The position numbers and the translations under genes were made by a program. Shown here one piece after another: positions 1 to 64,000 of a DNA stretch of 64,000 nt. The notes under the pieces were generated by a model, which saw only the letters and a list, made by a program, of their open reading frames with translations, was not told where the DNA came from and made no database searches. Source of the DNA: a virus; IMG/VR virus record IMGVR_UViG_3300023174_009221; one strand, given 5' to 3'. The number at the start of each line of letters is the position of its first letter. Position 1 is the first letter of the stretch.

Positions 1-699
1 ATGAAAAGAATAAATTGGTCTGGTTTTGAATGGATAACACAAGAAAGATGGGGAGACCACCATCCAGGTGGGTCAAAAGTTTGGTATGACCCGTCACAAG
101 TTGTTTTAGAAGGTGATGTCTTAAAATTAGGAGTTCAAAAAAACCCAAAGCAATTTGAATCCGGTATAATTCCTTTCGGAGTTGGTTTAGTTTCCTGCAC
201 CGAACAATTCTCGTATGGCACATTTGAATTGGATGCTAAATTACCACACAGGCAACCTTTTGCTTGGCCAGCATTTTGGGCCTGGTCTTGGAAATCTTGG
301 CCACCAGAGATTGATATTATAGAAGCTTATTCAAATTCAGGGGGTTCTTATTTTAACTGGTCTGGAGAAATGATTTTTGGAAAAATTTGGAGGTGTGAAT
401 CTAATATCCATCTTGGAACTTCTCCAAAGAATTATTCATTAGGTGCTAAAAAACACCGATTTTCCTTAAAAGACCCTTCTAAGTCGTGGATAAACTATAA
501 ATTAGAATGGCAGCCTGATTCGCTGAAATTTTATTATGATAATAAATTGGTAAGAGTGGTTTCTGATGAGGAGTCAATGTCTCAGATAATGGGTCACAAA
601 ATGAATGTGATAATTAATAACTCTTTACAAAAAGATATTATTGATTTAGACCGTCAATATTTCTTTGAGGTTAAAAACTTTAGGTATCTACCACTTTAA
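1..699 (+). CDS. Glycoside hydrolase family 16 (laminarinase-like)
   Basis: GH16 catalytic motif WPPEIDIIE, WPAFW, YGTFE; begins at the window edge. Confidence 0.8.
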   Translation: MKRINWSGFEWITQERWGDHHPGGSKVWYDPSQVVLEGDVLKLGVQKNPKQFESGIIPFGVGLVSCTEQFSYGTFELDAKLPHRQPFAWPAFWAWSWKSWPPEIDIIEAYSNSGGSYFNWSGEMIFGKIWRCESNIHLGTSPKNYSLGAKKHRFSLKDPSKSWINYKLEWQPDSLKFYYDNKLVRVVSDEESMSQIMGHKMNVIINNSLQKDIIDLDRQYFFEVKNFRYLPL

Positions 700-703
700 A
701 TTT

Positions 704-919
704 TTAACCCTGTTGTTTATAGGTAAGTAAAAGATATTCGGCAGTTAATCCCGTTTCTCGACTTTTTTCTACTATTTTAATTACATCTTCTCCACTATAA
801 CCCATCTGCTCTTTTTCCATTTCTTTGGCTTTTTCTGCCATGCTAATAGAAATTCCACCGACTTTTTTGTACTGTTCAACTAACCAATCAACAGCCGTTT
901 GTTTCTCATTATTTTCCAT
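704..919 (-). CDS. Small phage hypothetical protein
   Basis: QTAVDWL...AKEMEKEQ pattern; ATG start; GATATATA upstream. Confidence 0.6.
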   Translation of the reverse strand: MENNEKQTAVDWLVEQYKKVGGISISMAEKAKEMEKEQMGYSGEDVIKIVEKSRETGLTAEYLLLTYKQQG

Positions 920-949
920 TTTTAACTTTAATTTTTTTATATATCAATA

Positions 950-1537
950 TCACTTTAAATTTTTAACCCCATTAAAACTTTCAATGATTCTTTGCGGAGT
1001 GACACAGTTGGCTCTTGAATGTAAATGCCCGGAGCTGTTATAAGTTTCTCTTGCAAAAGTTTCTTCGATTTTTCTAAATTTGTGAATTTTTAAGAGCAGT
1101 TTGTAATAATCATCTGAATTTTCCAGTGAAATAGGAACTTCATAAAGGATAAAATCAACATTTGCTGATAACAACTTGGAAATAGAAGCCTTAACAAAGG
1201 GTGTGATTTGTAGTTTTTTTAAGAAATTATCCTTTTGTGGGCCCGATTTGCCAAATTGTTTGATATAGTCCTTTAACTCTAAAACTAAAGTCGAAAAAGT
1301 ATCACCTAAGGTAGAGTTTAATTTATTTTCTCGTGCCATCTCATTTCGAAACTGTGACACCATTTCTAAACCAGAAATATCTGAAACTATCTCGGCTTCA
1401 ATTTCAGTGACTCGAAACTTGGCCAAATCTTTTTTAAGAGAAGCAGAGTCGTCTAATTGAGTTAGCAGTTTTACTACTTCTTCTTTTGTTTTAAGAACTT
1501 TAAGACCGGTGTGAGTGTCCACTAAAAATAATTTCAT
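950..1537 (-). CDS. Hypothetical protein with internal RENKLNSTL motif
   Basis: Long ORF; ATG at 1537 preferred, just downstream of TATATTTA (1542-1549). Confidence 0.6.
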   Translation of the reverse strand: MKLFLVDTHTGLKVLKTKEEVVKLLTQLDDSASLKKDLAKFRVTEIEAEIVSDISGLEMVSQFRNEMARENKLNSTLGDTFSTLVLELKDYIKQFGKSGPQKDNFLKKLQITPFVKASISKLLSANVDFILYEVPISLENSDDYYKLLLKIHKFRKIEETFARETYNSSGHLHSRANCVTPQRIIESFNGVKNLK

Positions 1538-1560
1538 GCCGTAAATATACAAAATTAAAT

Positions 1561-1998
1561 TTAATCTTCAAATATTTTATCTAAATTTTCAATTCTATTG
1601 GTAAAAGTGATCAGTGATTGTTCAAATTTTTTATCAGAAGTCATTGTATGGTAAAGAGTTTCAATTTTGATATTCCAAAAAGTGCCATCTTGTAATCTTT
1701 TAAACACAAATGATTTTTCATTTTTTTTGATAAGCTGGCACATTTCGCCCTTATCGACCAGTTCTATTTGGGTGATACCAGTCTTTTTAATATAAACTTG
1801 TTCTGCATTTCCAAAAACCTTAAAAAATTCAACCGTCTGATTGATATGGAGATATTTAGAAAACGAGTCCATAAGACTGGTGTGTCTATTGATTCTTAGG
1901 TCACTAAGTTCAGTGGAAAGTTTTGACAATTTTTTTCTGATTTCTGATAATTCAGTACGGACTTCAAAAATTCTTGTTTCTATTTGTTTTAGTGTCAT
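1561..1998 (-). CDS. Hypothetical protein, N-terminal coiled coil, C-terminal RIENLDKIF tag
   Basis: ORF track; heptad-like N-terminus. Confidence 0.6.
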   Translation of the reverse strand: MTLKQIETRIFEVRTELSEIRKKLSKLSTELSDLRINRHTSLMDSFSKYLHINQTVEFFKVFGNAEQVYIKKTGITQIELVDKGEMCQLIKKNEKSFVFKRLQDGTFWNIKIETLYHTMTSDKKFEQSLITFTNRIENLDKIFED

Positions 1999-2023
1999 AG
2001 GAGATTGTAGTTTAATTTAGCAA

Positions 2024-2686
2024 TTAGTTGATGTTTAATCCAACAACAAGACCAAAATATGGCTTTTTTTGATAAATCCAAAGGTTTTTATGCTGATTAG
2101 TCAATTGGTCAATGCACAGACTGCCTCCAAAAGTCAAGTTTTTATAGGCTAATATGGTAGAAACACCCGAAGTCAACACGATTCCATCATATTGACCAGA
2201 GTATTTGTTTTTGGTGTTATAGTATGAAATTGAAGTTCCACCAACACCAAACACCAGACCTGTTGAAATAGCGAAATGTTTTTTTTGAAGCAACCATCTA
2301 TTAGACATCAGTTTCTGGTAAGAAAGGTTTGAAAAATCCCATCTCAATCCCAAATAAATTTGAGCGTTCAAATTGCTACTTATTTGAGTTGGAATGGTGT
2401 CTTGTTGAAATCTCAATTTGACTGGAATATAAACAACATCTAAATCAAAAGATTGTTTATGTAGTTTTTGAGGATGTGTTATTTTATTTTCTGTTGCAGA
2501 AATTGGGAGTATTAAATTTGTGTCTGCAAAGTAGATGTTGATATCAGAAGAATCAATCAAATAAACTTTTTGTTGCTTTATTTTCCAACTACCTGTCAAA
2601 TCACCTGAATTTAAAGAAGATAAACTACCGCAAGATTGAATCAGTAAAGATAGAAGAAGGCCAAGAAAAATTAAAACTCTACGCAT
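2024..2686 (-). CDS. Putative lipoprotein / outer-membrane protein
   Basis: MRR + hydrophobic stretch + lipobox-like IQSC; beta-strand-like C-terminus; coupled to the upstream gene. Confidence 0.6.
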   Translation of the reverse strand: MRRVLIFLGLLLSLLIQSCGSLSSLNSGDLTGSWKIKQQKVYLIDSSDINIYFADTNLILPISATENKITHPQKLHKQSFDLDVVYIPVKLRFQQDTIPTQISSNLNAQIYLGLRWDFSNLSYQKLMSNRWLLQKKHFAISTGLVFGVGGTSISYYNTKNKYSGQYDGIVLTSGVSTILAYKNLTFGGSLCIDQLTNQHKNLWIYQKKPYFGLVVGLNIN

Positions 2687-5349
2687 TACCTTAAAACATT
2701 CAAAAATCCTGAAACAACATTTTTATCAGCGGTTTCTAAACTTTGATATTTTATCACCCAGCTATAAATACCATTTTGAACTTCCAATCCATCTTTGCCC
2801 CAAGTTCCATCCCACTCGGCCTTGGAGTCGTGTGATTCCCATACTACTTCACCCCACCTATTATAGACTCTTAATTCAAAATTATAGGGGTCAAACCCGG
2901 TTGTAAATACTGGATACCAAGTGCGATTATGCTCGTCGGTATCGGGTGTAAAGGTGTTTGGAACATAATAAATTGGCTGGGTAATTACTGGTAGTGTTAG
3001 TTGATATTTAGTGCTACACCCAAGTGCTGTTGAGGCGGTTAATTGAACTAAAATGTTTTCAGTTACAGCGACATATGAGTGTGGTCCTTGAAATTGGTCC
3101 CCAGTTTGACCATCACCAAATTCCCAAAAATAGCTAATCGCACCAACAGTTGTATTAGTAAAATCGATTGTTTCAGATGTAGAAGAAAGCACATTGGGAA
3201 CGGCAATAAAACTGGTGTTTGGATAATTCTCAATACAGATATAATCTTGGTAAGTAGTAGTTTCAATACATCCAAGTAAATTATACTCTAAAGTAATAGT
3301 ATGACATCCTGATGTAGTAAACATATAACTGATATTATTTCCAACACCAAGCGAGTTTCCATTCCAGAAATATTGATACTGAGCTCCTAAAACCGGAGTA
3401 GTTGTAAAGCTAACTTGTAGTGGATTACAACCAGATAAAGTATCAGATTGAAATTGAGGTGGTATAGATGGAACTATATTAATGTTCGTAGCTATCGTAT
3501 CAGCACACTGACCAGGATTTGGTGTGAATTGAAACTGAAAAGAACCAGGTATTGAGCTATCTATCACTGGTGGTGTCCAAGTTCCAGTGATACCGTTATT
3601 AGATACGGTTTGAAAGTTGGGACCAACATCACCCTGACAAACTTGACTTACAACATTGAACTGTGGAATGATAAGCGGGTTAATTACAATTTGCATAGAA
3701 GCTGTATCAGCACACTGAAAAGGATTCGGAGTAAACTCGTAGGTAAAAATTCCAGCAGTTTGTGTGTTAATTTGACTAGGATTCCAACTACCCAAAATTG
3801 CCGGTTGATTAGTTGAACTTACCGGCAACTGAACCCCGGAGGTAAACTGACAAATTGGATTAATTTGCGCAAAAGTAGGCTCGGTGTAATTCAATATTGT
3901 AACCACAATCTGAGTTGGCACCGCACATTGACCAGCATTTGGGGTAAATTGAAAATTAAATTGACCGGCCGAAACTGTGGAAATCAGAGCCGGTGACCAA
4001 CTGCCTACATACGGGGTTGGATTTGTAGATGGATTTGGCAACTGTGGCGGTTGAGTTCCTATACAAATCGGGTTTATTGGATTAAATGTAGGGGTTTCAT
4101 TTGGTAAAATCGTGACTGAAAGTATTGCCGTGTTAGCACAGAAATTTGCATTAGGTGTAAATATCAAATTAGATGTTCCAACCACCTGTGATGAGATTGT
4201 TGCAGGATTCCAACTTCCCAGTATTGGTGGATTATTATTTGAAAGCCCTGGTAATTGTGGGACTGGAGCCAATTGACAAATCGGGTTTATGGCAGAAAAC
4301 TGTGGGTTTATTGGGGTATTGACTACAACAAGTGTCGTTGTTGTGTTATTGCAGTTTTGTGAAGTATAAGTTAGCGTGTAAATTCCACTATCAAGTGGTG
4401 TAGAATTTGTAATAGTTGGATTTTGTAGATTCGATTGAAAACCATTTGGACCAGACCATTGATAACTGAGAGCACCATTAGTGGCCGATAAATTTATTGT
4501 TTGACCAGCGCAGTAGGGTCCACCGTTTTGAACATTGATGGTAGTTCCTAACACCCAAGTGATAGTGACATATCCATTTCCGTTGTTGTTGTTTGCAACA
4601 CAGATTCCACCTGCCGGAACTAAAGATGAACCAGCACCTCCGCCGCCTCCACCATTGGCTCCGGTGCAACAACCGTCGTTTCCACCACCGCCTCCGCCCC
4701 AGTAGCCGCCTCCGCCACCACCACCAGATGCAGTTTGCCACAATCCACCTTGACCACCGTTACCCAACACACCAGAACTTCCACCAGGAGGGGTTCCAGC
4801 CCACGGGGTTCCACCAGCACCTCCGCTGAGTTGAGTTCCACCGCCACCACCGAATCCAAATGAATTTTGACCATTTGCGCCGTTATTACAGTTTGAAGCC
4901 CCACCTTGTATAGTGGTGGTTGATCCTCCACCTTTTCCACCACCTCCACCGGCAACCATAACTCGGTTAGCTAAGGCGTTTCCTCCAATTCTAATATCAG
5001 AGGCACCACCTCCTCCACAAGAATTATAGCTGACATTAGCCGGGTTAGAGGCAAAACCAGTTGCTCCACCATTCCAACCACCAGAATTGTTTCCACAACT
5101 TCCCATTCCACCTACATAGATATTTAGTGTTTGACCAGGAGTCACAGTTAGAGTCGCTGATATCACGGCGCCATTTCCACCAACAGCACCACCACCTTTA
5201 GCCCCAGCCGCAGTGACGTTAATCTGTGTAACACACGGTGGCACGACCCAAGTTTGAGGCGATCCGGTATAATTAAAAGTGATTGACTGTGAAAATATCC
5301 TAACACAAAGTGTTATAAAAATAAGATTAATAAACTTAGAAATTTTCAT
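2686..5349 (-). CDS. Secreted Gly-rich/PKD repeat protein with gliding-motility-associated (T9SS type B) C-terminal domain
   Basis: Signal peptide; glycine-rich domain; PKD-like YFWEFGDG; C-terminal YVPNTFTPD...YNRWGE...WDGT...G.Y...GFLNVLR. Confidence 0.85.
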   Translation of the reverse strand: MKISKFINLIFITLCVRIFSQSITFNYTGSPQTWVVPPCVTQINVTAAGAKGGGAVGGNGAVISATLTVTPGQTLNIYVGGMGSCGNNSGGWNGGATGFASNPANVSYNSCGGGGASDIRIGGNALANRVMVAGGGGGKGGGSTTTIQGGASNCNNGANGQNSFGFGGGGGTQLSGGAGGTPWAGTPPGGSSGVLGNGGQGGLWQTASGGGGGGGYWGGGGGGNDGCCTGANGGGGGGAGSSLVPAGGICVANNNNGNGYVTITWVLGTTINVQNGGPYCAGQTINLSATNGALSYQWSGPNGFQSNLQNPTITNSTPLDSGIYTLTYTSQNCNNTTTTLVVVNTPINPQFSAINPICQLAPVPQLPGLSNNNPPILGSWNPATISSQVVGTSNLIFTPNANFCANTAILSVTILPNETPTFNPINPICIGTQPPQLPNPSTNPTPYVGSWSPALISTVSAGQFNFQFTPNAGQCAVPTQIVVTILNYTEPTFAQINPICQFTSGVQLPVSSTNQPAILGSWNPSQINTQTAGIFTYEFTPNPFQCADTASMQIVINPLIIPQFNVVSQVCQGDVGPNFQTVSNNGITGTWTPPVIDSSIPGSFQFQFTPNPGQCADTIATNINIVPSIPPQFQSDTLSGCNPLQVSFTTTPVLGAQYQYFWNGNSLGVGNNISYMFTTSGCHTITLEYNLLGCIETTTYQDYICIENYPNTSFIAVPNVLSSTSETIDFTNTTVGAISYFWEFGDGQTGDQFQGPHSYVAVTENILVQLTASTALGCSTKYQLTLPVITQPIYYVPNTFTPDTDEHNRTWYPVFTTGFDPYNFELRVYNRWGEVVWESHDSKAEWDGTWGKDGLEVQNGIYSWVIKYQSLETADKNVVSGFLNVLR
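3478..4310 (-). repeat. Four ~70-aa tandem domain repeats inside the T9SS cargo protein (approximate bounds)
   Basis: Recurrent P.F..INPIC...GSW.P..I...FTPN..QCA. Confidence 0.7.
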
Positions 5350-5470
5350 AATTTATCGGATTTATGATATATATAAATAAATGATTAAGAGTTTTAACAA
5401 TTAAAAAATCAAATATTTAACTAATTGAATAGACCAGTGGTTTGGATTATTAAAATGTCGAGTTTGATTA

Positions 5471-6760
5471 TTATTTGTTGATATCTTCAACCAATTTCTG
5501 CAAATGATCTTTAAGATTTAAAATATTTCTGTTTGCTAAAAGATAATAAACTTCAAACTCACTTTGGTCTCTAATCACTTTACCCTTTTCATTTACACCG
5601 GTGATGATTGTCTCAACATTAAATTGAAACTCGCTTAATTCTTTATAAAGTTCATCAAGTGTTGATTTAAGACTTTCACCTAAGTTTTTAATCCTTCCCT
5701 CAATATCGTTTAATTCAATAGTAAATTTTTTTACCAGTCCAAAATCAGAAGATTGTGATATTACTTTACTCATTGAAAATTTTGGACCACTTTTGACTTT
5801 ACCTGTAATCGGATCGGGTTTTCCCCCAGCAGTAATTAGACCCTCTAAAGTTCCTGCTTCCCATCTCCTTTCTAATTCTTGCCCACCAATGATATATAAT
5901 TCAATTTTATCAACGAATTTTAAGGCAATCATATAGTGTTCTAACCACGGTGATAGGTTTGGTAAAGTGTCCTTTGTGACATCGACATATTGTGTTTTAT
6001 GGTCTACAAATTTTAATTGATATCGGTCTTTAGCTGTTCTGATATCAACTGGTGAATTGTCTTCTTTAACTCTGGAATCCGGTATCAAACCGGCTATAAA
6101 TGACTCAAAAAGAAATCCACTTTGTGATGGGTTAAAAAAGTCTTTAACTTCATTTATGTAGTGTAGGAGTAGAATAGTTGACATCTCCTTTTGAATTGTG
6201 CCCCTTTTTAATCTGGAGATATATTGTTGTGAACGGTTCAACTTTGATAATTTTTCAAATTCAGACAATTTTGATATAAAAGACTCATAGCCCCTATTGT
6301 TTGTTCCTAAATTTTTAGCAAATCTTTTTACCCTTTTAACAATCTCCATATCAATTTTTACATTGACCCAACCTGTTGGTATAATTGGAATAACTGCATA
6401 GTAATCACAATCAGGAGCATCATAATAATAGTCAAATCCAATTTTATACTTTTTTTGAATGTGTTGTGGAACTTTAATTGGTTCTCCTAAGAAATTTAAT
6501 GCCCTGTTTTCTTCATCTTTGTTTACCGAAATGACATTTCCATTTTTATCAATTCCAGCAGGATAGAGTTTATTATCTTTTCCTAATATCCTGACAACTT
6601 TTCTACCAGCTGCCCTTTCAACACTCCCCTTAATCAGCGGGGCTTCTTCACCATTATAGATTAATCCACTGTCGTCAATAACTACGTCTAAAATCGGCAA
6701 ATCAAGAGTTTGTGCCTCATTTAACTGTTTGAAAAATTTAGTGAATTTAATAATATCCAT
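5471..6760 (-). CDS. Putative PD-(D/E)XK nuclease-like protein with capsid-targeting-like N-terminus
   Basis: SGFLFESFIAGL...PVDI...YQLK; N-terminus MDIIKFTKFFKQLNE; TAATATATA 6 nt upstream. Confidence 0.45.
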   Translation of the reverse strand: MDIIKFTKFFKQLNEAQTLDLPILDVVIDDSGLIYNGEEAPLIKGSVERAAGRKVVRILGKDNKLYPAGIDKNGNVISVNKDEENRALNFLGEPIKVPQHIQKKYKIGFDYYYDAPDCDYYAVIPIIPTGWVNVKIDMEIVKRVKRFAKNLGTNNRGYESFISKLSEFEKLSKLNRSQQYISRLKRGTIQKEMSTILLLHYINEVKDFFNPSQSGFLFESFIAGLIPDSRVKEDNSPVDIRTAKDRYQLKFVDHKTQYVDVTKDTLPNLSPWLEHYMIALKFVDKIELYIIGGQELERRWEAGTLEGLITAGGKPDPITGKVKSGPKFSMSKVISQSSDFGLVKKFTIELNDIEGRIKNLGESLKSTLDELYKELSEFQFNVETIITGVNEKGKVIRDQSEFEVYYLLANRNILNLKDHLQKLVEDINK

Positions 6761-6800
6761 ATTTGGTATATATTAATTTCTAATTATTAAATAGAATTTT

Positions 6801-8069
6801 CTACTTACCAAATAGCGACTTACCCCTTTTAACTCTATGTGTATGCAGTGAGAATCGATGGACTTCATTTGAAATATGACCCAGTTCGAAAAATTTATCA
6901 ATCTCGACATCTTCACCAGAAGTTAGGTGTATAGTTCTTGGTTTATGACCAACTCCTTTTGATATCGAAATCAAATCTAATTTATCAGATAAATCAAATT
7001 CTTTAATAATAGCCAAAGCCACCGATAACTGGGTTCTACCACCATCAATGATAACTAAATTTGGTATCTGGAGTTTTTCTTCTATTAATCTTTTGAATCT
7101 CCTTCTTAAAACTTCACTGAAGCTGCGTAAATCATCGGCTCCTGAACCTTCTTTAATATTAAACTTTCGCCATTCATTTTTTGTGGCCTCAAAAAGGGTA
7201 AATCTAACCATACCACAAACAACATCAACTCCAGAAGTATGTGAATTATCAAAAGCATCGATTACAATTGGTGTAAATTTTAAGCCCAGTTTTTGTTTAA
7301 TATCATCGGCTGTTTTTCTTTTTTTAACTACTTCAAGGGGCTTTATCAGACCCTTTAGTCTATCCAATAATTCCAGTTTATTTTTAATAACAGCTGCCTT
7401 TTCAAATTCTAATCTGTCAGAGTGCCACTTCATTTGCTTTTTGAATTTCTTTTCAACTGGGCTAAAATTAAAATTAAATATTTCTCTAATCCTCTTAATC
7501 GAGTCTAAATATTCGATTCTACTTGCTAAACCAATGCAGGGAGCCTGGCATTTTCCAATATGATAGTCTAAACACGGTTTGAATTTTTTAGCCTCGATAT
7601 TTTCCAAAGTCAAATTATAAGAACAACTGCGAAGTACAAAAAGCTGACCTAATATATCTTGGCATTCTCTTGCCACTTGACCTGATGTAAACTCGGCTAA
7701 GATTTCACCGGTGATTTGTTGGTGGGGAAAAACTAAATCAATTTTTTTCCAATCTCCTTCACCTAATTGCAAAAGACTTCTAATTGTTCTATCGTCTTTT
7801 CCTTTTATATTCCACTTTGGTTTATAGAGTTTGATTAAATCTTCTTCTAAAACAAGAGCCTCATTTTCAGATTCAGTAGATATGAAATCAACTGAATTAA
7901 TCTCAGTGACTAATTTTATTGTTTTCTGACAAGTATGGTTTTTTTGAAAGTAACTGGTGACTCTTTTAGGTAGAAATTTAGATTTTCCAACATAAATAAT
8001 TTGATCCCTGTCATCTTTGAAAAGATAACAACCGGCGGTTTTGGGAATCGAAAAATCTTTAATGTTCAT
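6801..8069 (-). CDS. uvrC: UvrC-like excinuclease (GIY-YIG, UVR and RNase H-like domains; no C-terminal HhH)
   Basis: GCYLF...IIYVGKS, CLDYHIGKCQAPC, LEFEKAAVIK, DAFDNSH, PNLVIIDGG, NEVHRF. Confidence 0.85.
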   Translation of the reverse strand: MNIKDFSIPKTAGCYLFKDDRDQIIYVGKSKFLPKRVTSYFQKNHTCQKTIKLVTEINSVDFISTESENEALVLEEDLIKLYKPKWNIKGKDDRTIRSLLQLGEGDWKKIDLVFPHQQITGEILAEFTSGQVARECQDILGQLFVLRSCSYNLTLENIEAKKFKPCLDYHIGKCQAPCIGLASRIEYLDSIKRIREIFNFNFSPVEKKFKKQMKWHSDRLEFEKAAVIKNKLELLDRLKGLIKPLEVVKKRKTADDIKQKLGLKFTPIVIDAFDNSHTSGVDVVCGMVRFTLFEATKNEWRKFNIKEGSGADDLRSFSEVLRRRFKRLIEEKLQIPNLVIIDGGRTQLSVALAIIKEFDLSDKLDLISISKGVGHKPRTIHLTSGEDVEIDKFFELGHISNEVHRFSLHTHRVKRGKSLFGK

Positions 8070-8070
8070 T

Positions 8071-8574
8071 TTAATCTTCTACCTTTAAACTGATTGGTTC
8101 GGTGAAATCCCAAGTCTTACTCCTAAACTCATTAGTAAACTCCTCGACCTGTTCTTTAGTCCAGATGGGATCAAACATAGGTCGCCTCATTAATGGTTTG
8201 TCTTTGCACTCTTCCCACTCATTAACTCTTTGAGTGACATCTTCAATGAATTTTTTTTCTTTTCTAAATTTAATCCACTCGCGATAATCATATTCTGATT
8301 TAATATAAAAAACATCACCCCAGTTGTAAAATTCCATTTCTGGAAATTTCAAATTAGCGTTGTTAGTATAAACATCGACAATGCCGTTGTGACCATTGTA
8401 TGAATCGCAAAGTTCCTTTAGAGACCATAAACTACTTGGTCTTTCTTCCCAAACACTTCCAAATTGTCGAACGGAACAAATGTATAAATAACCATCGGTG
8501 TATTCATATATTCTACCATTAACTTCATCTCTTAATGAAATAAGTTCTCCGATTGTTAATTTGTCTAAATTCAT
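8071..8574 (-). CDS. Hypothetical protein
   Basis: Tightly packed ORF in a minus-strand operon. Confidence 0.6.
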   Translation of the reverse strand: MNLDKLTIGELISLRDEVNGRIYEYTDGYLYICSVRQFGSVWEERPSSLWSLKELCDSYNGHNGIVDVYTNNANLKFPEMEFYNWGDVFYIKSEYDYREWIKFRKEKKFIEDVTQRVNEWEECKDKPLMRRPMFDPIWTKEQVEEFTNEFRSKTWDFTEPISLKVED

Positions 8575-8576
8575 AT

Positions 8577-8939
8577 TTATATGTTTAAATGTTTTTTGGC
8601 GTTTTCTAAAAACTTCTCAATATTTTCTTTTCCAGACGGATTGGCCGAATGAACCAGATATTGGGGCAATCGCAAATTTTCGTCAGCGCAATATTCAACA
8701 AGAAATTTTGCACAGTCAAGACCAGTTTTTTCCAATTTGTAGTGGAAATCAGCCAAGTCATGATCAAATGATACAAACTCAGGTACTCCATTCATTTCTA
8801 TATGTAAAACAAACTCGTCGTAGTTTCTTACGATATCCCAATCGTTCTGTAAATAAAAATCATTAAACCCATTGGGAACTAGATTAATTGCCTCCTTTGG
8901 AATTCTAATGTCATCCAAGAACAATTTATTATTTTTCAT
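8577..8939 (-). CDS. Cyclic-phosphate-processing receiver-like domain protein
   Basis: LFLDDIR.P, VSFDHDL, TGLDCAKFL, VHSANP.G. Confidence 0.75.
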   Translation of the reverse strand: MKNNKLFLDDIRIPKEAINLVPNGFNDFYLQNDWDIVRNYDEFVLHIEMNGVPEFVSFDHDLADFHYKLEKTGLDCAKFLVEYCADENLRLPQYLVHSANPSGKENIEKFLENAKKHLNI

Positions 8940-9382
8940 TTTCTAATTTCTTTTAATTGTTGTTCAAGTTGTTCAATTTTATCATCAATATAAAATCTAT
9001 TATCCGTATTAAATCCACCTCTAATCTCATTCAAAATCTCAATCTGCGCTTTGAACTTTTCAATTTGTCTAAATTTCGCTTCTTTATTATACTTTCGTAT
9101 AAGTTTGAATATTTCTGTAATGTCCGTAAACTCTGATGGTGGACTATCATTTCTACCTGGAAGAAATATCAAAGTAAACCCATGATTTCCACGAAATTTT
9201 TCTTCCACTTTTTTACCACAGATCTCATCAATATAAACCCAAGGGAAATTACCCACAAGTTTAACCTCAATTCCAATTTTTTTCAATCTCTCTACAAAGA
9301 CCTTGATTTTATCACCAGTCAATTTTGTAGGGTCGTTTTCTCTTTCTATATAGGTTCCAAATTTTGTTTCTATTTCTTTCAT
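8936..9382 (-). CDS. Hypothetical phage protein
   Basis: GNFPWVYI...NHGFT; overlaps its neighbours. Confidence 0.6.
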   Translation of the reverse strand: MKEIETKFGTYIERENDPTKLTGDKIKVFVERLKKIGIEVKLVGNFPWVYIDEICGKKVEEKFRGNHGFTLIFLPGRNDSPPSEFTDITEIFKLIRKYNKEAKFRQIEKFKAQIEILNEIRGGFNTDNRFYIDDKIEQLEQQLKEIRK

Positions 9383-9600
9383 CTCAATACATATTTATGA
9401 ATTACCACTACTAATTTATCATCAAATAGCGCTCTATCGTTTTGGATTTGAATGTCCATCATACCCAAGTCTTCTTTAAGTCTACTTGCCTGCAGCTCAA
9501 CTTCGTGCTTGGCATCTTCGATATTTTTGAAGAACCCAAAATATGAATCGCATTTTCCTGTTTTATCACAAACTCCGTAAATTATCTCTCTTTCGACCAT
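9379..9600 (-). CDS. Hypothetical protein
   Basis: ATG at 9600 (MVEREII) preferred to the longer ORF-track start. Confidence 0.5.
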   Translation of the reverse strand: MVEREIIYGVCDKTGKCDSYFGFFKNIEDAKHEVELQASRLKEDLGMMDIQIQNDRALFDDKLVVVIHKYVLR

Positions 9601-9757
9601 AACATTCCCATTTTTTATTATTAATATTCCAAAAATCTTTGACACCCGGTGTCATATGACAATTGTGTTTGAGTCCCAACTTATTTACAAACTCGACAAA
9701 TTTATCATTATGACGGTTTCTAATAATATAGGGGCACTCTTGACAATTTTTTATCAT
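9566..9757 (-). CDS. Small Cys/His protein (possible metal binder)
   Basis: CQECP...HNCH...C; first gene after a Bacteroidota-type promoter. Confidence 0.55.
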   Translation of the reverse strand: MIKNCQECPYIIRNRHNDKFVEFVNKLGLKHNCHMTPGVKDFWNINNKKWECYGRKRDNLRSL

Positions 9758-9761
9758 ACTA

Positions 9762-9793
9762 CAAATATAGTAATTTAATCAGAATTGTCCAAA
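9762..9793 (-). promoter_or_regulatory. Bacteroidota sigma-A-type promoter
   Basis: TTTG-N20-TATATTTG on the minus strand, 4 nt before the ATG. Confidence 0.7.
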
Positions 9794-9833
9794 AATAGAT
9801 TAAACAAAATCACATTTGGTGATATTAAATTAT

Positions 9834-10181
9834 ATGAAACAAAAAGCAGAAAAAGAAAGTAAGGTCAACAAAGATAGTGGTATTTTACAAAAAAAAATCA
9901 ATATCTATGGGGCAATTACCACACCAGGTGAACTAATTAGAGAAACTATCACAAATTTTCTTTGGGGCTTTGTTGGAAACTCAATAGTTCTTTTTATCTC
10001 TAAAGAGCTAGATGTTATGGTTTTTATTAACTTTCTAGTCTACTATAGTCTGATGTCATATATTGTCAACAGGGCTAAATACCAAACAAGATTAGGTCGA
10101 TTTATTATCCTTCCTGGGTCTGCTGCACTGGGAGCATTTGCTGGATACAAAACAGCTCAATGGATTTCTCTCTTTTTCTAA
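9834..10181 (+). CDS. Small membrane protein
   Basis: Three hydrophobic segments; ATG at 9834. Confidence 0.6.
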   Translation: MKQKAEKESKVNKDSGILQKKINIYGAITTPGELIRETITNFLWGFVGNSIVLFISKELDVMVFINFLVYYSLMSYIVNRAKYQTRLGRFIILPGSAALGAFAGYKTAQWISLFF

Positions 10182-10182
10182 T

Positions 10183-10758
10183 CTATCTTAAATCATCTGG
10201 TAATTCATACCCAATAATCTCGGTTTTTCGCCATCTCATCTTATAGCAAAAAATGATAAATGAAGAAGACCACTCGCCATCTAAGCTTGATTGAAAATAA
10301 AGAGTAGAGTATTTTTTTAGTCTCTTGTTTTTAATGATTGATGAAATACTGGAGTCTTTTTTAAGTACGTCAAATATCGATTTGGCGCAAACTTTGCACC
10401 TATCACCTGAATTTTTTACCCTAAGTATTACCGGTTGATTTAGGGAATCCGAGAACATTTCACAAAAGTCGAGGGTAAGTCCATTAACCCAATTTGTTTG
10501 ATAACTAATTGATCCTGGTCTTAGTCCCAATCTTAATCTTAAATTATCAATTGAATCACAAACCAATTGATTCACTTTTGAATTAGTAGTAAATAATTGA
10601 TAGTTTTCTTTGTCTTTTTTTAGCTCTGCTTGACCATTTTGAATCTTGTTGTATGATTGTTTATGGTTATTTTCCCAATCAATTAATTGGTATTCTGATA
10701 TGTTCTGTGAGAAACAGAAATTAGAAATAGTTAAAATTATAAATAATATTTTTTTCAT
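10183..10758 (-). CDS. Secreted hypothetical protein
   Basis: Signal peptide MKKILFIILTISNFCFSQ. Confidence 0.6.
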   Translation of the reverse strand: MKKILFIILTISNFCFSQNISEYQLIDWENNHKQSYNKIQNGQAELKKDKENYQLFTTNSKVNQLVCDSIDNLRLRLGLRPGSISYQTNWVNGLTLDFCEMFSDSLNQPVILRVKNSGDRCKVCAKSIFDVLKKDSSISSIIKNKRLKKYSTLYFQSSLDGEWSSSFIIFCYKMRWRKTEIIGYELPDDLR

Positions 10759-10947
10759 ACGGTTTTTATTTGAAAATAGAGAAATGTTTATATTTTTTTA
10801 GTCGTGTTTATTATCTATTATTTTTAAAATCCTAATTAAGTATTTTTACTTATTTAATGCTATGTATATCTGTGTAATTTCTCTAAAACTCAATAAACAC
10901 AAACATCTCCGCGAAATTTGATTTATATATAAAATAAAAAAAACCCA

Positions 10948-12642
10948 ATGAAAAATTTATCACTTTTAATAATTCTATTAATCTCGTTCAATTTATTTTG
11001 TCAAAAATCCATCTGGATAAGATTAGAAAATGAGCCAAAATTTATAAATCAAAAATGGTCTTTTCAAGATTCAATCATCGATAATTCCATTCAACAATAT
11101 CAAATCACAGACATTAAAAAAGCTTTGCCTGTGGCAAAATCAAAAAAACTATCTACTATCTGGGAAATAAGTTGTCAATGTGATATCAAAGATTTACAAT
11201 CGTCAATTAATCGCGTTGTTGGATCAGACTCGGCTCAATTATCACCAAATTATCAACCACTCTACACTCCCAACGATTGGAACTTATTTTCTGGTTCAAA
11301 CTGGGCAGTCGACTTAATTGGCTCTAATCAAGCTTGGCATATAACCAAAGGCAGTGCTAGTTTCAAAATTGGCATTTCTGATCAAAATATAGATGTGACA
11401 CATGAAGAGTTAGTCGGTAAAGTTTTATATTGGGACCAGAACAATACCCAAACTACTTCTCACGGAAATGCTGTTTCTGTAATTGCTGCCGGAAATACTG
11501 ACAACGGCATCGGGCTAAGTTCTATTGGTTTTAACTCAAGTATCAACTTTTATAACATGAACTATAACGGAATTTTACAAGCGGCCTATGATGGCGTTGA
11601 TGTAGTAAACATTAGTTGGACTTCGGGCTGTTTTTTCAATCAATATGAAAAAGATGTAATTGATGAAGTCTGGTCTTTAGGAACATTTTTAGTAGCAGCT
11701 GCCGGTAACGGAAACACTTGCGGCTGGGCAGGAGCTGCGGTTTACCCTGCCTCTTATGCTCAAGTTTTTAGCGTAAGTTCAATTGGAAAAACTGATAACC
11801 ACGAAACAATATCCGGTGATACCACATCTACACATCAACACAATTTAACTGTAGATTTAGTAGCTCCAGGATACGATGTGCCGATTTGTCCAGTATCCGG
11901 CTGGTATATCGAGTCTTCAGGTACTTCTTATGCGGCTCCTTTTGTTACCGGAACAATTGCTCTTATGTTGACTAAAAATCCGTGTCTCACTAATTATGAT
12001 ATTGAATTTATACTAAAATCGACCAGTGTAGATATCTATCCAAATAACACATCATACTTAGGTCTACTTGGCTCCGGCAGGCTAAACAGCGCAGCAGCCG
12101 TTTTAGCGGCTTCACAATTTTCACAAACAAACATTCAAATATCCACCAGTTGGACTCAGTCAGCAGGTCAAATTTTAATTAATCCATCTGGTCTACAACA
12201 ACCTGTAGTCACCTCCTGGTCTAATGGAATGACTGGTTTACAAAACTCCAATTTAGACTCTGGTTACTACCATATTACTTTAGAAGACGCTCACGGTTGC
12301 CAAATTGACACTGTAGTCTATTTACAAACGGTTTATCCACCAGTTTTAGATACGCTACCTTCTCTAATTGACAACCCAGCTGACTGGCCGGCACTAAGCG
12401 ATTCTACTTTAGAGGTGGGTGTATCAGAAATCCAGTTGATTAACGTTTATCCAAATCCCAGTTTTGGTGACATAACAGTTGTAAATGATTCCACTAAAGA
12501 TTGGTTGATTGTAGATGAAAATGGTAGGTTGGTTTTGACTAAATCGGCTAAAAAAGTATCTGAAAATATCAGATTACACTCTGGAGTTTATTTTCTTAAA
12601 TTAGTTGAAACCGGAAAATGCAAAAAGATTATCATACTCTAA
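10948..12642 (+). CDS. S8 subtilisin-like peptidase with T9SS type A C-terminal domain
   Basis: D (ISDQ), HG, AAGN, GTSYAAP; SprB-like repeat; C-terminal VYPNPS...SGVYFLK...KKIII. Confidence 0.85.
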   Translation: MKNLSLLIILLISFNLFCQKSIWIRLENEPKFINQKWSFQDSIIDNSIQQYQITDIKKALPVAKSKKLSTIWEISCQCDIKDLQSSINRVVGSDSAQLSPNYQPLYTPNDWNLFSGSNWAVDLIGSNQAWHITKGSASFKIGISDQNIDVTHEELVGKVLYWDQNNTQTTSHGNAVSVIAAGNTDNGIGLSSIGFNSSINFYNMNYNGILQAAYDGVDVVNISWTSGCFFNQYEKDVIDEVWSLGTFLVAAAGNGNTCGWAGAAVYPASYAQVFSVSSIGKTDNHETISGDTTSTHQHNLTVDLVAPGYDVPICPVSGWYIESSGTSYAAPFVTGTIALMLTKNPCLTNYDIEFILKSTSVDIYPNNTSYLGLLGSGRLNSAAAVLAASQFSQTNIQISTSWTQSAGQILINPSGLQQPVVTSWSNGMTGLQNSNLDSGYYHITLEDAHGCQIDTVVYLQTVYPPVLDTLPSLIDNPADWPALSDSTLEVGVSEIQLINVYPNPSFGDITVVNDSTKDWLIVDENGRLVLTKSAKKVSENIRLHSGVYFLKLVETGKCKKIIIL

Positions 12643-12672
12643 ACTTATAAATCTAAAATAGTATAACAACTT

Positions 12673-13035
12673 ATGGAAATAACAAAAGTAAGTTATGAAA
12701 AGGTTGAAGAAGCATTTGGTCAAATTAAACCGGATCTCCTAGACAAAAATGCTGTTTACTTTGGTTGTATCATCAAAGATAAACTCGTTGGAGTTGTATC
12801 TTATGTTGAACAGGAGAAAGTTATTTATCTCTGTCATGCCTATGTTCACGACGATTGGCGAGGAAGAGGTATCTATAAATTACTTTGGAATTACAGAGAA
12901 TCCAAAATTTGGGACTCGGATAAAAATATTTATGCACACTGTAATGTCGATAGTCTAAAATACTTTATCAATAATGGGTATAACATTGAAAAGGCGCTTT
13001 TCAAAGTTGTAAAAAATAAAAGTCAAAGTTGGTAA
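12673..13035 (+). CDS. GNAT acetyltransferase
   Basis: YVHDDWRGRGIY acetyl-CoA motif. Confidence 0.75.
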   Translation: MEITKVSYEKVEEAFGQIKPDLLDKNAVYFGCIIKDKLVGVVSYVEQEKVIYLCHAYVHDDWRGRGIYKLLWNYRESKIWDSDKNIYAHCNVDSLKYFINNGYNIEKALFKVVKNKSQSW

Positions 13036-13041
13036 AATAAA

Positions 13042-13383
13042 TCACAGTTCATCATCACCGTGATTTACTGGCGTGCTATCTTTTTCACTGTTATAATCCA
13101 GCCACATGTGATAATAATCATCAAGTGTTTCGATTTTGTCAAAAATTTCTTTTTCTTTCATCACCGGACGACTCCTATCGTATCTATTAACAAGAGAGCC
13201 AAAAAAGGATTTACCCGGATTTATTTTTGTTTTTAACCACGTCTCAAAATTTTTGACCTCATCTAAACTACATCTCAGCTGCTTTGATAAACCATCATAA
13301 GTCCATTCTGGTAGAAATTCAGATTTTGTATCTGAGATTTGGCTTTCTCTAACAAATTCTAAAAAATATTTAATTCTTCTCAT
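13042..13383 (-). CDS. Hypothetical protein with capsid-targeting-like N-terminus
   Basis: MRRIKYFLEFVRES; TAATATATA upstream. Confidence 0.6.
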   Translation of the reverse strand: MRRIKYFLEFVRESQISDTKSEFLPEWTYDGLSKQLRCSLDEVKNFETWLKTKINPGKSFFGSLVNRYDRSRPVMKEKEIFDKIETLDDYYHMWLDYNSEKDSTPVNHGDDEL

Positions 13384-13412
13384 AGAATTATATATTAATT
13401 CTAAAATATAGA

Positions 13413-14594
13413 TTAATTTAACTTAGGGACATCACTCCAATCAGTAGTCCAATTTTTTGAAAGAAAATCGCGGCGTGTCATCCACATTTGGTTTTTAATT
13501 TCGGGTTTTTGTTTTTGACTAAATTGTTCGTTAAATAATTTAGGCGAATGGAAGTTTTCTGGAACCAAATCAAAAAACATAACTCCTGCCTTAGCCCAAA
13601 GTTTAGTTGGAATTTCTTCAAGTAGGTCAAATATTTCGTTCCAAATATTTTGAATATCATTCGATGGTTCGAATAATTGTATTTTTTTTGACCAAACAAA
13701 ATAATCATCTTCAAAACGGTTGGTTGTTGCAAAAATTAAAACAGTTTTACTTTTTAACTGCTCAGATTTTAACTTAGACGAAGCGTCTTCTATAAAATTC
13801 CAAATGGCATCTTGGACTTGTGTTTTTTGCCAAACGGTTCTACCAAAACTCCTAGAAGAAGTAACCACTTTAGGTTTTTTGAATTTAGTTTCAATGTCAT
13901 AAACAAAACTCCCATGTAGCTCCATCCAGGTTCTATATCCGACTACGGTAAACATCATTTTTACTTGATATGGTGACATTTCCTTAAATTGCCCTATATA
14001 ATCAACACCAATTGAATTTAACTTTTTTTTCCACTTCCTGCCGATTCCCCAAACATCTTCAATGTCTAAATCATCAATGTTTGGACCAGTCCAATAAGAA
14101 CAAACACCGGCCCACTTTGAATCTTTCTTTGCAACATAATTCATCAACTTAGCAATTGTTTTATTTGGACCCACTCCAATAGATACCGGAATTCCAGTTA
14201 GTCTAAGCACCTCGGATTTAATGATTTGTAAATAGTCGACTATCTCGGAGTCCGGTATATCACTAAGGTCTAAAAATGACTCATCAATGGAATAAACTTC
14301 TACTCTATCGCAAAATCTTTTTAGGATATTTGAAATTCTATCAGAGATATCACCATAAAGCACATAATTAGAAGAAAACTTGTGCATTTTTTCTTTAACT
14401 GATTGTTCTAGTTTAAAGACAGGTTGTCCCATTTTAACACCCATATCTTTAACCTCCTGGCTTCTAGCAATAACACAACCATCGTTGTTTGAAAGAACTA
14501 CTGTTGGCTTTGATTTAAGAGAGGGATTAAATAACCTTTCACAAGAGACGTAAAAATTATTACAATCGATGATTGCTATTTTTTTAACTGGCAT
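13413..14594 (-). CDS. umuC: Y-family DNA polymerase (UmuC-like)
   Basis: [38 protein letters not shown]-terminal WTTDW. Confidence 0.9.
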
Positions 14595-14893
14595 AATTTC
14601 CAAGTTATTACACCCCATAGTTTATCAGGGTTGATGTTATTAAATAAATCCAATTCAAGTTTTTCTTCGCCATTAAAAACAACCAAATCATCTGGGTTTG
14701 GCAAAGCGGCTCTATCAACCACTAAATAATCACCCGGACTTAAGCCCCCTTTTTCTTCACCTTCCCATTGAAAAAAAAATGTTGAATAAGGGTCTGTTAT
14801 AAGTAAGTCGTTTGGATCTAATCTTTTTGTTGAGTAAGCCCGAGCAGGAGAACCAAATCCAGTTGTTTTTGTGTTTATTGTAAAACCATCCAT
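14576..14893 (-). CDS. umuD: UmuD-like protein, apparently lacking the catalytic Ser/Lys
   Basis: [33 protein letters not shown]; directly upstream of umuC. Confidence 0.7.
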
Positions 14894-14899
14894 AATAGA

Positions 14900-14931
14900 C
14901 AAATTTAGTAAAAAAAATTGAATGTGGCAAA
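14900..14931 (-). promoter_or_regulatory. Bacteroidota sigma-A-type promoter for umuDC
   Basis: TTTG-N20-TAAATTTG. Confidence 0.65.
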
Positions 14932-14940
14932 AAAAAACTT

Positions 14941-15219
14941 TTAATAGTCGTCGTTGTAATCGTCGTCGTAATCAGGAAAATAGTCATCATCACTATCATC
15001 GTCATCATTTCGGTCAGTGTCAGCAAAAACACTATTTTCTTCAAACAGTTCAGATAAATATTGAATGTCATCATCATCTAATTCAATATCTTCAATAGTC
15101 AGTATATCACGGTCAATTGAATAGTCAATTTTTCCTTCTTTTTGATATGATTTAAGTGTTTTGTTGATTAACTTTCTATCCACGCATTCATCTAAATTGT
15201 AATATCTGTATATTTCCAT
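14941..15219 (-). CDS. Small highly acidic protein
   Basis: Asp-rich C-terminus. Confidence 0.6.
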   Translation of the reverse strand: MEIYRYYNLDECVDRKLINKTLKSYQKEGKIDYSIDRDILTIEDIELDDDDIQYLSELFEENSVFADTDRNDDDDSDDDYFPDYDDDYNDDY

Positions 15220-15224
15220 AGTTA

Positions 15225-15974
15225 TTAATTATATTTATTAAAAATCTGTTCAATTTGAGCATCTGTTAATACCGGTTTTTCATCAGCGATTGCAGATGAT
15301 GTTCCTACCCAGAATTTTTCACCATCCTCTAAATAAATTACCTGTATATAATGACCACCGCACTTAAGAGTCAAAATACTCTCGGTTAATTCAACCGGCA
15401 TTAGGTCTAAGCTCCTATCGAAATTAAAGTTTCCGATTTTTTTAACGAACTCCCAATTTCGACTTTTATAATATTCGATTTCTAAAAGTTTTAAAAATTT
15501 AGGACCTTTTTTTAAAATCTGGTTTTTTCTAACACCATGCACATCTTTTTTATCAAATCCCAAAGTGATATGTGGGTCTAATTCACTCAGTTCGAATCTG
15601 GTTCTAACGGCGGCTAATTTATCTGATTTACAAACTACAAAAAAACATCTATTTGGACCATCTTGTGCTGTTCCTAAGCCCTGAAATTGTAGGTCATCTA
15701 TTTCGAAATGGAATATTCTTTGGTCAAGTGCGTTGATAAATTTATCCATTCCAAAATGTTGTATACATCTTCCGTAGTCAGCAACTCCAATAACAGTTAT
15801 ATGGTATTTAGCACCATCTCTTAATTTTTGATTATCGGTAAATTTAGTGAAATCTGCTTCTCCGATTAATTTTTTTAATTCATCTAAGTAAGGTTGAACT
15901 TGCGATTGGTCTATTCTAATTCCTAAGTAATTTTGACCCAGTTTGTCTTTTAAGTAAGTGATATAGTAAGTCAT
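15225..15974 (-). CDS. 2H phosphoesterase
   Basis: Two H-x-T motifs: YHITVI and PHITLG. Confidence 0.75.
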   Translation of the reverse strand: MTYYITYLKDKLGQNYLGIRIDQSQVQPYLDELKKLIGEADFTKFTDNQKLRDGAKYHITVIGVADYGRCIQHFGMDKFINALDQRIFHFEIDDLQFQGLGTAQDGPNRCFFVVCKSDKLAAVRTRFELSELDPHITLGFDKKDVHGVRKNQILKKGPKFLKLLEIEYYKSRNWEFVKKIGNFNFDRSLDLMPVELTESILTLKCGGHYIQVIYLEDGEKFWVGTSSAIADEKPVLTDAQIEQIFNKYN

Positions 15975-16057
15975 GATGAGTTTATATATTAATATCTTTT
16001 TTTATTTCACATATCATTAGTTTGTGATTCTAAAAAATTGTTGGTATTTTTTAATCC

Positions 16058-17017
16058 TCATTTTAATTTTCTTTTATTTAGAATATTCCAATCATTTTTA
16101 AGTTGTGTAATATTTTCCTTTATCCAATCTTTTAAAAACCCCTCATCAGATTCAAAACCATTAAAAGATTTATAACCAGTGCTTGATTCCAAAACTTTAA
16201 TTTTAGAACCATCAAATGGTTTGGTTAATGATATTGAAAATTGAAAGTCTTTATATTTTCTATCACCGTTATATTTTCTACCAAAATGAAATCTTGGTTC
16301 CCCATATTTTTCTTCAAATAGAAATATCTCATATTCATCAAATTCAATTTTTTTATAAATTCCATTTCTTAAATTTGAATTATATTCCAATAGGTATTTA
16401 TTCTCTGATATAGAATCAAAATCAATATTATTTTTTATTTCATTGAAAATAGACATCTCTTCCTCGGTCAACTCAAAATTAGTTATATCCAATTCTATAT
16501 TATTCTCATAACAATATCTACAAAGTTCTATTATATCAACTCTATCCCTATCATTTGTTTTCGACCTAAATAACTTTAGAGCTATTAAACCAAGTGGTGA
16601 GGCAACCTTTATACCATCTGAATTAATTGATGTCTCAAAAACACTCTCAAATAAAGAACTATCCTTATTTATGTGTTCTGGAGTTATCAACTCAATCTCA
16701 ACCCCGGTCTTTATATGTTCAAATGAGTGTTTTCTATTCCTTCTAAACTTGTAAACATTCGTTGGTATATCTTCGTCTGTTAAAAATATTAAATCAATAT
16801 CCTCTGTATATCTAGGTTTTATATAATATGATAAAGCTATACCACCTATAAGAACGCAATTAGACGTGTTAGATGATTTCCAATCGTCAAGTGCGACCAT
16901 TACTTCTTTAGGTATTATAGACTCATATATACTTCTAATACCATCATTTTTCCATTTAGATTTTTTTCTACTAGTAAATAATGAAAAGTCTTTATATGAT
17001 AATATCTCTTTTCTCAT
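16058..17017 (-). CDS. Nucleotidyltransferase (AbiEii-like) fused to a DUF4160-like domain
   Basis: LIGGIAL...PRYTEDID, LIALK...DRVDI; C-terminal EPRFHF...W..N...L...W. Confidence 0.65.
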   Translation of the reverse strand: MRKEILSYKDFSLFTSRKKSKWKNDGIRSIYESIIPKEVMVALDDWKSSNTSNCVLIGGIALSYYIKPRYTEDIDLIFLTDEDIPTNVYKFRRNRKHSFEHIKTGVEIELITPEHINKDSSLFESVFETSINSDGIKVASPLGLIALKLFRSKTNDRDRVDIIELCRYCYENNIELDITNFELTEEEMSIFNEIKNNIDFDSISENKYLLEYNSNLRNGIYKKIEFDEYEIFLFEEKYGEPRFHFGRKYNGDRKYKDFQFSISLTKPFDGSKIKVLESSTGYKSFNGFESDEGFLKDWIKENITQLKNDWNILNKRKLK

Positions 17018-17054
17018 ATGTTTATATATAAAAACAAAGATAATAAAAAAATAA

Positions 17055-18332
17055 TTAATCTCTATATAAATTATTTAATCTTGTCACTCTTAACTTATCA
17101 ATAAGTTCTTCAAATTCTGAAAGTTCTACTGGTCTTTGGTCATTCTCACAAAGCTCTTCTAATATTTGTTCTTTGAAATCTTTCCCATTTGGCTGTATGT
17201 ATTCAATATCTCCTTCAAACAAACCTACAATTAGATTTTTAAATTTGATAGCTTCTCTTCTGTTTGCAAAATAAACTTCACTGAACTCAGAACCTTCAAT
17301 AGATATTTGACCAGTTGGTCTCATAGGAAGCTTCTGACCTTCTGCTGATTTATAATCACTGTTTGAAAGACAGATATAAATATCCTGTAACCAAATAATT
17401 CCATTATGTGAATTGGTATATCCAGAGATATCATCTCCAAAATACCATTCTAAATTTGCAGCATCTTCTTCACCAACTGGATGAACACCTTGCATAATAC
17501 CTATCCAAAGATTTTGTCTGTCTCCATCTAACCATTCTTCTAAATTTTCATGATAATAACTATCATTAAAAAGTAAGCTTAAATAACAATTTGTAAATTT
17601 AACTTCACTTCCTCCACCTCTTACAAGTTTTAATTGAAATTGGCCTAATTTTTTAGCTTCTTCTAATACTCTCTTTTTTATTGCATTCTTTTCTCTCTCC
17701 TGAATTTCTTTAGCATAATCTGATAAAACTTCTGGTCTTCTTATATGACCCATTTTTTTAAGTTTATCAGCAGCACTTAAATAAGTAGATGGACTTAATT
17801 CTTCATTTGTAGATAATCTTGAAATACTCTCAGTATTATCAACTTCAATTAATTTCTTTTCAAATTTAATATCAAAAGTCCATTTAGTAATTTTATTAAA
17901 TGTTCCTGGTTCATAAACTGATGTTTGAGTAATATGGGGAAATTGTAAAACATCTTTTAATTCAGATTTTATTTTACCACTACTATCAGTTCCCCAGAAA
18001 TACCCCGGTTTTATTGTTTTAACTTCGTAATCATCTGGATTTTCTCTAAAATCGACATCATCTTTACAAGTAAAATCAACAATGTTGTAGCCTTCTGATT
18101 TCATATAGTTTGAAATATCAGATATAACTCCAGATATATCACCCCAACTAAATTCTCTTTCTCTTGAGACATGAACTCTCACTGATTCGTGTTGATTATG
18201 ATAATTTTGAATACTAACGGTTGTATGAAACTCAGAATCTCTTAAATCTAATAACATATCTTCAATCACTGATTTATATTCGTGATTTTGATAAACAGCA
18301 ACAGCTTCTTTATATGTTTTTAGATATCTCAT
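17055..18332 (-). CDS. Paralog-array protein 4 (two-module, tagged)
   Basis: MRYLKTYKE; internal NEELSPSTYLSAADKLKKMGH; FANRREAIKFK; NLYRD. Confidence 0.7.
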   Translation of the reverse strand: MRYLKTYKEAVAVYQNHEYKSVIEDMLLDLRDSEFHTTVSIQNYHNQHESVRVHVSREREFSWGDISGVISDISNYMKSEGYNIVDFTCKDDVDFRENPDDYEVKTIKPGYFWGTDSSGKIKSELKDVLQFPHITQTSVYEPGTFNKITKWTFDIKFEKKLIEVDNTESISRLSTNEELSPSTYLSAADKLKKMGHIRRPEVLSDYAKEIQEREKNAIKKRVLEEAKKLGQFQLKLVRGGGSEVKFTNCYLSLLFNDSYYHENLEEWLDGDRQNLWIGIMQGVHPVGEEDAANLEWYFGDDISGYTNSHNGIIWLQDIYICLSNSDYKSAEGQKLPMRPTGQISIEGSEFSEVYFANRREAIKFKNLIVGLFEGDIEYIQPNGKDFKEQILEELCENDQRPVELSEFEELIDKLRVTRLNNLYRD

Positions 18333-19126
18333 TAATCTCGGTATATTTGATTTATTTTTATGTTTTTTGCAGAGTCTATAACATTTTGATAATTTACCTT
18401 ATCAACTTCAGATAAAAGATTTCTTATTTGTTCGGCTCCTTCTAACTCGCCTCTTTCTTCTTCGTTTGTTGCAAGTTTTTCAATCAATTCGGAAACAAAT
18501 TCAGGTGATACAACTTCTTTTATTCTATTAACAATACCATTTGGATTCCATTTTTTCCAATACCAATCATTTTTTCCTTCTAACATTTCAACAAGCATCT
18601 TTTTAAATCTCATAGCATCTGCCCTTGTAGCAAAATAAAACATATCTCTATCGAAAGAATCAAAAAGAGGTGAATTAACACTATTTATAGACAAATACAT
18701 TCTATTTGGATAAGAAACACCATCCCATTGTTCTGGTGACCAATTCCAATCTTTAAATGTTTCTTCGGTTTCTTCATCTGCCATCATAATTCCAAATTCA
18801 AACGGAAGTTGAATTCCATATTCCATACCCTCCCATATCCAATCCCAGAGTAAATCTTTGTACCAATCAATTTCAGCATTTGGTATAATGAAAAACTTGC
18901 CCATCTTTTCTTGATTTCCTTTAATAATAAGATTAAACGGTTCAAATCTACTCATCTCGTCTCTAGTTTCTTGAAGTCTCATTCTTTCTTCTTGTTTCTC
19001 TCTTTGAGTTGCATAATCTAACATTTCGGCACCTCTTCTTTTATGACCCATATTAGTCAATTTAGTAGCAGCACTTTTATAAGTAGATGCTTTTAATTCT
19101 TCATTAAATCTTTTTAAGTATTTCAT
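18332..19126 (-). CDS. Paralog-array protein 3 (tagged)
   Basis: MKYLKRFNEELKASTYKSAATKL..MGH; FATRADAMRFK; QIYRD. Confidence 0.7.
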   Translation of the reverse strand: MKYLKRFNEELKASTYKSAATKLTNMGHKRRGAEMLDYATQREKQEERMRLQETRDEMSRFEPFNLIIKGNQEKMGKFFIIPNAEIDWYKDLLWDWIWEGMEYGIQLPFEFGIMMADEETEETFKDWNWSPEQWDGVSYPNRMYLSINSVNSPLFDSFDRDMFYFATRADAMRFKKMLVEMLEGKNDWYWKKWNPNGIVNRIKEVVSPEFVSELIEKLATNEEERGELEGAEQIRNLLSEVDKVNYQNVIDSAKNIKINQIYRD

Positions 19127-19851
19127 AATGTTGAGTATAATAAATTTGGAGATATCGTTCTTATATAATCAGCAGCATCCTCTAACTTAAATCCATAATC
19201 AGAAGAAAATGAATTCTCGGCTAAAATGCAAGATTCTAATTTCTCATACATATAATCAACATCCGTATATCCAGAAGGATAGTTTAATTCACTATTTGTA
19301 AAGAGCTGTATTAGTAAGTTTTTAAATCTGTTCGCCGATCCTCTATCTGAGAAAGCGACTAATCCATTCATATCAGAATCATAATCCCAGAAATTCCATT
19401 TTGTAAATTGAACTCTATCATCAACTATTCTAAATTCTAAATTGAATATTTTTCCCCAGAAGAAACCATTTCCAAAGTCATAATCTGGACAAAGTTCCAT
19501 ATATTGTTTGATTAAATCTTCTGAAGTTGGAATTAGACCTAAGAAAAATGAAATACCACTTTCTGGTTCATCCGAAAAAGCCATCTCATCAAATGAAATG
19601 TCTAAATTGAAATCACCAGTTAATGTTTCACCAGTCTCTTCATTTTTGATAGTCATAGTAAAAGTTCCAAATTGGGCATAATCTTCGATTCTATCTTTCC
19701 ATTTAATCATTTCTTCTCGACTTTCCATTTCACGAGCCCAATCTTTTAAGTCATTTGATCTATCAGTATGTCCCATTTTATTAAGTTTTCTAGCAGCAGA
19801 CATATAAGTCTGTGGTCTTAATTCTTCGTTAAACTTTTTTAAATATTTCAT
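19123..19851 (-). CDS. Paralog-array protein 2 (tagged)
   Basis: MKYLKKFNEELRPQTYMSAARKL..MGH; FSDRGSANRFK. Confidence 0.7.
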   Translation of the reverse strand: MKYLKKFNEELRPQTYMSAARKLNKMGHTDRSNDLKDWAREMESREEMIKWKDRIEDYAQFGTFTMTIKNEETGETLTGDFNLDISFDEMAFSDEPESGISFFLGLIPTSEDLIKQYMELCPDYDFGNGFFWGKIFNLEFRIVDDRVQFTKWNFWDYDSDMNGLVAFSDRGSANRFKNLLIQLFTNSELNYPSGYTDVDYMYEKLESCILAENSFSSDYGFKLEDAADYIRTISPNLLYSTL

Positions 19852-19854
19852 ATC

Positions 19855-20736
19855 TTAACTAATATTTTTTTCATACCATCTACTACGAATCCAATCGCCA
19901 GATCCACCACGAGTTGGTAAATCATCATCATAAAGACCTTGAATTTTTATTTTTGTAAAAGCATCAACAGCCTTTTCTATATTTTCAGACCTACCACCAA
20001 CAACTCTTAAAACATTCATAATTGCATCTTTGATATCATCTAAATGATTAGTTAATAACCAGTTTTTAAATTTAATTGCTGATTTTCTATCACTGAAAAT
20101 ACCATAATTGTTACTATTTGGGTTTGTTATCATTACATTATAAGAAGCAGTCCACATATAAAATTCTGCTAAAGTAGTTGGAGTAAACTCTCCACCGCGA
20201 TTTTCAACTTCCCACCTAGCTTCAGAATCCCAATCATCTAAACTCCCATACCAATCACTTAAGTCTATTTGTAAGTTAAAGCCTTTAACTTCTTTAGCAG
20301 TAGGGTTATTAGCATTCGGACAAAAATTTGTACTTCTACCACTTTTTTCAATAGTTTCTCTTGTAGCCTTAAATGAAAACTCAAAACTTATATTAAGTCC
20401 ATCTTGGCCTGATTTCCACCTTTCAACTAAATCTTCTGCTAACATTTCCGGGTCCTTTCCCCGAGCCAATAATGAATTAAATTCAGCATTATATTTTTTT
20501 GGAGTTGAACCATAATAAATTCCAGTTAATCTAGGTTGAGTGAACGATAAGTCATTTGCTATAATAGCTTGATTGTTATTTGCAAAAATCATATTATAAA
20601 AACCAAACTCCTTTTCATCAGCAAAATCAAAAAGATTTGCCGCACTTTTTGATTTATTATAGTAATCAAGTTTACTACCAGCACTTCTGTAAGTCTTAAG
20701 GTCTAACTCTTCATTGAATCTTTTAATCCATTTCAT
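19855..20736 (-). CDS. Paralog-array protein 1 (tagged)
   Basis: MKWIKRFNEELDLKTYRSAGSKL; FSDRKSAIKFK. Confidence 0.7.
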   Translation of the reverse strand: MKWIKRFNEELDLKTYRSAGSKLDYYNKSKSAANLFDFADEKEFGFYNMIFANNNQAIIANDLSFTQPRLTGIYYGSTPKKYNAEFNSLLARGKDPEMLAEDLVERWKSGQDGLNISFEFSFKATRETIEKSGRSTNFCPNANNPTAKEVKGFNLQIDLSDWYGSLDDWDSEARWEVENRGGEFTPTTLAEFYMWTASYNVMITNPNSNNYGIFSDRKSAIKFKNWLLTNHLDDIKDAIMNVLRVVGGRSENIEKAVDAFTKIKIQGLYDDDLPTRGGSGDWIRSRWYEKNIS

Positions 20737-20741
20737 ACTTT

Positions 20742-20765
20742 TTATATATTAAAAATAATATATAA
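20742..20765. promoter_or_regulatory. Back-to-back divergent late-type promoters (TAATATATA on both strands)
   Basis: ttatatatta-aaaa-taatatataa inverted repeat, each half 5-6 nt from the ATG of a tagged gene. Confidence 0.6.
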
Positions 20766-20769
20766 CTAT

Positions 20770-21024
20770 ATGAAATGGATAAAACTTTTTGAGGATTTTA
20801 AAGAAAACAATCAAGAAGGAACTCTGATAACAAAAGATGATATAATCACATGTATTACACACGGAGGCGTTATTTACGCCGATATTATACATGATTTCCC
20901 AAACAATGACGAAAAAGAACCACTCTCACCGGTAGATATTGATAGTGACGGTGATATCACTGTGCAAATTGACCAGAAATTATATATTGTTAATCTAAAA
21001 GACGTTAAAAGAATTGAATATTAA
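20770..21024 (+). CDS. Small tagged protein
   Basis: MKWIKLFEDF; late motif upstream. Confidence 0.65.
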   Translation: MKWIKLFEDFKENNQEGTLITKDDIITCITHGGVIYADIIHDFPNNDEKEPLSPVDIDSDGDITVQIDQKLYIVNLKDVKRIEY

Positions 21025-21533
21025 CCCAATATATCTTTTAATTTTGAATCTCTTATAATGTATCTAATTTTTTTTGAAATCAGTTCGTCACCTACGTTGT
21101 GATTTAAGTCCGTCATATCATATTTTTTTGTGTCATATTCACTAATAATTTCAGATATAATAAGCTGATTTAGGTAAGAATCTCTATGGTGTGAAATCTG
21201 TAACCTCCTGATAGGTATGAATAGTTCAATATTATTCAACACCGACCAATCTATCAAATGTCTTATTTTTTGTGGATCCCCCTTATAGACATCAAGATGA
21301 AAAAGCATTAAATTTTTTCCAACTATCTTTTCATAATCTATTTTATCACAATTGCCAGTGCCGAACTTTGATGAAAATTCAGGCACATCAAATGGAGTAG
21401 GCAATTTATATTTATAGATAAGCAAACAATTTTTTAGTTGCTGGAAAAGCTTGATACAGGTTTTTGCAGAAGTATTCCAAGCATACTTATATTCATGAGA
21501 AGTTGAAAACTCTAGGACATTAATCACGGTCAA
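21021..21533 (-). CDS. Hypothetical protein with C-terminal RDSKLKDIL tag
   Basis: ORF track; TATATTTG at 21531-21538 suggests the true start is slightly downstream. Confidence 0.55.
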   Translation of the reverse strand: MTVINVLEFSTSHEYKYAWNTSAKTCIKLFQQLKNCLLIYKYKLPTPFDVPEFSSKFGTGNCDKIDYEKIVGKNLMLFHLDVYKGDPQKIRHLIDWSVLNNIELFIPIRRLQISHHRDSYLNQLIISEIISEYDTKKYDMTDLNHNVGDELISKKIRYIIRDSKLKDILG

Positions 21534-21569
21534 ATATATCTAATATGTTTTAAATTATATATAGTTTAT

Positions 21570-22082
21570 ATGAAACATCTAAAAAGATATAAACTATTTG
21601 AAAACTTAGAATCTGAAATTGATTTACAAGAATTAGAATCTATTCTTATTGACTTTAAGCAAATGGGGTTAGATGCCGATATCAAAGTAGGCTCATCTAT
21701 TGTAATTAATTGGAATTGGGTCAATGATGAGAAAACAGGTGGATTAAAATATCTACGCTCAAGAGAGATTGACAGATATACAAAATCAATATCCAATAAT
21801 TCACTTACAATAGAATTTTCTACACCCGATATAGAGGAATACAATATTTCTGAAACATCAGAAGCATATGAGATGTTAAAAGGCTATCTTTTTGATAATT
21901 ATAATTTAATTCCAAACTATATCAGTTTCCATAATCCTTTGGTATTTTTGTATTTTGAAGATTTTGATAAGATAAGAGAACTTAAAGGTGAAGATTTTTC
22001 CCAATTCTCATACGGTCATAATTTATCAAAAATAGAAGATACGATAAAAGCCCGTAAGTTAATTTTTGGATTCTACAGGTAA
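21570..22082 (+). CDS. Tagged hypothetical protein
   Basis: MKHLKRYKLFEN; TTATATATA upstream. Confidence 0.65.
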   Translation: MKHLKRYKLFENLESEIDLQELESILIDFKQMGLDADIKVGSSIVINWNWVNDEKTGGLKYLRSREIDRYTKSISNNSLTIEFSTPDIEEYNISETSEAYEMLKGYLFDNYNLIPNYISFHNPLVFLYFEDFDKIRELKGEDFSQFSYGHNLSKIEDTIKARKLIFGFYR

Positions 22083-22094
22083 AAAAAACTTAAA

Positions 22095-23807
22095 TTATTG
22101 ACAGTGACACGAAGTTCTTCCACTTCCATCACAATCAGAACATTCCACTTGACCCCCTCCATCACAATCAGAACACATTATAGTCCCGTCTCCTGAACAT
22201 TCATCACAACGATTTACGCCATCCCCATCACAATAAGAACATTCTTTTTTCCCACGAGCGCTACAGCGGTGGCAACTTTGCCTGCCGCTTCCTTGACAAT
22301 CACTGCACTCTTCACCATCATCATCTTCGCCATCACCACCACAAGTTTCACAATCTTCTTCACCTGACCCATCACAGTTGGTGCAATCCACTTCACCATA
22401 TCCCTCACAATAGGAGCACTCCACTTCACCCGAACCTCGACACTCACCACAACGAATTTCTCCGTCTCCATCGCATTCGTAGCAACGAATTTCTCCGTCT
22501 CCATCACAATTGCTGCATTCCACCACACCTGAACCACCACAATCGTCACATGAACCATTTCCACCATCGGTATCAGTTAGTTCATATTCATAATCAAAAT
22601 TTGATGAGTTATAAAGCGTTCCATTTCTTGGATTATAATACTTAAATGAATCCATATAAGGATAAGACGAATACTCACCACCATTATCTAATTTAACAGA
22701 GAATTCACCCTGTCTTTTTTCAATTATCTCCCCGGTTTCTTTATTTCTAAAAACAAAATCAGTATATTCTGAAAAATCTTGTTTTTCTTTGAACCAATAC
22801 CCGTTTTCTCTTGCCCAATCTTTGAATAGTTGTTGGTCTGCGGTTCTAATAGTATAGATTCTATCCATTACTTTAGTTGATACCTCATATGGTTCCATTT
22901 CCCAAAGAATAGCTCTTCCTGCTATTTTACCTTCTTCATTTTCAGATAATAATATTAAAAGAGATACTTGACTATTATCCGTATAAATGCTAAAATAACT
23001 TTGACACCTATCATAACGCATACAGGAGTTTCCTAAATCACCTCCTTCAGATTCATAGCTACTTCTATGATAATATTTTTTAATATCATCACCTTTAACA
23101 ACTCTAAATCTTTCAGTTAGAACATTCTTAAGTTTTTCAATCTCGGCTCTATATTTATAGACAAAATCTTCTATTTCGGCATCCGTGAACTTTACTCCAG
23201 ATTTATTCAACAACGCTCTTGTTAGTTTACCAACACCAACTTCCGAGCTTTTTACAACCTCTGGTCCGGTAATTAAACAGGCACTGGTTGCTATATTTTG
23301 GTATTTTTTTCCACTTTTGACCCACTGAAAAAGAGCCAATGAGCCACCAGATTGATATAAAGAACTAACCGAGTCAAGCAGGCTGCCTGATATAAATTCA
23401 GAAATTTCAGATATAGTATAATACTTGATAACTTGTCCAATTTGACCATCTTCAGGAGTTTGATATTCACCTTCAATCTGCTCTACGCCACTTTTGACAT
23501 TTTTACTAAATTTCTCAGCAAGATATGAAAAAAAATTATTATGGGTTTGATCACCTCGAACTTTGGCAATTTTTCCAACTTTATCATCTGGTTTAAAGAA
23601 AAGAACATCAGTCTTATCTTTGTTGATATCAATATAGTTTTGATTAATATCTAATTCTTTACCTTCAATATCGATTAGATTTTTTGAAATTGGTGAGTCA
23701 ATCCTTTTAAGAACCGAAATAAATTCCTTAGAAAAGTCCACATTAGCCTCTAACAGTAGTTGTAGACTTGATTCGGTTAGAAATTGGTCATATTTATGAA
23801 GTTTCAT
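22095..23807 (-). CDS. Tagged protein: conserved NSCM...GRAILW...MDRIYT domain plus a long CxxCxGxG zinc-ribbon tail
   Basis: MKLHKYDQFLTES; 13 CxxC motifs + terminal CHC; paralog of 52096-53334. Confidence 0.75.
   Translation of the reverse strand: MKLHKYDQFLTESSLQLLLEANVDFSKEFISVLKRIDSPISKNLIDIEGKELDINQNYIDINKDKTDVLFFKPDDKVGKIAKVRGDQTHNNFFSYLAEKFSKNVKSGVEQIEGEYQTPEDGQIGQVIKYYTISEISEFISGSLLDSVSSLYQSGGSLALFQWVKSGKKYQNIATSACLITGPEVVKSSEVGVGKLTRALLNKSGVKFTDAEIEDFVYKYRAEIEKLKNVLTERFRVVKGDDIKKYYHRSSYESEGGDLGNSCMRYDRCQSYFSIYTDNSQVSLLILLSENEEGKIAGRAILWEMEPYEVSTKVMDRIYTIRTADQQLFKDWARENGYWFKEKQDFSEYTDFVFRNKETGEIIEKRQGEFSVKLDNGGEYSSYPYMDSFKYYNPRNGTLYNSSNFDYEYELTDTDGGNGSCDDCGGSGVVECSNCDGDGEIRCYECDGDGEIRCGECRGSGEVECSYCEGYGEVDCTNCDGSGEEDCETCGGDGEDDDGEECSDCQGSGRQSCHRCSARGKKECSYCDGDGVNRCDECSGDGTIMCSDCDGGGQVECSDCDGSGRTSCHCQ
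22098..22550 (-). repeat. Mostly 33-nt / 11-aa CxxCxGxG tandem repeats
   Basis: e.g. caacgaatttctccgtctccatc occurs twice, 33 nt apart. Confidence 0.8.
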
Positions 23808-23887
23808 AGGATTTATATATTAAAAAAATCTTCTGAAAATTAGTTTTTATGAAAGGGCTGAGAGGAACGATATATATATATATTAAT

Positions 23888-24802
23888 ATGATAATTAGCA
23901 ATTATGTTGAAATGACTTTAGGTGTTAAGAATTGTAAAAAAATGATCAATAGATATAACTTATCAGAATCTTTGAAGCCTGGTGATGTAGTAAAAATACC
24001 ATTAGAGATTTTATCAAAATCATCTCACTATGAAATAGAAATAACATGCGATTACTGTGATAAAAAATTAAAAGTTCCATACAAAAGATATAATCTTTAC
24101 ACCTCAGTAATTGGAAAATATGCTTGTTCATCAAAAGAATGTTCTAATCAAAAAATAAAAGATGTGTGTCAGAAAAAATATGGAGTTGATAATCCGTTTC
24201 AATACGAAGAAGTTAAAGAAAAAATTAAAGAATCTTTAATTGAAAAATATGGAGTAGAGCACCCTATGTATATGGAAGAGACTAAGAATAAAATAAAGGA
24301 GACTTGCTTAGATAGATATGGGGTAACAAGCTATACAAAAACAGAGGATTATAAAAAGAAAACAATTGAAACAAACTTAGAAAAATATGGAACTGTTCAT
24401 GAATCCAAAACCAAAGAAGGTCAAAAAAAAAGAAAGAAAACAAGAATAGAAAAGGGTAATCAAATTCCAGATGAATTATTAGAACCATACACTATTTATA
24501 GGAAGTTAGTAGATAATAATCTCGATATAATTAGAAATAAATTTTTAGAAGATTGGGATGGTTTTGATTATTACGATGGTGAATATATAAAAAATAATTT
24601 AAGTATAGATTGTAAAAGTAGACTATATCCAACTATAGATCATAAAGTGTCTGTTTACTATGGATTCATTAACAATATATCAGTTGAAGAAATATCTGAT
24701 AAAAAAAACCTATGTGTTACTAAATCATATATCAATAGTAAAAAAAGAGAACTTAATGAAAATGAATTCTTAGAAAAATATGAAATAAAAAAGAGGATTT
24801 AA
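23888..24802 (+). CDS. Free-standing HNH-type (homing) endonuclease with KYGV repeats
   Basis: CDYC zinc site; four (K/R)YG repeats; TIDHKVS...NL...INSKK; opposite strand to neighbours; ATG 23888 follows a TATATA run. Confidence 0.65.
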   Translation: MIISNYVEMTLGVKNCKKMINRYNLSESLKPGDVVKIPLEILSKSSHYEIEITCDYCDKKLKVPYKRYNLYTSVIGKYACSSKECSNQKIKDVCQKKYGVDNPFQYEEVKEKIKESLIEKYGVEHPMYMEETKNKIKETCLDRYGVTSYTKTEDYKKKTIETNLEKYGTVHESKTKEGQKKRKKTRIEKGNQIPDELLEPYTIYRKLVDNNLDIIRNKFLEDWDGFDYYDGEYIKNNLSIDCKSRLYPTIDHKVSVYYGFINNISVEEISDKKNLCVTKSYINSKKRELNENEFLEKYEIKKRI

Positions 24803-26262
24803 ATCCCCTTTTCACCTTCTAGTACTATCTGTTTCACTCTACTATTGGTTCCACTGAGTGGACATTTAACACCAACCGAAATGATTAGTACTTTACCTTT
24901 TACCTTTGAGAAGTCTAAAGTGTCTGTATATCCATCTGTGAGTAAAACACTATTACAATCATTATGGTTTTCTACAATGTAATCAATCATCGGTTGTAAA
25001 CATGTACCTCCTAATCCCTTAATTGGAATACTTTCCAATTGTTTTTTACTTTTGATGTTTTGAACCCATTTGACTTGTGTGTCCGATTCCATAAAATTAA
25101 TCTCAATGTCGTTTCTATATACATACGACAATACTCTTTCAAATGTGCCTTGTCCTCCCATGCTACCACTGGTGTCGAGTCCAACATTAATCTTAGTTTT
25201 GACTTTTCGGTTTCCTTTCAAACCAGAAATTTGCTTACGATTTGGCTTAACAATAGTTCGCTGCTTAATTGTTCCAAAAATGACATTAGAAATAGCTCTT
25301 TTAATTTCTTTGAGGTAGTCTTTTCGTTTCTTTCTAAGTTTATTTAGGGTTTGTTCGATAGTTCCAGAAGAAAGACCACGAGCAGCTAGGCGCTCCATAA
25401 CATCTTTTACCATTGCATCACGCATATCCTCAGGAACATCGTCTCCAATGTGTTTATCGAGATATTCACCGCTGCCGTTTTCCATATCTTCAAAGATTTT
25501 CTCTTTAGACCAAGTATCTAAGGACTCACCGTCTTTTGAAGGATTTTTACCATAAGGCCCATAGGAATCTTTACCACTGCTATCTTTGTCTCCATTTTGA
25601 CCAGATCCACCACAATCTTGACAATCTTTGTCGCCATTCTCGTTTTGACCATCACCAGATTCGTTTTTAGAACTAGATTTTTGTGATTCGTCTTTTTGAC
25701 TCGTTCCACTATCATTTTGTTGCTGTTTTCCACTACCACCACAAGATTGACATTTAGATTTTTCTTTATTGGACTTTTGCCACTTTTCTTTTTCATCTTT
25801 CATCCACTCATACAACTCTTCAAAGATTAGTTTTCCGGTATATTCTTTTGGAACAAAAAGTGCCATGTTTTTCCCATCTGCTGATTTTGGAATTTCAACA
25901 AAAGCATGTGGGATATCTTCCCAGATAATATGATTAATAATCATATCTTGGACAATATTAGAGAGCTTGTGGTCGTATTGACCAGTAACTGTTCTTCTGG
26001 GGTGGTCGAAAAGTAAGTGAAAATCTTCGTGTAGGGTAATAAAATTTACTTCTTTTTGAGACATATTTTCCAAAAATTTTGGAGAATAGTAAAAGTTCAT
26101 GCCTTTTGAAGTGATGTTTACAGCACAAGTACCAATTGAATCTTGTTCGTGAAACATCACATGCAGATTGAATTCACCATAAAACGGCAAATTAATTTTA
26201 GTATCAATTAGCATTGTTTGAATGCCATTCAGAAGCTTTTCGTGGATATTTTTAATTATCAT
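24799..26262 (-). CDS. DUF2201-like metallopeptidase + VWA domain protein
   Basis: LHEDFHL (HExxH); MIDAS DTSGSM; GGT; LTDGY; inserted CQSCGGSG/CQDCGGSG. Confidence 0.8.
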   Translation of the reverse strand: MIIKNIHEKLLNGIQTMLIDTKINLPFYGEFNLHVMFHEQDSIGTCAVNITSKGMNFYYSPKFLENMSQKEVNFITLHEDFHLLFDHPRRTVTGQYDHKLSNIVQDMIINHIIWEDIPHAFVEIPKSADGKNMALFVPKEYTGKLIFEELYEWMKDEKEKWQKSNKEKSKCQSCGGSGKQQQNDSGTSQKDESQKSSSKNESGDGQNENGDKDCQDCGGSGQNGDKDSSGKDSYGPYGKNPSKDGESLDTWSKEKIFEDMENGSGEYLDKHIGDDVPEDMRDAMVKDVMERLAARGLSSGTIEQTLNKLRKKRKDYLKEIKRAISNVIFGTIKQRTIVKPNRKQISGLKGNRKVKTKINVGLDTSGSMGGQGTFERVLSYVYRNDIEINFMESDTQVKWVQNIKSKKQLESIPIKGLGGTCLQPMIDYIVENHNDCNSVLLTDGYTDTLDFSKVKGKVLIISVGVKCPLSGTNSRVKQIVLEGEKGI

Positions 26263-26281
26263 TAGTGTGATTATTTTTTAA

Positions 26282-26312
26282 CAAATATAGAGATTATATA
26301 TTATTTATACAA
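26282..26312 (-). promoter_or_regulatory. Bacteroidota sigma-A-type promoter
   Basis: TTG-N20-TATATTTG. Confidence 0.6.
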
Positions 26313-26333
26313 CAAAAAATGTAATTTTTTTTG

Positions 26334-27551
26334 CTAAAACGAATCAGTTTGACTTTGATTAGATTGATAAGAATTTGAACTACAAAGTTTATCAAACTCT
26401 TCATCTTGTGAGAACCCACTCCTTATCATTTTAGATACGAGTTGATGCCAATTTAATTTACCGCGGTATTGAAACTCACCATCAACAATAGATATTTTAG
26501 CTTCAATATCTAGATTAGAAATCTTTCCAAAAATTTCTTTTTCTAACTCAAATTCCTGATTTGTGATATCACCGGCTTTAGCAATCTTAATTTTATGATA
26601 CCCTTCTGTTAACATCGTAACAATAACATCACCTTTCAACTTCATGATATCTGCAATCTTCAGAGCGATTTTTGACTCTTCTTCCGTAAGGCCTTCTATA
26701 TCTTTAATTTCTTCTGAAACAAAAAACACATAACCGTTTGGTTCATCACCAGGTTTCATAGTTTCAAGTCGTGTTTCTAAAATACCAAGAGCCTCTGATT
26801 TTTCTTCCATTTTTTGTTCAGCCATTTTAACCTCATTTCTTAGTCTTATAATTTCTTTCTGAGTTTCTTCAATACGATATTCTAACTCAATAATCTTTGA
26901 CTCATTCATCCTACGGAAAGATTCTTCCATATAGGACTGGGCTGTAGTTTTTAATTTATCATTAGGAGCTGGTGGATTTTCATTTACTTCAATAATTGTT
27001 TTAACATCTTCTTCTGAAAGATCTTCTAACATAGAATTCATGACTTCTGAAAGTGCGTGGTCTTCGTCAAACTCTTCATCATCAGGACCAAATAAATCGT
27101 CAAGTAAACTTAAACCTTTACCAGATACTTCTACTTTTTCTTCTTCATCAAAAAGGGATTTCAACTTATCAATTGGTTTTTGATTTTCAACTTCGAGATA
27201 ACACCTCATGCCATCGACATCGGTGAATTCTAAACCAGATACGATGAATTTGTTTGCATAACCAGTGACATCAATTTGGTCAATTTCATTTATAAACCGC
27301 TGAATCATCGAGGTATCAGTTAGTGATGTTCCTTCTTGTTCTTCAAATTTAATTGTCCCATTGTCACAAATAGTGATTTTGAAAATCACGCCTTCAAGAA
27401 TTCCAGACAATTTTTCACCTTTTAAAAAGGCAACATCGCGTATAAATCTTATTCGCCTGCCGTTGACCGCTGACACAAAGTTTAAGAATTTTCTTTTTGG
27501 TTTGAAGTCTCCAATGACTGGCTCAGATTTAATTTGCGTATTATCTTCCAT
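26334..27551 (-). CDS. Acidic coiled-coil hypothetical protein
   Basis: 405-aa ORF; TATATTTG at 27568-27575. Confidence 0.65.
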   Translation of the reverse strand: MEDNTQIKSEPVIGDFKPKRKFLNFVSAVNGRRIRFIRDVAFLKGEKLSGILEGVIFKITICDNGTIKFEEQEGTSLTDTSMIQRFINEIDQIDVTGYANKFIVSGLEFTDVDGMRCYLEVENQKPIDKLKSLFDEEEKVEVSGKGLSLLDDLFGPDDEEFDEDHALSEVMNSMLEDLSEEDVKTIIEVNENPPAPNDKLKTTAQSYMEESFRRMNESKIIELEYRIEETQKEIIRLRNEVKMAEQKMEEKSEALGILETRLETMKPGDEPNGYVFFVSEEIKDIEGLTEEESKIALKIADIMKLKGDVIVTMLTEGYHKIKIAKAGDITNQEFELEKEIFGKISNLDIEAKISIVDGEFQYRGKLNWHQLVSKMIRSGFSQDEEFDKLCSSNSYQSNQSQTDSF

Positions 27552-27624
27552 ATTCTAATTTTTTTGACAAATATAACCAATTTATATCATTAATGAAAGG
27601 ATTTTTTATAATAATTTAATTTCA

Positions 27625-27729
27625 TCAATCTTCGTCTACATAATCTATAACAGGATTTCCATATTCATCCCAATAGAGGCCATTTTTTGAAAATTTAACA
27701 TTAAAGTGGTGATTGTCAAATTTGGGCAT
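27625..27729 (-). CDS. Possible 34-aa protein MPKFDNHHFNVKFSKNGLYWDEYGNPVIDYVDED
   Basis: Translated by hand in an intergenic gap; same strand as neighbours. Confidence 0.35.
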   Translation of the reverse strand: MPKFDNHHFNVKFSKNGLYWDEYGNPVIDYVDED

Positions 27730-27778
27730 AAAAAATTTAACCAATCTGGCTAAGCGTGAGTACAAGTTTTTGAATTTA

Positions 27779-28540
27779 TTAATTATCATCGTCTAATATA
27801 TTATCAATTCTAGAATTTCTACTGGGGCAAATTTTTGATTCAGCGATAAACTCTGATTCGCCCCACTGTATAACCTGGCCTCGATAGTTCATCGTGCAAA
27901 TTTCATAGTTAATAAAAAACTGTTTGTCAATTTTAACAGGGTGAAAGTCCAATACTAAATAATCAGTAGATCTATCATCGCACTTAGAAACAAAATCACC
28001 AATAGAAAATTTAGTTAATTGTATTTCTTGACCGTCTTCTAAATAAGACCATATTTTAGAAAAGATGTCAATAGTATCTTCTAAAAAAAGAACATACATC
28101 ATTATTGAAGACAATTTACCATTAAAATGATAAACAAATCTAGTGTATTGTTTATCCTTTACTAAGTGTGTTTGCTGTTCTTTAGATTCTACAATTTTTT
28201 CACTCACCTCAATATCGCTTATTTTCTCGACATCATTATTATTTTGATAGTATGTTTTTGTGGAAACTTTTGTAGAAAACCATTTTTCAAAAATATGAAA
28301 AAAGTTTTCAACTCGATTTGTAGCCACTGAAAAAGAAAAAGTAAACTTCATCTGCGGGTCAATAGTTTCAACATCACCCAAATTTCCAAATAATGAAACC
28401 GCGCGTGGGTTTAATTTTTGCTTAAACACAATCATTGGGTGTGAATTTGCGGAGTGATACTTAGGATAGACCGAATAATTAGTGTGTCTTAATTTTTCGT
28501 TCCATCTTAAAATTTCTGAATCAGATATAAACTTTGACAT
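27779..28540 (-). CDS. Hypothetical protein with C-terminal RNSRIDNIL tag
   Basis: ORF track. Confidence 0.6.
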   Translation of the reverse strand: MSKFISDSEILRWNEKLRHTNYSVYPKYHSANSHPMIVFKQKLNPRAVSLFGNLGDVETIDPQMKFTFSFSVATNRVENFFHIFEKWFSTKVSTKTYYQNNNDVEKISDIEVSEKIVESKEQQTHLVKDKQYTRFVYHFNGKLSSIMMYVLFLEDTIDIFSKIWSYLEDGQEIQLTKFSIGDFVSKCDDRSTDYLVLDFHPVKIDKQFFINYEICTMNYRGQVIQWGESEFIAESKICPSRNSRIDNILDDDN

Positions 28541-28557
28541 ATTTTTTTATGTATTGG

Positions 28558-28863
28558 TTATTTTATTATTTCGTCTATTTTATTATTTCTCATTTCGTCA
28601 ATTGTTGTAAAATACTTTTCAAAAATTTTTAAGGTTAAGGGGTACCAATTTCCCGAAGTTGGAGTTTGTCGTTTGGAATACCCAGTGTAACAACTGAATC
28701 TACCAGTTGTTGTTAATTCAATCTCAACCCATAAACATAGACCGGACTTCAACTCGAATGTTGTTGGTGCCTGTGTTTTATATATCTTGCCCTTTTTACA
28801 ATAAACGACTTTATCGTCTTTTGCAAATAAAGTTCTTTTACAGTAAATCTCCACCGATATCAA
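28558..28863 (-). CDS. Hypothetical protein with C-terminal RNNKIDEII tag
   Basis: ORF track. Confidence 0.6.
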   Translation of the reverse strand: MISVEIYCKRTLFAKDDKVVYCKKGKIYKTQAPTTFELKSGLCLWVEIELTTTGRFSCYTGYSKRQTPTSGNWYPLTLKIFEKYFTTIDEMRNNKIDEIIK

Positions 28864-29163
28864 TTACTTTTTTGTGTCAACATCAACATTTACATTTGTG
28901 ATTTGATTAAGTTTAATTTCTCTTATAATTTGTGTAAAAAACCTCTCTAAGTCACTCTCACAAGAAAATTCAACACCTATATAACTTCTGTCACTATCAA
29001 AACACAACCATTTTCCTGATGAATAAATGTGCTGATATTGAGTCACTCCGGGTATTATAACAAAACTATCGATTGGATTACCATTATACCCAGGATCAAC
29101 TTCTTCTTTTGTGAACCATTTAATACTTATTATTTTTGAAGTATTGTTAGATATTCTCAACAT
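28864..29163 (-). CDS. Hypothetical protein with REIKLNQI tag
   Basis: ATG at 29163 preferred. Confidence 0.55.
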   Translation of the reverse strand: MLRISNNTSKIISIKWFTKEEVDPGYNGNPIDSFVIIPGVTQYQHIYSSGKWLCFDSDRSYIGVEFSCESDLERFFTQIIREIKLNQITNVNVDVDTKK

Positions 29164-29959
29164 AACCGATCCTATTTTTTGCAATTTCTATGTAATCTTG
29201 TTGTATATCAAATCCTATCCAGTTTCTTTCAAGTTCCAGCGCAGCTAAACCTGTTGTGCCTGTTCCAATAAATGGGTCTAAGACCAAATCACCCTTATTA
29301 GTTGATCCTTTGATGAAATATTTTACTAATTCAATAGGAAACACAGCAATGTGGTTATCAGCAATTTTTTTAGATTCTGATGAAATGTTTACCAGAGTTG
29401 TTGGTAGAGCCCCAAGAGGATTAGGAGACCAATCTTTATATTCCAAATCAGAATCGCTGTCTGTTCTTGCAAATCTTTTTTTGAGCGGTCTTTTCATTCT
29501 CTTAATAGATTTCTCAGAATATTCTGTTCTCATTTCATCTATGTTAAATTTGAAACCCCTTTCTTTTACGAACCAAAAAATGTATTCTACGCGGTCGCCA
29601 AAACGACTTCTATTAGGAAGACCTTTCATTTTATTCCAAAAAAGTCTTTCAAACATTTTAAGACCGCTGCTTTTATGGATTTCAGAAATTAAGTCAAATA
29701 CATAAGGATGTCTGAATCCACCTTCGACTTTATCGTTGATATTCAAAATAAATGAACCAGTTGGTTTAATAACTCTTTCTATCTCCTTACAATAGGGTAT
29801 AAACCAATTTACATAATCATTAGCAGGTATGCCCGAGTCATTGATATAGACCTTTAAGGTTGAATAGGGTGGTGATGTTATCACTAAATCAATTGAATTA
29901 TCGTCTAATTTTTTAAGAAGTTCAATTGAATCACCACAATATACTTGGTTGATGTCCAT
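29147..29959 (-). CDS. Site-specific DNA methyltransferase (N4-C/N6-A, beta class)
   Basis: DLVITSPPY near the N-terminus; H.AVFP; VLDPFIGTGTT. Confidence 0.9.
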   Translation of the reverse strand: MDINQVYCGDSIELLKKLDDNSIDLVITSPPYSTLKVYINDSGIPANDYVNWFIPYCKEIERVIKPTGSFILNINDKVEGGFRHPYVFDLISEIHKSSGLKMFERLFWNKMKGLPNRSRFGDRVEYIFWFVKERGFKFNIDEMRTEYSEKSIKRMKRPLKKRFARTDSDSDLEYKDWSPNPLGALPTTLVNISSESKKIADNHIAVFPIELVKYFIKGSTNKGDLVLDPFIGTGTTGLAALELERNWIGFDIQQDYIEIAKNRIGYVENI

Positions 29960-30519
29960 TACATTTCTTTACTTTTTTTATCTAAAAAGTCTTTTTCTTT
30001 TTCAGTTAAAGATGACATACCACCTAATTGTATTTTATCAAGTATACTATCAATATCTAAAAAATCCTCACCAGGTTGTTCGCCTAAAAAAGAATCTTTT
30101 TGAATTGTAACAATTGATTGGTCGATATCTGGCACAGAGTCGAAGATTTGTCGGTTTCCATGAATTTCAAACTCAGCTCTCATTTTTAACTTTGTGATTT
30201 CTTCGACAATCAACCCAATTGTGCTGGGAACAAAACCATTTTCAATTCGGTTGCTCATAATGAAATTATCAATTTTGATAGTTACGTTTACTCGAACTTT
30301 TGATAATTCATGTTTTAATCTTTCTGGATACATCATATCTAACTGATTGATATTAAATCCAGACCCCTTTGGCACAAAGTATCCATAATTGTAGAAGACC
30401 GAAACCTTTTCATTTTCTACTTCTTTATTTAGGATGTCACGGCATATTGTGTTGATCCAATTTGAAATGAAATTTAATTCCTGAACTGCCTCGTCTAAGG
30501 TTGTTTTTATAATATACAT
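29959..30519 (-). CDS. Hypothetical protein with DUF6576-like C-terminus
   Basis: IDSILDKIQLGGMSSLTEKEKDFL. Confidence 0.6.
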   Translation of the reverse strand: MYIIKTTLDEAVQELNFISNWINTICRDILNKEVENEKVSVFYNYGYFVPKGSGFNINQLDMMYPERLKHELSKVRVNVTIKIDNFIMSNRIENGFVPSTIGLIVEEITKLKMRAEFEIHGNRQIFDSVPDIDQSIVTIQKDSFLGEQPGEDFLDIDSILDKIQLGGMSSLTEKEKDFLDKKSKEM

Positions 30520-30520
30520 A

Positions 30521-30727
30521 CTATTTAATTTTAAATTTTTTATGAACTTCTTCAATAATCATTACCATATTATTTTTCGATTCTATATCACAGGATATAC
30601 AAACTTTGATTTGCATATCTTCATTATCAACATAGAGGACTTTATATTCACCACCTTTAAGAAAAATTGAAAAACCATTAGAATCATAAATGGTCTCCTT
30701 ACATATTAGTAAATCACCTTTTCTCAT
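30521..30727 (-). CDS. Small hypothetical protein
   Basis: ORF track; TATATTTG at 30797-30804. Confidence 0.5.
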   Translation of the reverse strand: MRKGDLLICKETIYDSNGFSIFLKGGEYKVLYVDNEDMQIKVCISCDIESKNNMVMIIEEVHKKFKIK

Positions 30728-30852
30728 TTTTTATCTAATCTAATTTATATTTTTATTCAACTGGTTATAAAAGTTGATAAACTTATATTTAAGATACAAA
30801 TATAATATAAAAAAATAGATTTTATATATATTTAAATAATTAATTTTAAAAA

Positions 30853-31806
30853 ATGAAGATTAAACATAAACTCCTAACAGATTACCAGTTCACAACAGTT
30901 GATAAAAAGATATTTTTAATCAAATCAGGCACACTTATAGATGATTACGTTTACAAAATTAAAGGCGAATCAATTCAAATTGACAAAGGTATTGTTGAAG
31001 CGAACCCCCAGATATTTACACCTGTTGATTGGAAAGCAGAGTTGTTAACCCACATGAAAATTAGTAAATTTCCAACACCAACTCAATTTCATAAAAAACT
31101 AATTCCATTTATCGAAGAAATGATTATTTCTTCTATTCAACAAATTCCAGCGCCAATAGAAATCAAAGATGATAGTAAAATAAAAGATTTAGAGGCAAAA
31201 GAAAAAGATTTAGAGGCAAAAGAATCAGAGTTTAACAGTCGCGAAAAAAGAATCAAAGACAAAGAAGAAGAAGTCGACATTAGATTGAAAAGAGTCGAAA
31301 AAAGAGAAGAAGACTATAAAAACGAGTTAAAAAATTTAGATAAAAAAGAAGACGACTTAAGGGCAAGATCTCGAGAAATAACTGAAAAAAAATTAGATCT
31401 AGAAGATAAACTCCAGTTTATTAATGAAAAAGAAAGAAACTTTGATAGGTCTGTTTTAGAATCATCAAAAACCTTAGACCAAAAATATGCGGAACTTCAA
31501 CAAAAAATTGACAAAGATTTGGCAGCCGTGACTAAAAAAGAGAGGGAATTAGAACTTCTATCTAAAGAATTAAATAGAAAAGAAGAATCGCTTTTACAAC
31601 TTAAAACGGATTTAGAAGAAGTTGAAAAATATCTAACAATAAAAGTAGAAGAAGTTAATCTCGAAGAAGAGTCTTTAATGAAATTGGATCAAGAGATTAG
31701 AGACTGGGAAAAAATGCACTGGAAATTTCAAAGAAATGTAGCACCACCATCGGCAATACCAGAGACAATGAGCATTGAATTAAAACAAAGATTTGGCATA
31801 AAATAA
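30853..31806 (+). CDS. Long coiled-coil protein
   Basis: E/K-rich heptads; 21-nt tandem duplication encoding KDLEAKE twice. Confidence 0.7.
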   Translation: MKIKHKLLTDYQFTTVDKKIFLIKSGTLIDDYVYKIKGESIQIDKGIVEANPQIFTPVDWKAELLTHMKISKFPTPTQFHKKLIPFIEEMIISSIQQIPAPIEIKDDSKIKDLEAKEKDLEAKESEFNSREKRIKDKEEEVDIRLKRVEKREEDYKNELKNLDKKEDDLRARSREITEKKLDLEDKLQFINEKERNFDRSVLESSKTLDQKYAELQQKIDKDLAAVTKKERELELLSKELNRKEESLLQLKTDLEEVEKYLTIKVEEVNLEEESLMKLDQEIRDWEKMHWKFQRNVAPPSAIPETMSIELKQRFGIK

Positions 31807-31838
31807 AAAAAGGGGGAAGAAAACTTCCCCCTTTTTTT
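31805..31838. terminator. Bidirectional intrinsic terminator
   Basis: A7-GGGGGAAG-AAAA-CTTCCCCC-T7 between convergent genes. Confidence 0.85.
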
Positions 31839-32187
31839 ATTTCACCTTTTTTATCTGGTCTCTCAGTTTACAAGCTAACTCATAATTTTCCGTCTCAATT
31901 GCCTCTTTAAGTTTGGATTCAAGCAACTTTACATCAATTTTTGGTTCTGGATTTTTTGTTTCAGACCAAGTTCTTGTGAATTTTGATGCACCATCGTGGC
32001 TAACCCAAGTTTCTTTTTTAATTTTATGAGTCTCGGTTTCTGATTCTTCAACTTGTTTGTTGAAATTTTTGTCATCATCTTTTGGAAAAAATGATTCTGT
32101 TTTTGTGAAAGTTTGAAATTGAAAAGGGCTTTCAAATTGGCTCAGAAATAAATCTGATAGGTCAAATAGGTAATACTTTTTTCTCAT
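31837..32187 (-). CDS. Protein with C-terminal UVR (UvrB/C) helical motif, possible Clp adaptor-like
   Basis: LKEAIETENYELACKLRDQI. Confidence 0.7.
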   Translation of the reverse strand: MRKKYYLFDLSDLFLSQFESPFQFQTFTKTESFFPKDDDKNFNKQVEESETETHKIKKETWVSHDGASKFTRTWSETKNPEPKIDVKLLESKLKEAIETENYELACKLRDQIKKVK

Positions 32188-32215
32188 AGTTTTAATTATT
32201 TTTTAGTGCATATAT

Positions 32216-32255
32216 TCAAATTTAGGACCAAAACAAAAATACTGACAAATTGTCA
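32216..32255 (-). promoter_or_regulatory. Composite element TGACA-N3-TGTCAGT-N10-TGG-N7-TTTGA (shared with dnaK)
   Basis: Same architecture and spacing as 55300-55339. Confidence 0.6.
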
Positions 32256-32303
32256 TATAGTCAATTTAAATTAGAATGTTTCTAAATTAATATATAAATT
32301 GCA

Positions 32304-33044
32304 ATGGATAAACTAAAAAGGCTATACAATTATCTGAAAAAGAATCAGCAAAAAAAAGTTCTTTTTTTAACAACATCCAATAGATGGAGCGGTGACAAAG
32401 AATTACCAAAATCTTCAATTATAGCCGATGAATTAGTAAAAAAACTTGACTCCGAAAATATTAAATTGATTAATGTAGCCAAACTAAATATTTTTTCTTG
32501 TGAAGGAAATGTATCTACCAAAAGGGGAAATACTTGTGGCCTAAAGCAAGCTAAGTTATTAGATAAAAAAAAGAATCCAACCGGTTCTATAAGATGTTGG
32601 GCGGCTTTGAATAACAAATCAGATGAAATGTATGTAGTAGCAAATGCCATATTTGAAGCAGATATCGTTATTTTCTTTGGCTCAATTAGGTGGGGCAAAA
32701 TGAATGCCATCTATACTTCTTTGGTTGAAAGACTGACTTGGTTAGAAAATAGACACACGACTCTAAAAGAATCTAATTTATTAAAAGATAAAGAGTGCGG
32801 TGTTGTGGCGGTAGGTCACAACTGGAATGGCGAAGAATCAATTAAATTAGAAAAAGAAGTATTGAAATTCTTTGGTTTTAAAACACCAGCTCAGTTGTCA
32901 TTTAACTGGCAGTATTTAAGAAACGCCAACGATGAATCAAAAGAAGGATATCGCCAAGAATTTGGTGACTTCTTAAAAGACTTTGATTTTGTCGAAACCC
33001 TACAGGAATCGGTAATTAGATTTATAGAGTGGTTAAAAAGATAA
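32304..33044 (+). CDS. Flavodoxin-like NAD(P)H-dependent oxidoreductase
   Basis: LTTSNR...KS, CEG, ADIVIFFGSIRWG, LVERL. Confidence 0.7.
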   Translation: MDKLKRLYNYLKKNQQKKVLFLTTSNRWSGDKELPKSSIIADELVKKLDSENIKLINVAKLNIFSCEGNVSTKRGNTCGLKQAKLLDKKKNPTGSIRCWAALNNKSDEMYVVANAIFEADIVIFFGSIRWGKMNAIYTSLVERLTWLENRHTTLKESNLLKDKECGVVAVGHNWNGEESIKLEKEVLKFFGFKTPAQLSFNWQYLRNANDESKEGYRQEFGDFLKDFDFVETLQESVIRFIEWLKR

Positions 33045-33046
33045 CA

Positions 33047-33382
33047 CTAAGAAAGTTTATCTTTTAATCTGACAAGCTGAAACATTTTTTTAGCATTAAA
33101 TCCATGAAATTTCTGCATGTTGCACATAACCCAGTCAATGTCATTAATTCTTTTTTGACTATGTTTGATATAAGTTATACCATATCTTTCTCGAACTTTA
33201 TCAATTTCATCAAATTCTTTGTGATAGAGATCATCATAACTACAATCAGACTTATCAATTATTTTAATGAAATTATTAAGCCTGACTAACAATTCAAATT
33301 TAATATCATAAAAAGGTTTTCCACTGTTTAACATATCGATAATTTTTCTATCGACCATATCATTTATCTTCTCTTTTGTCAT
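33047..33382 (-). CDS. Hypothetical protein
   Basis: TATATTTG at 33393-33400 upstream. Confidence 0.55.
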   Translation of the reverse strand: MTKEKINDMVDRKIIDMLNSGKPFYDIKFELLVRLNNFIKIIDKSDCSYDDLYHKEFDEIDKVRERYGITYIKHSQKRINDIDWVMCNMQKFHGFNAKKMFQLVRLKDKLS

Positions 33383-33431
33383 AATTTTAAAACAAATATA
33401 TCAAATTTTTCTTAGATAAAAAAATAAAAAG

Positions 33432-33797
33432 TTAATTTGATATGGCGCCTTTAATTATCAAATCTCTTCTAAGTGATTTAATCAGGTAAATTTCTTCTTC
33501 AAGTTGGTTAATTTTTTTAACATCGTCACTTTGATGACTAAGCAGAGTTAATAAATTTTTTACCTGTTTATTCAACAATTTCAAAGATAAAGGTTTTTTA
33601 TTATAATTTAGCCAATCCATTTTAATATAATTTGGCATTTGTGAAATATCAAATATTTTTTCATCCCATTCTTCTAAATAGTAGTAACAATTGTCTATTT
33701 CGGCAAGAATTAGCATTATATTTTTAATTTCAGACTTGTCAAAATCAGAAGTCACCACCACGGTTTTCCATGGTAGTAGATTAATTTCTCTTATCAT
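33432..33797 (-). CDS. Hypothetical protein (RRDLII near the C-terminus)
   Basis: ORF track. Confidence 0.55.
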   Translation of the reverse strand: MIREINLLPWKTVVVTSDFDKSEIKNIMLILAEIDNCYYYLEEWDEKIFDISQMPNYIKMDWLNYNKKPLSLKLLNKQVKNLLTLLSHQSDDVKKINQLEEEIYLIKSLRRDLIIKGAISN

Positions 33798-34404
33798 TTG
33801 AGTAATTATCTAAAAAGTCTATTTCTTCAGGAGTTAGTGCTGGTAAACCATATTGTGATATCTTATCAAGTAGTTCATCAATATCAAAAACTTTAGTCTG
33901 TTTGATTTCGTCTTGTTGAACCTCAGGTATGGAAAAGATAGGATTTTTAATTATTTCATCGATTTTATATCCGATTGACTTTTCAAAATCTTCTCTGTAA
34001 AAAATAAAACCTAATACCTCAATAATATCATTTATTTTTTTATTGTAAATTAGACATATTGACTTAATGATTTGCTCGATAATCTCGTTTTCAACTGAGT
34101 CAGAAGTGTAAAGACAAGTGGTATTTTGAAAAATAGCAATATCGTCTCTATCGATTAGATATATGATATCAACAAGACCATGGTTGACTAAATTGACCTG
34201 TATATAAACAGTGTCGTTCATTCTGGTCTTAAATTGAGACTCACCGGCTTTTATTCGACCAAGTGCTTCTATAAATTGATTTCTTTTGGAGTTTAAAGTT
34301 CTTTGGTTATCTATTGAAATTAGGCGCTGCATTATTTTTTTTGTTAAAAGTATACCAATTGCGATTCCAACAAAAAGTGACAATACTGCCGATATCCAAA
34401 TCAT
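33781..34404 (-). CDS. Membrane-anchored protein with DUF6576-like C-terminus
   Basis: N-terminal TM helix; IDELLDKISQYGLPALTPEEIDFL. Confidence 0.65.
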   Translation of the reverse strand: MIWISAVLSLFVGIAIGILLTKKIMQRLISIDNQRTLNSKRNQFIEALGRIKAGESQFKTRMNDTVYIQVNLVNHGLVDIIYLIDRDDIAIFQNTTCLYTSDSVENEIIEQIIKSICLIYNKKINDIIEVLGFIFYREDFEKSIGYKIDEIIKNPIFSIPEVQQDEIKQTKVFDIDELLDKISQYGLPALTPEEIDFLDNYSNDKRN

Positions 34405-34462
34405 AGACTATATATTTGTTTTATTACTTTAATATTTAAATATTTGGACATATTTTCACAGG

Positions 34463-35803
34463 CTATTTAAATTTCTTTTTTAATTCATTTAAATCAGAGA
34501 CATACATATCCTTTGGTTCAGTTTCTTCCATTTTCTTAATCTCATCTTTCTTTTCAATAAAATCTGCTTTTAGTTTGTCATACACCTCTTTAGTTAGTGA
34601 GTAGATAGGCATTCTAAGTAGATAATCGTATGAATTGTCAATTAAATCAAGTTTCATTTCTTCAACACCTTTAATAATTTCTGATTTTGCGACATTATTT
34701 ACCTTAAGTTTTTGGTCAATAATGGCTTTGATAAACTTGCCTCTATTAGAGAGAATCTTTAACTCCTGGTTCATTTTATCCAGCAAATGTCTTTTTCTTT
34801 TATCGTAATAAGTAAGTCTAAATTTGACAAAGTATTCAATTATTTCCTCTGAAGTTTCAAATATTTTTAACTTACCTGATTCATCAAGAGTCGAAAAAAT
34901 TTCAGTAGAAGATTCTTCTAATTTTAAGATTTTGATTAACTTTTCATCATCTAAATTTTCTAAATCAGCTCGTGTAAATTTAATTACATAATCAATATTG
35001 TCTTTGCAATTGTCATCATAACTAACGATTATCTTATCATCAACTAATTTGTCTAAAATATCTTCATATTTTTCATAAGTCATTGACGGTGGTAGTTCTG
35101 AAATCTTAACAGTTGATGTATTGACCTTTTTAAAGTTTCCTCTAATTATCCATCTTTTTTTATTTTCAGGATCTTGAATATACTGACCGGTAAAATTTGA
35201 TAATTTTGGTTTTATGAAACCAATTTTTTTTTGGTCTAAAACTCTAAGACAAGCATCAATAATGTCTTTGATGTCTCTATTTAAGACGTTTGAAGCAAAC
35301 CCCACAGCAATTCCAGAAGATCCATTTAACAAAACAGTGGGTATTATTGGTAAAAAATAATGCGGCTCAATCACTTCACCTTCTTCTTCTTTAAAATTTA
35401 ATAGTTCAAAATCTTTATAAATTAGTCTAAAATTTTGAGATAGTTTAGTTCCGATATATCTCGCGGCACCTGGTTGCGGAGACCTAAGCGAACCAAATTG
35501 CCCCTCTTCTTCTAAAAGCGGCGCATTGTTTTTGAATTTTTGAGCCATTGTGATAATGGCATTAGAAAGACTTGAATCCCCGTGATGGTAAAAACAATCT
35601 GACGCGACTTTACCGGATAATTGAAAAACTTTAAGTGTTTTTTCGGTTCCGGTTTTCCAAATTTGATTTGCAACGTGAATTATCTTTCTTTGTGTCGGTT
35701 TAAATCCGTCTATCACTGATGGTATTGCCCTACCTTCAATAACATACATTGCAAACTCCTTATACTCCTGTGATAAAAATTCAGAAATGCTCTTTTCCAC
35801 CAT
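34463..35803 (-). CDS. DNA topoisomerase II medium subunit (T4 gp52 / GyrA-like)
   Basis: RAIPSVIDGFKPTQRK, YHHGDSS, GQFGS, catalytic AARY, NGSSGIAVGF. Confidence 0.92.
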   Translation of the reverse strand: MVEKSISEFLSQEYKEFAMYVIEGRAIPSVIDGFKPTQRKIIHVANQIWKTGTEKTLKVFQLSGKVASDCFYHHGDSSLSNAIITMAQKFKNNAPLLEEEGQFGSLRSPQPGAARYIGTKLSQNFRLIYKDFELLNFKEEEGEVIEPHYFLPIIPTVLLNGSSGIAVGFASNVLNRDIKDIIDACLRVLDQKKIGFIKPKLSNFTGQYIQDPENKKRWIIRGNFKKVNTSTVKISELPPSMTYEKYEDILDKLVDDKIIVSYDDNCKDNIDYVIKFTRADLENLDDEKLIKILKLEESSTEIFSTLDESGKLKIFETSEEIIEYFVKFRLTYYDKRKRHLLDKMNQELKILSNRGKFIKAIIDQKLKVNNVAKSEIIKGVEEMKLDLIDNSYDYLLRMPIYSLTKEVYDKLKADFIEKKDEIKKMEETEPKDMYVSDLNELKKKFK

Positions 35804-35882
35804 AATTGATTATATAACTATTTATAATATTGTTTTTGAGGACTATATACTTGTTTAACCTAAACTAATTCCATTTTAAAGC

Positions 35883-36623
35883 CTATCTAAATCCAATTAC
35901 CACCAATCGTATTTCACCTGATAAGTCTTCGTATAAAAAAGAACAACTTTCGCAGAAGTCTCCGGTGTTGTAATAGTTAAACTGACCTGATCTATCGATA
36001 TCTGGAGTATGTATATGTCCAATCATTATACCATCACAGTCGACCTCTTTTACTTTTTTCATCGATAAAATTTTGAAATCATTTATAAAGGCGATGGCAT
36101 TTTTTACTCTGGATTTTAGATACTGAGATAGCGACCAATATTGTAGTCCAAATAATCTTCTTAATTTATTATAGATATTATTAATCTTAAAACTCATTTC
36201 GTATGCCCAGTCACCTAAAACATAAAGAAATGGGTGTAGTCTAATGAACCCGTCGAATTGATCTCCGTGGCAAATGTATATCTTTTCTCCAGAGGAGGTA
36301 GTATGGAAATATTGGTCACAGATTAAAATATTTCCTAAATTAATATTTTCTTCTTCAATTAAACCTCTAAGGTAATAGTCGTGATTTCCCAAAACATAAA
36401 CAACTTCCACTCCTTTTCTTGAAAATCTAAGTATCTTCTGAATAACAGTAGAGTGATCGGGTTTCCAATAAAATTTTCTTTTAATCGAAGTCAAATCAAT
36501 GAAATCTCCGACAATTACCAACTTTTCAAATTCATAATTTTTAAACACTTGTAATAATTTGTCTGCTTGGCATTTTGAAGTTCCAAGATGCACATCGGAT
36601 ATAAAAAGGGTTTTAATTTTCAT
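35883..36623 (-). CDS. LpxH-like metallophosphoesterase (UDP-2,3-diacylglucosamine diphosphatase family)
   Basis: ISDVHLG, GDFID, GNHD, HGD.FD, GHIH, NTGDF. Confidence 0.8.
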   Translation of the reverse strand: MKIKTLFISDVHLGTSKCQADKLLQVFKNYEFEKLVIVGDFIDLTSIKRKFYWKPDHSTVIQKILRFSRKGVEVVYVLGNHDYYLRGLIEEENINLGNILICDQYFHTTSSGEKIYICHGDQFDGFIRLHPFLYVLGDWAYEMSFKINNIYNKLRRLFGLQYWSLSQYLKSRVKNAIAFINDFKILSMKKVKEVDCDGIMIGHIHTPDIDRSGQFNYYNTGDFCESCSFLYEDLSGEIRLVVIGFR

Positions 36624-36759
36624 ACTCTATTTATTATTTAAATTTTTATAATTTAAGCCAATTTAACAGAGGAGTCTGATTATCTGATATAATAATAGAT
36701 ATTTCAAACAATTTTTTATTTTACTATAAAATATATGTTAAATAAAAAAATTAACTAAT

Positions 36760-37353
36760 ATGAAAGTAATGAATCTATTGAACTGGGAGTTCTCCGAAGG
36801 TCTGATAAAATCGGATAAAACAACTCGCATAACATCATCAGAAAATGATTTGGTTAATAGTAAAGTTTTTTACGAAGATTTAACAAAGCATGATGCAAAA
36901 TTAATAATAGGCAAATTCTGTTCAATATCCACCCGTGTCTCTTTTTTTTTAGGTGGAAATCATAACATCAAACGAATATCGACTTGGCTACCTGACCCTG
37001 ATATGAAATACGATGAAACCGGAAATTTGCTAACTAAGGGTGACATTATTGTTGAAAATGATGTTTGGATTGGCATGAATGTTATGATAATGTCTGGTGT
37101 CAAAATAGGCAGTGGCTCGGTGATAGGTGCCGGTGCGGTTGTAAGTCAAGATATCCAACCGTATAGTATCGTGGTTGGAAACCCTGCCAGAGTAATTAAA
37201 AAAAGATTTACAGATGAGCAAATTGATATTTTATTAAAAAGTGAATGGTGGAATTGGGATTTTAGTATTATACAAGAAAATTCCGAAATCATATTTGGCG
37301 AATCTTTTGAAAAATTTGAGGAGCTAACCAAGATTTATGAAATAGATAAATAA
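36760..37353 (+). CDS. CatB/Vat-family hexapeptide O-acetyltransferase
   Basis: IGKFCSI, GGNH, NDVWIG, PYSIVVGNPARVIKKRF, WWNW. Confidence 0.85.
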   Translation: MKVMNLLNWEFSEGLIKSDKTTRITSSENDLVNSKVFYEDLTKHDAKLIIGKFCSISTRVSFFLGGNHNIKRISTWLPDPDMKYDETGNLLTKGDIIVENDVWIGMNVMIMSGVKIGSGSVIGAGAVVSQDIQPYSIVVGNPARVIKKRFTDEQIDILLKSEWWNWDFSIIQENSEIIFGESFEKFEELTKIYEIDK

Positions 37354-37410
37354 AATTACAATTAGAGACCACCCTGATAAGTCAGTAGAAATTAAAAAAA
37401 TAATTAAAAA

Positions 37411-39156
37411 GTGAAAAAAATCGAAGACAAATATAAAGTTTTAGACCAAATAACACATATACTTTTAAGACCGCAGACATATGTAGGTTCTAATAAACCA
37501 AACACATCTATCAAAAATGTGATAGAAGAGGGTCAGGTAGTTCAAAGAGAAATTACATTTATTCCATCATTTGTTAAAATATTTGATGAAGTGGTTACAA
37601 ATTCAGTCGATGAAAATAAAAGAAATAAAAACCTAAATAAGATTGATATTTCAGTAGATGTTGAAAATAATACTATCTCAGTAAAAGATAACGGCGGAAT
37701 CCCAGTGGTAATTCATAAAGACCATAACCAGTATGTTCCAGAAGTTATTTTTGGAAATTTGATGTCAGGAAGTAATTACGATGACTCTGATGAAAGAACA
37801 GTTGCTGGATTGAATGGTCTGGGTGCTAAATTAACTAATGTTTTTTCACTGCAATTCACAATTTCAACTTGTGATGGTAAAAACCATTTTTTTCAGACTT
37901 TTTCAAATAATATGAGAGAAAGAAGTGTTCCAACTATTAAAAAGTCAAAAATAAACCACACCGAGATAAAGTATAAACCCGATTTATCACAATTTGGTAT
38001 AGATAAATTAGACGATGACCATTTTAAGATGATTGAAAAAAGAGTCTATGATTTAGCAGGAACAAATCCAGATATAAAATTCACATTTAATGAAACTAAA
38101 ATAAATTTCAACTCATTTGAAGATTACATCAAATTATACACACAAGACTATTTCTTTGAAGAAGCAAAAGATAAATCGTGGTCCGTTGGTATTGCACTTT
38201 CAGAAAATGGATTTTCGCATGTCAGTTTTGCTAACTCCACAGAAACTTATGATGGCGGAACACATGTTGATTACATTATCAATCAAATTATCACGGAGTT
38301 AAGAGCCTTCTTTACTAAAAGGCATAAAGTAGATGTTAAACCATCGGAGTTAAAACAACATATCTTTCTTTTTCTCAATTCAACTGTAATCAACCCCAGT
38401 TTTTCTTCACAGACAAAAGAAAAGTTAATCACAGAAGTTAAAGATTTTGGGTCTACTTTTGAGATTTCAAATAAATTAATTCAACAGATTCTAAAATCCG
38501 AAATTGTAAATTCGATACTCGATTGGATTCAACAAAAAAAATCAGCCGAAGACTCGAAATTACAAAGAGAATTAAATAAAAAACTATCAAAAATTAAAGT
38601 TGAAAAATTAATTGACGCTAAGGGAAAAGACCGTTGGAAGTGTCAAATCGGACTTTTTGAAGGGGATTGCCTACATGAGGATACTCTTATAAGAATTATA
38701 AGAGATGGTGATATTATAGATGAAAAAATTAAAAATATCAATACAGAGGATTTAGTCATTACTCACAATAATTCAATATCCAATATTTATTCTTTTACAA
38801 AAAAAATCAAAAAGAAAGCTGTTATAAAAACTAAGACTGAGGATGTTATTTGTAGCCATGAACATAAATGGTTCGTATATGATACCGAAAAAAATGAATT
38901 TTATTTTGAACTAACGAGTAAAATAAATAAGCAAAGACATAAGCTAGTAAAAAACTACTTAGCATTTACAGAATCTTTGATCGAAGTCAAAGAAAATGAT
39001 GGATATACATTAAAAATACTCTCTGGTGATATTATAGAAACTAATCCGGAACACAAGTTCGCTATATTCAACAAAGAATTAAATAAATTTGAAATGTTAG
39101 AATCTTTGAAAATAAAACCAGGTAAGCATTTTCTTATCAACACCTTCAAATTATAG
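37411..39156 (+). CDS. DNA topoisomerase II large subunit, N-terminal part (GHKL ATPase, 419 aa) fused to split-intein N-half
   Basis: HILLRPQTYVGS, DEVVTNSVD, DNGGIP, GLNGLGAKLTN, SQTKE, GLFEGD then CLHEDT. Confidence 0.92.
   Translation: MKKIEDKYKVLDQITHILLRPQTYVGSNKPNTSIKNVIEEGQVVQREITFIPSFVKIFDEVVTNSVDENKRNKNLNKIDISVDVENNTISVKDNGGIPVVIHKDHNQYVPEVIFGNLMSGSNYDDSDERTVAGLNGLGAKLTNVFSLQFTISTCDGKNHFFQTFSNNMRERSVPTIKKSKINHTEIKYKPDLSQFGIDKLDDDHFKMIEKRVYDLAGTNPDIKFTFNETKINFNSFEDYIKLYTQDYFFEEAKDKSWSVGIALSENGFSHVSFANSTETYDGGTHVDYIINQIITELRAFFTKRHKVDVKPSELKQHIFLFLNSTVINPSFSSQTKEKLITEVKDFGSTFEISNKLIQQILKSEIVNSILDWIQQKKSAEDSKLQRELNKKLSKIKVEKLIDAKGKDRWKCQIGLFEGDCLHEDTLIRIIRDGDIIDEKIKNINTEDLVITHNNSISNIYSFTKKIKKKAVIKTKTEDVICSHEHKWFVYDTEKNEFYFELTSKINKQRHKLVKNYLAFTESLIEVKENDGYTLKILSGDIIETNPEHKFAIFNKELNKFEMLESLKIKPGKHFLINTFKL
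38668..39153 (+). mobile_element. Split intein N-fragment (162 aa)
   Basis: Block A CLHEDTLI directly after EGD; block-B-like CSHEHKW and TNPEHKF; ends at a stop codon. Confidence 0.85.
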
Positions 39157-39199
39157 AATAACCTTCAAAATTACATATTTTACTTCTAATACATAGAGT

Positions 39200-40519
39200 A
39201 TGATATATAACTATGAATATAAAGGAAGGATTTACAATTTCAATTGTAAAAGATTAGACAGAATAGATTCATCACTAAAAGTATCAATAAGAAGAAAACT
39301 CAAAATCCCGATAGGAAAATATTTGGATTATCTGGGTTTTGATATAGAAAAGTGTAGAGTTTGTAATTCTGGTTACCCACCTGTAAATATACATGTTGAA
39401 ATAAACAACAAAAGTCAAATTAAAATAAAAGGATTTTCATATAAAAAACTAATTTATTGCTATGGAGAAAATGAACATTGTCAAGGTATAAAAATGAATC
39501 CCAATTCATTTGAATTCATATCATTGGTTAATAAAGTATCATTGGAAGAGGCAAAAATATTACTAAAAAATAATAATGGAAGTCCATTCTATAAAGAAAA
39601 TCATAATTCTGAAAATTCTTACAAAGAGTTTCAATCTAGATCCGTTGATAACTATATAAAAAAATATGGAGAGGAATTAGGTAGACAAAAATATTTAGAA
39701 CACATATCTAAAATTTCTTTATCAAATAGTAGAGAAGGATATATACAAAAATATGGAGAAGATTTGGGAATTAAATTATTCCAGGAAGTATCAAATAAAA
39801 AAGATTCAATGTCTTTGGATTTCTTCATTAAGAAAAATAATGGTGATTTAGAATCAGCAATAACCGAATATGAATATAGATTATCTAAAGTAAATAACTC
39901 AATTAGTAACTTGATTAATAAATTTGGTGAAAAAGTAGGATTGGAAAAACATAAAATAAGAGTTGATAAGTATAGAAAAACCTTTGACTCAAATCCACAA
40001 AAAGAAAAAATAAATAAATCACGAGCTATTACAATTGATAATTTATTGAAAAAATACGGCGATATTGAAACCGCAACTAAAATTTATCACCAATGGTTAG
40101 AAAAAGTAACAGTTCCTTTTTGTGTCGCATCCAAAGAGTCATTAAAGATTTTTAATCCACTTATAGATATTTTAACCAGTAAATTAAATATAGATATTTC
40201 TGATATCTGTATAGGGAAACCAAATAAACAAGAATATTTCATAAAAGATAGTGATAAAATTTATTTCTATGATTTTACAATAAGAAGTAAGAAAATCATC
40301 ATTGAATACAATGGAGTTTTGTATCATCCAAAAAATGAAAATTCAACTTGGACAAATCCATTTGATATAAGTATTACTCCTGAAATAGCGTTTAAAAAAC
40401 AACAAGATAAAATAGAAACGGCAAAAGCAAATGGATTCAGGGTTCTAGAGATTTGGTCAGATGAGGAAAATAAATTAGAGAAGTGTTTGGAATTTATAAA
40501 AAATAATATTGATAAATGA
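39200..40519 (+). mobile_element. Free-standing Vsr/DUF559-like homing endonuclease between the intein halves
   Basis: Repeated KYGE.LG units; C-terminal YDF...IIEYNGVLYH...K...A..NGFRVLEIWS. Confidence 0.75.
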
Positions 40520-40650
40520 TAGTAGAGAATTTTTTAGAACTTATAGATATAGATTCAATTGATATCACAAATGAGTACGTGAACATGGTTGACATATCAG
40601 TTGATGTTGATCAATCTTTTCTGTTAAGCAATGGTCTCGTATCTCATAAT
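40516..40650 (+). mobile_element. Split intein C-fragment (45 aa)
   Basis: Block F MVDISVDVDQSFLL; block G NGLVSHN followed by Ser+1. Confidence 0.88.
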
Positions 40651-41238
40651 TCGGCAATTTCGGCTTTCAGAAAATACAGAACACCAGAAACAATGGGTGC
40701 TTTTGCACTTAAAGGAAAATTCGTGAATGTTTCAGAGATGACCAATCAAAAACTGGTCGGAAATGACGAAGTGGTTAATTTAATGGCATCGATTGGATTA
40801 AAACTGGGCCAAGAAATTACTCTCAAAGACCTTAGATACGGTAGAATTCTTTTTTACGTTGACGCTGACGCAGACGGTAACTCGATTGCTGGTCTGCTCA
40901 TTAACTTTTTTTACAAATATTGGCCGGATATGTTTGATAGAAAAATGATTTGGAAAGTAGAAACTCCAATTGTAGTTGCTATACCAAAATCAAAAACCAA
41001 AAAGAAATTACTTTTTTATACCCAAGCAGAGTATAATGAATGGGAAAAAACAAATGATGTCAAACAGTGGGAAATAAAGTATAAAAAAGGTTTAGCGGCA
41101 CTTGTCGATGACGAGTATCAAGATATTATTAATAACCCAAAAATGACCTTAATTACAAAAGACGAGGCTACGAAGCTATCACTTGAAATTTGGTTTGGAA
41201 AAAACTCAGATTTAAGAAAAGTAGAACTATTGAAATAG
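40516..41238 (+). CDS. Split-intein C-half fused to the topoisomerase II TOPRIM part (gp60-like, 195 aa)
   Basis: ...NGLVSHN|SAISAF; ALKGK, DADADG, TPIV, YKKGLA. Confidence 0.9.
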   Translation: MIVENFLELIDIDSIDITNEYVNMVDISVDVDQSFLLSNGLVSHNSAISAFRKYRTPETMGAFALKGKFVNVSEMTNQKLVGNDEVVNLMASIGLKLGQEITLKDLRYGRILFYVDADADGNSIAGLLINFFYKYWPDMFDRKMIWKVETPIVVAIPKSKTKKKLLFYTQAEYNEWEKTNDVKQWEIKYKKGLAALVDDEYQDIINNPKMTLITKDEATKLSLEIWFGKNSDLRKVELLK

Positions 41239-41261
41239 AAAAAAAAATTAATATATAACTA

Positions 41262-42359
41262 ATGATTAAAAAATGGTCAAATTTTATAAACGAAAATAAA
41301 CTTTATCTTTTTAACAGAAAGTTTAGAATATCATCTCTTATTGAATCCAAGATATATCCACTTAAACTTGTCAAAAAATGGATGTCTGAGTATGATTGTG
41401 ACCAGTTTGCACATTGTGTATTGGTTTCTAAATCTCCGATTACAAAAACCACAGATGTTAAGTATTTAATACAAACCACTTCAAGAGATATTTCAAATGT
41501 TAATTATTTTAACACATCGACAAAAAAATATGACGGGTATTTACCAGAAGATTCAAAACTAATAATCAATGAACAGGAGGTATTTCTTTATATTTTCAAA
41601 AAGAATTCGAATTTACAAAATAGGGCAAGACAAATACACGGTTTTATCTATGAAGGAGAAGTAAAAAATCTTAACGGTTTGGCTAAATTGAAAAAAACAG
41701 ATAAGTGGGACGCCGAAGGTGGTCTTGATAAATCCTATCTAACCAGAAGAATCGAGCAACAAAAGTCGGTAGAATTTTTCAATGGGTCAACCTATTTAGA
41801 CCTTGTTAAAATTGATGAGATATCGGGGTTCAAAGAATGTAACTGGGAATTAGTTCCACAAGGGTTTAAAGACCACCATAACTGGAGCATTAAATGCATG
41901 GCAAACAGGACCGATATCGAATTTGGAGACTTCAAAAGAATTTCAGGTTTAGAAAAAGATGGAAAAAAGATTAAAATTTTACATTCAAATGAACAAAATT
42001 TTATGATAGCAATTGGATTTCATGACGGGTCAGCAGATAAAAAAGTTTTAGTAGAGTATATAATCTGTATGCCGGTATCGATTTGGAAAACATTTCTTCC
42101 TAACTTACAGACTAAATTAGAGGATATCACAATGATGTATAATGATTTAGATCAACACAAATTAGTAGGTGAAAGAACCGAAGAATCTGAAAAAAATTGG
42201 CAATACTACACTTCAATCTATAAAGGAATATGCAGTGATACTCCAATTAAATTAAGATTTAAAAGAGACAGCAAAGGTCAACTTAGAATACAGTGCGCTA
42301 TGTCATTTACTAACTTTACTAACTTGGTTCTTAAATTACCCCACATCAGAATCGGATAA
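41262..42359 (+). CDS. Putative restriction-endonuclease-like protein with capsid-targeting-like N-terminus
   Basis: MIKKWSNFINEN; RQIHGFIYE...KWDA...WSIK; adjacent methyltransferase. Confidence 0.5.
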   Translation: MIKKWSNFINENKLYLFNRKFRISSLIESKIYPLKLVKKWMSEYDCDQFAHCVLVSKSPITKTTDVKYLIQTTSRDISNVNYFNTSTKKYDGYLPEDSKLIINEQEVFLYIFKKNSNLQNRARQIHGFIYEGEVKNLNGLAKLKKTDKWDAEGGLDKSYLTRRIEQQKSVEFFNGSTYLDLVKIDEISGFKECNWELVPQGFKDHHNWSIKCMANRTDIEFGDFKRISGLEKDGKKIKILHSNEQNFMIAIGFHDGSADKKVLVEYIICMPVSIWKTFLPNLQTKLEDITMMYNDLDQHKLVGERTEESEKNWQYYTSIYKGICSDTPIKLRFKRDSKGQLRIQCAMSFTNFTNLVLKLPHIRIG

Positions 42360-42389
42360 ACTTTTTGTTAAATTGTATCTAAAAAGTCT

Positions 42390-43187
42390 ATGAAGAGAAT
42401 TCTAAAATCCGACTTAGATAAATTCTACACCAAGCAACAATTAGTCGAAGATTTAGTGGCTAAGTTTGATTTTAGTAAATATGATTTAGTCATTGATCCG
42501 TGTTGTGGAGCGGGTGCTTTTTACAAAAATATACCACACCACAATAAAATTGCAATTGATATCTTACCACACATAGATGGTGTTATTACAGCAGATTTTT
42601 TACAATGGGATTATAAAATGATTCTACAAGACCCCAGTAAAGTTTTAGTGTTATCAAATCCACCTTTTGGGAAACAGGGGTCAGTTGCTATGAATTTCAT
42701 TAAAAGGGCTAGTCTATTTTCAGATACCATTGCTTTTATCTTACCGATAAGTTTTGCAAAACCAAGTCAGAAAAATAAAATTCCAGAATATTTTCATTTA
42801 GAGTATGAAGAAGTATTACCTGAAGATTCGTATTTATTAGATGGGGCTTCATACCAGGTTAAATGTGTTTTTCAAATCTGGAAGAAATCCCACAAAAAAA
42901 GAGATAAGATTTTAGAAGATTCTAATATTGGATTTAGATATACAAAAGATAAAACAATTGCTGACTTAGCAGTAAGAAGAGTCGGTGTTTATGCCGGTAG
43001 GGCATTTACAGACTTAAATAAATCAGAACAATCTCACTACTTTTTGATCTTTGATGATAAATCTAAAATTAGAACGGTGATGGACTCTTTACATCAACAA
43101 AAGTGGTCTGATTTAGCCATTGGACCAAGATCTATATCAAAAGGTGAATTAAACAAATCTATAAATACCATACTAAATGATAAATAA
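42390..43187 (+). CDS. N6-adenine DNA methyltransferase
   Basis: DKFYT, IDPCCGAGAF, SNPPFG, AFILP. Confidence 0.85.
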   Translation: MKRILKSDLDKFYTKQQLVEDLVAKFDFSKYDLVIDPCCGAGAFYKNIPHHNKIAIDILPHIDGVITADFLQWDYKMILQDPSKVLVLSNPPFGKQGSVAMNFIKRASLFSDTIAFILPISFAKPSQKNKIPEYFHLEYEEVLPEDSYLLDGASYQVKCVFQIWKKSHKKRDKILEDSNIGFRYTKDKTIADLAVRRVGVYAGRAFTDLNKSEQSHYFLIFDDKSKIRTVMDSLHQQKWSDLAIGPRSISKGELNKSINTILNDK

Positions 43188-43467
43188 ATACACAACAACC
43201 AGCACGGCAACTTATGGAACCAATATTCAATACGGACATAGTGGCAAAAAAACTTACCACGTCTTAGGTGAGAACGTAGATTTGAATGCAAGTTTCGAAG
43301 ATTCAATACTTATACAATTAATTTCAACTATTAATGTACTTGGAAAACCTTACTACGACCAGTTGAAAAAAAATAATTATAATTTTCCACAAGAATTAGA
43401 CGATTTTCTTGTAAAAAAGTTCAAAGAGTTAGAAAGAGATGATAAAATAAACCAGGTAATAAACTAA
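43177..43467 (+). CDS. Hypothetical protein with C-terminal RDDKINQVI tag
   Basis: ORF track. Confidence 0.6.
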   Translation: MINKYTTTSTATYGTNIQYGHSGKKTYHVLGENVDLNASFEDSILIQLISTINVLGKPYYDQLKKNNYNFPQELDDFLVKKFKELERDDKINQVIN

Positions 43468-43508
43468 GTAACTAATTGTTAATATAATATTAAAAATAAT
43501 TAATTCTT

Positions 43509-44480
43509 ATGATTTGCGACTTAATCATAGATGGAAATTACATACTTAGCCGTTTGGTTTTCACACTTCACAAAAACAATATACTCTATGGATCTCTTAT
43601 TAAATCTTTAGAATATACCATATCAAATTACAGAAAATGGTATCCATTTTCGAATATTTATTTGGTGTCTGATTCGAAAGAAAAATCTTGGAGAAAAAAA
43701 TTGACTAAAGCTTATAAGTCTAATCGAAAAAAGGACTCTGATATTGATTGGGGATTTGTTTATAGCTCTTATGATGAATTCAAACAATCGATTAAGGGAC
43801 CGGTGACTATATTTGAAGCACCACATGTTGAAGGAGATGATTGGATTTCATTCTTATCACATAAATCAAATCAAGAAGGCCGCTGCACCATAATTGTTTC
43901 AAATGACCACGATATTAAGCAAATTGTTAACTGGAGCTTAGACCCACTTTGGATTAATATAATGACCAATGAAATGCATAATAAAGAAAAACTTTTTATG
44001 CCAAAAAATTATCAAATTTTTATTTCAAATGTTAAAAATTTACCAAATGATGATATTTTTACACTCAACGATAACAGTGACTTTCTTACACTGCTTGATA
44101 GATTTTTAGACAAGTATGAGATTATCGAAATCGATCCGATAGAATCGTTAGTTGTTAAAATTATTTCTGGTGACCAATCAGATAACATTTCATCGGTTTG
44201 GTCGCAAGTGAAAAATGGCAAAAAAAGAGGGATAGGTTCTAAGGGAGCTAAGTCAATTTATCAAAATTATTTGACTGAGTTTGGTGAAGTAAATCTACTC
44301 GACCCAGATTTATATGAAAATATCGCGGATTTAATTTGTGAAAAGAAAAACATATCAAAAACTCAAATTGAAAAAATCGTCGAAAACATTATAAGTAATG
44401 TAAAACTAATTGACCTTAGATTGGATAATCTACCGGTAGAGATTATAGAAAAAATGGAATCTAAATTCAAAAATAAATGA
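43509..44480 (+). CDS. 5'-3' exonuclease / T4 RNase H-like flap nuclease
   Basis: IIDGNY, SWRK...YKSNR, EGDD, SNDHD, GDQSDNI, GIG. Confidence 0.85.
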   Translation: MICDLIIDGNYILSRLVFTLHKNNILYGSLIKSLEYTISNYRKWYPFSNIYLVSDSKEKSWRKKLTKAYKSNRKKDSDIDWGFVYSSYDEFKQSIKGPVTIFEAPHVEGDDWISFLSHKSNQEGRCTIIVSNDHDIKQIVNWSLDPLWINIMTNEMHNKEKLFMPKNYQIFISNVKNLPNDDIFTLNDNSDFLTLLDRFLDKYEIIEIDPIESLVVKIISGDQSDNISSVWSQVKNGKKRGIGSKGAKSIYQNYLTEFGEVNLLDPDLYENIADLICEKKNISKTQIEKIVENIISNVKLIDLRLDNLPVEIIEKMESKFKNK

Positions 44481-44875
44481 CGATTGAAAATAATTTGTTG
44501 GCCATTACAAATGCCATGTTCAAAGATAGACAAAATTGGAAGTGGGTATCTAATGAGCAGAAAGAAGAATTTTTTTTTATTATCAATAGATTGCTGTCAA
44601 AAAGATTTGCAGAAAAGGCACAACTTTTGAATCATAAAAATATAAATAAAGCTGTAGGACTTGATCTTTGGTTTCAATTTTTGAAAAAATCACCTTATCC
44701 TTCTTGGATTTGGTCAAAATCAGAAAAAGTGTCACAACATATTTCCGAACAGGATTATATGTTGTTATTAACACATCTACAAATAAAAGATTCAGACCTG
44801 GATTATTTGATACAAAATCACCCAGATTTTATAAACGACGGACTTAAATATTATAAAAAACTAGAAAAACAATAA
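44477..44875 (+). CDS. Possible clamp-loader small subunit (gp62-like)
   Basis: FIINRLLS...LN...W.WSK pattern; replication gene context. Confidence 0.4.
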   Translation: MTIENNLLAITNAMFKDRQNWKWVSNEQKEEFFFIINRLLSKRFAEKAQLLNHKNINKAVGLDLWFQFLKKSPYPSWIWSKSEKVSQHISEQDYMLLLTHLQIKDSDLDYLIQNHPDFINDGLKYYKKLEKQ

Positions 44876-44888
44876 AATAAATATAACT

Positions 44889-45446
44889 ATGAACACAACC
44901 ACTGAAAATGTATCTCAAATGAAATGGTATATTGTTAGAGCACAATCTAACAGGGAAAAATCTGTTTCAGAAAGAATAATCAAAGAAGGAGAAAAAGGTG
45001 ACCTTATGGGCAAAATAGGTAGAGTTGTAATTCCAACCGAAAGGTCTTTCCATGTAAAAAATGGCAAAAAAGTTCAAAAAGAAAAAGTGATGTTTCCTGG
45101 ATACATCTTTGTTGAAACAAATGCTGTCGGTGAATTAAAGTTTTATCTTAAAGAAGTAAATGGAGCTACCGGGTTTTTGACTAACCGAGAAAAACAAATT
45201 CAATCATTATCAGAGTCTGAAGTAAATAGAATGCTTGGTATTCAAAAAGAAAAAGAAGAAAGTATTCAAAATTTTGATAGTTTTACAATCGGTGAAGAAA
45301 TAAAAATTTTAGATGGTCCATTTTCAGGTTTCATTGGAACTGTTGAAAGTTGTAAAGACCAGAAGATTAAAGTTGAAGTTAAAATATTTGGTAGAAATAA
45401 TCTTTTGGAGTTAAATACGCTTCAAGTTGAGAGACACCAATCATAA
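44889..45446 (+). CDS. nusG: Transcription elongation factor NusG
   Basis: WYIVRA.SNRE, FPGYIFVE, KOW ILDGPFSGFIGTV, KIFGR. Confidence 0.9.
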   Translation: MNTTTENVSQMKWYIVRAQSNREKSVSERIIKEGEKGDLMGKIGRVVIPTERSFHVKNGKKVQKEKVMFPGYIFVETNAVGELKFYLKEVNGATGFLTNREKQIQSLSESEVNRMLGIQKEKEESIQNFDSFTIGEEIKILDGPFSGFIGTVESCKDQKIKVEVKIFGRNNLLELNTLQVERHQS

Positions 45447-45535
45447 CCAATTGGTTCTTTGTTGGAATATAAACCCATAAGTTAATTTAATTTTATTATA
45501 TATAACCAATGAGTCAAAAAAATTTATTTTAAACA

Positions 45536-45742
45536 ATGAGTCAATTCAAAGACAAAGTCGTTTATATTATGATTATCGGTGTAATGTCGATTTTAGGATT
45601 TATAGTTGTAGGTGACTTTACCGTAGCTTTAAGAGAAGGCCGGTCAGTAGATGAAAAAATTACAGACCTTCTGCAAGTAGTCATCACCGGGCTAATAGGC
45701 ATAGTTGGAACTTATTTCGGTTCAAGAAATAAAGAGAGTTGA
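45536..45742 (+). CDS. Small two-TM membrane protein
   Basis: Two hydrophobic helices; GTYFGS. Confidence 0.6.
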   Translation: MSQFKDKVVYIMIIGVMSILGFIVVGDFTVALREGRSVDEKITDLLQVVITGLIGIVGTYFGSRNKES

Positions 45743-45942
45743 TGTTTGGATGCCCGGTCTGTAGAACAAAACTTGCAATGGATTTAAAGTTTATCCTTAG
45801 CCAACCCGAATCGGTATGTCCAGGTTGTGGATTAATTTTTAATTTTAAAATGACAGATGAAATGAAGCAAGAATCATTGGAAACACTTAGAAAAATGGAA
45901 GAAATTAAGAAAAAAATGTCAAAAATTGCAAAATTTAGATAA
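45739..45942 (+). CDS. Small zinc-ribbon protein
   Basis: CPVC...CPGC. Confidence 0.6.
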   Translation: MMFGCPVCRTKLAMDLKFILSQPESVCPGCGLIFNFKMTDEMKQESLETLRKMEEIKKKMSKIAKFR

Positions 45943-45975
45943 TTTTTTATAATATATAAAAATAAAAATAAAAAT

Positions 45976-46587
45976 ATGGCAGATAATATCGCACAACAAT
46001 TCGCTGGATTACCAATCGAAGACCTAATTGTTCAACCATTAGTAGGCATGGCAAAAGGCCAAGCACAACTAAATGATGTTACTTGGAAATACATATCCCA
46101 AGTAGCGTTTACCACTCCAAAAGGCGGAGATGAAAATTCACCAAAGCAAGCAACTAGTTTAGATGTAACTCTTAACAGATATGTAACTAACCCAGACACA
46201 GGAAAGCAAGAATTGCAAGAAATTAATTCTAAAGTTCCACTTCTACCACTAGTTCCACTACCGGCTCTTTCAATTACAAGTGCTGATATCGAATTCTCTA
46301 TGGAAGTAAAACAAACAGATATTTCTAAAGATTCAACAGATACTTCAGCCGAAGCAAGTGCTGAGGTCTCAGGTGGTTTTTGGGGCATGAAGTATAAAGT
46401 GTCAATGAGTGGTAAAATTGCAACTCATAAAGAAAATACAAGGAGCACAGATAACTCTGCTAAGTATAATGTAAAGGTTCATGCTGAACAATTACCACCA
46501 ACTGAGGGTATGTTAAAATTATCAGATATGCTTCAAATGATGATGGAACCTTCAGTCGTTGCGACCGGTGATAACAAAAATGAATAA
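45976..46587 (+). CDS. DUF2589-family protein A
   Basis: FAGLPIEDLI..PL...Q..L, VPLLPLVP.P.L.I...I.F.MEV, P.EG. Confidence 0.75.
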   Translation: MADNIAQQFAGLPIEDLIVQPLVGMAKGQAQLNDVTWKYISQVAFTTPKGGDENSPKQATSLDVTLNRYVTNPDTGKQELQEINSKVPLLPLVPLPALSITSADIEFSMEVKQTDISKDSTDTSAEASAEVSGGFWGMKYKVSMSGKIATHKENTRSTDNSAKYNVKVHAEQLPPTEGMLKLSDMLQMMMEPSVVATGDNKNE

Positions 46588-46610
46588 ACAAATCTACTTT
46601 TTTTAGATAT

Positions 46611-46637
46611 AAAAAGGGACAATAAGTCCCTTTTTTT
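46611..46637 (+). terminator. Terminator-like hairpin immediately before the next ATG
   Basis: AAAAAGGGAC-AATAA-GTCCC-T7 then ATG at 46638. Confidence 0.65.
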
Positions 46638-47108
46638 ATGTCTAAACTAAACATTGATGATTTACTAAGTGCTCTAAACGAAGCAGCTTTGGTTGCTAGA
46701 AGAATTTCCGAGAGACAGCATATTGATAACTTAGAGAATTACTTCAAATCAGACGGCACACCTGTTACTAAAACTTTCAAAGTTGGCGATAAAGATATAG
46801 TTATTCCACTCTATGTTTTGGCCGATCATTCATCAGTTGGATTAGATGAACTCGAAGTTGATTTTGAAGCTAGATTATTACTGGACCACGAAAAACAAGA
46901 TTCAGAAGTCAAAAAAGCTCTTTTAGGAAAAGATAGGTATCACAGTATTGGTTCTATCCATTTTGATTCTCAAAATAAAAAAGATTCAAATTTAGGAAAG
47001 GCTAAAATTAAGGTCAAGTTTAAAAAAGATGATAGACCAGAAGCTGTTTCAAGATTAGTAGACGACTTAATTCAAAAAATGGGAGATCCATCGATAAACA
47101 ATAAATAA
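46638..47108 (+). CDS. DUF2589-family protein B
   Basis: IPLYVL...LDELEVDF...PEAVSRL parallels protein A. Confidence 0.65.
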   Translation: MSKLNIDDLLSALNEAALVARRISERQHIDNLENYFKSDGTPVTKTFKVGDKDIVIPLYVLADHSSVGLDELEVDFEARLLLDHEKQDSEVKKALLGKDRYHSIGSIHFDSQNKKDSNLGKAKIKVKFKKDDRPEAVSRLVDDLIQKMGDPSINNK

Positions 47109-47209
47109 TTAAATGTTCTCGAATTGGAATTGTTTTCTGTATCATAAATTCCCTAGTAATTCTGGTTCCGAGTTCAAAATAAATAATCTAAGTACTTTAT
47201 ATATAAGGT

Positions 47210-47467
47210 ATGAAATATCTTAAGAACTTCAAGTTATTTTTAATAACAGAGGCTAACGATGAAGAGATTTTAAAGCTGGAGAATGAAAAAAGAGTCCTAA
47301 ATGATGAATTCGACAAAAAAATGGATGATTTTTTAGGCGAGTATGCTGATGAGTTAGAAGAAGCCCAGGGAATTAAACAGGCCTTAGATGTGTTAAGAAA
47401 AGTGATCAAAAAAAAAATGGGGTGGTTAAGACATTCAAGCAGCTTAAAGGCACACTATCTTGTATGA
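47210..47467 (+). CDS. Tagged small protein
   Basis: MKYLKNFKLFLITEA; TTATATATA upstream. Confidence 0.6.
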   Translation: MKYLKNFKLFLITEANDEEILKLENEKRVLNDEFDKKMDDFLGEYADELEEAQGIKQALDVLRKVIKKKMGWLRHSSSLKAHYLV

Positions 47468-47937
47468 AAAAACTCACGACTCTTGAGAAAAAAATAGCAG
47501 AACTGAAGGGTGAAAAATATGACTCAGTAGTTGAAAATATTTTAAATACAATAAAAGAAGCTCTGACACCCAAGAATCTAGCAAAAATAATTAATGGGAA
47601 AACCGAAGAACTCGAAATTGAATATAGTAAAAAAGCAGGAGGAGAAGCGACGGGTGAAATTAAAGATGTCAAAGTTTCAGATGATGGCACAGTCGAGGTA
47701 TCAATAGAAAATGATAAAGTAGGTATTGTTAAAAAAGATATAACCGAAATCACCGGCGGAGCGGATGATGAAAAAGAAGAAAAATCTGACAGTGTTGACT
47801 TAGTTCAAAAACTTAAAGAAATTAAATCTAAACAACCAAAAAATATAATAGCTTTCTTAAAAATATCTAAACTCTATTTAGATCCTATCAAAAATAAAGA
47901 ATCAATTCAAGATATTGAAAATATATTAAATAAGTAA
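47464..47937 (+). CDS. Hypothetical protein (or frameshifted continuation of 47210)
   Basis: ATG at 47464 overlaps the upstream TGA; reading frame is open back through the A10 run. Confidence 0.55.
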   Translation: MKKLTTLEKKIAELKGEKYDSVVENILNTIKEALTPKNLAKIINGKTEELEIEYSKKAGGEATGEIKDVKVSDDGTVEVSIENDKVGIVKKDITEITGGADDEKEEKSDSVDLVQKLKEIKSKQPKNIIAFLKISKLYLDPIKNKESIQDIENILNK

Positions 47938-47954
47938 TACCGGTCGTATGAAGT

Positions 47955-48617
47955 TTATTTAATATTCAAGTTCATTGAATTTTTTTTGAAGATAAGATTC
48001 AAATCCGATAATTTAATCAATTTAACTTGGCATTTTGCTTTATCTTCAACATTTTCACCTATCCAAACCCATTGTTTTTTTGATATAAAAAGAACTTTAA
48101 AATAGTGAGTTGGTATTTTAATCTTACTATTACCCAAATATGTCTTATTCTTTTCATTGTAAATAACACCAGTTATAATCACAGCATCTGATTTATTTTT
48201 TTGAATGGTGTCTTCGACATCTGATTCGAGTTTTTGCCAAGTGTGTTCATTAAAATATTTAGCCTGTGGGGCTTGATTAAACATACTAAATGATCTTGAG
48301 TTTAGAAGAGAATCATATGTTGTGATATGAGATGGTGTTAAGTGCCCTTTATCATAGTTTGTATTGGTATAATACTTTTTTAAGTATTTACCAGTCCAGG
48401 TATCATCGAACCACTTATCGGATCTTGACCAGTTTCCCAATTTTTGAAATTCTTGATAAGTTATTGTGTGTTTAGAAACCAAAGTGCAGGTATCATCATC
48501 TAAATACAACACAATGTCTCCGTGTTGAATTTGTAACGAGTTTTTTACTGTGATTTTTTGAGATAAAAATAATCCAGAAATCAAAACAGCTGTAAAAGTA
48601 ATTAAATATTTCATCAC
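47955..48617 (-). CDS. Secreted DNA/RNA non-specific endonuclease
   Basis: Signal peptide; YDKGHL.P, N.APQ...FN...W..LE, IPTHYFK. Confidence 0.85.
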   Translation of the reverse strand: MMKYLITFTAVLISGLFLSQKITVKNSLQIQHGDIVLYLDDDTCTLVSKHTITYQEFQKLGNWSRSDKWFDDTWTGKYLKKYYTNTNYDKGHLTPSHITTYDSLLNSRSFSMFNQAPQAKYFNEHTWQKLESDVEDTIQKNKSDAVIITGVIYNEKNKTYLGNSKIKIPTHYFKVLFISKKQWVWIGENVEDKAKCQVKLIKLSDLNLIFKKNSMNLNIK

Positions 48618-48654
48618 TCTATATATCAGTATTTGAATATACAGTTAGATTAAA

Positions 48655-49563
48655 TTAGGTCCCCCTATATCTTAATACAGCCAGATCTTTAGCCTTTGCT
48701 TCAATTTCAGTATCAAAATCAAGACCGAATGTTTGGATTTCTTCATAAATATAATCAGCATGAGCCGTTTGTTTTGAAGTGATGTCTTCTAAAGTTTTTG
48801 GAGAACTCATATGAGTTAGAGGTTTGACATCACCCCAAGTAGAAATAGCAAGTCTAAGAGCCTCTTCCATCGTTTGATCTTGTGGTCCGTAATTAAAATG
48901 GTGTTGGTCAAATACAATAGGAATTCCAATTTCTTTATGAACCCAGTCATATAGCATTTTTACCGAAAACTGATTAGGCGAATCATCATTCTCGATTGTT
49001 AGCCTTTTCTTACAAGAGTTTGATAGTAATTGAAAACTTTGGCAGAATTTCTTAGCAGCGTCGTAAGTCGTTGGTTTAGTGGTACCGACGTGAATATTGA
49101 TAGGATAATATGTTGTTTGTTCAAGACCAATTAAGTCCATAAGATAAGCATGTTGGTCTAGTTCAGCAATTGCTCGAAAAATAACTTCTTGTCTTTCAGA
49201 CGGCAACACGTTGAAAGGGCCAGGATGATACGAAAGTCTCATACCACAAGACTTAGCTTTATCTCCTATTTGTTTTAGTAAATCCTTTATGGTATTGAAG
49301 TTTGGAAGACTATCAAAAATATATTCAGACATCCAAGGAAAAGAATCAGAAGACATACGATAGACATAGATATTATTTTTGATATTCCAGTCGATTACTT
49401 TCAAAGTATCTTTAAGGTTTAGTATAATCAATTCAGAAACATAATCTAAACCTTTCAAATCAAAGGTTTTTCGAACCATTCCTCTATTTACCAATACTTG
49501 GTCTTTTTTTCTTTTGCCCACGTTTAGTGAGAGATTTATACAACAATACCCTATATTACCCAT
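48655..49563 (-). CDS. uvsE: UV damage endonuclease (UvsE/UvdE)
   Basis: IGYCCIN, YRMSS, HPGPF, INIHVG, IENDD, FDQHH, HAD, EAKAKD. Confidence 0.9.
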   Translation of the reverse strand: MGNIGYCCINLSLNVGKRKKDQVLVNRGMVRKTFDLKGLDYVSELIILNLKDTLKVIDWNIKNNIYVYRMSSDSFPWMSEYIFDSLPNFNTIKDLLKQIGDKAKSCGMRLSYHPGPFNVLPSERQEVIFRAIAELDQHAYLMDLIGLEQTTYYPINIHVGTTKPTTYDAAKKFCQSFQLLSNSCKKRLTIENDDSPNQFSVKMLYDWVHKEIGIPIVFDQHHFNYGPQDQTMEEALRLAISTWGDVKPLTHMSSPKTLEDITSKQTAHADYIYEEIQTFGLDFDTEIEAKAKDLAVLRYRGT

Positions 49564-49567
49564 AATT

Positions 49568-49598
49568 CAAATATACAAAAGAAATCTATATTATCAAA
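49568..49598 (-). promoter_or_regulatory. Bacteroidota sigma-A-type promoter
   Basis: TTTG-N19-TATATTTG, 4 nt before the ATG. Confidence 0.7.
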
Positions 49599-49627
49599 CT
49601 GCAATTATAAAAATTAATATATAAACT

Positions 49628-50224
49628 ATGAGTATAAGAAAATTCAAGCAATTTATCACCGAAGAGTTAAATGATCCACAGGAAACTTATATTAAGATGT
49701 TGCTAATGAATATTAGAGAAGAGATCAATTCTATATTTGAAGAAGAATCAGAAAATATACCCTCAGGTGAAAAAACAATTTCTCAGGCAAAATTAGATTC
49801 AAAAAAGAAAAAGAAAAAAACTCTTAAAGATCAGGGAATTACACTTGAAAGTAGTGAGATTTCTTTATATTCTAGATTATATGATTCACTTACAATAAAA
49901 TTTTCAGATAACTTAAGCTCCTGGTATTCAGTTATTATATTAATTGACCTAAAGGACGCGGCTCCAAAAGATCCAAAAAAAGATTTTAGAATGGAGGATA
50001 TAAAAAAAGCCACCATCAAAATTAGAAAATACGATTCCGATACCGATACTTTAATAAACTGGCTTAGCATGACTGTTGAAATCGAGAAGAAATCGGGTTG
50101 GAATTGGACTGTCAACAAAGATGATGAAAAAAAGAAACAAACTCTTACAACAGAGGATTTCATAACCTTTATAAAATCCGAAATTGATGGCCAAGATAAA
50201 AGTTTTCAAATAGAAACCGAATAA
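49628..50224 (+). CDS. Tagged hypothetical protein
   Basis: MSIRKFKQFITEE; TAATATATA upstream. Confidence 0.65.
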   Translation: MSIRKFKQFITEELNDPQETYIKMLLMNIREEINSIFEEESENIPSGEKTISQAKLDSKKKKKKTLKDQGITLESSEISLYSRLYDSLTIKFSDNLSSWYSVIILIDLKDAAPKDPKKDFRMEDIKKATIKIRKYDSDTDTLINWLSMTVEIEKKSGWNWTVNKDDEKKKQTLTTEDFITFIKSEIDGQDKSFQIETE

Positions 50225-50253
50225 GGGAAACACCATAGATTAATAAATAATTT

Positions 50254-50769
50254 ATGTCAATAAATATTGTTTCTAGTCAGCAGATAGTAAATAACTTCAA
50301 AAATTGTAAACATTTTGTTAGAAGTTTAGGTTTAATCTCCACAGTCGATAAAAACGGAACTAGGATTTTCAATGAAAAGGACCGATTTGCTAGATTTTAT
50401 AATAGCTCGTATAACACAACAATATTTGCACAGGGTTATATTGGGGATATTAGATTTTATGTCGACCATATGATATTAGATAGGAATTTTGCAGTTTATG
50501 TTGGGGATAATTTTGAAGAGTTTGTTAATACTTATGACTTTGATTTAGTAGATAAAAAGGGTATAGATTTTTACATCGGACACCTGCTTAAATCAGCAGA
50601 AGAAGCCTATGAAGATAAAAAGAAAAATGACGAATTGAAAAAAATAGAAATTAAAAAAGGCGATGCTGATAAAATATCGCTAAATCCTGGCCAAGTTACC
50701 TATGAAGACTTAAAGGCTTATTTAGAAAAACAACAGGCAGAAAGGTATAAAAAGAATTTAAATTTATGA
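50254..50769 (+). CDS. Hypothetical protein
   Basis: ORF track; TAATAAATA upstream. Confidence 0.6.
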   Translation: MSINIVSSQQIVNNFKNCKHFVRSLGLISTVDKNGTRIFNEKDRFARFYNSSYNTTIFAQGYIGDIRFYVDHMILDRNFAVYVGDNFEEFVNTYDFDLVDKKGIDFYIGHLLKSAEEAYEDKKKNDELKKIEIKKGDADKISLNPGQVTYEDLKAYLEKQQAERYKKNLNL

Positions 50770-51782
50770 CGATAAAAAGGATTATGATGTTAAATATGTC
50801 AGGAGATGACATTAAATTATTACAGACTAAACTAAAAGACTTTGGATTCTATACCGGCAGATTAGATGGCATTTTTGGTCAAAACCTACTTGTATCGGTC
50901 AGTAATTTTCAAAAAGAAGTTAATATAAAAGCCGATGGAATTGTGGGTAATTTGACCTGGAATCAACTCGAACTCTATGCCAAAAAAGTAATTGACTTAA
51001 ATAGACCAAAATTTGTTGAAAAAGAAAGTAATAGAGTAAAAAATGATATACCAAATAAAATTTCATATGTAGGCGAAGGCGGTCTTATTATCTATAACAA
51101 TCTACTAAGTGAAGATGAGTATTACAAAGAAGAAACTAAAAAGAATACGATTTGGTTACACCACACAGCAGGCGGATCGAGACCTGACTGGACTATTGGT
51201 GGTTGGGAAAAAGATTTTCAAAAAGATGACTCAGGAAATACAAAACTTGATGAATTAGGAAATCCCCTGCCTCTTAAAGTTGCAACACATTTTGTGATTG
51301 GTAGAAGATCTTCATCTACCGATGACACTCTATGGGATGGAAAAATCTTAAAAGCAATAGATGAAAGATATTGGGCTTATCACTTAGGAATATCAAAAAT
51401 GAGTAAGAAATTAAATTCAGAATCGGTATCGATTGAAATTTGCAATTATGGACCACTAACTTTTAGATCCGGTCAGTTTTTTAATTATGTCAACAAAGTG
51501 GTAAAAGCTGAAGATGTCATAGAATTAGAAAAACCGTTCAGGGGTTATAAATTTTGGGAAAAATACACCGATAATCAAATTGAAAGTCTGCGAAAGTTGA
51601 TAATTTATATCCAATCTGTTTGGAATATCACCATAGACAAAGGCATTTATAATGAAGAGTGGTTTGAGTATGACGAGAAGTGGTTTTCTTCTGGTGGTCT
51701 TAGAAGTCACACCCAAGTCAGAACGGATAAATTTGATGTGTTTCCTCAACCAGAACTGATTAAAATGTTAAATTCCCTTTAA
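50766..51782 (+). CDS. Endolysin: peptidoglycan-binding domain + N-acetylmuramoyl-L-alanine amidase
   Basis: LQTKL...DGIFG...FQ...ADGIVG..TW; LHHTAG, THF, AYH, IEI, SH...K.D. Confidence 0.85.
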   Translation: MTIKRIMMLNMSGDDIKLLQTKLKDFGFYTGRLDGIFGQNLLVSVSNFQKEVNIKADGIVGNLTWNQLELYAKKVIDLNRPKFVEKESNRVKNDIPNKISYVGEGGLIIYNNLLSEDEYYKEETKKNTIWLHHTAGGSRPDWTIGGWEKDFQKDDSGNTKLDELGNPLPLKVATHFVIGRRSSSTDDTLWDGKILKAIDERYWAYHLGISKMSKKLNSESVSIEICNYGPLTFRSGQFFNYVNKVVKAEDVIELEKPFRGYKFWEKYTDNQIESLRKLIIYIQSVWNITIDKGIYNEEWFEYDEKWFSSGGLRSHTQVRTDKFDVFPQPELIKMLNSL

Positions 51783-52052
51783 GATTTGATAAACTCTAAG
51801 TTTATCATCAGATGATAAGTCATCAAAAAGAAAAGGGTAATCAAAGTCGGAATCAAATAAGTGTAGAATAATATCACCTAAATCATCATCTATTTCAATT
51901 GTTTGATAGACACCAATTGAAAGCGGAAAATCTATTAATAATTCGTCATTTTGACCACAGCATAGCTCTATGATTAAAGATTTTATCTTTCTTTTAAGCA
52001 CTTTGTCAAATAATATTTCCACTCTATATATATTTTTAGAGATAAATAGCAT
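51768..52052 (-). CDS. Hypothetical protein
   Basis: ORF track; start uncertain. Confidence 0.45.
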   Translation of the reverse strand: MLFISKNIYRVEILFDKVLKRKIKSLIIELCCGQNDELLIDFPLSIGVYQTIEIDDDLGDIILHLFDSDFDYPFLFDDLSSDDKLRVYQILKGI

Positions 52053-52095
52053 AAATTTTAAATGTTTCTAAAAAAAGATTTTTTATATATAGACT

Positions 52096-53334
52096 ATGAA
52101 ATTAAAAAAATTTATTGATTTCTTAACCGAAAGCAAAATTGAAGAATTAGTTTTAGAGTCAAAAGTAGTTTTATCAGATAGATTTATTAATCTTCTATCA
52201 AGAATGTCTTCAAATAAAGTAGCTCAGCAGCTAATTGATGTCAATTCAAAAGACTTTGCCACTCAGCATAACTATATTGACGTAACAGACAATAAAGAAG
52301 AATTATCATTTACACCTGATAGAAAAGTTCAGGAACTAATTGGAAATAAACCAGTTGTTTATGTGGTAGGAACAAGAAGGCAATTAACGCATAGTGATAC
52401 AAACGATGCGATATTTGACATCTTAGGATACGATAGATACCAAGATATTTGGAGACCCGAAAGTGGACAAAAAGGTCTAATAAAGGCCGAAACTGTTAGT
52501 CAACAATCTAATAAAGTGTTTGTGCTTTTTGAAGAACTAACTGACAGTGAAGAAAAGAGATTGGCAGTGCTAAACAAGGATTCACTATCAGTGTTGGAAC
52601 CAAATGATTCACATATCTGGAACACTTCTCGAAATCCAATAAGAGTTGGTAGACTAGTAAGGCCCCTCTTAAGAGCCGCTGGTGTCTCTGTTACGGACCA
52701 AGAACTTGAAGAATTTGTTAACCAATGGAAAGCTACTTATGATTTTGCATCAAATGCCCTAAATCAATTTGATATTGTACAAGGTGATGATATTAAAAAG
52801 TGGTATTGGTATGAAAATTACCAAGAAGGTGGAGGGTCAATGAATAACTCTTGTATGAGCCATGTTTCCAGTGAGTTAATGGATATATATGCAAAAAATC
52901 CACAAGTTTCATTGGTAATACTTTATTCTGATAAAGGTGAAATGGTAGGGGATAAATATGTATCAAAAAAAATTAAAGGACGTGCTATTCTTTGGGATTG
53001 TACTATTTTAGGCGGTAATGAAAAATTTATGGACAGAATCTACACAGTTCAAGATTCAGATATTGAACTTTTCAAACAGTTTGCTCAAAAAAATAAATGG
53101 TACTACAAAGAGGCCCAAACAATGGAGCCAAATGAAAAAATTACCAGAGGCCAGTCACCGGTTAAAGCAGAAATAACAGCAGAACTAGACTATGTAGATT
53201 TGGATTTTTATCCATATTGTGACACATTGTGTTACTTGTACCCACGTTATAAGATAATTTCAAATGTATATGACCAAAACCGTGATGTAAGAGTGCTTAG
53301 AACAACCGATGGTGAATATTATGACGAACCTTAA
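52096..53334 (+). CDS. Tagged paralog of 22095-23807 lacking the zinc-ribbon tail
   Basis: MKLKKFIDFLTES; NNSCM, GRAILW, MDRIYT, YPYCDT, TDG. Confidence 0.75.
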   Translation: MKLKKFIDFLTESKIEELVLESKVVLSDRFINLLSRMSSNKVAQQLIDVNSKDFATQHNYIDVTDNKEELSFTPDRKVQELIGNKPVVYVVGTRRQLTHSDTNDAIFDILGYDRYQDIWRPESGQKGLIKAETVSQQSNKVFVLFEELTDSEEKRLAVLNKDSLSVLEPNDSHIWNTSRNPIRVGRLVRPLLRAAGVSVTDQELEEFVNQWKATYDFASNALNQFDIVQGDDIKKWYWYENYQEGGGSMNNSCMSHVSSELMDIYAKNPQVSLVILYSDKGEMVGDKYVSKKIKGRAILWDCTILGGNEKFMDRIYTVQDSDIELFKQFAQKNKWYYKEAQTMEPNEKITRGQSPVKAEITAELDYVDLDFYPYCDTLCYLYPRYKIISNVYDQNRDVRVLRTTDGEYYDEP

Positions 53335-53361
53335 TTAAAAGTAAACACACGCCACCCAGAT

Positions 53362-53394
53362 AAAAAAAACCCAGTCGAAAGACTGGGTTTTTTT
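53362..53394. terminator. Bidirectional intrinsic terminator
   Basis: A8-CCCAGTC-GAAA-GACTGGG-T7 between convergent genes. Confidence 0.88.
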
Positions 53395-53409
53395 ATTACA
53401 AAGTTAAAA

Positions 53410-55272
53410 TCAATTGACTTCTTCAAAATCAGCATCTTGAACTTCATCATTTCCAGTGCTGGTATTCTGAGTAGTTTCAGATTGATTTTTTGTTTGTTGA
53501 TAAAGACGAGTGCTAATTTCAGACCAAGTTTGATTAAGTTCAGATTGAGCTGTGTCTATTTTTTCTAAATCTTTTTCAGAGAAAGCAGACTTTAGTTGGT
53601 CTAATTTCGTAGTAAGATGAGATTTATCATCTTCAGTCAGTTGCTCAGAGAACTCTTTAAGTTGTTTCTCTGTTTGGAATATTAAAGAGTCGGCCGCATT
53701 TAGCTTTTCGGCTCTTTCTTTTTCTTTAGCATCTGCCTCAGCATTTGCCTCAGCTTCCTGTTTCATTCTTTCAATTTCTTCTTTAGATAATTGTGAGTTA
53801 CCTTCAATTCTGATATTATTCTCTTTTCCGGTAGCTTTATCTTTAGCAGAAACAGAAAGAATTCCATTTGCATCGATATCGATCGTTACCTCGATTTGCG
53901 GAACACCTCTCGGCGCTGGCATAATTCCCCCTAAGTGAAATCTACCAAGAGATTTATTATCCCGAGCCATCGGTCTTTCTCCCTGAATAACATGGATTTC
54001 AACTGAAGACTGATTGTCAGACGCAGTTGAAAATGTTTCAGATTTTCGAGTAGGGATTGTGGTGTTACTTTCGATTAATTTAGTCATGACCTGTCCCATA
54101 GTTTCAATACCAATTGAAAGTGGAAGCACATCAAGTAACAAAACGTCAGTAACGTTTCCAGTCATTACACCACCCTGGATAGTTGCGCCAGTAGAAACAC
54201 AAGTATCAGGATTTAGGGATTTAGAGGGTTTTTTTCCAAAAAGTTTTTCAAGTTTTTCTTGAACAAGTGGGATTCTAGAAGACCCACCGACAAGGAGAAC
54301 TTCATTGATTTGTGAAGTTTTTAACCCAGAACTCTTCAAAGCTGATTTAGATTTGTTGATTGTTCTTTCAATGATAGGATCAATCAACTGTTCGAACTTG
54401 GACTTTGACAACTGTCTAACCAAGTGTTTTGGTATACCATCAACCGAGGTGATGTAAGGTAGATTGATATCAGCCTGTGATGAACCAGATAATTCAATTT
54501 TTGCCTTTTCAGCAGCCTCGAACAATCTTTGATGAGCCATTGGGTCTTTTCTAAGATCCATACCTTCGTCTTTCAAAAATTCTTCAGCCATCCAATTTAC
54601 TACTTCTTCGTCGATTAGGGATCCACCTAAATCTAAGTCTCCGTCTGTTGATAAGATTTCAAATACTCCATCTGCGACATCAACAATAGAAAGGTCCATT
54701 GTACACCCACCAAAATCAAAGACAGCATATTTGTTTTCGGATTTTGAATCGACATTCAAAATAGCTGCCGTTGGTTCAGCAATAACTCTTTCTACCGTAA
54801 GACCAGCAATTTCACCAGCTAATTTTGTTGCTTGTCTTTCTTCTGAGTTAAAGTGAGCAGGAACCGTGATGATGGCTCTTTTCACCTCATGCCCAAGGAA
54901 ATCTTCAGCGGTTTTTTTCATTTTCTGAATAATCATAGCTGAAATTTCTTCAGGTGAGTAGGTCTTGTCATCGATTTGTATTCCAGGTCTTCCTTTCTGG
55001 TCAACAATTTTGTAAGGTCTTTTAAGGTGTTTAACTTGCTCATAAGTTTTACCCATCAAACGCTTAATGTTAAAAATTGTTTTTTCAGGATTAATCGTTG
55101 CTTGTCTTTTAGCTGGATCCCCTACTTTGATACCATCTTTTGTAAAAGCAACATAAGAAGGTGTGGTAAGGGCACCTTCTGAATTAGGAATAATTTTTAC
55201 TTCTGTTCCCTCATAAACAGATACGGCGGAGTTGTAACTCCCAAGGTCAATACCAATAATTTTTTCGTTCAT
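53410..55272 (-). CDS. dnaK: Hsp70 chaperone DnaK
   Basis: [46 protein letters not shown]. Confidence 0.95.
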
Positions 55273-55299
55273 ATTTTTTTATTTTTTATTATGCTATTG

Positions 55300-55339
55300 T
55301 CAAATGACGTGCCATTAATATTTTACTGACATTATGACA
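55300..55339 (-). promoter_or_regulatory. Composite element TGTCA-N3-TGTCAGT-N10-TGGCACG-N3-TTTGA upstream of dnaK (sigma54-like core)
   Basis: GG-N10-GA core; identical spacing to 32216-32255. Confidence 0.6.
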
Positions 55340-55420
55340 GTGTTATTGACACATACTACATTTATAGTATTCTATTAAAAAAGGTTTATTCAAATTTAAT
55401 ATATAAAAATAAAAATATTT

Positions 55421-55546
55421 ATGAGATATTTAAAATTATATGAAGATTTTGAAGCTAAAGCTATTTTAGAATCGGATTTTATTATAAATACACTTAATTA
55501 TTTAAAGAAAGGAGCTTTTAAGGCTAATCCATTGGTTTTTGATTAA
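55421..55546 (+). CDS. 41-aa tagged peptide MRYLKLYEDFEAKAILESDF...
   Basis: Translated by hand; tag motif plus TAATATATA upstream; absent from the ORF track. Confidence 0.5.
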   Translation: MRYLKLYEDFEAKAILESDFIINTLNYLKKGAFKANPLVFD

Positions 55547-55591
55547 AATAAAAATACTTCTTTAGATTAGAGTTTTCAAATTAAAATAATT

Positions 55592-55876
55592 ATGAAATTT
55601 TTAAAAGAATTTTCTCTTTGGAATCCAATCATTAATAAAGACGTTGTAGAATTTATTGAAAAAAATAAAACACATCTTTTACATCTTTGGGATAAAGATA
55701 AATCTGAAGAAGAAAATATGCAATTTTTAATAAACTTATTTACCGAGTATCCAGATTTAATGAATGATACAACTGATTTAAAAAAAATAACAATACCACA
55801 ATCAAAAATAGGCTTAAAAAATGCATACCCTATTCTACAAAATATAGGAGGTGTTAGAGATTTTAGGAGTTTTTAA
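55592..55876 (+). CDS. Small hypothetical protein (weak tag)
   Basis: MKFLKEFSLW. Confidence 0.55.
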   Translation: MKFLKEFSLWNPIINKDVVEFIEKNKTHLLHLWDKDKSEEENMQFLINLFTEYPDLMNDTTDLKKITIPQSKIGLKNAYPILQNIGGVRDFRSF

Positions 55877-55890
55877 ACCCGGTATCCGCG

Positions 55891-56337
55891 TTATGAATTA
55901 GAAGTCAATGCTGGGTAGTTCTGAATTTTTAAAATGTAGTCAACAAATTCGTAGCTGTTCTCAGCGGATACTAAAATTCCCTTATCAATAACTGCTCTAA
56001 CGTCGTCTAAAATCTGGTCTAATTCTAACTTAAATTGTCCTATTTCATTTTGTTTTATGTTATAAATCACTAAATCCTTTATTTTTTCGATATCTGTAGA
56101 ATCCATGACTGGATCAAGAACCGGGTCCCAATTTTTTGACCGAAATGTCCAGAATTTGTGAACCGGATAACCGGGGCTATCATATCCATATGGGTGAACT
56201 TCTTCGCTGAAAGTTTCACCGGTGCATTTTACTATATCCCATTTATCGAATAAATCATACAGAAAATGTGATAGTGTGATATAATCTTCATTTGCTGACA
56301 GATTCTCAAATAGTCTGAAGTTATTTATATGTCTCAT
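55891..56337 (-). CDS. Tagged hypothetical protein
   Basis: MRHINNFRLFEN; TAATATATA upstream. Confidence 0.65.
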   Translation of the reverse strand: MRHINNFRLFENLSANEDYITLSHFLYDLFDKWDIVKCTGETFSEEVHPYGYDSPGYPVHKFWTFRSKNWDPVLDPVMDSTDIEKIKDLVIYNIKQNEIGQFKLELDQILDDVRAVIDKGILVSAENSYEFVDYILKIQNYPALTSNS

Positions 56338-56361
56338 AATTTTTATATATTAATTATCTTT

Positions 56362-57126
56362 TTAAGATAAACTACCCCGAAGTAACAAAACTGGCCCTTC
56401 TGTCCAAAATTGTTTTTTATTTTCTATTCTAAAGTCCTCATCATAGTTTAACACCTTAAAGCCCCTAACTTGGGGATTAAAGATATAATTATTAATAAAA
56501 TTAAAACAATCTTCACCAGTTATTGAATCCGGACTTTTTTTCAGATCATCACCACATCTTTCAATAAACGACCTGACGTCTTTTTTTTCTAAATTGAATT
56601 TTGAAATTTTATTTAATCTATTTTGTAGTGTGTCACCACCGACTTGTATCCAGGCAGGGAATAGTCCAATAGCATCTAAAAAATGTTCAACTAAATAAAC
56701 ATCTCCACCCCAGTCATCATCATCATTTCCAAAAGATTCCCAAATAGTTCTATAGGGGCAAATTGCAATTTTTACCCCGTCGAATGGAATGACTTCATAA
56801 ATAGCATCTCCGTAAGAACCAACGGCTCCTGGTGAACCACCAATAACACATCTATCGTATCTTGGATAATCTTTCCAACTCGGAAGATTAGACATTAACT
56901 CCAAGTGTAAATTTGTATCTTCAATTGAACTTCTAAAATCACCCAGTTTTGGATCCACAAAAACAAAGTCTCCTAAGTCAGGCATACCACGAAAAAGTTC
57001 ACTTTCGACACGAGTCCAATTTTTACAATTTTCTTTTCTGATTTTATCAAATTCCGACTCAGTAATAGTTCTGGATCCAAATCTACTATAATTTTCAAAT
57101 ACTTTATATTTCTTAAGCCACTTCAT
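56362..57126 (-). CDS. Tagged protein, possibly ADP-ribosyltransferase-like fold
   Basis: MKWLKKYKVFEN; LFRGM...SYG..YEVIP...KQFW. Confidence 0.45.
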   Translation of the reverse strand: MKWLKKYKVFENYSRFGSRTITESEFDKIRKENCKNWTRVESELFRGMPDLGDFVFVDPKLGDFRSSIEDTNLHLELMSNLPSWKDYPRYDRCVIGGSPGAVGSYGDAIYEVIPFDGVKIAICPYRTIWESFGNDDDDWGGDVYLVEHFLDAIGLFPAWIQVGGDTLQNRLNKISKFNLEKKDVRSFIERCGDDLKKSPDSITGEDCFNFINNYIFNPQVRGFKVLNYDEDFRIENKKQFWTEGPVLLLRGSLS

Positions 57127-57385
57127 CTATTAGTTCTGCCAATTTTATATCTTTTTGGGTAATAATATCACCAGCATCGTGAGTAGATAATTTAAGTATT
57201 ACTTTGTTATAAGCCCAGTTTATTTCAGGATGGTGATTTTCGGATTCACATATTTTTGCAATTTCATTTATGAATTCTAATGCTTGCTGAAAATCACTAA
57301 ATCCAAATTCCCTTTGGAGTTTTCCATTGATTTCTGACCAGGTTTGGTTTGATTCAAATAATTTATAAGGTGTTAGGTGATTCAC
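57113..57385 (-). CDS. Pterin-4a-carbinolamine dehydratase with tag
   Basis: F.DF..A..F...A...E..NHHP, LSTHDAG, KDIKLA; N-terminus MNHLTPYKLFES. Confidence 0.85.
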   Translation of the reverse strand: MNHLTPYKLFESNQTWSEINGKLQREFGFSDFQQALEFINEIAKICESENHHPEINWAYNKVILKLSTHDAGDIITQKDIKLAELIDEVA

Positions 57386-57388
57386 TAA

Positions 57389-57802
57389 TTATATATTAAA
57401 AAATACAACTAAATTTACAATTTCCTGTTCACCCAACAAATCATAATCTTCTTCGTCTATTTCAACCTCGATTCTTTCAGGGTCACCAACAAAAACGACT
57501 CCACACTTGAACCATCTATCATCTAAGTAAGATTTGATTTGTAGAAGTTCATGTTTTACGTCCGATAATTTAAAATATGGACTTGAATATCCTGTTCTTT
57601 GACGCTGTATAACAAAACCAGGCATCGGCTCGGTTATTAAAAAAGATTTTGCAATTACATCATCAGCCACTCTTACCCGATATCCGTCATACTGTAGATC
57701 TAAAAATGTTTGTAAAATAAAAACCTCGTCTTCTCTAAATTGTTGAAGTTTCTGATTTGACAAATTCTCATTAAATTTTACAAATGTCCTTAAACTCTTC
57801 AT
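57389..57802 (-). CDS. Tagged hypothetical protein
   Basis: MKSLRTFVKFNEN. Confidence 0.6.
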   Translation of the reverse strand: MKSLRTFVKFNENLSNQKLQQFREDEVFILQTFLDLQYDGYRVRVADDVIAKSFLITEPMPGFVIQRQRTGYSSPYFKLSDVKHELLQIKSYLDDRWFKCGVVFVGDPERIEVEIDEEDYDLLGEQEIVNLVVFFNI

Positions 57803-58575
57803 CTTTTTATTAAATTTTTATTCCAAATAACCAAACCATAGGTATCAAATTCTGGACAATAAAAACCATCTGCTCTTTGTAAAATAAAATCTCTCACCCC
57901 TTCATCATACATAGCGTAATCATCAGACAGTGCAATAATTGTCATATCATCTAACTGGAAATCATCTTCTCCACTGTATCCAGGATTATCTCTATAATGT
58001 GTGATGCAATTATCTGTTGTGCAAAAATATGAACCCCTATCAACATCATATTGATTAATATCTGATACACCCCATTCCATTTCATCTTCTTTGCTGTCAA
58101 AACTAAAATATGCTTTTTTTAAACAGTCATACATTTCGGTCTTTTTGAAATCCACCCATTTAATAAACTCTACTCTTTTGTCTGCGGCTCTAACCGTTGC
58201 CCAATGAGGAAATTCATCTAATATTTCATATTCCAAATATCCCCATTTAGAATAATCTTCTGGTGTTAGAATTAAATAATCATCTTCTGTATTCTTAGTA
58301 AATTGTTTCACCGAGAAGTCAATAATTTGTCCATCAATCATAGGAGCAATGTGAGCTTCTCTATCTGAATCAAAATAAACTATTTCGACATCTATTGATT
58401 TTGACTTAGACCAGTTATAAAATTCTTTTGTAAACCAAGAACAATTTGCCTTTTCTTTATCAAAAGGCTTACCTAATCTCAGGTCATATTGATAGGAATA
58501 TTCATCTAAGAATTGATTTGCTAAAGAATCTAAATTTTTGAATTCAAATAATTTATATGTTTTTAAGTGTCTCAT
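57799..58575 (-). CDS. Tagged protein with possible papain/transglutaminase-like Cys-His-Asp triad
   Basis: MRHLKTYKLFE; ANCSWF...AHIA...IIDFSVKQF. Confidence 0.5.
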   Translation of the reverse strand: MRHLKTYKLFEFKNLDSLANQFLDEYSYQYDLRLGKPFDKEKANCSWFTKEFYNWSKSKSIDVEIVYFDSDREAHIAPMIDGQIIDFSVKQFTKNTEDDYLILTPEDYSKWGYLEYEILDEFPHWATVRAADKRVEFIKWVDFKKTEMYDCLKKAYFSFDSKEDEMEWGVSDINQYDVDRGSYFCTTDNCITHYRDNPGYSGEDDFQLDDMTIIALSDDYAMYDEGVRDFILQRADGFYCPEFDTYGLVIWNKNLIKR

Positions 58576-59384
58576 TTTACAGATTTAAGTTTCAAGTTTT
58601 TTGTCAAAGATTTCATTTTAAGATATTTATCTTCATCTTCACCGACCAAGTCTAATGTTTGTCTATTTATTTCTGCATCACCAAAATAAATTGGAATACC
58701 CCCTTTATAATAAGGATTACCATTTATCATTTCAATGGGTAATTCAACTTTTTGATTCTGAGACCAACCTACTATTTCACAGGTTTCATCTTGTATAAGT
58801 TTTTTCCAAATAGCCTCTTTTGATTCAGGTGTTTGTGTATCATCACTATAAAGCGGAATATTCAATTCTCTAACAAAACCTTTATATGTTGATATACCTA
58901 ATCTTTTAATACCTAACTTTTTTATCAGATGCCAGTTAGAACCAGTTGTGGCTACTTTGACACCATCTTCAAAATCTTTAACAACTATTGCAAAAATAGG
59001 ACTTCCTAAATTATATTTTTCAAATAAACCAGTAGCTCTACTCTCAATATCTTCTGGTAATTGATATCCTGATGGTTTGGAATCACAGAATTCTAAATTC
59101 ACCCCATTCAAGTGTGTAAAAATAATTCCTCTTCTTTCACTTTCAAATCTAAAATAAGATCCAGATAAACCACCTTCTAAATTCCACTTCTTAACTAACT
59201 TAACACCAGTTGCTGAAATTTCTGACTCATAATCACCTTCCCTAAAAGAACCTTCACAGACATCATAAACCCACAACAACATAGGAAGTACATATCCGTT
59301 TTTATCGGAATTACCTAACGATGGCCAACTTGGCATATTAATAATTTCTTCTAAGATAAATTCTGAATAATTTTTAATCTTCAT
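58572..59384 (-). CDS. Tagged protein, possibly GNAT-like
   Basis: MKIKNYSEFILEE; RLGISTY...LYSD..QT......IWKKL. Confidence 0.45.
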   Translation of the reverse strand: MKIKNYSEFILEEIINMPSWPSLGNSDKNGYVLPMLLWVYDVCEGSFREGDYESEISATGVKLVKKWNLEGGLSGSYFRFESERRGIIFTHLNGVNLEFCDSKPSGYQLPEDIESRATGLFEKYNLGSPIFAIVVKDFEDGVKVATTGSNWHLIKKLGIKRLGISTYKGFVRELNIPLYSDDTQTPESKEAIWKKLIQDETCEIVGWSQNQKVELPIEMINGNPYYKGGIPIYFGDAEINRQTLDLVGEDEDKYLKMKSLTKNLKLKSVK

Positions 59385-59420
59385 AACTCTATATATAAAA
59401 AAAAGAGTTAAAAACTTATC

Positions 59421-60704
59421 TTAATTATCCTCTTCAAAATCCTGCGGTTCTCTAAAAAATAGCGTCGAGTCTTTACTCTTTAACCATGCTCTGGCTATTT
59501 CTAACCTCTTTGTCTTATCCCTTAACCACTCAACTACCATTTCATAAGGCTGACATCTTTTTAGAGACCTTTCATAGAATTCAATATCTTCATAAATATC
59601 CAATATCTCTTCTTTGGACATTGATTTAAGTTTTTGGGCTTTATCCATATTCATAACAAATCGAAAATTAGAATTTGTTTTATTACCAGAAGCGTAGTCT
59701 TTTTTAGACAAACCAGATTCAACATATTCTTGATATGTCAATTGTATTTCATCTACTTTATCTTTTAATGTCTTTTTCACAATAGAGATTATCTTTTGAA
59801 TTCTCAAATGTGTTTCTTTTTCATCTTCTGTAATTTGAGAAACTACATCATCAATTACATCATCTAAGATATATCCAATAATAATATGTTCTCTATAAAT
59901 ATCATTTGTATAAATAGAATGTAGATTTCTATACCAGTCGGTTTTAATCTTAATCATTTGACCATTTTCAAATTGAACAACCCAACCTTCTTTATCAACT
60001 TCTGATTTAGATTTTTCAATCAAATCTTCTAGTGTGCACACATCTTCGAATTGAGCAATCTTAATTGAACCAATTTTATCTAAGTGGTCTTTTATATCAA
60101 TATGTTTTCCAGTCTTATTATCCCTAAGTCGAAGAAGTATAAGTTCTTCTTTTGGGTATCTCAGAACTATACGGTTTTGAGGAGATACATATTCAAAAAT
60201 AGGGACTATATCACCATCTAAACAAAAATTCACGAATGCCCTAACATCAGGATTTGTTTTGTAAATTCTATTAATTCCATTTGCTTGGGTATTATCAAAT
60301 CCCATTTTTGATTTACCTAATATTTCACCATTAGGTAACTTTATAAATGTCGCAATTGATCCATCTTCTTTACCATTAACATATCTTATTTTATAGTCTT
60401 TAACAACAGAATACATTGAATCAGCGACCTGATTTAAGTTAAAGAACTTTTCAAGTAGCACGTATCTATTATAAAGACTACCATCTTTATTGAAGACAAA
60501 AGTAAGACCTCTCATTTCAAAACCTTTAAGTTTTGGCTGTTCGAAAATAGGTGCTTTAAAATCCGAATACTGAGCAAGTCTATAATTGAAAATAGAAACA
60601 CCAAAACCATTTACTTCAATTTTTGTTTCATAGAAAGGACTATCGACATATTGACATAATGCGACGGCCTGTTGATAAGACGGTATGTGATAACTCTTTT
60701 TCAA
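59421..60704 (-). CDS. T4 Rnl1 (RnlA)-type RNA ligase
   Basis: EMRGL.F, KFFNL, motif I KEDGS, FEYVSP.NRIV, EGWV, KIK..WY. Confidence 0.85.
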   Translation of the reverse strand: MKKSYHIPSYQQAVALCQYVDSPFYETKIEVNGFGVSIFNYRLAQYSDFKAPIFEQPKLKGFEMRGLTFVFNKDGSLYNRYVLLEKFFNLNQVADSMYSVVKDYKIRYVNGKEDGSIATFIKLPNGEILGKSKMGFDNTQANGINRIYKTNPDVRAFVNFCLDGDIVPIFEYVSPQNRIVLRYPKEELILLRLRDNKTGKHIDIKDHLDKIGSIKIAQFEDVCTLEDLIEKSKSEVDKEGWVVQFENGQMIKIKTDWYRNLHSIYTNDIYREHIIIGYILDDVIDDVVSQITEDEKETHLRIQKIISIVKKTLKDKVDEIQLTYQEYVESGLSKKDYASGNKTNSNFRFVMNMDKAQKLKSMSKEEILDIYEDIEFYERSLKRCQPYEMVVEWLRDKTKRLEIARAWLKSKDSTLFFREPQDFEEDN

Positions 60705-60721
60705 TTTTGGGAAGATGCCAA

Positions 60722-60752
60722 CAAATTTAGTGATTATTTTTTGATTTTACAA
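60722..60752 (-). promoter_or_regulatory. Bacteroidota sigma-A-type promoter
   Basis: TTG-N20-TAAATTTG upstream of the RNA ligase. Confidence 0.55.
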
Positions 60753-61366
60753 GGACTACCCCAAGCAACAACACCATCTGGTATATCCCTTGTGACTATT
60801 GAACCGGCTCCGATAACTACGTTTTTGCCGATAGTTACACCATTTAATATTTGACTACCCATTCCGATAGTGGTTGATTCACCGATGTAACAATGACCTG
60901 CTATATTACATCCGGGGTTGATAGAAACATAGTCAGAAATTTGAGTGTGGTGACCAATTGAAGAATTTCTATTGACTGAAACAAAATTACCTAAAGTTGT
61001 TTGAGCAGCAATTGAAACTCCGCAATTTATAAGACAACCCTTACCTAATTGCGATGTTTTAGAAATGTTGAATCCGTTGTGTATAACGCTGATAAATCTA
61101 TCGCTATCATAAATTTGTAAACTTTCAATAATCTTTTTTTTAAACTCTGGCTTATAAAGACCAAGAATCCAACTATTATAATCAAAAATATTAAGTTTAC
61201 TTAGAAAATTTAATCTAAAATCAGGATGTTCTACTTTAGATATTATTGGCAAGTCTAAATTGTTAAATATAGTAATGTCTTCAGAAATTCCAGAAGAGCT
61301 CAAGTTGTCCAATATCATTGTGATGATATCTTCTCCTTTACCTAATATGAGTAAATCTGTTTTCAT
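60734..61366 (-). CDS. NeuD/PglD-like sugar O-acetyltransferase
   Basis: Hexapeptide repeats; IGHH; GAGSIVTRDIP...G.P. Confidence 0.8.
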   Translation of the reverse strand: MKTDLLILGKGEDIITMILDNLSSSGISEDITIFNNLDLPIISKVEHPDFRLNFLSKLNIFDYNSWILGLYKPEFKKKIIESLQIYDSDRFISVIHNGFNISKTSQLGKGCLINCGVSIAAQTTLGNFVSVNRNSSIGHHTQISDYVSINPGCNIAGHCYIGESTTIGMGSQILNGVTIGKNVVIGAGSIVTRDIPDGVVAWGSPCKIKK

Positions 61367-62171
61367 ATCCTAAATTTCTAAATTCTTTCGAGGTCATTGT
61401 TGATAAATCCAATTGTTTCATAATTATATGAATTCTTTTAATTAAATCTGAATTAGTTGCTTTTTCACCCCGTCTAAAAAGAAGATTATCTTCTAAACCT
61501 ATTCTAATTCCATCAAAATCAATTAGGCCGTAAATATTACTCCTTAATTGTTGACTTGCGATACCACCAACAGTTGTTATACAATTTGTAGGTAAAGAAC
61601 TTTTTATATTAGCAACTGAGAAAATGTCTGACTGACAGTTGTAGAGATTTCCCAAAATTACGTTAAAATAATAAGGGGGCTTTACCAACCCCCTTTTAAT
61701 TAGGTTGTTTGCCATATTAATCATCCCAGTATCAAAACATTCAAGTTCAGCAATCACACCCCACTTATTCATTTGTTCAATAAGTGACAAAATCATTTCC
61801 GGTTGATTGATCGATGCACCAGTTTGAAAATTCAAAGATGATAGTGTAAGCGATGCCATATCAGGCCTTAGTTGTAAAACTTCAGACCTTTTTTCTAATT
61901 CAGGAAAATTCCTACCAGATAATGAAACACAAATTACAAGTTCTGGGCAAAATTTTCTAATACCTTCTACAATTTTTGAAAAATGTTCCACTTTGTAAGT
62001 ATTTTGTAGATTCTCATCTCTTGCATGGAGATGAACTAAAGTTATACCTAATTCATTTGCCTCCACAACAGATTCTATAATTTCGGTTGAAGATAACGGA
62101 GCAAGCGAGTTTTGTCTGGTTGTTTGTGTACCAGTAGGAGTGAAATTAATTATTTTCGCCGAAGAACTCAA
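61338..62171 (-). CDS. Beta-keto acid cleavage enzyme (BKACE/DUF849, Kce-like)
   Basis: TPTG, VHLHAR, PDMASL, ELECFD.G, RIGLEDN. Confidence 0.85.
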   Translation of the reverse strand: MSSSAKIINFTPTGTQTTRQNSLAPLSSTEIIESVVEANELGITLVHLHARDENLQNTYKVEHFSKIVEGIRKFCPELVICVSLSGRNFPELEKRSEVLQLRPDMASLTLSSLNFQTGASINQPEMILSLIEQMNKWGVIAELECFDTGMINMANNLIKRGLVKPPYYFNVILGNLYNCQSDIFSVANIKSSLPTNCITTVGGIASQQLRSNIYGLIDFDGIRIGLEDNLLFRRGEKATNSDLIKRIHIIMKQLDLSTMTSKEFRNLGYENRFTHIR

Positions 62172-63108
62172 TTAGTGAATATTTTTTTATTGAATTTTTA
62201 AAATCTTCTGTTATATCAAAATCAGTAGGAGTAGTTGTGTCAATAGTTAAACTCAAATTCTGAATACTTTCAATATCACCAATTTCAACTATCCGATATT
62301 CGTTAACCTCAACAATTTCTCTAATAATAAACTGATTGAATTTTAATTTTATCTCTCGAGAACTATTAAATAAATTTAGATAGAAAAAATAAATTTTATT
62401 ATCTGATTGATTATAACAAAAACACCAGTTCAAATTTTGTGAAGGAAATTTTTTTGTTTCTACTTTCTCTTTGACGATACTACTATCGATAAAAAGGGGC
62501 TTTCCTGCTTTTTGAAAAATATATTTAGTAAATATTTCTAAAGGGTTCAGATTATTTTCTTTGATTAATTTTGTCATCACCGACCTATTGTAATTTGCAA
62601 ATAAATAGGGTAGACTATGCACTCTAAACGATTTAAGACCACCTAATATCATATCTGAATTGTGTTTTAGAGTATAAAAAACAGAGTCATAATTCTCTAA
62701 AAATATTTTATGATTGTAAAAAATAGAATTATCTTTGATAACGTAGTCATATTCAACATGATAGATTCTTTCATAATTATATATCTTTGCTAAGTTAGAA
62801 ATAGCAGAAAACATTCTATAGATAGAAAACCCATAAAATGGTGTTTTCTTTAATAATTTTGTTTTAAGAAGATGAGTTTTAGAGACATGGTATTCAAAAT
62901 GTTTAAGCTCAATGTCATCTGAAAGTTCATTTAAGTGGTCAAAAATATAATAATGACATTTTTGTTGTATTTCAAGTGGTATATGGCTATGACTTATTAA
63001 GGCAATATCAAAATTGTCTCGGGGTAGACTATCAACGCATTCTGATAACCTATCCAGTTGTTCTTTCGTTGGACAATAAGCCGTTACAAAAATTAAATCT
63101 CTATTCAC
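62146..63108 (-). CDS. Hypothetical protein, possibly glycosyltransferase-like
   Basis: TAYCP...LISHS; HVEYDYVI; sugar-modification context. Confidence 0.45.
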   Translation of the reverse strand: MNRDLIFVTAYCPTKEQLDRLSECVDSLPRDNFDIALISHSHIPLEIQQKCHYYIFDHLNELSDDIELKHFEYHVSKTHLLKTKLLKKTPFYGFSIYRMFSAISNLAKIYNYERIYHVEYDYVIKDNSIFYNHKIFLENYDSVFYTLKHNSDMILGGLKSFRVHSLPYLFANYNRSVMTKLIKENNLNPLEIFTKYIFQKAGKPLFIDSSIVKEKVETKKFPSQNLNWCFCYNQSDNKIYFFYLNLFNSSREIKLKFNQFIIREIVEVNEYRIVEIGDIESIQNLSLTIDTTTPTDFDITEDFKNSIKKYSLIEFFGENN

Positions 63109-63499
63109 TGAATAATTTCTTTAATTTAATATCTCTTTCAACTACCGATTTTTTATTAGAACCATAAACCCCTTTATAAGAAAATGTTAATTTACAGTCC
63201 CATTTATCCACGTTTCTTACATTATACCCAAGAAAGTCTTTATCCTTTTCTATTTTTTTATCAATCAATTTACAACCTTCAAAAACCCACCAATAGTAAT
63301 TAGATTTTGAAACGTATATATTTTCCGGGACTTCTTTAATATGTTGTAGAAATTCTAAGTCATCTCCGAATTTTTCAATGTTATCATAAATATAATAACA
63401 GAGATCCAAAGTAATTGTATCTCTTTTTTTTAATTGAGAGATTTTTTCAGGAAACCCCCAATTTAATCCAATTTTTTTATCATCTAAATATACATCCAT
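63101..63499 (-). CDS. Hypothetical protein with C-terminal RDIKLKKLF tag
   Basis: ORF track. Confidence 0.6.
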   Translation of the reverse strand: MDVYLDDKKIGLNWGFPEKISQLKKRDTITLDLCYYIYDNIEKFGDDLEFLQHIKEVPENIYVSKSNYYWWVFEGCKLIDKKIEKDKDFLGYNVRNVDKWDCKLTFSYKGVYGSNKKSVVERDIKLKKLFSE

Positions 63500-63500
63500 T

Positions 63501-63917
63501 CTATCCGACTAATTTATCTAAATTTTTATTTCTATTTATAATGTTGTCGCCACCAAGTAGTTTCTTTACAGATTCCACTCCGAACTTATATGTTGTTTTT
63601 GAATTCAGGTCGATTGCAATTACTGGGTATTTTCTATTTTTTGTTTTAATGTCAGTAATTTCGTATTTGCTACCTCGATATGTAAATTCCATTCCGATAA
63701 CATTTTGCGTAAACCCAATAGATTTACAAGTCCTTTCCATAATACCGTCAATTTTATCATTCTTTTCTAAAGTCTTTACAACAAAGGAATTTTGATATCT
63801 TTGAGCCGTAAAGGAAATAGAACCGAATTCAAATTTGACATTTTCTTCCGTCTCAATATGAGCAACTGCCGCTTTAATCTTTTCTTGAATTCTAAGCACT
63901 TTATCTCTTGTTATCAT
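63501..63917 (-). CDS. Hypothetical protein with C-terminal RNKNLDKLV tag
   Basis: ORF track; KNRKYPVI. Confidence 0.6.
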   Translation of the reverse strand: MITRDKVLRIQEKIKAAVAHIETEENVKFEFGSISFTAQRYQNSFVVKTLEKNDKIDGIMERTCKSIGFTQNVIGMEFTYRGSKYEITDIKTKNRKYPVIAIDLNSKTTYKFGVESVKKLLGGDNIINRNKNLDKLVG

Positions 63918-64000
63918 AGTTATTTTAATCTAGTGAATCTTTAGCTGCTTGATATTGTTTTTCTGAAAGAAATTTAAGACTGCGGCCAGCGACCTCTACT

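Follow-up and report, generated by a model that had tools for sequence, protein, structure and literature searches.

[quoted passage not shown]

In a 64,000-nucleotide stretch of viral DNA (the window), the gene for the large subunit of topoisomerase II is divided between two open reading frames, each of which carries one half of a predicted split intein, with the gene for a free-standing endonuclease lying between them. We read this locus as a fractured gene whose two products are joined by protein trans-splicing after translation, and the nuclease as the mobility module of the element. Sequence conservation and structural models lead us to place the probability of this reading at roughly 85%, with the splicing step itself inferred.

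RESULTS

Organization of the locus

The first reading frame (ORF1; positions 37411 to 39156, plus strand, 581 aa) comprises 419 extein residues followed by a 162-residue N-intein (IntN). The N-extein (37411 to 38667; large-subunit residues 1 to 419) matches Pfam HATPase_c and DNA_gyraseB as well as phrog_543, and contains the GHKL ATPase, the transducer, and the first Toprim motif, which ends E417-G418-D419; directly after this ...FEGD, residue 420 is a Cys, whose codon starts at 38668. IntN consists of a canonical core (intein residues 1 to 102; 38668 to 38973), with Cys1, the block N2 TH, and the block-B S63-x-x-H66, and of a C-terminal extension (residues 103 to 162; 38974 to 39153) that holds a tandem duplicate of the block-B unit. 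The stop codon of ORF1 (39154 to 39156) and a 43-nt spacer reaching 39199 are followed by ORF2 (39200 to 40519, plus strand), the 439-aa endonuclease gene, which is read in the +1 frame relative to ORF1. ORF2 overlaps the start of ORF3 (40516 to 41238, plus strand, 240 aa) by 4 nt, the two sharing ATGA. The first 45 residues of ORF3 form the C-intein (IntC; 40516 to 40650), with block F (D26 and F35) and block G (H44-N45), and end in ...SHN; the topoisomerase resumes with SAISAF from residue 46, and the 195 residues of this C-extein (large-subunit residues 420 to 614; 40651 to 41238, including the stop codon) match Pfam Toprim and TOPRIM_C and again phrog_543, with Ser+1-Ala first, then the Toprim DxD motif, and finally TOPRIM_C. 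ORF1 and ORF3 are in the same frame, with 72 in-frame stop codons between them, and the whole insert between the exteins (38668 to 40650) measures 1983 bp. An earlier sequence-only reading had given coordinates and lengths for these parts, all of which we confirmed on the sequence.

The partner medium subunit (gp52/GyrA-like; Pfam DNA_topoisoIV, E value of 4.8e-93; phrog_551) is encoded on the minus strand at 34463 to 35803 and has no intein in this phage. The 165-kb record of the source phage contains no second copy of the IntN or nuclease family, and promoter-like and terminator-like sites are no more frequent in the region than in shuffled sequences.

The exteins together correspond to a complete large subunit

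Across the two exteins, the domain order (GHKL ATPase, transducer, Toprim with E-G-D and DxD, and TOPRIM_C) is complete and of the T4 type (gp39 plus gp60, phrog_543). The sequence-only reading had called for alignment with intein-free homologs. On one such uninterrupted homolog of 614 aa (LR745206), the N-extein aligns to residues 3 to 419 (65% identity) and the C-extein to residues 420 to 614 (76% identity), adjoining at 419/420 with neither gap nor overlap. Because the exteins abut seamlessly on a homolog of this length, the sum 419 + 195 = 614 is exact, and the claim that joining them restores EGD-SA in a 614-aa protein holds precisely on LR745206 and to one profile position. In the phrog_543 profile, ORF1 residues 2 to 419 occupy positions 22 to 445 and ORF3 residues 45 to 235 occupy positions 445 to 633; for TIGR01059 (gyrB), the ORF1 match extends up to position 424, and that of ORF3 begins at 423.

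Intein residues, profiles, and fold

A plain Pfam scan of the three ORFs returned no intein or nuclease family at an E value of ≤0.1, and subsequences, alignments, and structures were required to reveal both. Homologs were collected for the N side (n = 37) and the C side (n = 45), with identities down to 23%. Cys1 (C420 of ORF1) and the block-B H66 are invariant among the 37 diverse N-side homologs, as are D26, F35, H44, and N45 of the C-intein and S46 and A47 of the C-extein among the 45 C-side homologs. The search with Hint/intein profiles that the sequence-only reading had proposed gave a match between the N-intein profile and the gp41-1 intein (E value of 8.5e-6) and placed the C-intein above the cutoff of TIGR01443 (intein_Cterm; 17.4 to 20.7 bits against 15.6). 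Three observations count against the splicing reading: PF14890 (Pfam Intein_splicing) scores 18.5 bits on the copy studied, below its gathering score of 35.8, with matches in 31 of the 37 homologs at an E value of ≤0.1; block B carries Ser where Thr is commoner; and the residue at position -1 is N, F, E, S, A, Q, or L in divergent relatives, so that the insertion site is less constrained than the phrase "catalytic EGD" implies.

In structural comparison, the Npu DnaE N-intein (4lx3_A) can be overlaid on residues 1 to 100 of the IntN model with a Z score of 10.1 and an rmsd of 2.4 Å over 90 residues, and the top 50 rows are all Hint/intein folds. Foldseek with the IntN model alone found no match at an E value of ≤0.001, whereas VIA-align on the same candidates gave clear matches. 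These residues, profiles, and modeled fold support assignment to the class 1 inteins of the Hint superfamily.

Predicted pairing of the intein halves

The predicted IntN-IntC complex has an ipSAE of 0.68, compared with 0.00 for the best control. Of 80 solved complexes, 58 attain the mark applied to this score, as do 2 of 110 mismatched pairs, although the pass may reflect likeness to split-intein complexes that have already been solved and does not amount to proof. Model runs have at least 93% of contacts in common, with a partner pLDDT of at least 72. In the complex model, IntC completes IntN to a Hint fold, and almost all of its contacts come from the IntN core (residues 1 to 102). IntC has a net charge of -9 and zero basic residues (family median, -10), and IntN strand residues 44 to 56 have a charge of +7; the paired strands are thus complementary in charge.

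A duplicated block-B unit in IntN

Within the IntN extension, residues 114 to 157 (nucleotides 39007 to 39138) repeat residues 52 to 94 (38821 to 38949), and comparison of the two subalignments with hhalign gives a probability of 98.6% (E value of 1.2e-15; 30% identity over 43 columns). The length of the extension is conserved family-wide, and it is missing in P0389, the one contiguous relative. Matches to solved inteins do not reach it, and in the model it takes nearly no part in the IntC interface. This 60-residue duplicated extension has no counterpart among characterized split inteins (the IntN of gp41-1, which we take to be 88 aa long compared with 162 aa here, is without the duplicate), and we count this against our main reading. 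The duplicate could conceivably be a functional addition, a suggestion that we consider speculative and on balance doubtful: it might be an intramolecular stand-in that fills or shields the IntC-binding groove and so holds the 581-residue precursor in a soluble or inactive state until IntC pushes the duplicate aside, or a docking module that orders assembly where the holoenzyme of relatives has two or three split inteins. As a structural element, the duplicated block-B module may have a role in folding or in the control of splicing.

The endonuclease

ORF2 encodes an N-terminal beta/Cys-rich domain (residues 1 to 83), helical repeats, and a Vsr-like (EDxHD-type) nuclease domain (residues 311 to 438; nucleotides 40130 to 40513), and its AlphaFold2 model has a mean pLDDT of 91. 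Superposition of the nuclease domain with VIA-align gives its closest agreement with I-Bth0305I (3r3p_A; Z score of 9.8, rmsd of 2.7 Å, 93 of 97 residues), followed by 3hrl (Z score of 9.2) and Vsr (1cw0 and 1vsr; Z scores of 8.6 and 8.1); Foldseek with the whole nuclease model found no match at an E value of ≤0.001, whereas VIA-align matched clearly on the same candidates. By profile comparison against the PDB, ORF2 retrieves 3r3p at an E value of 0.019 and Vsr at 0.13 to 0.18, and DUF559 is matched in 25 of 39 ORF2 homologs. E345, D358, E369, H376, and K404 are invariant among the homologs. The fifth EDxHD position (residue 401) is Gln in the studied copy; among 44 relatives, 23 likewise have Gln and 19 have Asp.

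Conservation and age of the split

The same IntN is present in more than 180 metagenomic protein clusters; a single search recovered 180 proteins that carry it, and 92 representative clusters with it were recovered among 1.84 billion proteins. In nearly all full-length copies, IntN ends the protein at ~581 aa. This near-constant C-terminal position across clusters argues that the stop is not an assembly error; well over 100 assemblies obtained independently of one another (JGI, ENA, Logan, NCBI, and Tara) share its position and the lengths, and the same split layout is found in relatives L001, L004, and L006 to L018. The split is genuine and of long standing. For the IntN core, IntC, and the exteins, median dN values are 0.19, 0.13, and 0.30, respectively, such that the protein divergence of the intein is not above that of its host enzyme, and median dN/dS ranges from 0.10 to 0.29 for exteins, intein halves, and nuclease, values that are rough because dS is saturated.

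The nuclease gene is absent from three relatives that keep the split (L006, L008, and L011) and retain 20 to 120 nt of the nuclease 3' end, remnants indicating that the nuclease was lost after the fracture. Elsewhere, P0389 has a contiguous mini-intein at the EGD-SA site, P0169 has the nuclease C terminus in frame with IntC, and LR756500 carries an alternative nuclease that we call HNH-like from a motif spotted by eye, and for which Pfam returned no family. At one site, the relatives present nearly every stage in the life cycle of such an element: the allele may be empty, may hold a contiguous mini-intein, or may be split, in which case the split is accompanied by a Vsr-like nuclease, by another type of nuclease domain, by nuclease remnants, or by none of these.

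DISCUSSION

Trans-splicing and its alternatives

In our reading, the Toprim EGD-SA motif holds a class 1 intein, placed after D419 and before S420, and a free-standing gene for a Vsr-like homing endonuclease interrupts this intein where endonucleases canonically insert. Two polypeptides would be produced, N-extein-IntN (581 aa) and IntC-C-extein (240 aa). IntC, which is very acidic, would pair with the lysine-rich IntN strand to complete the Hint fold, and Cys1, the block-B His66, the block-F Asp26, His44-Asn45, and Ser+1 would then carry out protein trans-splicing, giving a 614-residue subunit with its catalytic motif restored. The endonuclease would have no role in splicing; it is the presumed mobility module of the element, probably cutting empty alleles, and some lineages are losing it while the split intein persists. 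The sequence-only reading had likewise recognized an arrangement of IntN, a Vsr-like free-standing endonuclease, and IntC, and is supported by the invariant splicing residues, the profile match to gp41-1, the fold match to Npu DnaE, the predicted binding of the halves, and the match of the nuclease to I-Bth0305I and Vsr.

The intein halves could instead hold the topoisomerase fragments together non-covalently and unspliced, resulting in a three-chain enzyme with the intein still attached, akin to T4 gp39/gp60 or the Aeh1 NrdA fragments. The T4 large subunit tolerates a non-covalent split ~27 residues away, the -1 residue varies in divergent relatives, and the predicted IntN-IntC interface would give tight association either way. 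Even among deeply diverged homologs, however, Cys1, the block-B His, the block-F Asp, His-Asn, and Ser+1 never vary, and a dimerization module would have no need of them; moreover, an unspliced Hint domain of ~200 residues would occupy the EGD-SA catalytic loop, for which reasons we regard such an enzyme as improbable.

Far less probable is that the locus represents an assembly or sequencing artifact or a decaying pseudogene, with either a dead topoisomerase or a true gene in which the intein is contiguous and includes its endonuclease domain in frame. The contiguous mini-intein of P0389 and the in-frame nuclease C terminus of P0169 lend this some plausibility, but it is largely refuted already by the recurrence of the same stop and lengths in so many independent assemblies, by the nuclease being in another frame with 72 in-frame stops separating the halves, and by the low protein-level divergence of exteins, intein halves, and nuclease. 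The slightest chance belongs to a joining of the halves through removal of an intron from the RNA or, as for T4 gene 60, through ribosomal bypass. A near-repeat (39161 to 39173) of the last four codons of ORF1 (39142 to 39153) lies in the spacer, 8 nt past the stop, superficially recalling take-off and landing sites, and the same near-repeat follows the ORF1 stop in L004 and L006; bypass through it is rejected because a frame resumed at the repeat runs for 8 codons before reaching a stop. An Rfam search of the region returned no group I intron or other family (apart from one chance snoRNA match), the hairpin over the nuclease start is not significant (minimum free energy of -5.8 kcal/mol, z score of -0.56), and at the protein level the intein halves are conserved and keep their catalytic residues, which would be unnecessary in an excised RNA.

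Relation to known systems

Fractured genes with split inteins were described from the GOS metagenome by Dassa et al. (2009; PMC2677866), including gp41-1 to -8, NrdJ-1, IMPDH-1, NrdA, DnaE, ligase, and terminase. As in those loci, an N-half-IntN gene, a free-standing Vsr-like endonuclease gene, and an IntC-C-half gene are co-oriented here, the interrupted gene encodes a phage replication enzyme, the break falls where endonucleases canonically insert, and the 3' end of the nuclease gene overlaps the IntC start codon (by 4 nt here versus 6 to 69 nt there); gp41-1 is also the nearest solved intein by sequence, at 23 to 24% identity in superposition. Unlike the present case, 15 of their loci have a hairpin/late-promoter element upstream of the endonuclease gene, an element that does not define all of their loci, and topoisomerase II is absent from their eight enzyme types. 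Given that absence, the suggestion in the sequence-only reading that no split intein had been described in a type II topoisomerase was nearly right; it falls short in that one sentence of a preprint (bioRxiv 10.1101/2022.08.31.505936) mentions a metagenomic Topo2L, "MGS5," with a Hint-VSR-HintC split. MGS5 shares the host protein and the three-part layout, but the preprint, whose subject is the MobA bypass cassette, does not give the site, residues, distribution, or analysis. The fractured-gene layout is therefore known, and what is new is the host protein, barring this one-sentence mention, and the duplicated intein segment.

The comparison with T4 genes 39/60 made in the sequence-only reading is correct. 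In T4, too, this subunit is interrupted within the Toprim domain, there by a homing-endonuclease element (the MobA HNH cassette) that gives the upstream ORF a C-terminal tail and the downstream ORF an N-terminal tail; in contrast to the present locus, T4 has no intein, its fragments remain separate chains, a 50-nt ribosomal bypass is also required, and the split site is displaced downstream by ~27 residues (the match to phrog_7229 begins at ORF3 residue 76). The nuclease domain resembles the EDxHD (Vsr-like) prototype I-Bth0305I (PMC3239194; PDB 3r3p) in its C-terminal position and fold, in its conserved Glu, Asp, acidic, and His residues, and in having the DNA-binding region N-terminal. I-Bth0305I is, however, intron encoded, whereas ORF2 has Gln as its fifth motif residue and an N-terminal Cys-rich beta domain with helical repeats in place of recognized NUMODs.

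The Npu and Ssp DnaE split inteins are the best structural match to IntN residues 1 to 100 (4lx3_A and 4qfq_A; Z scores of ~10 and rmsd of 2.4 to 2.8 Å) and share the break point, the basic IntN strand, and the acidic IntC, but are only 13 to 15% identical, and their halves are encoded at loci far apart, with no endonuclease gene. Their +1 residue is presumably Cys, compared with Ser here. Cellular GyrB inteins (e.g., Ssp GyrB) occur in the homologous subunit but are contiguous and cis-splicing; we take the C-extein of the Ssp GyrB intein to be SAGG, which would make its site homologous to EGD|SA, and the literature searched yielded nothing usable on where GyrB inteins insert or on inteins in the EGDSA motif.

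With this locus, topoisomerase II of very large phages joins the enzymes that apparently depend on protein trans-splicing, and such dependence appears to be common in this lineage. At the HHGD|S site of the medium subunit, relatives carry a split intein (L001 and L006) or a contiguous intein (L004). Split inteins at a DAD|C site likewise occur among relatives, P0125 for example, and the holoenzyme of some relatives is broken by two or three different split inteins, which must not cross-react and are therefore natural candidates for orthogonal pairs in protein engineering.

Gene organization and extein continuity

Re-translation of the window reproduced exactly the coordinates and lengths that a sequence-only reading had assigned to three open reading frames: ORF1 (37411-39156; 581 aa), which carries the N-extein and N-terminal intein fragment (IntN); ORF2 (39200-40519; 439 aa), the endonuclease gene, in a frame different from that of ORF1; and ORF3 (40516-41238; 240 aa), which shares an ATGA overlap with ORF2 and carries the C-terminal intein fragment (IntC) and C-extein. 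ORF1 and ORF3 lie in one frame, with 72 stops between them in that frame. Pfam places HATPase_c and DNA_gyraseB in ORF1 and Toprim and TOPRIM_C in ORF3, and phrog_543 (topoisomerase II large subunit) runs from ORF1 residues 2-419 (profile 22-445) into ORF3 residues 45-235 (445-633); NCBIfam gyrB is likewise continuous over the break (profile positions 424 in ORF1 and 423 in ORF3). The proposed continuity of the exteins at EGD|SA is borne out by LR745206, a 635-kb uncultured phage encoding an uninterrupted 614-residue homolog: the N-extein aligns with its residues 3-419 (65% identity) and the C-extein with residues 420-614 (76%), leaving neither gap nor overlap at the junction, such that the insert can be delimited as 38668-40650 (1983 bp). 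G+C content is 0.24-0.27 across the insert versus 0.29-0.37 in the exteins.

The four codons that end ORF1 (ACC TTC AAA TTA) are near-repeated 8 nt past its stop (39142-39173), as they are in two relatives' loci, L004 (7731-7758) and L006 (7731-7760), of which only L004 has the nuclease gene. This near-repeat could be a scar left at the 5' junction of the cassette, or else a signal. A productive bypass landing site was rejected, as reading resumed at the repeat runs into a stop 8 codons on.

Residues and fold of the intein halves

Conservation was assessed with 37 diverse N-side homologs, the most distant at 23% identity, and with 45 homologs on the C side. Invariant residues are Cys1 and block-B His66 (within S-H-E-H) in IntN (ORF1 residues 420-581) and, on the C side (IntC, ORF3 residues 1-45), block-F Asp26 and Phe35, block-G His44-Asn45, and Ser+1-Ala+2. 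Among intein profiles, TIGR01443 (intein C-terminal region) scores over its cut-off, and Intein_splicing of Pfam, under threshold on the window copy, matches 31 of the 37 homologs. The only PDB match by single-sequence search is the gp41-1 intein (E 0.0045, improving to 8.5e-6 with the family profile). The AlphaFold2 model of IntN (mean pLDDT 86) has only Hint or intein structures among its top 50 structural matches. Over residues 1-100 it can be superposed on the N-fragment of the Npu DnaE intein, which is naturally split (4lx3_A; Z 10.1, rmsd 2.4 Å, 90 residues); this places the break at the canonical endonuclease-insertion point.

Predicted as a complex, IntN (ORF1 414-581) and IntC (ORF3 1-56) reach an ipSAE of 0.68, against 0.00 for the best control; because split-intein complexes have already been solved, this shows likeness and is no proof of binding. 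The calibration mark is attained by 58 of 80 solved complexes versus 2 of 110 mismatched pairs, at least 93% of contacts are common to the runs, and the partner has a pLDDT of 72 or higher. The closest predicted contacts join IntN residues 467-474 (ORF1 numbering), on a strand of net charge +7, to IntC residues 12-21; IntC has a net charge of -9 (family median, -10) and zero basic residues, a charge pattern like that of known natural split inteins.

IntN exceeds the canonical intein N-fragment by about 60 residues, and its length of 162 aa is shared by 99 of 126 full-length homologs. By profile-profile comparison, residues 114-157 repeat the block-B unit at 52-94 (probability 98.6%, E 1.2e-15, 30% identity). 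This extension folds confidently in the model, falls beyond the portion matched by solved inteins, and supplies just three of the residues in the predicted interface with IntC; it is retained in relatives as distant as 23-43% identity, with dN/dS of ~0.25 at saturated dS. The duplicated module is missing from the second-site IntN of a relative's protein (P0125), from the IntN at the gp52 site of LR756500, and from P0389 (676 aa), whose mini-intein is the sole contiguous one seen at the EGx|SA site. The sequence of P0389 past the C-extein start looks scrambled, possibly because it comes from a chimeric contig end.

The ORF2 endonuclease

The ORF2 model (mean pLDDT 91) agrees with its earlier description as a Vsr-like endonuclease: residues 311-438 match the catalytic domain of I-Bth0305I (3r3p_A; Z 9.8, rmsd 2.7 Å, 93/97 residues), the DUF559 protein 3hrl (Z 9.2), and Vsr itself (1cw0 and 1vsr; Z 8.6 and 8.1). 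Profile evidence agrees weakly (3r3p, E 0.019; DUF559 in 25 of 39 homologs). E345, D358, E369, H376, and K404 are invariant; 19 of 44 relatives have Asp at the fifth EDxHD position, where ORF2 has Gln. The N-terminal 250 residues, a Cys-rich beta domain followed by helical repeats, share 38% identity (E 5e-31) with the same-site ORF of LR756500 (locus L001), whose C-terminal domain is unlike that of ORF2, appears HNH-like by eye, and has zero Pfam matches. It therefore seems that the DNA-binding part is tied to the insertion site and that the nuclease domain has been exchanged.

Distribution and persistence of the split

A word-indexed search recovered 180 proteins with this IntN, and HMMER run exhaustively against 1.84 billion representatives recovered 92 clusters, in which the match extends to the last residue of nearly all full-length members; 113 proteins start with this IntC, and 249 are related to the ORF2 nuclease. 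Carrier contigs reach 566-770 kb, indicating very large phages. Among the loci compared, the split accompanies a Vsr-like nuclease gene in the window, L004, L007, L009, L010, L012-L014, L016, and L017, another nuclease ORF in L001 and L015, and no nuclease ORF in L006, L008, L011, and L018 (gaps of 44-315 nt). Remnants of the 3' end of the nuclease gene (~110-120 nt in L008 and L011, ~20 nt in L006) show that in these three the nuclease was lost after fracture while the split intein persisted. At the protein level, the intein diverges less than its host enzyme, with median dN values of 0.19 (IntN core) and 0.13 (IntC) versus 0.30 for the exteins. No introns or other RNA families were found in the region. 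This population evidence argues that the split is real and maintained.

In P0169, a 306-aa relative, the nuclease ORF's C-terminal part is in frame with IntC. Dassa et al. 2009 (PMC2677866) propose intermediates of this type on the way back to a contiguous intein that includes a nuclease domain.

Comparison with known fractured genes

The anticipated correspondence to the "fractured gene" layout of Dassa et al. holds even in detail, as the nuclease gene's stop overlaps the start of IntC. Their hosts are gp41, IMPDH, DnaE, NrdA, NrdJ, ligase, and terminase, without a topoisomerase (PMC2677866), in keeping with the suggestion that no split intein had been described in a type II topoisomerase; however, one sentence in a 2022 preprint (bioRxiv 10.1101/2022.08.31.505936) mentions a Hint-VSR-HintC split of a metagenomic Topo2L (MGS5), and this host is thus not wholly unreported. 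At the sequence level, the fractured topoisomerase II gene is well documented; we infer trans-splicing, nuclease activity, and orthogonality.

Other inteins in topoisomerase II and its neighborhood

The C-extein is broken again at the Toprim DAD|C site in P0125, P0190, and P0200. In these and P0233, IntC is followed by a segment of only ~210 aa with another N-intein at its end, inserted behind the DAD motif, so that the large subunit would be assembled out of three polypeptides by two distinct split inteins. The MobA split of T4 falls between the EGD|SA and DAD|C sites, and the Toprim region of this subunit is thus a repeated target of endonuclease-linked elements. In relatives, the gp52/GyrA-like subunit carries an intein at HHGD|S in differing states: L001 (7407-10129) has it split, with a Vsr-like nuclease gene; L006 (10051-12264), from a 566-kb JGI contig, has it split; and in L004 (1844-3610), from a Logan contig, it is contiguous (588 aa). 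Neither the second Toprim motif nor the gp52-like gene (34463-35803) of the window is interrupted.

In more distant relatives, L012 (6735-8486), L013 (6722-8839), and L016 (6718-8868), the IntC-bearing ORF is 583-716 aa and appears to fuse the C-terminal part of the large subunit to the gp52-like subunit. Another intein, contiguous and with a large insert at its center, lies in a 648-aa ORF of the same phage's 165-kb record (...HFK|C ... HN|C...; G000:C1:61806-62810, L019 1177-3123; PF14890 at 37.1 bits, above cut-off). Within the window, 41262-43187 holds a 365-aa ORF without a family match, followed by a 265-aa ORF with weak N6-methylase matches (PF02384, E 0.0067).
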